From the UHGV virus genome UHGV-0119412: DNA of 30,381 nucleotides. One strand, given 5' to 3'. The position numbers and the translations under genes are program-made. This stretch comes from a virus. Shown in pieces: positions 1 to 30,381 of this stretch. Under the pieces are notes generated by a model. That model did not search any database and was not told where the DNA came from. It saw only the letters and a program-made list of their open reading frames with translations. Each line of letters begins with the position of its first letter. Within the stretch, counting starts at the first letter, position 1.

Positions 1-49
1 AGGGAATAATAAACTTCAAAATTGCATTTGCAAGTTTTGGTTTGCTTTT

Positions 50-1219
50 TCACTCCTCATTTTCTTCTGAGCTGTACTCCACATCGGAGAGTTTAACCTC
101 AAGCTCTAAGCCCGTCGTGAAACCGTTATTATTGAGGTTGTGGGTCACCTTGCTGATTAACCATGCCTGCTCGTCTATGACGCGCTTAAAGCCTGACACG
201 CGTACAGGCGTCTCAGGAATTAAATCCGCTCGCCCTAGCGCCAGTGTGATTGAAAACTCCGCAACGCCTCGCTGCAGTTTATCCCACTTAGCCTGAGCGG
301 CGCGCATCGCCTGTGCCTTTGAGGCATAGACCGTCGTCAGCGCCAGCACGTTATCGGCTTCACCGGCCATGTACTCACCCTCACGAGCCTCCTGCTCTTT
401 TTTGGCCTTTGTCTTTTTGCTGACAGGCTTTGCTTTCGGGTGCTCCAGTGCGCGTAGGTGTTTCTCTTTTGGCTGGCGTTTCAGCGTCACTTTTTGCTTT
501 TGCGGCTTCGGGTCTTTGGTGTGCAACCATTTTGCCGTTACGCCGGTATAAGCCCCACGGTCGGCAATAGCAAATTGATGACGGTCACCATTGCTACGGG
601 TCAGCGTCATTTGCGGGATGGGTCTGCCGCTGGCCGTCATCGCACTACCGGCTTTCAGAAACAGCAATTTCCCCGCTTTCACTGACACCGCAGCTCCGTT
701 TCGGTCAGCTAGCCGGGTCAGAAACACCGCGTCGGACTCCTGCGACTGGTCGATATGCGGTACCGGGATTTTTTTCAGTGAATCAGCGACACTGGCCGTC
801 AGTTTATTGCGTTTTGCGATGGTGCTGACCAGTTCTCCGATGGTGGTGTCATGCCATGACTCTTCACGCCTGGAATTTAGCGTGCCGCGAAAGTCCGCGC
901 TGCGCGCCCGGATGGTCAGGGTGTCAGGCGTTCCCCGGTGCTCAATCTCATCGACCGTAAAATCCCCCTTATTCAGCAACGCCGAGCCCTGCCAGCCAAG
1001 CCACAGCGTCAGCACTGCCCCGCGCAGGGGTAACTCAACTTTCCCGTCGGTATCATCAAGCTCAATATCGAGCTGGTCAGCCTCAAAACCCCGGTTATCG
1101 GTCATGGTGAGAGAAATCAATCGGTCACTAAAATTGCTGGTAATGTCCTGGCTGTTCAGCGTCAACATAAATGCCGGTGCAAGGCTGGCACTGGCGTCAA
1201 TTGGCATCCCCGTTATCAT
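50..1219 (-). CDS. D: P2-family tail protein D (gpD)
   Basis: 389-aa ORF; size and position (last gene of the FI-FII-E-T-U-D tail operon, overlapping U by 4 nt) match P2 gpD (387 aa). Confidence 0.85.
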   Translation of the reverse strand: MITGMPIDASASLAPAFMLTLNSQDITSNFSDRLISLTMTDNRGFEADQLDIELDDTDGKVELPLRGAVLTLWLGWQGSALLNKGDFTVDEIEHRGTPDTLTIRARSADFRGTLNSRREESWHDTTIGELVSTIAKRNKLTASVADSLKKIPVPHIDQSQESDAVFLTRLADRNGAAVSVKAGKLLFLKAGSAMTASGRPIPQMTLTRSNGDRHQFAIADRGAYTGVTAKWLHTKDPKPQKQKVTLKRQPKEKHLRALEHPKAKPVSKKTKAKKEQEAREGEYMAGEADNVLALTTVYASKAQAMRAAQAKWDKLQRGVAEFSITLALGRADLIPETPVRVSGFKRVIDEQAWLISKVTHNLNNNGFTTGLELEVKLSDVEYSSEENEE

Positions 1220-1701
1220 GCAGTGAAACCTCCGGGCATACCCTGCAGTTTATCTGTCAAATTACCGGCAGAGCCGAGAAGCTCACTGGCCTGTTTATTC
1301 AGGTCACCAAACATCTCTGTCAGCGATTCATCAACCCGTTTTAGCGAAAGCGTGAAATCAATCTTTCTGGCCGCACCATCACTGAAAAACTCGGTGCGTG
1401 TAGTCGATACTTTATCGACGATATACATCCCGAGGATATTTCCGGTTCCCTCTATCAACGGCCACGCTCTGCCTTCATTGGCCATCACCTCTACAGCCTT
1501 TAGTGAGATCCAACCGCCAGTGATAGCGGGGTATAGCGTACCAGCAAGCTGTATAGAGGTTTCCCCCTCGCCAAGAAACTGATAGGCAGGTGGTTTACCC
1601 ACCCGGTCATTGGACACCCAGCGATAATCTTTCGAATGCTGCATCGACTGGTAAGGCAGGGTGCGAAGTTCAAACACAAACATTCCGAGAGCAAGCATCA
1701 T
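1216..1701 (-). CDS. U: P2-family tail protein U (gpU)
   Basis: 161-aa ORF immediately downstream of the tape measure gene and overlapping D; P2 gpU is 159 aa. Confidence 0.85.
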   Translation of the reverse strand: MMLALGMFVFELRTLPYQSMQHSKDYRWVSNDRVGKPPAYQFLGEGETSIQLAGTLYPAITGGWISLKAVEVMANEGRAWPLIEGTGNILGMYIVDKVSTTRTEFFSDGAARKIDFTLSLKRVDESLTEMFGDLNKQASELLGSAGNLTDKLQGMPGGFTA

Positions 1702-1714
1702 CGTTTAATCCCCC

Positions 1715-4159
1715 TCAATAGTCGTGGGTCATGTTGGCACGCTGGCGGGCGCGTTTATCGCGCTCAATCTGTTCGAGCGTGTCGCGTAGTTGTCTGTCAA
1801 GCTGATGCCCCGGCGCAACACCTCCCGGCAGATTGATGTTGTATTCGCTTTTGCTCTGGTCAATGTAAGAGCGCCCCGCCGGTGCGGTAACTGGCTGATA
1901 AGCCTGATAGCCGCCATATGTGCTGGTTGCCGGGATGTAGGAATTACCCTGTGTGGCGGCATTGGTTTTGGCGGCGGTCTTGTCGAGGCTGTCCGACTCT
2001 TTGTTGATGATGCCGAGCTTTTCGAGAAGCCAGTCGACACCGCTGCGCAGCTTGTTAAAAACATTGAGCGGAGCCATCAAGGCAGAGGCCAGTGCCTGAC
2101 CAAATATGACGCCGACATTTTTGCAGCTATCAAGCGTTTCCTGCGTGGCCTTAACCGGTGCTATCAGGTCTTTAAACCACTGCCAGACGCCGCGCAGTTT
2201 CTCGCCGAGACCATCAAAAATGGGAGCCAGTGGAGCTAACATTTCCCCGACTGGGGCAAAGGCACTCATGATGCCTTCAATCACTCCCGAGAAAAATGCG
2301 CTGATGGGCTCCCAATATTTACGGATGAGTAGCGCCCCCGCCACAATCGCCGCACCGACGGCCACTATCGGCCAGGTAATCGCACCGAGCGCTGTCGCAA
2401 TGGCACTACCGACGACAGTAAAGACCGTACCCAGCACGCCAGCAGCGGCGATAATTGCATTAATCCCCATGACAACCGGCCACGCAACGAGACCAATGCC
2501 GCCGATGATACCAATCAGCGCCAGCGCACCACCGGCGATGATGCCGATAGTTTCCGCTAACTCCTTGTTGTCTTTGATCCAGTCATCAAGCTTTAGCACA
2601 TACCGTGTTGCTGTCTGAGTTAGCTGACGCAATGAGCTATCTTGCTGGTCATAGAGGTCAGTGCCGACCGCCTCATATGCTGACTGGAACTCCTTGAAGT
2701 CGCCGCCGAGGTTATCCTGCATAACCTTGACCAGCTCCTCTGTTTTACCGTCTGAATCCTTTATCGTGGCAGTTAGCTTATCGAGTTTTCCGCTTGCCGC
2801 TGCCGCCATAAGGACACTTGCAGACTTCATAGCCTCCTCGCCGAATATCGTTTTCACGTACTCGGCCTTTTGTGAGGTACCAAGATTGTTGCGCTTAAAA
2901 CTGGCCTGCATTTCTTTCAGGATGGTAAATAGCGGGCGCGTATTGCCTTTGCTGTCTGAGGTTTTAACTCCCAGCTCTTTGAGAGCATCGTATGCTTTGC
3001 CTGTGGGTGCCTGTAGTCTCGTTATAACAGCAGCGCCGCCAGTCCCAGCCATTGACCCCCTGATGTTATTATCATGAAGTGTGCCGGTAATCGCCGCCGC
3101 CTGTTCAAGACTCACCCCAGCATTTTTCGCAACAGGGGCAAGGTAACTTAATGAGTCACTTAGTCCCTGAAAATCAGCGGTGGTTTTGTTCATCGTGGTT
3201 GAAAGAACATCACCGATATGCGCAGCCGCGTCATTAGAAAGTTGAAAGGCGGCTTTTGTCCCCATCAACAGTTGCGCGTTTTCCTCCATTGTTTTTTTGT
3301 TTGCAAGCGACAGGTTGAGAGTCACAGGTGTCATGGCCGCTATAGCCGCCGCATCACCACCACCTTTTGCAATGATAATCTGCGCACTGGCTGCATCATC
3401 AGCAGAAGCGGCTGTATTGTCACCGAGCTGGCGCGCCTGTTTGCGTAACGCCTGCATTTCTGGCGACTGCTTATCGACCCCGAGCACAGCCTGCAGCTCG
3501 GAGTTTTTTTGCGCAAAGTCATAACCGGGCATCAGCAATTTAACCCCGGCCATCGTTCCCGCTGTCGCAATACCGACCCCGGCAGCACCTGCAGCGGCCA
3601 TGTTACCGGCAAGCTCCTTACCCGATTTATATCGCTCTTTCACTCGGTTTAGGTGCGCCTGCTGTGCGCTGACCTTCGCCAATGCTTCACGCTGCCGGTT
3701 GAGCTGCGCCGTCGTCTCGCTGATACGTGTTTTAAGCCCCCGCTCATCGTTTGCCAGATTGCGGGTATTGATACCGGCGGCACCCAGCTCGCGTTGCTGG
3801 CGTTTAACCGACTCGGTGAGGCTGTTGTATTTAACCTGCAGCCCCTCGGCGGCACGTTTTGCGGATTCGAGCACCTGTGCCTGCGCTCGCGTCGGGCGCT
3901 CAGTATTTTTGAATTGCGTGGCAAGCGCTTCAGCCTCGCGCTTTGCCTTCTCCAGCGACTGGCCGGTTACGGCCAGTTGAGCGCTGGTTTTGCGAAAGCC
4001 GTCGATTTTCGCGGCCTGCCCGTTCAGGTCACGCAGCCCTTTTTGTGTGTCGCGAATATCGCCCGACAGGGTTTTACTCGCGGTCTGGATGGATTTAAGC
4101 GGTCGGGTCGCCTGGTCGACCGCTTTCAGCAAAACCTCAAGTCTCAGGTTATTACTCAT
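1715..4159 (-). CDS. T: Tail tape measure protein (gpT)
   Basis: 814-aa ORF with a coiled-coil-like Ala/Gln/Leu-rich N-terminus and Gly/Ala-rich hydrophobic segments; P2 gpT is 815 aa; follows E/E'. Confidence 0.9.
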   Translation of the reverse strand: MSNNLRLEVLLKAVDQATRPLKSIQTASKTLSGDIRDTQKGLRDLNGQAAKIDGFRKTSAQLAVTGQSLEKAKREAEALATQFKNTERPTRAQAQVLESAKRAAEGLQVKYNSLTESVKRQQRELGAAGINTRNLANDERGLKTRISETTAQLNRQREALAKVSAQQAHLNRVKERYKSGKELAGNMAAAGAAGVGIATAGTMAGVKLLMPGYDFAQKNSELQAVLGVDKQSPEMQALRKQARQLGDNTAASADDAASAQIIIAKGGGDAAAIAAMTPVTLNLSLANKKTMEENAQLLMGTKAAFQLSNDAAAHIGDVLSTTMNKTTADFQGLSDSLSYLAPVAKNAGVSLEQAAAITGTLHDNNIRGSMAGTGGAAVITRLQAPTGKAYDALKELGVKTSDSKGNTRPLFTILKEMQASFKRNNLGTSQKAEYVKTIFGEEAMKSASVLMAAAASGKLDKLTATIKDSDGKTEELVKVMQDNLGGDFKEFQSAYEAVGTDLYDQQDSSLRQLTQTATRYVLKLDDWIKDNKELAETIGIIAGGALALIGIIGGIGLVAWPVVMGINAIIAAAGVLGTVFTVVGSAIATALGAITWPIVAVGAAIVAGALLIRKYWEPISAFFSGVIEGIMSAFAPVGEMLAPLAPIFDGLGEKLRGVWQWFKDLIAPVKATQETLDSCKNVGVIFGQALASALMAPLNVFNKLRSGVDWLLEKLGIINKESDSLDKTAAKTNAATQGNSYIPATSTYGGYQAYQPVTAPAGRSYIDQSKSEYNINLPGGVAPGHQLDRQLRDTLEQIERDKRARQRANMTHDY

Positions 4160-4639
4160 TGTGGTGTCCGCTACGCTGCAGCGCCTTTTCGCGCCATGTG
4201 ATGAGCTCGGTCAGGCTCAGGGAATAGAGATCTGATAGCGGCCAGTGGAATATCACCGCGATATCCGCCATCAGGTCATCGGTCGACAGGTCGGGCGGGA
4301 AATCTACTCCGCCGAAGCCGGTGACAAAAAACCAATCACCTTAGCGGCCAGCGACAGCATATCGGGCAGGTTCATTGCGGTAAGCTCCTGCGCCGTAAGC
4401 GCGGGGTAGGTCATGCGTGGCAATACCTTAATCAGCGCATCGACTTCGGACTGCGCCACCGCTGCCAGACTGACACCGCGCAGGGTACCGGCGTTCGGCT
4501 CAATCAGTGTGACTTTATCAATCGTCTGACCGGCGCGCTTAATCGGCTTGTCGAGGGTCACGACGTTCGGGTTTACGGTGTCAATTTCATTGCCAGCCAT
4601 ATCAACAAATTCAGCGGTTTTACGTGGTGCTTTTGCCAT
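4152..4639 (-). CDS. gpE+E' extended product by programmed -1 frameshift
   Basis: Hand translation of the -1 frame after the slippery run (minus strand, about 4325-4333) is open for about 58 codons (...FVTGFGGVDFPPDLSTDDLMADIAVIFHWPLSDLYSLSLTELITWREKALQRSGHHNE) and stops at a TAA overlapping the T start codon, as in the P2 E/E' arrangement. Confidence 0.55.
4304..4639 (-). CDS. E: Tail assembly chaperone gpE
   Basis: 111-aa ORF between FII and T; ends just after a GGTTTTTTG slippery run; the true start may be the internal Met (MAGNEI...). Confidence 0.75.
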   Translation of the reverse strand: MAKAPRKTAEFVDMAGNEIDTVNPNVVTLDKPIKRAGQTIDKVTLIEPNAGTLRGVSLAAVAQSEVDALIKVLPRMTYPALTAQELTAMNLPDMLSLAAKVIGFLSPASAE

Positions 4640-4702
4640 GATGTTTTTCTCTGCTCTGAATGGGGATTAATAACCGGCCAGCAGTGCTGACCGGTCAGGG
4701 AA

Positions 4703-5221
4703 TTACAGCCCGATTGCGCGGCGGTGCTGTTCCAGACGGTCGACGCAGTTCACCTTCTCAACCATGTTGACGGTGTCGATTTCGATGACGTCGCTACCAT
4801 CAATCGTGAGGCGGTAATAGGTGCATACGGTCGACAGTTTGGTCGAGGTGTTTTCACCCTGCTTATTCTCGCCGCCGTCGATTTCTTTATGACGGCCACG
4901 CATGACCACCTCGACCGCCACGATTTCGCCAGTGTCGTCACGTTGGTAAGAGCCAGCAAAACGCAACGGCACAGCGTCAGCACCCGGCGCGGCGTACTGC
5001 GCCCACAGCGCCACATCAGGCAGGCCACCAACAGACCATTCGACGGTGAGCGCATCATCGTCGAGACCAAGGTCAATCGCCGCCGCGCCATTCATGCCGC
5101 CGCCGCGATAGTTTTCGAGCTTGCGGGTCAGCTTCGGCAGCGTCACGGATTCAACAACGCCCATGTAGCTAAGGCCGTCATTGAACATGTTCAGATATTT
5201 AAGTTTGCGGGGTAGTGCCAT
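4703..5221 (-). CDS. FII: Tail tube protein (gpFII)
   Basis: 172-aa ORF directly downstream of the sheath gene; P2 FII is 172 aa. Confidence 0.85.
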   Translation of the reverse strand: MALPRKLKYLNMFNDGLSYMGVVESVTLPKLTRKLENYRGGGMNGAAAIDLGLDDDALTVEWSVGGLPDVALWAQYAAPGADAVPLRFAGSYQRDDTGEIVAVEVVMRGRHKEIDGGENKQGENTSTKLSTVCTYYRLTIDGSDVIEIDTVNMVEKVNCVDRLEQHRRAIGL

Positions 5222-5236
5222 GTTGTTTCAGGCTCC

Positions 5237-6415
5237 TTAGCTGTTGACCGATTCGGCCAGATTCACCAGATATTTATCGGTGATACGCTGGCGCAGGGTT
5301 AGGCTTTCCAGTGGTGGAACCGGTGTATAGTTGTAGTCGATATACAGTTTCCCGGCCTTGAGGGTTTCCTTATCGTTCGATTCCTCGTCGAACCAGCATT
5401 CACCGTCCACGATGTAGCCGTTTGATTTCAGCTCGCGGAATTTGGCGTTAATACCGTCGACAATGTCACGGATAAGCGATGCGGTGATGGGCTTATCGAC
5501 CGCCCACATGTGCGCCTCGGCCATCGTGTCGGCCAGCACCTGCGCGGTGCGGGTGTAGTTCTCAAACAGGAAAAGCGGGTCATCAGAGCAGGTGCGGTTA
5601 CCCCAAAAGCGGAAGCCATCCTTACGCACCAGTGTCGTGACCCCGGCCTCGTTGAGCAGATCAGCATCGGTGCCGGATGCCTGCAAATCCCAAAACACTG
5701 ACGCACTGATGCCGGTAACACCCTGCACGCCGACGTTAGACAGGGTTTTGTGCCAGCCGACGGTCTGGTCGATATAGGCACGCAGGCCGAGTGCGCGCGC
5801 GGTGGCGTAGGCTGTTGCGGTGGCGTTCGCGGTGGTGTTCCATGCGAGGAAATCAGGCCAGATAAGCATCAGTTCGCGCTGGCTGAAATTCTCGCGATAG
5901 GTCATCGCCTCGGAAATAGTCTTACAGCCCCATGCACTGACATAGCCAAAGGCGCGCAGGCTGATACAGACCGACGCAAGTGCGACTGCGACCTCTTTGG
6001 TATCGAGCCCCGGCACGCCGAGAATGCGCGGCTTAACACCGGTGACCGCTTCGGCAGTCAACAGCGCCTTGATACCGGTGTATTTACCGTTCTCATCCGT
6101 GCCGCCGATGATATTGGAAATGGTCTGCGCTTCCGCGTCTTCTCCGGTACCTTCGGCAACACGCACGACAACGGTGACGGGCTTTGACTGGTCGGCGATG
6201 GCCTGCAGGGAGGCAGACAGCGTGCCTTTTTTACCGGCTTTCGCAATGGCGCTCTGCACATTGGTAATCAGTACCGGCTCGTTGAGGGGAAATGTCGCGG
6301 CATCCGCATCGCTGGCCGTGCAGACCATGCCGACGATTGCAGTCGCGACCGTAGAAATAACACGCGTACCGTCATTGATTTCGATGACCTGCGTGCCGTG
6401 GTGAAAATCACTCAT
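5237..6415 (-). CDS. FI: Contractile tail sheath protein (gpFI)
   Basis: 392-aa ORF, first gene of the FI-FII-E-T-U-D operon; P2 FI is 396 aa. Confidence 0.9.
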   Translation of the reverse strand: MSDFHHGTQVIEINDGTRVISTVATAIVGMVCTASDADAATFPLNEPVLITNVQSAIAKAGKKGTLSASLQAIADQSKPVTVVVRVAEGTGEDAEAQTISNIIGGTDENGKYTGIKALLTAEAVTGVKPRILGVPGLDTKEVAVALASVCISLRAFGYVSAWGCKTISEAMTYRENFSQRELMLIWPDFLAWNTTANATATAYATARALGLRAYIDQTVGWHKTLSNVGVQGVTGISASVFWDLQASGTDADLLNEAGVTTLVRKDGFRFWGNRTCSDDPLFLFENYTRTAQVLADTMAEAHMWAVDKPITASLIRDIVDGINAKFRELKSNGYIVDGECWFDEESNDKETLKAGKLYIDYNYTPVPPLESLTLRQRITDKYLVNLAESVNS

Positions 6416-6515
6416 CCGGTTAACTCCGTGGTTAGTGGGCGAGTGTTATTGTCCTGACTGGTCTGGTGAGGGGCTATTTATCGGCGATGGATGGCTGATG
6501 GCACATAAACAAATC

Positions 6516-6542
6516 ATAAAAAAGACGGGCATCTGCCCGCCC
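6516..6542 (-). terminator. Rho-independent terminator downstream of the tail fibre chaperone gene
   Basis: On the minus strand a GC stem (CGGGCA-GA-TGCCCG) is followed by TCTTTTTTAT; it lies in the 130-nt gap between the chaperone gene and FI. Confidence 0.55.
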
Positions 6543-6546
6543 TGCG

Positions 6547-6972
6547 TTATTCCGGTTTAACCGGCCACTCAATATCCGGTGCCGTGGTGGTGTCGACCGC
6601 GTTCAGCGCCTGAATATATTTCATCCACGCAATCAGGCTGGCCTTGTCATCGTCGCTGATGATGTCGAGCTGCAGCTCAGTCTGCCACAGGCTGATTGTC
6701 GACTGCGCTTCATTAAGTAATACACCTCTCTTTCTTTCTGCATCAGCAGCCAACTCCTCAGGAGAAGGCAACGGAATATCCAGCCATACGGGATAACCAT
6801 TCTCATCCACCCCTCTTACTTTTCCCTCTGGTGGCTCCTGCATAAAATCATCGGCAATATTTCCGTCAATTTCTATTCCATCATCAGGCCATGTGCCTGA
6901 TTGTTCATAAGCTGCCTTCAGCGCAATCGGGAAGAATGCATTTTTTTTAGCACTAAATACATAAGTCTGCAT
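6547..6972 (-). CDS. Tail fibre assembly chaperone (gpG/Tfa-like)
   Basis: 141-aa ORF immediately downstream of the tail fibre gene (1-nt gap); acidic; AT-richer than the phage core. Confidence 0.7.
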   Translation of the reverse strand: MQTYVFSAKKNAFFPIALKAAYEQSGTWPDDGIEIDGNIADDFMQEPPEGKVRGVDENGYPVWLDIPLPSPEELAADAERKRGVLLNEAQSTISLWQTELQLDIISDDDKASLIAWMKYIQALNAVDTTTAPDIEWPVKPE

Positions 6973-6973
6973 T

Positions 6974-7939
6974 TTATCGCCCTATGGAAATATAACTAAA
7001 ACGGAAATTCTGAGCGTTATCACTTGCCGCAATACGCCACGATGAATTGCTGATGTGTTCGAAGTTAACAGCAAGTACAGGTGTAGTTGGTGCCGTGGGA
7101 TTTGACTGCACAGCATCGGACATAATGCTGACTGAAACCAGTGGCTGATTTGGAAACGGTATCGGAAAATTTCCACTGATAAAACGCGTTGTATTACCTG
7201 CATAGGTTCCGAATTGCACAACATGCCCGCTTGGCAACTTAAACCATCCGCTTCCTGAAGCAAATGCCCCCATATCCGGCACTTGATTCGCCGCAGTCCC
7301 CACATCTCTCTTAGCCGCCTCTTTAAGACCCAAATTTTGCAAAATTTGGCTTACCAGACCGGCATCAACCATTTCTTTAAGCGCGTTCGCAATCAATGGG
7401 TACTGCTTATGTGGATTGGCGGCCTCAACATGTTTTTTCATCAGGTCATCAGCATATCCTTTCACCTCGATAATCTTGTCGTCGACATACTGGCGCGTTG
7501 CCAGCACGACTGCCGGGTCGATTTTCAGGGTGATTGCCGATGTGCTCGACACAATCAGAATCATGCGAATGGTCTGCGTGCGACCGCTTCCCTCCTGCAG
7601 TTGTGGCTTGTAGGTCTCCGGACAGTTCGCCACGGCAATCAGAATACCATCATCGTCATAGAGACCAATCTCGCGGATCCAGAAACCACCTTCATTCTCG
7701 GGAATAATCTGTTCCGCGATAATCTGACTGGTATTGGCCGGGTCAACGGTCAGCAGGTTCAGCGGCGCGATGCGTTTCTGGTTAATGAGCTTCGTCTGCG
7801 CCGGGTCAGGGGTCGGCAACGTACCATTCGCATCACCGACGGCCATCTGCGTCAGGTTGAGTTTGGTACCGAGTGCCGCCGCGTTCGCCAGCCGCGCCGC
7901 GCCCTGATTGGTCAGAATGGCAAAATATTTTGCGGTCAT
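6974..7939 (-). CDS. Tail fibre protein, gpH-type N-terminal domain with a short divergent C-terminal domain
   Basis: 321-aa ORF whose N-terminus (MTAKYFAILTNQGAARLANA...MAVGD...GGFWIREIGLYDDDGILIAVAN...YKPQLQEGSGRTQTIRMILIVSS) matches the conserved baseplate-binding domain of P2 gpH as recalled; it is much shorter than P2 gpH (669 aa). Confidence 0.8.
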   Translation of the reverse strand: MTAKYFAILTNQGAARLANAAALGTKLNLTQMAVGDANGTLPTPDPAQTKLINQKRIAPLNLLTVDPANTSQIIAEQIIPENEGGFWIREIGLYDDDGILIAVANCPETYKPQLQEGSGRTQTIRMILIVSSTSAITLKIDPAVVLATRQYVDDKIIEVKGYADDLMKKHVEAANPHKQYPLIANALKEMVDAGLVSQILQNLGLKEAAKRDVGTAANQVPDMGAFASGSGWFKLPSGHVVQFGTYAGNTTRFISGNFPIPFPNQPLVSVSIMSDAVQSNPTAPTTPVLAVNFEHISNSSWRIAASDNAQNFRFSYISIGR

Positions 7940-8544
7940 GCGTTCACTCTCAGATTATCAATCAAATGGATGGCCGAGGCCGGGTAATATTCACCGCCGA
8001 CGACAATCTCCTCGGGGGTGTAGGGGTAAACAGTCAGCGCGTCGCCGTGATAGCATCCCGCGCCGACATACAGTTCGCCGGTCGAGCTCAGACTGATAGC
8101 CAGCCCGGTCAGGTGGCGACTTGCCGGTTTGGCGTCTTCAATCAGTCGCTCAAGCTCCTGATACATTTCGTCAGTGATGCCGCTGTCGAGGACGCCAACA
8201 ACGAGGCGGAATGTGCCTGGCTCCTCGTCGAGTTGCCACCACTCGCGCACCTCAATCAGAAAGCCGAGCGGCTCGACGACCCGACGCAATGCGCTGATGG
8301 TGCCTTTGTGCTGATGGACGAAAAACGAGGACGCGCAGACGCTGCGCTTTGTCGCCTCCGGCCATTTCTCATCCCACCTGTCGACCGACAGCGCCCACGC
8401 CAGATACGGCAGCAGCTTTACCGGGCAGGTGCGCCAGTTCCACAGGGTGCGCAGCGGTACCGGCACGCGCTGAATCTTAGAGAACGCAGCGGCGGCGGCG
8501 ACCTCCAGCGGCGACGAGCCAACGGGTAATAGCCGGTCATTCAT
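7936..8544 (-). CDS. I: Baseplate protein gpI
   Basis: 202-aa ORF between J and the fibre gene, overlapping both by a few nt; position matches P2 gpI. Confidence 0.75.
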   Translation of the reverse strand: MNDRLLPVGSSPLEVAAAAAFSKIQRVPVPLRTLWNWRTCPVKLLPYLAWALSVDRWDEKWPEATKRSVCASSFFVHQHKGTISALRRVVEPLGFLIEVREWWQLDEEPGTFRLVVGVLDSGITDEMYQELERLIEDAKPASRHLTGLAISLSSTGELYVGAGCYHGDALTVYPYTPEEIVVGGEYYPASAIHLIDNLRVNA

Positions 8545-9445
8545 CCGAGCCCCCGATAGTTATCTGGTACTCGGTACAGTTCGACGCCTGCGACTTACTC
8601 AGCACTATGTCGGCCTGCGGTGATGTCAGCTCGACACGCTGCACCCCCTCAACATGCAGCGCCGCATAAATGGCTGACAGACGGATATCACGCCCGAGGC
8701 GGTGCTGCGCGCTGATGTAGCTCTGCAGCTTCTGCTCTGACGCCTGCCTGATGGGTTCAGATTCGGGGCCGGGGTAAACGTAGATCGTCGCGTCAATCTG
8801 GTATGGCACAATCTCGGCTGACTGGACGGTCACCCGGTCAGCTACCGGGCGCACATCTTCGGCGTTCAGCGCTTTATCAACAATCGCCAGTAGCTCAGGG
8901 CTGGCAGTGCCGTCCCCCTCACGCGATAGCACGGTAATCGTCACGCAGGCTGGCGACGGGCTGGCGACCGAAACGTCAGCGACCCGCCCGTCGGCGCTGC
9001 GGCCGTGATACTCATATGCACCGACCGGACCCGCCACGCTCAATCCCTCAAACGCCTGTTGCGTGCGCAGTCGCAGGTCGGTATCAGATTCCATAACGGC
9101 AGGTGTCGGCGGGATGGTGGTATCATCCGCCGGGGTGATGGTCAGGCGTTCGGTATTATTGTTCCCGGCTACGACGTCGAGGTCGTTACCGGCGGAGTAG
9201 GCCAGCGTCACCGCCTGCGCGGCTTCGTTCACCCGCTGACGCCAGATAACTTCACGGTAGGCGTTTTCCTGCAGCAGCTTAACAACCGGCTCTGACTCAA
9301 GTGTGAGCGTCTGGGCAATGGCCTCCTGCTGGTCTTCTGGATAGAGCGATATCAGCGTCGCTTTGCGTTCCGCAAGGATGGTTTCATAGTCCAGTTCCTC
9401 AACCACATCGGGAACGGGTAACTGACTCAGGTCAACGGTTGCCAT
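8537..9445 (-). CDS. J: Baseplate wedge protein gpJ
   Basis: 302-aa ORF; P2 gpJ is 302 aa; synteny W-J-I. Confidence 0.85.
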   Translation of the reverse strand: MATVDLSQLPVPDVVEELDYETILAERKATLISLYPEDQQEAIAQTLTLESEPVVKLLQENAYREVIWRQRVNEAAQAVTLAYSAGNDLDVVAGNNNTERLTITPADDTTIPPTPAVMESDTDLRLRTQQAFEGLSVAGPVGAYEYHGRSADGRVADVSVASPSPACVTITVLSREGDGTASPELLAIVDKALNAEDVRPVADRVTVQSAEIVPYQIDATIYVYPGPESEPIRQASEQKLQSYISAQHRLGRDIRLSAIYAALHVEGVQRVELTSPQADIVLSKSQASNCTEYQITIGGSDE

Positions 9446-9451
9446 AGTTAT

Positions 9452-9799
9452 TTAACTCAGTGAAACAGTGGTTGAAACTGACGCACCGGTATCGGTACGC
9501 ATCCCGGTAATATCGACATACATCTCGCCAGCGTCGCCGGCCTCAAAGCTGATGGATGTAAGCCTGATGCGCGGCTCCCACTTCTGGATAGCCGAATAGC
9601 ACGCCACCATAATTTGCAGCCTGAGCGCCGGGTTTTGCGGCATATCAATCAGCGCCGACAGAAGCGAGCCATATTCACGACGCATCACCCGCGAGCCGAC
9701 CGGCGTCAGCAGAATATCGCGCATGCTCTGGCTGATATGCTCGGTATCGCTGATGCCAAGGCCGGTATTTCGGTTCATCCCCTGATAGCGCGCCGTCAT
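9452..9799 (-). CDS. W: Baseplate protein gpW
   Basis: 115-aa ORF; P2 gpW is 115 aa; between V and J. Confidence 0.8.
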   Translation of the reverse strand: MTARYQGMNRNTGLGISDTEHISQSMRDILLTPVGSRVMRREYGSLLSALIDMPQNPALRLQIMVACYSAIQKWEPRIRLTSISFEAGDAGEMYVDITGMRTDTGASVSTTVSLS

Positions 9800-10437
9800 A
9801 ACGGTGCCCCCGTTTGCCCGCCGCTGTCGCCCGGGTGTTTATGGGTGTGGAGTACCTTGCCATTAGACGACAGTGACCCGCCGGTATGTTCGATATTGCC
9901 GCTCATCTTGCCGCCTTTCTGCACCTCAAGCGTCGCCGTCGTTAGCTTATTGGTGCAAATCACCTCCGGGGTGTCGAGGGTGATACTGGTCGAGGCTTTC
10001 ACCAGTACCAGCGGTACGGTTGCGGTGATGGACTCCGATGCCGTCACGTCGGCCGTTTTTATGCCGCTGACCGTCAGCGCGCCGGTTTCGGGCTCGTACT
10101 CAATGACCGCACCATCAGGGAAAGCCACATGCCACGCATCCGCCGAGGCCGACGGGGCGGGGTTATCGTCGGAGAAAATACCCGGCAGCACGAAAGCGGT
10201 ATCAAGCTCGCCACCGATTGCCAGCAGCAGAACCTGCTCACCGACCGAGGGAGCCCACCACGTCCGCGAACGACCGGCGCGGGTGGTCAGCCAGTTCAGC
10301 CATGTAGTCTGGATCCCGCCGCTTTGTACGCGGCACAGCCCCTGCACAGTATCGACCTCAGTCACCACGCCTGAGCGGATGAGGTTGCGAATGGCACGTG
10401 CTAACTCTTGAATGGTGTTTAATGTGTTCATGAACAA
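9796..10437 (-). CDS. V: Baseplate spike/assembly protein gpV
   Basis: 213-aa ORF at the head of the V-W-J-I-fibre operon; P2 gpV is 211 aa. Confidence 0.8.
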   Translation of the reverse strand: MFMNTLNTIQELARAIRNLIRSGVVTEVDTVQGLCRVQSGGIQTTWLNWLTTRAGRSRTWWAPSVGEQVLLLAIGGELDTAFVLPGIFSDDNPAPSASADAWHVAFPDGAVIEYEPETGALTVSGIKTADVTASESITATVPLVLVKASTSITLDTPEVICTNKLTTATLEVQKGGKMSGNIEHTGGSLSSNGKVLHTHKHPGDSGGQTGAPL

Positions 10438-10568
10438 AGAATGCCGATTGTTAATGCCAAGAGCAAAACGATTCAGCTGTATGCTCTTCTACACAATTCG
10501 GTGTGCATTCATGTATCATTTGAGTGTTGAATCATTCGAAAATCACACAAAACATATGGCAGGTAGTA

Positions 10569-11405
10569 ATGAAAAGAACTTCATCTTTTAGGCGTACAAT
10601 AAGCAATATGAAATATATTATAGGTATCTTTTTTTTATACTCCGGGCTTATAGTAGGGTTGTCTGTTTATAATGATAACTACAACTCAAAATTCATGGAG
10701 AATTTTCTTGTTAATGCAAATTCTTCAATTTTAGACTTTCTTGTTTTGGGTGTGATTCTTTACTATTTTGAAAATAAAAGGCAAAATAAAGATGCTATTC
10801 ACGAACTAATTGAAGATCTTGAAAATCTGGCAAAGCATTCTTCTGCAGAACTGAATATTATGAAGATAAAAATCATACGTCAGTTAAATGCCAAAGGAAT
10901 ATATAACATTCAAGTTCCAAGGATTGAACTTGATAAAATGTCCACTATCAAATATTTACATTTTAAAGACGCTGACTTAACCGGCTTGAATATGAGTGAA
11001 TCATACATTAGAGATTGTTCTTTCGATAATTGCACAATTCAAGCTCTAAATATTACAGGCAATAGAGTTAAGAGTGTTAAATTCAAAAACTGCAAGCTAA
11101 GAAATATTAAGGCATTTAATACATGTTTTCAAAATGTTACTTTCGAAAACTGCAGTTTTGAAGGGGGGTATTTTACAGATAGCGAAATGAAAAGCTGCAT
11201 ATTAAAAGGATGTGATTTTAAATCCGTTACTTATGAAGGGGCTAACATGCGGAATGCAAATCTATTAAATTCAATTAACATTAGCGTTAAAGAACTTGTT
11301 AAAGCAAAAAACATAGATTATTTAATTTGTGATGAGCAAATTAAAAATGAAATAAGAAAGGAAAACCCAGCAATAAAAATATCTAGAGGAATAATACGAG
11401 GTTAG
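10569..11405 (+). CDS. Membrane-anchored pentapeptide-repeat protein (cargo/moron)
   Basis: Plus-strand ORF on the strand opposite to its neighbours, clearly AT-rich. Start chosen at the ATG at 10569, preceded by AGGT (the track ORF begins at a GTG at 10524). N-terminal hydrophobic helix (YIIGIFFLYSGLIVGLSVY) then tandem A(D/N)LxX-type pentapeptide repeats (DADLTGLNMSESYIRDCSFDNCTIQALNITGNRVKSVKFKNCKLRNIKAFNTCFQNVTFENCSFEGGYF...). Confidence 0.7.
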   Translation: MKRTSSFRRTISNMKYIIGIFFLYSGLIVGLSVYNDNYNSKFMENFLVNANSSILDFLVLGVILYYFENKRQNKDAIHELIEDLENLAKHSSAELNIMKIKIIRQLNAKGIYNIQVPRIELDKMSTIKYLHFKDADLTGLNMSESYIRDCSFDNCTIQALNITGNRVKSVKFKNCKLRNIKAFNTCFQNVTFENCSFEGGYFTDSEMKSCILKGCDFKSVTYEGANMRNANLLNSINISVKELVKAKNIDYLICDEQIKNEIRKENPAIKISRGIIRG

Positions 11406-11460
11406 GGAATCGAACCCAACTCAGTGGGCACGCCCACCTAGACACCAGTCCACCTCTATC
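11404..11460 (-). other. tRNA-like fragment (T-loop-like GGGTTCGATTCCC on the minus strand), not an intact tRNA
   Basis: The plus strand reads GGGAATCGAACCCAAC, the reverse complement of a canonical tRNA T-arm box; no complete cloverleaf could be folded by hand. Confidence 0.2.
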
Positions 11461-11486
11461 GCTGAGATATATAATAATTCTCAGCG
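11460..11486. other. Perfect 8-bp stem hairpin (CGCTGAGA / TCTCAGCG) with an 11-nt AT loop
   Basis: Seen directly, between the cargo gene and the gpS stop; no flanking T-run, so not a classic intrinsic terminator. Confidence 0.3.
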
Positions 11487-11495
11487 AATCCAAAG

Positions 11496-11951
11496 TCAAT
11501 GGCGTTGACATAAAGCATCCATAATTAAACTCTCAACTTTTTGTAAGTCTGATGAAGAGTATCCGAGCAACGGTCGCGCCTCGTACTGCACATCCCGGCT
11601 GTTGCGGTTTGGCCGGTCTTTTAGGCCGTACTGATGCACCCGCGCCATGCGCTGCACCTTGCCGGTAAACTCCACCACCGCCGCACTGTCGCTGCCTTTG
11701 GCTTTCATAAAGCGACTGGTGCGCAGTTTGGCGAACATTTCACGTTTAATCCGACCTTTCTTGCTCCGCACCGGCTGGCGCTTTCGTGCCGCATACGGGG
11801 TGCCGTCGGGTGCCTGCTGGCGCTTGATACGCTGTTGCTGACTGGTACGCAGCTTTTTCGCAACCTCAGCCGCCATTTGCCGACGTGCCGCCGGTGACAG
11901 GCTGGCAATCAGACCGGCAAGGCGTTCCTGCAGCGCGGTTAATTCACTCAT
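11496..11951 (-). CDS. S: Tail completion protein gpS
   Basis: 151-aa ORF; P2 gpS is 150 aa; overlaps the R gene end as in P2. Confidence 0.8.
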   Translation of the reverse strand: MSELTALQERLAGLIASLSPAARRQMAAEVAKKLRTSQQQRIKRQQAPDGTPYAARKRQPVRSKKGRIKREMFAKLRTSRFMKAKGSDSAAVVEFTGKVQRMARVHQYGLKDRPNRNSRDVQYEARPLLGYSSSDLQKVESLIMDALCQRH

Positions 11952-12420
11952 CCCACTTACTCACCAGTTCGCCGTTAACGTACAGCTCGACCGGGCGCGT
12001 CACCGGCTCAGGCAGTGGCGGCTCAGGGGCATAGCTGACGTGCAGCGCGCCGTCGACCTCTTTGACGAGCGTGCGCTCGGTGAGCCTCAGGCTGATACTG
12101 ATATCGAGCGAATCGTCGTTATTGATATCAATAATCCAGGTGAATCCTTTTTCCCGCCCGTCGTCGGTGGTCATAATGTCCGGCTGATGTTCACGCAGCC
12201 ACGCCTGCACCGGCACGAATATCAAATCAAGGTCACCGGTGAAGTCGGTCACTACCACGTTAAGCACGTACACCTTTTCAAACGACAGCGAGCTCGCCAG
12301 TCGGGAATCGGTATGGCCGTTGTCGGCAAAAAGGCGCAGCATATCGGGATTATTTCGGAGCTGCGGCACGGCGTTAATCAGCGCTTTGCGCAGGCTTTTG
12401 TGCTTCTGCATCGAGTTCAT
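11944..12420 (-). CDS. R: Tail completion protein gpR
   Basis: 158-aa ORF downstream of the lysis cassette; P2 gpR is 155 aa. Confidence 0.8.
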   Translation of the reverse strand: MNSMQKHKSLRKALINAVPQLRNNPDMLRLFADNGHTDSRLASSLSFEKVYVLNVVVTDFTGDLDLIFVPVQAWLREHQPDIMTTDDGREKGFTWIIDINNDDSLDISISLRLTERTLVKEVDGALHVSYAPEPPLPEPVTRPVELYVNGELVSKWDE

Positions 12421-12664
12421 CCTGACAGTGTTTGACGGTTTTAACCTGCAGCGCGCAGGCGGTCAGCGCGCCCTCAAGACGGCGGATATCTGCGCTCAGG
12501 TCACCATTGGTTTTCGGGTCACTTCCCGGCATCGGACAAAGGCTCACCCTCGGGCATCCGCTGACCACAATCACCGGCACTGGCGCAGGCGGTGCGGGTG
12601 TGCAGCCGACGCACAACATCAGGCAAAGCAGCGTTATACCAGCGGCGAAAGGCTTCATTTTCAT
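12374..12664 (-). CDS. lysC: LysC-type outer-membrane lipoprotein spanin (o-spanin), partly embedded in lysB
   Basis: 96-aa ORF in an alternate frame of lysB; signal-peptide-like N-terminus with a lipobox-like LCVGC and a Pro-rich stretch (TPAPPAPVPV); P2 LysC arrangement. Confidence 0.6.
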   Translation of the reverse strand: MKMKPFAAGITLLCLMLCVGCTPAPPAPVPVIVVSGCPRVSLCPMPGSDPKTNGDLSADIRRLEGALTACALQVKTVKHCQDELDAEAQKPAQSAD

Positions 12665-12932
12665 TAAGTAACCTCGTTATCGTCTGCTCACGGCGGCTGG
12701 CCTCTGCGCTGGCCTTTGCGAGCTGTTCGCGCAGTTCCACCTGCGCGGATTCATTACGTCGGGCAAGCTGACCGGCAACACTGAGCTGATTTTTCAGCAT
12801 GCCAATCGTCGTCTTTTGTTCGCTTGCGACGCGGTTTGCCGTCTCAAAGGAGCGGGATAAATTGCCGTTCTCATGGCGCAACCACAGCAGCCCGAGCACG
12901 GCCAGCACCAGCAGCGTTATCAGGATTTTCAT
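12519..12932 (-). CDS. lysB: LysB-type inner-membrane spanin (i-spanin)
   Basis: Start taken at the internal Met (MKILITLLVLAVLGLLWL...), which forms an ATGA overlap with the endolysin stop; N-terminal transmembrane helix then a charged helical region. The track ORF extends to 12959. Confidence 0.65.
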   Translation of the reverse strand: MKILITLLVLAVLGLLWLRHENGNLSRSFETANRVASEQKTTIGMLKNQLSVAGQLARRNESAQVELREQLAKASAEASRREQTITRLLNENEAFRRWYNAALPDVVRRLHTRTACASAGDCGQRMPEGEPLSDAGK

Positions 12933-13426
12933 GCCATCACCCCGCCAGCCGTGCGCCACACAGTGACCAGTTTGTCGAGGCTGTGCTCACGCTGGCCGTA
13001 ACCTGCACCCGGCAGCGACGCCCATATATTGCGGCAACGTGAAATTGCTCGCTCAATACGCCCCGCTTTAATATCCTCAATGGCACCGCGCTCCCGGATT
13101 AACTGAATCGCAAGTTTGTCCTGCGACAACGGGCTGAAATCAGGCAATGCGAGCTGTTTCTGATAGTGCGGCCAGTAGAGATAAAGCTGCTGGTAACGCC
13201 CTGATGCCGTGGATTTTTCGCCGCGTCGATTAAACACTTTCGCTGGTCTGCCATGTGCGAAAGGGTGGTCGGTGTAGTCGGTGAAAATTTCCGGCTTGCC
13301 ATCAATGCCAGTGACAATGACGTCGTAACCACGATTTTTCGTCAGCGGATGCATCGCCGTCCCTTCGGAATAGGCCAGCATGTCCAGAAACGCGGCGATA
13401 TTCTGGTGAGTATTAATGACCGGCAT
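12929..13426 (-). CDS. K: Endolysin (gpK-type lysozyme)
   Basis: Start at the internal Met (MPVINTHQNIAAFLDMLAYSEGT...) gives 165 aa, the size of P2 gpK; the EGT motif is typical of lambda R/P2 K-type lysozymes. The longer 242-aa track ORF runs through the holin gene. Confidence 0.85.
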   Translation of the reverse strand: MPVINTHQNIAAFLDMLAYSEGTAMHPLTKNRGYDVIVTGIDGKPEIFTDYTDHPFAHGRPAKVFNRRGEKSTASGRYQQLYLYWPHYQKQLALPDFSPLSQDKLAIQLIRERGAIEDIKAGRIERAISRCRNIWASLPGAGYGQREHSLDKLVTVWRTAGGVMA

Positions 13427-13709
13427 CGCTATCCCCCTGTTGTGACTTAAAGCGGCGCTGAATGGCGATTTCCACCACCTGATAACCTGCAATGCCGAGC
13501 ATGGATCCAATCCCACAAACGGCAGGCAGTGACATATCTGGAAACTGCACCAGAACAACACCGGCGACCATTGAAACAAAACCGCCGAGCAGCATGCGGC
13601 CGATAAACAGGCGCGGGGTAATGGGCTCACCACCCGCCAGCACTTTTCCGACAACAATCATCACGCCAATCACAAACAGTGACAGGACGCCTTTTTCCCC
13701 TTCTGTCAT
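13413..13709 (-). CDS. Y: Holin (gpY-like)
   Basis: 98-aa ORF with predicted transmembrane helices and a charged C-terminus, directly upstream of the endolysin. Confidence 0.75.
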   Translation of the reverse strand: MTEGEKGVLSLFVIGVMIVVGKVLAGGEPITPRLFIGRMLLGGFVSMVAGVVLVQFPDMSLPAVCGIGSMLGIAGYQVVEIAIQRRFKSQQGDSDAGH

Positions 13710-13712
13710 GGT

Positions 13713-13916
13713 TTACTCCCAAAGGTTGATAGTTTCTGTTACGGGTGACGATGCCACGTCGGGCAGGTCAATTGCCGTGCCATGCGGCAGAATGACGCCC
13801 AGCTCAGACAGACCGGGATTAGCCTGCAGCACCGCCTCGACCACGCCCTCAGTGCGCCCGTAATACCGGGCGCAAAGCGCGTCGATGGTGTCGCCCTGCA
13901 TCGCGTAGACTTTCAT
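13713..13916 (-). CDS. X: Tail protein gpX
   Basis: 67-aa ORF between L and the holin; P2 gpX is 67 aa. Confidence 0.75.
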   Translation of the reverse strand: MKVYAMQGDTIDALCARYYGRTEGVVEAVLQANPGLSELGVILPHGTAIDLPDVASSPVTETINLWE

Positions 13917-14425
13917 CAGAGCTGACCCACGATGCAGCGCGGCTTATCCTGCAGGCGCGAGACCGACCAGCGCATATCCCGCCACAGGTCATCAATGGTG
14001 GTTTCGACGCTGTCGGCTTTTTTGTCACCCTTGCCGGTGGCCTCAACCCCGCGATAACGCTCATACAGGGTGGCGGTCGCCATCGCCGTCACGGCGCTGA
14101 GGTAGTGGAAAACGCGCACATTCTCGCCGTCGATTTCCTCGGCGTCAGGCACGTCGGCCAGTGTCTTAAACCCTGCGGCAATCTGGCGCAGCCGGTAGTC
14201 GTAAAGCTCCGCATTGGTTTCCGCCATGCCGGTCTTGATGGCGTTGCGCAGGCGCGCATCGGAAACCGTCTGCTCAAGTCGCATCAGCTCGCGCACCCGC
14301 TTCGGATCCACATCAGGGAAAAAGAACGTGTTTTTAATCACTGCGTCGCCCGTCTCCGGTGCGGGAATCACCACGCCCGGTACGTCCTGCGGTTCGTCGG
14401 GCTGATTCAGTATTACTGTCGTCAT
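13916..14425 (-). CDS. L: Head completion/stabilisation protein gpL
   Basis: 169-aa ORF; P2 gpL is 169 aa; follows M. Confidence 0.85.
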   Translation of the reverse strand: MTTVILNQPDEPQDVPGVVIPAPETGDAVIKNTFFFPDVDPKRVRELMRLEQTVSDARLRNAIKTGMAETNAELYDYRLRQIAAGFKTLADVPDAEEIDGENVRVFHYLSAVTAMATATLYERYRGVEATGKGDKKADSVETTIDDLWRDMRWSVSRLQDKPRCIVGQL

Positions 14426-14518
14426 GACAACCTCATTAGGTTGGGCGGTGGACGCCGGTCGCCGTCAGGGTCAAAACCCGCTTTGACCGGCGTGCCGCCC
14501 GGCTCGGGGAGCGTTCAG

Positions 14519-15268
14519 TTAACCGGCGGTTTTTACCGCCTTTGGTGGACGCCCGCGCTTTGCCGCCGGTTTGGTGGCAGGTTTGCGCGTGCGCGGTTTA
14601 GTCGTTTTACGGGGCGCAGCATCGGGCTTAGGCTTCAATGCCCGCTCCAGTCGCTCAATCTCTTTGCGCACACCGGCATTGCGGTCGAGCTGCATCGCGC
14701 GCTGAAACTGTGCCAGTGCTTCGGCGCTCTGACCGGCATCGCGCAGGGTTAGACCGGTCACCTTATGCAGTCGAGCGCGCACCATATCGGGAACGTCAGC
14801 GCCGTCGGTCAGGCTAAGGGTGGTCAGCAGCAATGCGAGGTCGACAGGCTCACCGGCATCGCGCAGGCGCAGCGCGGCAAGCGCCACCTCCTCAACCAGC
14901 ATGTAAGGTGTCGTGCGGCGATAGTCAGAGGTGAGGCCGTACTTCAGCGCGTATGGCGCAATTTCCAGCGCGCCAGCGATATCACCGGCATCGAGACGCC
15001 ACAGCATGACTGTCATCAGAATGTCATCCTGCGCACCACGGCCATCAGCCAGCACACCGGCGACCCACGGCGCATAGAACGGCAGCAGCTCACGCTTTTT
15101 CGCGGCTTTCAGTTCGTTTGAACGGATGGTTTTCAACGTGCGGCGGTCATCGGCCAGCTTTACCAGCATCTGCTCGTAGGCGGTTGCATGGCGCAGCGGG
15201 GCTTGTTCCCGCTGCGCGGCTTGAGAGGCCGAGACCCGCATCATGTGACGCTGTGCGGGGCTCGTCAT
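14519..15268 (-). CDS. M: Terminase small (endonuclease) subunit gpM
   Basis: Start taken at the Met (MTSPAQRHMM...) 4 nt after the N stop, giving 249 aa (P2 gpM is 247 aa); basic C-terminal tail. The track ORF extends to 15364, overlapping N. Confidence 0.8.
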   Translation of the reverse strand: MTSPAQRHMMRVSASQAAQREQAPLRHATAYEQMLVKLADDRRTLKTIRSNELKAAKKRELLPFYAPWVAGVLADGRGAQDDILMTVMLWRLDAGDIAGALEIAPYALKYGLTSDYRRTTPYMLVEEVALAALRLRDAGEPVDLALLLTTLSLTDGADVPDMVRARLHKVTGLTLRDAGQSAEALAQFQRAMQLDRNAGVRKEIERLERALKPKPDAAPRKTTKPRTRKPATKPAAKRGRPPKAVKTAG

Positions 15269-15272
15269 GGGC

Positions 15273-16340
15273 TTACTCTCCGCTTTCCGGTGCTGCAGGT
15301 GTGGTGAAATCGCCCAGGGTGATGTTTTCCAGCAGACACCCGGCGGCATACGCCTCGACCACATAGTCGATATTCATTGACTCGTAGTTTTCCACGCGGT
15401 CTTTTTTCGGGTTTTCATCAATGCTGCGGCGGTGGCTCTCATCCATGAAATAGATAGAGAGGTTTTCCAGCGTTGTCACTAACACGGCATTCGCCGGGAA
15501 GTACGGCACACGCACAGCAGGCAGGTTGCCGATTCGCTTCTGGCTGATGATGATATCTGCCGCGAGCGCTTCGCTGTTTTCTTGCGGCTTGTTCACCAGC
15601 GGGAAATATTTGTCGGCCAGCAGCTTACGGCCAACGATGGCAACGAGTTTCGGGTCATCCTGATAAACCTCGTCAATCAGGTTGTTGGTAGCATCCATCA
15701 CCAGCGCGTCGAGGTTCTCATAGTCGCCGTTTTTACCGACGCGAATCACTGCCGAAACGACCTTACCGTCAGCATCGGTGATATTGCTCATCACACGCGT
15801 CGGGGCTTCGTTGCGGTATTTCTGCAGCCAGCCGACGGCTACATCCTGCAGCATCGGATTTTGGGTGCGGTCAGAGGTGGCGGCGCGGGTGGTACCGTTA
15901 AAACCGGCCATGATGAAATCGAGCGCCTGACGCTTAACAATGGTGTCACGGATGCGGCGCTGAAAGTCCTGAAAACGCGCCCACAGGTCGAGGGTTTTAT
16001 ATTTCAGATGGAAGTCAAAGTTAATCTGGTCGCACTCGTACTTGTTGGACTCAAGCGCGGTGAAGTCTGCGGTCTTACGCTCATCATCGCCCGAGGTGTC
16101 GGTCGTGCTGGCGATAGTACCGGTCACACCGACGCCGATTTTCTCACCCTTCATTTCTGCGACCGGCAGAATGTTAATCGTCTGCAGAAACGCGGATGAC
16201 TCCTGCACTTTGTTCATCAGCGTTTGCGTGACGGACGGCTCGACGGTGAATTTTTTACTGACGTCATCAGTGCTGATGCCGTTCAGCTCAGCGACGCGGG
16301 TCAGATAGGCATTGAACTTAAAACGGGTTTCCGGGCGCAT
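15273..16340 (-). CDS. N: Major capsid protein gpN
   Basis: 355-aa ORF between O and M; P2 gpN is 357 aa. Confidence 0.9.
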   Translation of the reverse strand: MRPETRFKFNAYLTRVAELNGISTDDVSKKFTVEPSVTQTLMNKVQESSAFLQTINILPVAEMKGEKIGVGVTGTIASTTDTSGDDERKTADFTALESNKYECDQINFDFHLKYKTLDLWARFQDFQRRIRDTIVKRQALDFIMAGFNGTTRAATSDRTQNPMLQDVAVGWLQKYRNEAPTRVMSNITDADGKVVSAVIRVGKNGDYENLDALVMDATNNLIDEVYQDDPKLVAIVGRKLLADKYFPLVNKPQENSEALAADIIISQKRIGNLPAVRVPYFPANAVLVTTLENLSIYFMDESHRRSIDENPKKDRVENYESMNIDYVVEAYAAGCLLENITLGDFTTPAAPESGE

Positions 16341-16416
16341 AGTATTTCCTGTTTGAATTTATCGGTTAGTCACTGCATCGGGCGGAGTTACCGCCCGGTT
16401 TCTGGTCTGCGGTTTA

Positions 16417-17271
16417 TCAGCAGTCGGTCAGCAGCTCATCGCCACCACCGCCGCTGGCTTTCGTGCGTCGCGGCTGGCTGAAACTTTCGGTTTTGTCGAG
16501 GGTGGCTTTCAGGGCGGAAAATGCCTGGCTGGTTTCTTCAATCTTGCCGGTCAGTTCCTGTTTAAAGGTGGTAAGCGCGGCTTCCATAGCGGAAAGACGC
16601 TTATCCTGCGCAGTGAGGTTGGTCTGCACATGCTCGCTGACGGTGGTCACCGCTTCATGCACATCATTCAGGCGCGCATCGTCGCTGACCTGCTTACGGC
16701 TGAAAATGGCTTTCACCTTATCTGCCAGGCTGTTTAACACCGTATCGGGAACGTCTTCAAATTCCAGTTCGGCCAGCGTGGCAGCGGAAAAGACGTTTTC
16801 AGGGTTGGCCTTAAAGCGCTGCAGAGGGTTGTGCTTCGCGTTGCGGCAGAATTCGAGGTATTCAGTGCCGAGGCTCGCCGGGTCATCGGTGACAGCAAGG
16901 CCGACGAGGTAGCATTTGCCGGTATTGGCAAAATTCGGCTGAATTTCCATTGAGGTGTAGACCTTCTGCAATTTTTTATTCATCGCAATCAGGTCGTCGG
17001 TTGGGGTGATTCTGGCGAACAACGCCCATTTGCCGTTAAGCGCAGAATCGTCGTCAATTATTTCAGCTTTCAGTTCAACCACATCGCCTAAGCGTTTGAA
17101 GTCGCCATCAGGAAAGAGACCGCGAATATGCTCAAGGTTAATGCGGCAACCGTAGACGCGAGGGTCAAACGATTCGGCCATTTCCTGAATATCGTTGCCG
17201 CTGATAATGCGGCCGTCGCAGGTGTCACCCTCGACGCCGATGCGAAAGAATTTTGAGACTTTTTTTGCCAT
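16417..17271 (-). CDS. O: Capsid scaffolding protein gpO
   Basis: 284-aa ORF, divergent from P; P2 gpO is 284 aa. Confidence 0.85.
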   Translation of the reverse strand: MAKKVSKFFRIGVEGDTCDGRIISGNDIQEMAESFDPRVYGCRINLEHIRGLFPDGDFKRLGDVVELKAEIIDDDSALNGKWALFARITPTDDLIAMNKKLQKVYTSMEIQPNFANTGKCYLVGLAVTDDPASLGTEYLEFCRNAKHNPLQRFKANPENVFSAATLAELEFEDVPDTVLNSLADKVKAIFSRKQVSDDARLNDVHEAVTTVSEHVQTNLTAQDKRLSAMEAALTTFKQELTGKIEETSQAFSALKATLDKTESFSQPRRTKASGGGGDELLTDC

Positions 17272-17436
17272 TGTCAGGAGTCCTGAGGTTGAGGTTACTG
17301 GTCACCGCCAGTTTCCAGACTCAGGACACGCCAGACCACCAATGACGACTGGACAACTGCCCACACAACAGCACCTTAGCGAATCACTGACGGCCATTAA
17401 GTAGCCTTGCCCTGAATCCACTACGGCGAGGCATCA

Positions 17437-19206
17437 ATGACCATTTCCACCGATACAACCTTGTTGCATGACCCGCGACGGCAGGCATCGCTGCTTTACT
17501 GGCAGGGTTTTTCCGTGCCACAGATTGCCGAAATGCTGCAGGTCAAGCGCCCGACCGTGCAGAGCTGGAAGCAGCGCGACGGCTGGGACGGCATCGCGCC
17601 GATTTCCCGCGTTGAAAGCAGCCTTGAGGCTAGGCTGATTCAGCTCATCGCCAAGCCGCAAAAGACAGGGGGTGATTTCAAAGAGATTGACCTGCTCGGA
17701 CGGCAGATTGAACGGTTGGCGCGAGTCAACCGCTACAGCCAGACCGGCAACGAAGCCGACCTTAACCCCAACGTCGCCAACCGCAACAAAGGGGAGCGCA
17801 AAAAGCCGAAAAAGAATTTTTTCAGCGACGAGGCTATCGATAAACTAGAGGAATTATTTTTCGACCAGTCTTTCGAGTACCAGTTGCAGTGGTACCGCGC
17901 AGGACTGGAGCACCGTATTCGTGACATTCTCAAATCCCGCCAGATTGGCGCGACATTCTATTTCTCCCGCGAGGCACTGCTGCGCGCACTCAAAACCGGC
18001 CATAACCAGATATTTTTATCAGCCAGTAAAACGCAGGCTTACGTGTTCCGCGAATACATCATCCAGTTTGCGCGACTGGTCGACGTTGACCTGACTGGCG
18101 ACCCGATTGTCATCGGTAACAACGGCGCAAAACTGATTTTTCTCGGTACCAATTCCAACACCGCGCAGAGCCATAACGGCGATCTGTATGTCGATGAAAT
18201 ATTCTGGATCCCGAATTTTCAGAAACTGCGCAAAGTCGCCTCGGGCATGGCCTCGCAAAAGCACCTGCGCTCGACCTATTTTTCGACACCTTCCACGCTG
18301 GCGCACGGCGCTTACCCCTTCTGGTCTGGCGAGCTGTTCAACAAGGGGCGCAGCCGGATTGCCGACCGCATCGAAATCGACATCAGTCACAGCGCGCTCG
18401 CCGGTGGCCAGCTCTGCGACGATGGCCAGTGGCGGCAGATTGTCACCATTGAGGACGCCCTTGCGGGTGGCTGCACCCTGTTCGACCTCGACCAGCTCAA
18501 ACGCGAAAACAGTGATGAGGACTTTAAGAACCTGTTTATGTGCGAGTTTGTCGACGATAAAGCGTCGGTATTCCCGTTCGAGGAGCTGCAGCGCTGCATG
18601 GTCGATGTGATGGAGGAATGGGAGGACTTTGCCCCGTTCGCCGACCATCCGTTCGGCTCTCGTCCTGTCTGGATTGGCTACGACCCGTCACACACCGGCG
18701 ACAGTGCCGGGTGCGTCGTGCTCGCGCCGCCGGTGGTCTCTGGTGGCAAGTTCCGCATGCTGGAGCGCCACCAGTGGAAGGGCATGGATTTTGCAGCACA
18801 GGCAGAGGGCATCCGCAAGCTGACCGAGAAATACAACGTCGAATACATCGGCATTGACGCAACCGGCCTCGGTCTCGGCGTGTTCCAGCTGGTGCGCTCA
18901 TTTTACCCGGCGGCACGCGGCATCCGTTATACACCTGAAATGAAAACCGCAATGGTACTCAAGGCGAAAGACACCATTCGCCGTGGCTGTCTGGAGTACG
19001 ACGCCGGAGCAACCGACGTCACGCAGTCGTTTATGTCCATCCGCAAAACCATGACCAGCAGCGGGCGCAGCGCCACCTATGAGGCCAGCCGCACCGAGGA
19101 AGCCAGCCACGCCGATATCGCATGGGCGACCATGCACGCCCTGTTAAACGAACCGCTTTCTGCCGGTAGCGGCATGCAACCTAAATCTATTCTGGAGTTC
19201 AACTAA
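17437..19206 (+). CDS. P: Terminase large (ATPase) subunit gpP
   Basis: 589-aa ORF divergent from O; P2 gpP is 590 aa. Confidence 0.9.
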   Translation: MTISTDTTLLHDPRRQASLLYWQGFSVPQIAEMLQVKRPTVQSWKQRDGWDGIAPISRVESSLEARLIQLIAKPQKTGGDFKEIDLLGRQIERLARVNRYSQTGNEADLNPNVANRNKGERKKPKKNFFSDEAIDKLEELFFDQSFEYQLQWYRAGLEHRIRDILKSRQIGATFYFSREALLRALKTGHNQIFLSASKTQAYVFREYIIQFARLVDVDLTGDPIVIGNNGAKLIFLGTNSNTAQSHNGDLYVDEIFWIPNFQKLRKVASGMASQKHLRSTYFSTPSTLAHGAYPFWSGELFNKGRSRIADRIEIDISHSALAGGQLCDDGQWRQIVTIEDALAGGCTLFDLDQLKRENSDEDFKNLFMCEFVDDKASVFPFEELQRCMVDVMEEWEDFAPFADHPFGSRPVWIGYDPSHTGDSAGCVVLAPPVVSGGKFRMLERHQWKGMDFAAQAEGIRKLTEKYNVEYIGIDATGLGLGVFQLVRSFYPAARGIRYTPEMKTAMVLKAKDTIRRGCLEYDAGATDVTQSFMSIRKTMTSSGRSATYEASRTEEASHADIAWATMHALLNEPLSAGSGMQPKSILEFN

Positions 19207-19207
19207 A

Positions 19208-20254
19208 ATGGGTAAACAAAAATCCCGTAAAGCCAACGCACAAAAGGCCAGCAAACCACAACAACTGATCGCCAGCGCACCGCCAAAAACGACAGCGTTC
19301 ACCTTCGGCGAGCCGGTGCCGGTACTCGATAAGCGCGACATTCTGGATTACGTCGAGTGCATCAGTAACGGCAAATGGTACGAGCCGCCGGTCAGCTTCT
19401 CAGGGCTGGCAAAGAGTCTGCGCTCTGCCGTGCATCACAGCTCGCCAATTTATGTTAAGCGTAACGTGCTCGCGAGCACCTACATTCCGCACCCGTTGTT
19501 ATCCCGTCAGGATTTCAGCCGCTTTGCGCTCGATTATCTGGTGTTCGGTAACGCCTTTCTTGAGCAGCGCCACAGCGTCACCGGCCAGTTAATCAAACTG
19601 CTGGCCTCGCCAGCCAAATACACCCGACGCGGAGTCGACGATTCGATTTTCTGGTTTGTGGAAAACTTCACCCAGCCGCACGAGTTCGCGCCTGATACCG
19701 TGTTTCACCTGCTGGAGCCCGACATTAATCAGGAGATTTACGGCCTGCCCGAATATCTCAGCGCGCTAAATTCCGCCTGGCTGAATGAATCCGCGACGCT
19801 GTTCCGCCGCAAGTATTATCAGAACGGCGCGCACGCGGGTTACATCATGTATGTGACTGACCCGGCGCAGAGCGCGACCGACGTCGAATCGCTGCGCGAG
19901 GCGATGCGCAATTCAAAAGGGCTCGGCAACTTTAAGAACCTGTTTTTCTACGCTCCCGGCGGAAAACCGGACGGCATCAAAATCGTGCCACTGAGCGAGG
20001 TCGCCACAAAGGATGACTTTTTCAACATCAAGAAGGCCAGTGCCGCCGATCTGATGGACGCGCACCGCGTACCGTTCCAGCTCATGGGCGGCAAGCCCGA
20101 GAATATCGGTTCACTCGGTGATGTTGAGAAGGTGGCAAAGGTATTTGTGCGCAACGAGCTGTCGCCGCTACAGGACAGGTTCAGGGAGGTAAATGACTGG
20201 CTCGGCATGGAGGTCATCAGATTCAAAGAGTACACCCTCGACAACCCAGAATAA
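19208..20254 (+). CDS. Q: Portal protein gpQ
   Basis: 348-aa ORF immediately after P (2-nt gap); P2 gpQ is about 344 aa. Confidence 0.9.
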   Translation: MGKQKSRKANAQKASKPQQLIASAPPKTTAFTFGEPVPVLDKRDILDYVECISNGKWYEPPVSFSGLAKSLRSAVHHSSPIYVKRNVLASTYIPHPLLSRQDFSRFALDYLVFGNAFLEQRHSVTGQLIKLLASPAKYTRRGVDDSIFWFVENFTQPHEFAPDTVFHLLEPDINQEIYGLPEYLSALNSAWLNESATLFRRKYYQNGAHAGYIMYVTDPAQSATDVESLREAMRNSKGLGNFKNLFFYAPGGKPDGIKIVPLSEVATKDDFFNIKKASAADLMDAHRVPFQLMGGKPENIGSLGDVEKVAKVFVRNELSPLQDRFREVNDWLGMEVIRFKEYTLDNPE

Positions 20255-20331
20255 CTTAGGCCGCCACAATCTCTGCGCTCATTATTGAAGATGCAATCTG
20301 CGAAAGCTATAGTGCATCGAATATCAAAACA

Positions 20332-21336
20332 ATGGGCGCGGAGATTAATATTTTGGAAACTGATTTTAAAATAACCCTCGAAGGTTTCGCTACTGAGCAA
20401 GAAGCAAATAATATCGGTAATTTCACACTAGAAGCTATCCGAGCTTTAACAAAAAATCTCAATCTTGATATCTCCAAATTAAAATGCGTGATTGTTTCCT
20501 ATAACTTCAGTGAAGCTCTTCAAAAGGTAACATCCTCTTACCAACACAAATCCCCTAGTTCGTTTACCAATAGCAAACAGGGCGCAGCCGTCGGGCAGTT
20601 AGTAACAAAAATTGGCAATGATGGGCTATGTGAAGAATATACCCTTGTGCTATCGATTGATTTTTTTGTTGAGCTTTTCAATGATGGTAGCTTCTTAAAA
20701 CTGAAAGAAGAAGGATACCTCGCAGTCATCCATCGCATTCACCATGAATTAGTGCACGTACATGAAAAAAACTTACTAACATGCTTAGCCCAAAACTTTA
20801 CAGTCAACGAGTATGGTAGCGCGCTTCTTATCTCAGCCACGCGTGCATGGTCTGAATATCTCGCTAATTACATGTCTTCGGGGTCTGCCCCTCAAGAAAC
20901 TATCGATTTATTTTTAGAGAATCTTGACACTGTTGTAAATGAAGTATCTGACGAGATTGAAAAACTCATCTGGGGTTATAAGTACGGTAATATTTCTCTG
21001 AATGACATGTATCTCGAAGTAAAAAAACGTATCAGGCTAATCATCAACTCTTATGCTTATGCGATGGGTTATGTCCATTCTCTAAACATCAATATTAAAG
21101 AATACGATCCAAAGCTATCCCTTACACTATCCAACTCAAAGATAAGATATCAATTATCAGAATTAGGCATTGCTTTTCAGAATCTTTATGGGAAGTTTAA
21201 TGACCAGCACATTACAGGTTTTGGTGATTTTCGGGAGATAACAATAATCATTGATGAAATATTCAAGCAGTTTGGGCTTGTTTTAGAGTGTCCCGATTGG
21301 TCTGGCGACGGTGAACTCTACATACATGTAAATTAG
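20332..21336 (+). CDS. Hypothetical cargo protein with HExxH...NE motif (putative zinc-metallopeptidase-like), between portal and cos
   Basis: 334-aa AT-rich ORF. HHELVH at about nt 20740-20757, with NEYGS about 17 residues later, resembles the gluzincin HExxH-x(n)-E pattern. No obvious Shine-Dalgarno before the first ATG. Confidence 0.6.
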   Translation: MGAEINILETDFKITLEGFATEQEANNIGNFTLEAIRALTKNLNLDISKLKCVIVSYNFSEALQKVTSSYQHKSPSSFTNSKQGAAVGQLVTKIGNDGLCEEYTLVLSIDFFVELFNDGSFLKLKEEGYLAVIHRIHHELVHVHEKNLLTCLAQNFTVNEYGSALLISATRAWSEYLANYMSSGSAPQETIDLFLENLDTVVNEVSDEIEKLIWGYKYGNISLNDMYLEVKKRIRLIINSYAYAMGYVHSLNINIKEYDPKLSLTLSNSKIRYQLSELGIAFQNLYGKFNDQHITGFGDFREITIIIDEIFKQFGLVLECPDWSGDGELYIHVN

Positions 21337-21555
21337 TTTAATCATAGTAGAAACATAATTAGCAGTTTGAATCCTGCCACTCCTGTAAAGCCGCTGCTCC
21401 TGGTGGCTTTTCCATGCACACCACCATCACGCATCAGATGCGTCTCACGCGCACGAACACACCCGACCACCAACGAACCAGCAGCGACCACGACAGCGCC
21501 ATCACGACGCGCTCAGAGGATAATTTTTATTATTACGCATCACTGCTGGCGCGCA

Positions 21556-21574
21556 ATGCTTTCCCCGCCACGCC
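21556..21574. other. cos site (19-nt cohesive-end sequence, 186-type)
   Basis: The plus strand reads ATGCTTTCCCCGCCACGCC, whose reverse complement GGCGTGGCGGGGAAAGCAT matches the 186 cohesive end as I recall it (P2 differs at two positions); it lies in a GC-rich non-coding stretch between Q and the replication region, as expected. Confidence 0.6.
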
Positions 21575-21772
21575 TGCCCGCTTTATGGGGCGGTTTTAAT
21601 GCAGTTGCATGACCACTCTGGATCCCCGCCAGCTCTTGCGGCGCACGTACAAAACGGGTAATCCCGGCGCATGCAGAACCATGCACCTGTTGCATGCACA
21701 GCTTATTTATTGATAAATCACCTTAAATTTACAAAAATTACGGACATTGGTTCTTTCCAAACATGATAGCCT

Positions 21773-21788
21773 CTCGATAATTATCGAG
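21773..21788. promoter_or_regulatory. Perfect 16-bp palindrome CTCGATAATTATCGAG upstream of the 313-aa cargo gene (putative operator overlapping a -10-like GATAAT)
   Basis: Seen directly; ends about 14 nt before the GGAG Shine-Dalgarno of the ORF starting at 21812. Confidence 0.4.
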
Positions 21789-21811
21789 CCTATTTTTGAA
21801 CGGAGAAAGAT

Positions 21812-22753
21812 ATGCAAGGTGAAGTTGACGAACAGCAACCCAATGAGATTATGTCGGAGTTTGGATACTATCCAGTAGAAGTTAACATTGAGACTGAACA
21901 ATTTTCTTTGCTTACTTTACCTGGTCTCAATGAGAAAGTGGAGCGTGTTAACAATGATAAAAACGTTGTGAAAGGTTGGATATACCCTGGAAACCAAGAT
22001 GTATATAACCTTAATGGTGGCATATCCACAATGCCTTATAGTCACCGTGTATTCAGTATGCCCAAAACGCACACACTAAAATTAAAAAATACATCCTCGT
22101 TAGAAACTCTCAACTTTATTGTGTGGTGCCTTTCTTTTTTCAAGGGAATAAGATTGACAACCACTGACGCTGGTTTTTTAGATGCAACCACTATCAAGCC
22201 CACTAAGTTAACCGACTTTATTCTCGTTGGATGCTCTGAAAAAGAAATCATAGAACTGGCTCTTAATTATATAAATGGCAAACATAAGGATGCGCACTCC
22301 CCCAAAAGAATTGCGGCAGTGGTGCATGCACTATTCTTATCTCAAAACCCACAATACCTTTCTTTTGAAAAATTCCAGTACCTTTACATGGCACTTGATG
22401 GGTGCTTTGCTTTGTCGTGGGCTGAGCATGACAAGGCTCCTGATAAAAAACCGCCAAATCATTACAAGCGATTAAAGTGGATGTGCAAAATTTATGGGTT
22501 ATCAATTCCCACATGGGTGTCAGGTAAAAAAAACATTTCTGGCATCCGCAATGATAATTTTCATGAGGCTATTTTTTTTGGTCAACCGCTTGGTTTCTCA
22601 AGTATTAACAACAGTCAATATGGTAACGATATATTGCTGCAAATGCAGGCACTGGTATGTCGCCTATTAGCGGCAATACTGTCGGTTAATGATTGCAGTT
22701 ATCTCAAATCTTCGGTCAACTCACGAGATTACCATTCATTAAAAATAAATTAA
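21812..22753 (+). CDS. Hypothetical cargo protein with HEPN-like RNxxxH motif (candidate abortive-infection/defence RNase)
   Basis: 313-aa AT-rich ORF with a good Shine-Dalgarno (GGAGAAAGA) and the motif GIRNDNFHEAIFFG (about nt 22546-22563); it sits where P2 carries old/tin, between cos and the replication module. Confidence 0.65.
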   Translation: MQGEVDEQQPNEIMSEFGYYPVEVNIETEQFSLLTLPGLNEKVERVNNDKNVVKGWIYPGNQDVYNLNGGISTMPYSHRVFSMPKTHTLKLKNTSSLETLNFIVWCLSFFKGIRLTTTDAGFLDATTIKPTKLTDFILVGCSEKEIIELALNYINGKHKDAHSPKRIAAVVHALFLSQNPQYLSFEKFQYLYMALDGCFALSWAEHDKAPDKKPPNHYKRLKWMCKIYGLSIPTWVSGKKNISGIRNDNFHEAIFFGQPLGFSSINNSQYGNDILLQMQALVCRLLAAILSVNDCSYLKSSVNSRDYHSLKIN

Positions 22754-22760
22754 TACTAAC

Positions 22761-22823
22761 GCCTCGCGGTGCTCGTTGTTCAATCCCCGCCAGTACTGAA
22801 AGCGAGTTTCAGAACCGGCGGCG
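22761..22823. repeat. Copy 1 of a ~63-nt imperfect direct repeat with an internal short palindrome
   Basis: GCCTCGCGGTGCTCGTTGTTCAATCCCCGCCAGTACTGAAAGCGAGTTTCAG..., similar to the copy at 23167; internal palindrome CTGAAA..TTTCAG. Confidence 0.4.
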
Positions 22824-22827
22824 TTTG

Positions 22828-23037
22828 CTATCGTCGACGTGGTGGTGGTGCGTATTGTTTCGACCTGCTGATGCTATCCAGCTTGCCGTAATTATCCCTG
22901 ACTATTTCGGCACACCCGACCAGCTCTGCGGGTGTCAAATTCTCATTGACCATTATCTGCTGCAAACGATGAACGATGGCCATCAGTTTGATGCTTTTAG
23001 TTTTGTGCTGCGGTATTTCACCTGGTAGTCGATGCAT
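22828..23037 (-). CDS. Small hypothetical protein (69 aa)
   Basis: ATG preceded by GAGGGTG at appropriate spacing; lies between the two direct-repeat copies; no recognisable motif. Confidence 0.4.
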   Translation of the reverse strand: MHRLPGEIPQHKTKSIKLMAIVHRLQQIMVNENLTPAELVGCAEIVRDNYGKLDSISRSKQYAPPPRRR

Positions 23038-23166
23038 ATTATCACCCTCAATGAATTTTAATCAGTGCCGTCAAAACGCCACTATAAAACCATCTCAGGT
23101 CATGCCTCATTAATCATGGGCGTGTCATCAATAGCACATTGAGAAATTTTGAAAGGCAGGACTTAA

Positions 23167-23227
23167 GCCTCGTGGGCTCGTTACTCAACCCCGCCGACGC
23201 AAAAAGCTAGTTTTTGCGCCAGCACGG
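23167..23227. repeat. Copy 2 of the ~63-nt imperfect direct repeat
   Basis: GCCTCGTGGGCTCGTTACTCAACCCCGCCGACGCAAAAAGCTAGTTTTTGCG...; the internal palindrome GCAAAAAGCT/AGTTTTTGC has a different stem sequence from copy 1 at the equivalent place. Confidence 0.4.
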
Positions 23228-23236
23228 TTATTATGT

Positions 23237-23467
23237 TTAACGCCAGCTATCGTCTTCCCAAATCTCTTGTAATATGCTGCCTAATGTTTCTCTGTCCGCC
23301 TCTTTATCGAATCCGATAGCCTCTACACCAGTCATTGACCCTTTCTTAACGTTAACTTTTGTTGCAGGAAAAACGCATTGTACTCGATGTGTTATTTCAT
23401 TCTGAAAAGCATCAATGATCTGTTGCCCTAATTTTTGCTCTTTATCCAACGTGATATTGATTCTCAT
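23237..23467 (-). CDS. DinI-family protein (equivalent to the Tum C-terminal/DinI-like domain)
   Basis: 76-aa ORF MRINITLDKEQ...GSILQEIWEDDSWR closely resembles E. coli DinI as recalled (MRIEVTI...ISEILQETWES...); it lies downstream of a LexA box. Confidence 0.75.
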   Translation of the reverse strand: MRINITLDKEQKLGQQIIDAFQNEITHRVQCVFPATKVNVKKGSMTGVEAIGFDKEADRETLGSILQEIWEDDSWR

Positions 23468-23470
23468 AAT

Positions 23471-23653
23471 CTAATCAGCCTTATAAAAATTATCATCTTC
23501 GGTTTCGTTATTTTCGCTGTTTGCTAGGTCTGCAATGAGAGTGAGCGCGAGCTTTAAGTCTGATGGCTTGCAGTTTGCAATCAGAGATACCTCGGCAATA
23601 AATTGCACACAAGCCCACTTTTGCTGCGTTCGGCTGAAATGTTCGCCAACCAT
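23471..23653 (-). CDS. Small protein, in-frame upstream partner of the DinI-like ORF (possible Tum N-terminal domain)
   Basis: 60-aa ORF with a GGAGG Shine-Dalgarno; separated from the DinI-like ORF by a single in-frame TAG plus one codon; acidic C-terminus. Confidence 0.5.
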   Translation of the reverse strand: MVGEHFSRTQQKWACVQFIAEVSLIANCKPSDLKLALTLIADLANSENNETEDDNFYKAD

Positions 23654-23674
23654 GAAATCCCTCCCATAGGGTTA

Positions 23675-23690
23675 CTGTATATTTATACAG
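23675..23690. promoter_or_regulatory. LexA box (SOS operator) CTGTATATTTATACAG overlapping the promoter of the Tum/DinI-like operon
   Basis: Matches the CTGT-N8-ACAG consensus; lies 22-37 nt upstream of the 60-aa ORF start in the gap after gene A; TTGCCA and TATAAA-like hexamers are present on the minus strand. Confidence 0.7.
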
Positions 23691-23766
23691 TAGCACGTAT
23701 TGGCAAAAGATGGGAAGAAAAAAAACGAATAGAGCGATTGCTGTATGTGCATGATATGGATATGAA

Positions 23767-25989
23767 TTACTCATGTATTGGTTTTGATGCTTCAGCCATC
23801 GCCGCAACACGATTAAGGATTTTCCGAGCTTTAGCCTCATGCGATGGTGCTGCGGAAAATATTTCTCCTTTGGCCGTTCCGCGTAGCCATTTACCATCAA
23901 AACAACTTTTACCACCGGCCATCAGGTGCAGGGCTTCGCCCCGGCTGATATTAATGCCGGTTGTCAGATGTATTTCGTCGATAGTTTTAGCTATAGCTGC
24001 GTTTTGCTCATCCGTTCCGTGGATGAATTTTCGCCGTGCTGCTGGCTTTTGCTTCCTGAGTCGGTTGGTCAATTCTCGTCTTTCATGCCGACTCAGTGGT
24101 TTTGTTAAATCCAGTATCGGTGGATCGCTTTCGCTTCCCGTACAGTTATTGACAGAACTCCGAGGGACGGCTTTGCCGTCCTGAAGGTCAACGGCCAAAT
24201 CAACAGCACGCTTCGGAACAATCTTCCACTGAGTGAGCCGGGTTAAAATCGGGCTTCCTGCACCTATGGAGGAATCGTAGACCCCCTTAATACATACCGT
24301 TTCCTCACCGTACTGATTAAGCTCGGTACGCGGTTCATACAGTGTGCGCACCTGTAAATCATCGCGACGGACAAACGGCCCACCCTGAGCATTAACATAA
24401 CCAGCCCAGTCACCAGCGTCGGCGGCATCATGGACGGCGGCAAACTCAACGCTCAGACCGTGCGCGGTTTCGGTATCAGCGAGGCGACGCAACTCACGGT
24501 AAACCGTCACCGGCGCACCACCAATAAACTGAAACTGACGGATGTGCCAGCGCGCAGCCCATGCTGAAACGGCGGGGGCTGTCTCTTTCAGCAGCTCACC
24601 GCTTTCATCATCGGTTTCACCATCGAGAGCATAACCGTCGATATTTTTTGAAATGTATTTAGCAACATAGCCGGTTGCGCTGCCTTTCTCCGGGTTAATG
24701 GACTCGGCGTGGAAACGTGCTTTTTTGGATTTATCGCTTTTCAGTTCGTGGCGGTCTTCTTTCCATGCGTATTTACGGACGATGGAGCGAACATATTCAA
24801 CATCTTCCGGCAGCATGAACATCAGCATGTGCCAGTGTGGAGTGCCGTCGTGATGGGGCTCGGCGACACGAATACCGAAAATACGGACATCTTCCCGATG
24901 TAGTTTGGCACGGATACGCGCCCAGATACCGGTTAGATAGTTTTGCGTGTCAGCCGGGCTGGCACCGCTCCATTTGCTGTTACGGTAACCGGCTTTAGTC
25001 GTGGCGTGATATTTTGACGGCGCGGTTAGAGTGTAAAACTCACCGACATAACCGAGCTCATTACAGATGTTTTCAAACCCACGAATGCGGGTCATGAGCT
25101 CACAGCGGCGAATCGCAGGGTTAGCAACTGAGCCATCATATTTTTCAATCAGGCTGATACGGTTGCCGTCTTCGTCTTCGAGATCCAGACCTTTGAGAAA
25201 TTCACGAGTGCGGCGCTTTTGTTCACGCCAGTCAGTCACGCAGTTTTTACTCGCGTAAGTGTTTTTTTTCTTACTGACGTTGCCGACTGCAATTTGCAGG
25301 TGTTCGCGCCACGTAGCTGCAACACGGCGCAAACGACCGCGCCACCACCCATCGTTAAACATTTTGGCGATAGCCGGTGCGATTTCATCCGCACCGACAT
25401 ATTTTTTTTCAACCCGCTCCCAATGTGGTGGGATAACGTTGAATTGGAGGGAAATAAAGCCAGCACGAATATACCAGGTGTACAGCGTTTTAAGCTCGCC
25501 GAATCCGTGGTCATTAATGTTGGCAAGTTCACCACGAATGAAATTAGCAATATCAGCGGCCAACAGGTCAACATCAGCGCGCGACATGTCCGGGAGACGG
25601 TTATATCGGGCGACCATATTAACCATGCGTGACGACAGATATTGCATTTGCTGAGTATCAAAATGACTTCCAAAAACAGCGGTTGATACCTTGCTGTTGA
25701 TACCAGCGCATTCGTATTTTTTTGCGACCAGTTCAAGACGCGGCAATGCCTTTTTGCAGAAGCTGATTAAAAATGCATTGGCTCGTTGACTACCCTGATT
25801 TTGCTCCAGCACCGCAGCAGTGCGATAAACATCTAACCGCACGCAGTCGGGCTGGAGAGAAAGCACCTTTTTTGCATGCAGCAAAGCCGCGAACATACGG
25901 TCGCGGCGATGCTGTTGCTCATAAGTAAGGTATGGGCTGGAGATTGCCGACCGTGGGACGTTCCACGGATAAGCGAATTGAACAGCCAA
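23767..25989 (-). CDS. A: Replication initiation protein A (rolling-circle nickase, gpA-type)
   Basis: 740-aa ORF with an HUH-type motif (TPHWHMLMF); it follows the small early genes as in P2/186. Confidence 0.9.
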   Translation of the reverse strand: MAVQFAYPWNVPRSAISSPYLTYEQQHRRDRMFAALLHAKKVLSLQPDCVRLDVYRTAAVLEQNQGSQRANAFLISFCKKALPRLELVAKKYECAGINSKVSTAVFGSHFDTQQMQYLSSRMVNMVARYNRLPDMSRADVDLLAADIANFIRGELANINDHGFGELKTLYTWYIRAGFISLQFNVIPPHWERVEKKYVGADEIAPAIAKMFNDGWWRGRLRRVAATWREHLQIAVGNVSKKKNTYASKNCVTDWREQKRRTREFLKGLDLEDEDGNRISLIEKYDGSVANPAIRRCELMTRIRGFENICNELGYVGEFYTLTAPSKYHATTKAGYRNSKWSGASPADTQNYLTGIWARIRAKLHREDVRIFGIRVAEPHHDGTPHWHMLMFMLPEDVEYVRSIVRKYAWKEDRHELKSDKSKKARFHAESINPEKGSATGYVAKYISKNIDGYALDGETDDESGELLKETAPAVSAWAARWHIRQFQFIGGAPVTVYRELRRLADTETAHGLSVEFAAVHDAADAGDWAGYVNAQGGPFVRRDDLQVRTLYEPRTELNQYGEETVCIKGVYDSSIGAGSPILTRLTQWKIVPKRAVDLAVDLQDGKAVPRSSVNNCTGSESDPPILDLTKPLSRHERRELTNRLRKQKPAARRKFIHGTDEQNAAIAKTIDEIHLTTGINISRGEALHLMAGGKSCFDGKWLRGTAKGEIFSAAPSHEAKARKILNRVAAMAEASKPIHE

Positions 25990-25990
25990 T

Positions 25991-26212
25991 TTATACCCCC
26001 CGATAGTGTTTGTTTTTTAGCTCTGCGATTTGCTGGCAGGTTACGCAAAAAGCCACGCCCGGAATCGCAATGCGGCGAGCTTCCGGGATTGGTGCGTCAC
26101 ATTCCTCGCAAAGAAAACGGGAAGGTGCAGCGATACGGGTGCGTGCGTTGCTGATGTGGCGTTCGCGGTCTTCCTGCTCGCGCAGTTGTGCTAAATCCAT
26201 TGCGTCGGCCAT
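25991..26212 (-). CDS. TraR/DksA-family C4 zinc-finger protein
   Basis: 73-aa ORF with CEEC...x17...CVTC; matches the small zinc-finger ORF found upstream of A in P2-like phages. Confidence 0.7.
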   Translation of the reverse strand: MADAMDLAQLREQEDRERHISNARTRIAAPSRFLCEECDAPIPEARRIAIPGVAFCVTCQQIAELKNKHYRGV

Positions 26213-26439
26213 TAGTGCAGCTCCTGTGATTCATTCTCAAAGCGGGTTGCTTCACGGCGCAGCAGTTCGGCAGCTTCGGTGCCGCTCATTCCCTCTCTGG
26301 TAATATGGATAGCCAGCGCCTCAAGGCGGATGGAAACAGCGAGCGCGCGGTCTTTACGCTCTTCTTTTTTTGCATCGGTCAGCAATACGGCCAGCGCATC
26401 GCTATCAGTGTTAAAACTATGGATTTCGGTATTACGCAT
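26212..26439 (-). CDS. Small hypothetical early protein
   Basis: 75-aa ORF in the early operon, abutting the zinc-finger gene. Confidence 0.45.
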   Translation of the reverse strand: MRNTEIHSFNTDSDALAVLLTDAKKEERKDRALAVSIRLEALAIHITREGMSGTEAAELLRREATRFENESQELH

Positions 26440-26506
26440 AATTAACTCTCCTGATTTCGGGCAATAAGATGCCCGGCGGGTTTACGCCATTAAATTTCTG
26501 TTTGGA

Positions 26507-26845
26507 TTAATTCGGCATGGTTAGCCGTTTGGGAAATAAGCTCACTACTGCACGAAAATGATTCATCGCTGTAATAAGCGCCTTTTTCTCGTCAGTAGTC
26601 AGCTCACTTAATTCGAGTTCATGACGAGCCGCCGGTATTTTTGCCAGAAAGAAAATAGCGGCCAGCGCCCGATTATTTTCTTCAAATTGTGGGTCACGTT
26701 TATCGCGCATATCATCGACAAAACGTTCAACCTCTTTCCAGCTATCGCCCCAATATCTCGCGCGCAATTCGGCAACATGATTGAGACCGGCCAGACGTTC
26801 ACCCGCTTTTAGCGGAACAGTCGCGGAAACAGCTTCGATAGCCAT
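26507..26845 (-). CDS. Hypothetical early protein
   Basis: 112-aa ORF with a G-rich Shine-Dalgarno-like sequence upstream; in the early operon between the CII-like gene and A. Confidence 0.5.
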   Translation of the reverse strand: MAIEAVSATVPLKAGERLAGLNHVAELRARYWGDSWKEVERFVDDMRDKRDPQFEENNRALAAIFFLAKIPAARHELELSELTTDEKKALITAMNHFRAVVSLFPKRLTMPN

Positions 26846-27015
26846 GATCCCCCCCGCTTTTGAGTAGAGAGGCCAGCCAGTAAATCAGCCTGCGAGTGGC
26901 TCGGGTGCCAGCGCTTGCCGTCCTTACCTGCGATCCAGCCGTGGCCGTAGTGCATGCCGGGGCTTTGCTTAACGAGCAGAGATGCGAATGACGGTTCACT
27001 TTTCAGCATACGCAC
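26809..27015 (-). CDS. Possible small basic early protein (uncertain)
   Basis: 68-aa ORF starting GTG/ATG 2-8 nt after the CII-like stop; overlaps the next ORF by 37 nt in another frame. Confidence 0.25.
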   Translation of the reverse strand: MRMLKSEPSFASLLVKQSPGMHYGHGWIAGKDGKRWHPSHSQADLLAGLSTQKRGGSWLSKLFPRLFR

Positions 27016-27016
27016 C

Positions 27017-27526
27017 TCAAATCAGACCAAACGATGCGCCAATACCGCTCATGGTATCGACCACGCTCGACATAGCTGGATTAGTCTGCAGACGTGCATG
27101 CAGCGCCAGAGCCGACAATGACAACATGCGAATGCCGGAGTTAACGCTTTCAATCATGTTGTGCTTACGGGCAATGGTCAGACGTTCATCAGATACCGCG
27201 CCGCTCGCCAGTTCGCCGAGTTCACGCATTGCGCGCATGACATAAGACTGCAATTTGTCTTTAGCCAACTCATTAACCGGCACGCATGGTAGGCAGTGAA
27301 TCTGCGCTAAAAAACCATCAATGAGGGTTGAATCTTCGGTCAGGTCAGTCAGCAGCCACAATTCAGGTGGCGTGAACTGGTGAGGCTGTTCCGGGTTGAG
27401 CTTGTTACGTAACGTTTGAACGTTCATACCTGCACGCTCGGCCAGCTTCGCCATGTTGTGACGCTGTGCGAAAATGCGGCATGCTTCGTCATAGTGGGGA
27501 TGTTTGGAAACCTGAAAATCAAACAT
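27017..27526 (-). CDS. cII: CII-type regulatory protein (186 CII-like)
   Basis: Start at the internal Met MFDFQ... (GAGGG Shine-Dalgarno) gives 169 aa, the size of 186 CII; HTH-like segment MNVQTLRNKLNPEQ; second gene of the early lytic operon. Confidence 0.65.
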   Translation of the reverse strand: MFDFQVSKHPHYDEACRIFAQRHNMAKLAERAGMNVQTLRNKLNPEQPHQFTPPELWLLTDLTEDSTLIDGFLAQIHCLPCVPVNELAKDKLQSYVMRAMRELGELASGAVSDERLTIARKHNMIESVNSGIRMLSLSALALHARLQTNPAMSSVVDTMSGIGASFGLI

Positions 27527-27558
27527 GGTTAAATTCCCTCTAACTTGCATAATCAAAT

Positions 27559-27930
27559 TCAGTTAAGAGCGGTGCGCTGGTCGATGTAGCGACAATCAAT
27601 CGCTTGTTGAGTCAGCTTATCGCGCCATGCTTTTACGTTTACGAGGGTTCGGCTTCGTTTAGCAGCTTCCTCTTTGTTGGAAAAGTCTTTGGTCGGAGCT
27701 TTGAGAAGGACTCCCTCATCGAGCCATTGCCAGACCAGACGCTCGCTAACACCGCGAGTAGCGGCGAAGTCTTTCACAGTCATCGTGTCTGACATAGCGG
27801 AGCGAATCATTGTCTGTAGAGCTGGCAGCATGGCGGTAACGATGGCATCAAACTGTGTTGGATCTAGCAGCACAGTTTGATTTTGTGAGTTTTGCGAGTC
27901 GTGCGTCGAGATTGATTTTGCATCTGACAT
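27559..27930 (-). CDS. Apl/Cox-like HTH protein, first gene of the early lytic operon
   Basis: 123-aa ORF with an AGGAGA Shine-Dalgarno; HTH-like MTVKDFAATRGVSERLVWQWLDEG; divergent from the repressor gene. Longer than 186 Apl (87 aa) or P2 Cox (91 aa). Confidence 0.55.
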   Translation of the reverse strand: MSDAKSISTHDSQNSQNQTVLLDPTQFDAIVTAMLPALQTMIRSAMSDTMTVKDFAATRGVSERLVWQWLDEGVLLKAPTKDFSNKEEAAKRSRTLVNVKAWRDKLTQQAIDCRYIDQRTALN

Positions 27931-28051
27931 ATCGCATTATCTCCTGTTGTTTGAAATGTAGTGCAGTGGTGTGCATCTTGGTCGATGAATGCCACTATAG
28001 ATCGTAAAAAGTTTTCTGTAAACACCCATAAAATTATCTGTAGGGGTTTTT
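27931..28051. promoter_or_regulatory. Immunity switch region (lytic and lysogenic promoters and operators, not resolved)
   Basis: 121-nt gap between the divergent repressor and Apl-like genes; AT-rich, with TTGAAA and repeated TCTGTA elements; individual promoters could not be assigned by hand. Confidence 0.45.
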
Positions 28052-28912
28052 ATGAGTTCTGAGCTTGATGTTCAGTGGCGTGTTAGTGCAACGAACGGCG
28101 TATTGGAACGCTTAATGTCAGCCTATGGGGTCAAGATGCAAAAGGATTTGGCTGACCTGCTAGGTATCGCTAAACACAGCGTTAGCGGCTGGGTTCAGCG
28201 TGATGCAATACCTGGCAATGTCATAGTTAGGTGTTGTCTTGACACGGGAGCTGATATCAATTGGCTTGTAAATGGAGAGCTTGCAAATGCAAATCACGAG
28301 CGAGCCAGTTGCAAGTTAAAAGGCAAAGAGCTTTATGACGAGATTATGACGAATGGTGGTAAAACCGTTTTGCGTAGGATTCTTGATGCGTATGGCTTTA
28401 CCATGCAAAAGGAGCTCGGTGATTTGCTCGGCATTTCCTCTGGCACAATTAGCACATGGGTAAGGCGAGATTTTTTCCCTGGTGATGTTGTTGTTACATG
28501 CGCTCTTGATACCGATACGTCACTGGAATGGTTAGCAACAGGCAAGGGGCAAATGCGAGCTAACAGGGAAGATGTCACATCTGGTTTTTCAATTAAAAAA
28601 TCTCGTCTTGAATCTGGTGAGCTTAAGGATGCAGGAACGTGGCATCCTGACCCCTCAATGATTCCTTCTAACTCAGGGGAATTGATTTTTGTTGACGGTG
28701 TAGCTGCCTCTTGGCTTGTCGACTGTTCTGCTTCGAATATAAGTAATGGTCGCTGGTTAATTGATATCGACGGCGCTCTTGATGTTTTTGATGTAATTCG
28801 TTTACCTGGTGGAAAAGTCAGGTTGTCAAATAAGTCTGCTGAGTTTGAATGCAACATTACCGACATTACGCCTGCCGGGGTTGTAGTTTTCACATTGGAA
28901 AAACACGTATAA
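28052..28912 (+). CDS. cI: CI-type immunity repressor with a tandemly duplicated N-terminal HTH domain
   Basis: 286-aa ORF. Two homologous segments (...LERLMSAYGVKMQKDLADLLGIAKHSVSGWVQRDAIPGNVIVRCCLDTGADINWLVNGE and ...LRRILDAYGFTMQKELGDLLGISSGTISTWVRRDFFPGDVVVTCALDTDTSLEWLATGK) are followed by a C-terminal domain; upstream of int and divergent from the lytic operon. Confidence 0.75.
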   Translation: MSSELDVQWRVSATNGVLERLMSAYGVKMQKDLADLLGIAKHSVSGWVQRDAIPGNVIVRCCLDTGADINWLVNGELANANHERASCKLKGKELYDEIMTNGGKTVLRRILDAYGFTMQKELGDLLGISSGTISTWVRRDFFPGDVVVTCALDTDTSLEWLATGKGQMRANREDVTSGFSIKKSRLESGELKDAGTWHPDPSMIPSNSGELIFVDGVAASWLVDCSASNISNGRWLIDIDGALDVFDVIRLPGGKVRLSNKSAEFECNITDITPAGVVVFTLEKHV

Positions 28913-28920
28913 GGGAAATT

Positions 28921-29259
28921 ATGAAACGTAAACTCTTTTTAGCTATGCTTCTTACCTTTTCTTTTGGCTCCTTAGCCGCTGAAAAAACACAGGATTTAGA
29001 TGGCGCTAAGTTTGGTGAGGATTGGCCGTTAACTTTTGAAAAAGCTACGGTGTCTTGCGTTAACGGTAAGTATGCCTTTGTATACGACAAAGCAACTGAT
29101 GACCGATACCCATTAAATGGTTTTGCTATTGATGGAGTAAAGTCTGGAAAGCTTGAGGGGAGCAATATTGATGCTGTTTGGAAAGACAGTCCAGAGTATG
29201 CAGGTGTAAAAATTCCTTTGGATCCTGTAATGGATGCCGCAACAGCACTTTGCGAATAA
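28921..29259 (+). CDS. Secreted small protein, YebY/DUF2511-like (moron between cI and int)
   Basis: Start at the internal Met gives 112 aa with a signal peptide (MKRKLFLAMLLTFSFGSLAA), a YPLNG motif and a C-terminal Cys, resembling E. coli YebY as recalled. Confidence 0.5.
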   Translation: MKRKLFLAMLLTFSFGSLAAEKTQDLDGAKFGEDWPLTFEKATVSCVNGKYAFVYDKATDDRYPLNGFAIDGVKSGKLEGSNIDAVWKDSPEYAGVKIPLDPVMDAATALCE

Positions 29260-29281
29260 TTAGAGTTGCCTCGGTGACATT

Positions 29282-30331
29282 ATGACTGTAAGTAAGCAAA
29301 AAAATGGCAAATGGTTATGCGAGCTCTATCCAAATGGTCGAGAAGGGCGGCGTATACGTCGGCAATTCAATACCAAAGGTGAGGCCGAGGCATTCGAAGC
29401 ATTTACCAAAAGCGAGAGTGAAGATAAGCCGTGGCTTGGCAAGAAAGAAGACCGCCGACGCTTAAGCGAGATTATTCAGCTTTGGCACAATTTGCACGGT
29501 CAAGCGTTAGTCGCCAGTAAGTCGAGGTTAGCAAAGCTTCAAATCGTATGTAATGGGCTTGGTGACCCGATTGCATCTCGCCTTACCGCGAAAGACTGGG
29601 CTCATTATCGTGACCGTCGATTACGTGGTGAAATAGACAACGGTTATCATAAAGACCCCTCGAAATGGATCGCCAAACCTATAACCGTCAATCGCGAACA
29701 ACAATACCTAGAAGCAGTGTTTAATGAGCTCCGCCGGTTAGGGGAGTGGAGCTTACCCAATCCACTTGATGGGATCCGAGTATTCAAAGAGGCTGAGAAA
29801 GAAATGTCCTGGCTAACTTTGTCTCAGCTCCCGGAGCTGTTTCGAGCCTGCGAGCAATACGGCAAAGAAGACCTCACCATGATTGTTAAGGTGTGCCTTG
29901 CAACCGGCGCTCGATGGGGGGAAGCGGAGAGATTGACCCGCCCTCAACTTTCTCCATATAAACTGACGTTCACCAAAACCAAAGGTAAGAAGAATCGCAC
30001 AGTTCCTATTCCTAAATGGCTGTACGACGAGTTGTCCGTACGTCAAGGCAGAATGTTTAAACCCTGCTATCAGGAGTTTAAGAAGATGCTCAAACTAACG
30101 AATATTGAATTGACGGAAGGGCAGAAGACGCACGTTTTGCGTCATACTTTTGGTGCGCATTTTATGATGAACGGCGGGAATATACTGGTACTGCAGAAAA
30201 TTCTCGGGCATGCCAATATTCGAGAAACAATGAAGTATGCACACTTTGCTCCTGACCACCTTGAACAAGCTGTAACCCTTAATCCGTTATCGCTGTATGT
30301 TGGCGACAATATGGCGGCAGAGGTTGCATAA
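29282..30331 (+). CDS. int: Tyrosine integrase
   Basis: 349-aa ORF with catalytic-domain motifs (HVLRHTFG, HANIRETMKYAHF with the Tyr nucleophile); at the prophage edge downstream of cI. Confidence 0.9.
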   Translation: MTVSKQKNGKWLCELYPNGREGRRIRRQFNTKGEAEAFEAFTKSESEDKPWLGKKEDRRRLSEIIQLWHNLHGQALVASKSRLAKLQIVCNGLGDPIASRLTAKDWAHYRDRRLRGEIDNGYHKDPSKWIAKPITVNREQQYLEAVFNELRRLGEWSLPNPLDGIRVFKEAEKEMSWLTLSQLPELFRACEQYGKEDLTMIVKVCLATGARWGEAERLTRPQLSPYKLTFTKTKGKKNRTVPIPKWLYDELSVRQGRMFKPCYQEFKKMLKLTNIELTEGQKTHVLRHTFGAHFMMNGGNILVLQKILGHANIRETMKYAHFAPDHLEQAVTLNPLSLYVGDNMAAEVA

Positions 30332-30381
30332 TACTGCAATTCACTGCATTAAAAATTACTTTAACTAGTTGTTTTTTATGG

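Follow-up and report, generated by a model that had tools for sequence, protein, structure and literature searches.

A DUF2511/YebY-family gene with a predicted signal peptide in a variable cargo slot between cI and int of a PSP3/186-type prophage

Two members of the DUF2511 family have been characterised. YebY of Escherichia coli, encoded by the third gene of the yobA-yebZ-yebY copper-uptake operon, is experimentally periplasmic, and both of its cysteine residues are needed (PMC8689200). MlbQ of Microbispora is proposed to provide self-resistance to the lantibiotic NAI-107 by binding; it is a lipoprotein with a long linker, encoded together with ABC transporters in the cluster of an actinomycete producer (PMC8689200). 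The first conserved residue of the family is a tryptophan (YebY Trp37, MlbQ Trp71), and the paper on the structure of YebY already noted that some family members are encoded with a CI repressor on one side and a recombinase on the other (PMC8689200). Among sequenced phages, PSP3 carries such a gene as orf28 (gp28, NP_958085), and SEN1, Midge, RCIP0057, SI22, SW9 and vB_EcoM-613R3 carry the same gene at the same position between cI and int, all within PHROG 2950. The PSP3 record bears the note 'similar to Escherichia coli hypothetical protein...', the RefSeq label is 'DUF2511 domain-containing protein', and the Midge record reads 'putative periplasmic protein'. Because these annotations and the mention in the YebY structure paper put the feature and its context on record, the gene and its cI/recombinase surroundings are already known from annotation and literature; our literature search found no paper testing the function of a phage-borne copy.

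Superinfection-exclusion proteins that act at the envelope or in the periplasm include Spackle of T4, Sim of P1, Llp of T5, Cor of phi80 and N15, and gp15 of HK97. The protein considered here, predicted to be exported, is like them a small single-gene product of a resident phage; the likeness is a functional analogy only, and neither the PDB fold search nor PADLOC detected kinship of sequence or fold to any of the five. A second point of comparison is offered by the morons and hotspots of P2-like phages (old/tin/fun), in which variable cargo lies between conserved genes, with a dip in GC content and presence or absence among relatives (PMC9122126, PMC13586616). The known P2 defence hotspots lie elsewhere, and the part of the hotspot study drawn on here does not single out the cI-int junction (PMC13586616).

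The window, that is, the whole stretch of 30,381 nucleotides analysed here (UHGV virus genome UHGV-0119412), is a PSP3/186-type prophage (Peduoviridae, Eganvirus). Over the 3.4 kb round the gene, identity is 99.7% to Escherichia phage vB_EcoM-613R3 and 86-90% to the Salmonella phages PSP3 and SEN1 (Eganvirus, Peduoviridae), and the gene product is 100% identical to its equivalent in vB_EcoM-613R3, 97% to those of PSP3 and SEN1, and 72-88% to those of Midge, RCIP0057, SI22 and SW9. The gene and the two genes that flank it are:

28921..29259, plus strand: DUF2511/YebY-family gene of 112 codons and a stop, recognised by its ORF and by Pfam, PHROG and YebY matches; the equivalent of PSP3 orf28/gp28
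28052..28912, plus strand: cI immunity repressor of 286 aa, with two Phage_CI_repr HTH domains and a Phage_CI_C domain, 98% identical to PSP3 cI
29282..30331, plus strand: tyrosine integrase of 349 aa, with Int_N and Phage_integrase domains (PHROG 1)

The gene runs from an ATG at 28921 to a TAA at 29257-29259 and encodes 112 aa (MKRKLFLAMLLTFSFGSLAAEKTQ...ALCE). The initial annotation had assigned this product to the YebY/DUF2511 family and had proposed a homology search as the check; that search bore the assignment out, with a match to Pfam DUF2511 (PF10709) of 63.7 bits (E=2.1e-17, profile positions 5-87 of 87, against a gathering cut-off of 21 bits), a match to PHROG 2950 over residues 1-112 of 112 (E=1.8e-52; the PHROG label is 'unknown function') and a match to E. 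coli YebY (PDB 7N0J) over residues 32-111 (E=3.7e-7), to which the predicted fold described below adds. Scans of the protein against NCBIfam and PADLOC returned no match. The initial annotation was correct throughout on coordinates, length, family and neighbours, and its placement of the gene between cI and int agrees with the domain matches on either side and with gaps of 8 nt from cI and 22 nt to int. Conservation in more than 50 loci and a median dN/dS of 0.09 over the mature part mark the gene as real and not an ORF arisen by chance. A longer ORF of 136 aa, from 28849, was rejected: it starts within cI, and all homologues and RefSeq annotations start at the MK... codon behind a Shine-Dalgarno-like GGGA. 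An antisense ORF of 91 aa (28890..29165) was treated as spurious.

The position of the gene bears on when it would be expressed. The relevant signals and the oppositely oriented early genes are:

28913..28916, plus strand: Shine-Dalgarno-like GGGA, right after the cI stop and 4 nt ahead of the ATG
27912..27940, plus strand: putative pL-type lysogenic promoter TTGATT-17-CATTAT, assigned by the geometry of 186 pL and by conservation
27994..28022, minus strand: candidate pR-type early lytic promoter TTTACA-17-TATAGT, found by the consensus scan with 10 of 12 matches
27559..27930, minus strand: ORF of 123 aa at the Apl/Cox position, first gene of the lytic operon, the equivalent of PSP3 gp30
27017..27556, minus strand: CII-type establishment activator (Phage_CP76, E=3.8e-46), 98% identical to 186 CII

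The repressor, whose N-terminal HTH domain is duplicated, ends in a TAA at 28910-28912, so close to the next start codon that the gene is possibly translationally coupled to cI; in phage Midge a ribosome-binding site is annotated at the place equivalent to the GGGA. The pL-type site has 8 of 12 consensus matches, which is under the scan threshold of 9 of 12; its 17-nt spacer and its placement relative to the apl start codon are identical to those of the annotated 186 pL (TTGCGA-17-CATGAT, whose -10 hexamer begins 5 nt past the apl ATG). Its conservation extends to PSP3, Midge and Salmonella prophages, and more distant prophages still have a recognisable form of it. The candidate pR faces this pL-type site, face-to-face as in 186. 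The protein at the Apl/Cox position has no Pfam match, and its counterpart in phage Midge is annotated as Cox; further early genes of 186 type lie on the same opposite strand. In the 186 record, pL and a CII-activated pE drive cI-int-orf69, pE also reading into the lysogenic operon, with a terminator beyond attP. The consensus scan found no promoter- or terminator-like site on the plus strand from the start of cI to the start of int, and no RNA family was recovered when the whole window was scanned against Rfam. The initial annotation had placed the gene in the lysogenic operon, to be expressed from the prophage during lysogeny; tight spacing, the empty scan between the genes and the pL-like geometry favour this by inference from the sequence. 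Co-transcription with cI in the lysogen is accordingly a well-founded inference, and expression of the gene in lysogeny is probable.

The product divides into two parts:

28921..28977, plus strand: predicted Sec (SPase I) signal peptide, residues 1-19, from hydropathy, charge and the -3/-1 rule
28978..29256, plus strand: mature domain, from composition, alignment to YebY and an AF2 model

The signal peptide was judged on sequence features, namely hydropathy, charge and the cleavage-site rule. An n-region MKRK with a net charge of +3 precedes an h-region of 14 hydrophobic residues (L5-L18), and the predicted cleavage site S-L-A|A-E-K (A19|A20) conforms to the -3/-1 rule. In all of the aligned type-A variants (those of the lineage defined below), position -3 is A, S, V or G and position -1 is A, before an invariant A20-E21, while the rest of the leader varies freely. 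Between the window and locus L003, dN is 0.185 in the signal region and 0.050 in the mature part; a several-fold excess of this kind in the leader is typical of signal peptides. Canonical n, h and c regions with an A-x-A-type site thus speak for the signal peptide that the initial annotation had claimed. A lipoprotein reading was rejected, as the signal region of the window protein has no lipobox cysteine, and the variants that do have a cysteine in the leader have Leu at -1, which is unfit for a lipobox.

The mature protein is acidic (~10.1 kDa, pI ~4.4) and contains no histidine, one methionine and two cysteines. Cys46 (codon 29056-29058) aligns with the cysteine of the YebY MLTC motif and Cys111 (codon 29251-29253) with the C-terminal cysteine of YebY, so that the two are the counterparts of the YebY Cys48-Cys113 disulfide, a pairing that is predicted here. 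Both are invariant or nearly so across the phage clade, Trp35 is invariant and aligns with YebY Trp37, the conserved tryptophan of the family, and the alignment of the phage-borne protein holds 40 invariant residues in all. An AF2 model built on a shallow alignment of 16 sequences is of moderate quality (mean pLDDT 70) and appears to have the family fold, a four-stranded antiparallel sheet packed with helices. In the PDB fold search it matched YebY 7N0J (TM 0.60-0.73, probability 1.00) and MlbQ (2MVO/6QFP; TM 0.52-0.61) and nothing significant beyond these; a search of the viral folds in BFVD gave no significant match, a weak negative given that the model is only moderate.

The phage protein thus shares with E. 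coli YebY its family, size, predicted signal peptide, tryptophan, Cys-Cys pair and predicted fold. It differs in being only ~30-33% identical, in belonging to a separate clade whose nearest relatives are phage-borne, and in lying in a predicted prophage lysogeny operon rather than beside copC/copD homologues. An orthologue of YebY would be recognised by copD (yebZ) and copC (yobA) next door; here cI and int flank the gene in 53 of 53 loci. Recent capture from host yebY was rejected on the same grounds, the identity being ~33% and the nearest relatives phage-borne. With MlbQ the protein has family and predicted fold in common; unlike MlbQ, it has neither a lipobox nor a linked transporter.

Comparison of related elements indicates that the gene is one occupant of a site that can hold others. 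All 53 loci of the type-A lineage (PSP3, Midge, six Salmonella genomes and 45 IMG/VR contigs) have the order cI, DUF2511, int, whereas in phage 186 cI abuts int with nothing between. A census of 80 related loci, collected via cI and not via DUF2511, found DUF2511 in 59, other cargo in 14 and nothing in four, the remaining three being cut by contig ends; DUF2511 is therefore absent or replaced in 18 of the 77 informative loci. The four empty loci (L098-L101) have 30-80 nt from cI to int. Thirteen of the 14 loci with other cargo have inserts of 400-700 nt, which, where an ORF was called, encode envelope-type proteins, either a different signal-peptide protein (130-137 aa) or a protein of 187-201 aa with hydrophobic, membrane-type segments at its N-terminus and a WYL domain; the fourteenth encodes a 279-aa protein. 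Some loci hold two cargo genes, DUF2511 being accompanied by the other secreted protein or by a bPH_3+SHOCT protein. Measured against the window protein, the DUF2511 occupants themselves form lineages at 58-100%, 46-49% and 31-37% identity. That the cI-int junction serves as a variable cargo slot is newly described here, and the gene is accessory: on the question of its presence or absence in related prophages, which the initial annotation had raised, 186 and some PSP3-type elements are without it and others carry different cargo. We hold the identity, location and accessory status of the gene with high confidence.

As in the morons of P2-like phages, then, the gene is present or absent at a fixed junction and deviates in base composition, with a GC content of ~0.40 over the gene, compared with 0.44-0.47 over cI and 0.48-0.59 over most of 25000..27800. 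It does not qualify as a classical moron, since the short flanking gaps show neither a promoter nor a terminator for it alone and the gene would instead ride inside the cI-int operon.

Exchange within the slot extends to alleles of DUF2511. Over 63 distinct identity profiles, DUF2511 identity tracks that of cI best (Spearman 0.67, compared with 0.34-0.37 for int, apl and cII), and there are also clear swaps of cassettes, as where cI is 87% identical with DUF2511 at 48%, or int 99% identical with DUF2511 at 65%. DUF2511 alleles of 46-100% identity are exchanged among phages that match one another at 94-100% in apl, int and cII, and E. coli alone carries several alleles. The mature part is under purifying selection, with a median dN/dS of 0.09 within the type-A lineage, synonymous sites being saturated between sub-lineages; the same analysis gave no sign of positive selection.

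When 1.84 billion representatives were searched with a profile, 787 family members came up at E<=0.001. Nine of the nearest representatives were examined for context, and seven of these neighbour a repressor or are embedded in P2/186-type phage DNA: between a single-HTH CI and int (P0020), between a double-HTH cI and int (P0022), downstream of an XRE-type HTH gene in a P2-like element (P0023), downstream of a cI homologue (P0024), adjoining gpD (P0025), downstream of a WYL protein (P0027) and at a prophage edge beside ogr-gpD (P0034). Of the other two, one is chromosomal (P0029) and one adjoins a KAP NTPase gene in an ambiguous context (P0026). The broad association of DUF2511 with P2/186-type phages is likewise newly added here.

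What the protein does is a matter of more tentative interpretation. We propose that it is an exported, disulfide-stabilised cargo of the YebY family, expressed in lysogeny and protecting the lysogen at the envelope; taken as a whole this statement is possible rather than probable. The gene would be co-transcribed with cI and int from the pL-type promoter in the lysogen, a CII-activated pE would transcribe it during establishment, and its product would be made whenever the prophage is repressed. The protein would be exported by Sec and cleaved at A19|A20, DsbA would form the C46-C111 bond in the periplasm, and the resulting acidic, His-free protein of ~10 kDa may act as a small periplasmic binding protein. 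It could block superinfection by binding some part of the incoming phage, or of the route by which phages enter the host, that is exposed to the periplasm; superinfection exclusion had also been suggested by the initial annotation. Such exclusion is our leading guess, and a doubtful one. Protection of the lysogen is put first because other occupants of the slot are secreted or membrane proteins, because alleles swap and because several alleles coexist in one host species, features that resemble those of prophage genes engaged in envelope conflicts. Certain observations count against the proposal. Strong purifying selection with no sign of positive selection is atypical of an arms-race factor; one widespread E. 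coli lineage carries a C111W substitution, some of its members having a frameshift as well; PADLOC has no match; and YebY is tied to copper import and MlbQ to lantibiotic binding, neither of them to phages.

The main rival to protection of the lysogen is copper conversion, in which an extra periplasmic copy of a YebY-like protein would damp the entry of copper by way of the CopD-type transporter YebZ and the partner protein YobA, and the altered copper load would change mar activation or NDH-2 function. The protein is of the same family as YebY, with the motifs YPLN, SGK and D-P and the Cys pair in common; co-expression of YebY and YebZ lowers copper accumulation (PMC11923076); and the known hosts are Escherichia, Salmonella, Klebsiella and Enterobacter. 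We nevertheless consider a copper role unlikely, given that the protein is only ~33% identical to YebY and forms a separate clade, that about half of the family is unlinked to copC/copD (PMC8689200), and that the mature protein, lacking histidine and with a single methionine, is poor in metal ligands, while YebY itself binds copper weakly and only when reduced (PMC8689200). Deep allele diversity and cassette swapping within one host would also be unexpected in a mimic of a conserved partner, and the other occupants of the slot are unrelated to metals. The second characterised relative suggests a different role, immunity of the MlbQ kind, in which the protein would neutralise an envelope-acting peptide toxin (a bacteriocin, a microcin or a lipid-II-targeting peptide) and so guard the host against competitors rather than phages. 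MlbQ, the only other characterised family member and proposed to act by binding NAI-107 (PMC8689200), is one of only two structural relatives found, and a small, acidic, soluble protein, predicted to be a periplasmic binder, would suit such a task; yet MlbQ is a lipoprotein of an actinomycete producer encoded with ABC transporters (PMC8689200), this locus has no linked toxin gene, and compounds of the lantibiotic type are without evidence of relevance in the periplasm of Enterobacteriaceae, so that we give this role a low probability.

The patchy distribution of the gene raises the further alternative that it is a passenger, an old hitch-hiker of the immunity module that is transcribed by virtue of its position, dispensable, and decaying in some lineages. 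Besides being missing or replaced at 18 of 77 informative loci, the type-A gene is rare, occurring in 44 of 5426 complete E. coli genomes and in 2 of 185,579 species representatives, and some E. coli alleles are damaged. Nineteen of the 44 E. coli copies fall in a band of 90-95% DNA identity; both copies sampled from this band (n=2) carry C111W and so lose the essential disulfide cysteine, and in one of the two a 10-bp deletion also removes the RYPLN motif, the gene being annotated as frameshifted. These C111W and frameshifted alleles imply that the gene is dispensable and that selection on it can lapse. Against a mere passenger stand the dN/dS of ~0.09 over lineages whose synonymous sites are saturated, the 40 invariant residues, and the retention of the gene in the same slot in lineages just 31-49% identical to the window protein, and we regard this explanation as quite improbable. 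Least of all do we favour a role in the phage cycle itself, for example in aiding release or entry from the periplasmic side with no benefit to the lysogen: the association with P2/186-type phages is broad and old, as such a role would have it, but the gene and the lytic operon are on opposite strands, the gene being on the lysogenic one, 186 and other viable relatives are without it, and the lysis and structural modules are located elsewhere, which makes this role very improbable.

As it stands the finding is an ordinary one, the gene being that of PSP3 gp28, annotated in RefSeq, with its context in the YebY structure paper; it concerns a conserved protein with predicted export that the prophage probably makes alongside its repressor. 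Its wider interest would depend on which function is demonstrated. If exclusion or protection were demonstrated, DUF2511 would be a new fold among the few periplasmic exclusion factors, and the 186-type cI-int junction would stand out as a place from which cargo genes acting at the envelope can be drawn. If an effect on copper were demonstrated instead, a prophage would, unusually, be adjusting the metal uptake of its host. With either outcome the DUF2511 family would gain another functional anchor, its second. A more speculative extension, which we consider improbable, is that, in the secreted DUF2511 proteins, the repressor/att region of P2/186-type phages carries a class of periplasmic factors for lysogen protection (acting by exclusion or by toxin binding) that is old, widespread and hitherto unrecognised, and that the cI-int junction is reserved for single-gene cargo that acts at the envelope. 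If this were true, the biology of chromosomal relatives, including YebY, might need re-reading.

Within complete E. coli genomes the type-A gene is always single-copy and chromosomal. A plasmid search yielded no genuine plasmid copy, its returns being a chromosomal prophage copy and yebY on megaplasmids or mislabelled chromosomes. The two species representatives with the gene are too few to define its host range. The gene is present in seven sequenced phages (10 records), and its C111W allele is the representative of a protein cluster with 101 members.

The DUF2511 gene of the window lies immediately downstream of a repressor gene, on the opposite strand to the gene in the Apl/Cox position:

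Window 28052..28912, plus strand: cI repressor, 286 aa
Window 27559..27930, minus strand: Apl/Cox-position gene, 123 aa

The repressor has two tandem Phage_CI_repr HTH domains followed by a CI_C domain, whereas the CI protein of phage 186 has 192 aa and one HTH domain; DUF2511 genes are preceded by either form, single-HTH (194 aa in the related locus L136) or double-HTH. The GC content of the cI-DUF2511 module (window 27850..29350) is 0.40-0.47, below that of most of 25000..27800 on its left (mostly 0.46-0.59), and its GC skew of 0.14-0.26 is the strongest positive skew in the scanned stretch, the left side reaching at most 0.12. Low GC and strong skew together fit a module swapped as one unit. 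The product of the Apl/Cox-position gene, the PSP3 equivalent of which was termed a singleton in an earlier survey (PMC3448106), matches no Pfam family, and its sole match in PADLOC, to the mad1 model of MADS, is weak and of the HTH type (E=8.5e-4).

Other kinds of protein are encoded in the cI-int slot or next to DUF2511 genes in related loci (positions local to each locus):

L036:3570-3974; L076:3373-3765; L096:3338-3742; L102:3382-3795: signal-peptide protein, 130-137 aa (MKRSIFA...AQPSN...)
L089:3322-3885; L113:3361-3924; L125:3389-3988; L143:195-791: WYL-domain protein
L049:4355-4861; L114:3619-4119; L123:3756-4262: bPH_3 (bacterial PH)+SHOCT protein, 166-168 aa

The signal-peptide protein is unrelated to DUF2511 and occupies the slot by itself or alongside it; no Pfam match was found for the L036, L096 and L102 copies, nor a PADLOC match for the L036 copy. 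The WYL proteins (187-201 aa), with hydrophobic membrane-type segments N-terminal to the WYL domain, stand in place of DUF2511, except that the 198-aa L143 protein lacks the hydrophobic N-terminus and is encoded upstream of a DUF2511 gene. The bPH_3+SHOCT gene lies downstream of DUF2511 and, in L049, where an integrase was found, upstream of int; the L049 copy had no PADLOC match.

Two more distant DUF2511 genes (120-161 aa) adjoin ogr and gpD, across the att region at the edge of P2-like prophages:

L145:4001-4486: DUF2511 gene
L139:193-555: DUF2511 gene

Phage-borne DUF2511 is therefore not limited to the cI-int junction. Elsewhere in the window, the interval from portal gene Q to replication gene A (20332..23915) is a known P2 defence hotspot; its ORFs of 334 aa (20332..21336) and 313 aa (21812..22753), together with shorter ones of 111 aa and 135 aa, matched neither Pfam nor PADLOC and may be uncharacterised cargo.

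In one E. coli prophage lineage, the DUF2511 protein has lost a disulfide cysteine through C111W, a substitution also present in L026, L027 and the family representative P0001:

L150:1501-1839: C111W allele, strain S3
L151:1501-1829: C111W allele, strain Ecol_545

The disulfide cysteine is required for stable expression of YebY (PMC8689200). Some members of the lineage carry an additional 10-bp deletion that removes the RYPLN motif, and are annotated as frameshifted; decay of the DUF2511 gene appears to be under way in this lineage.
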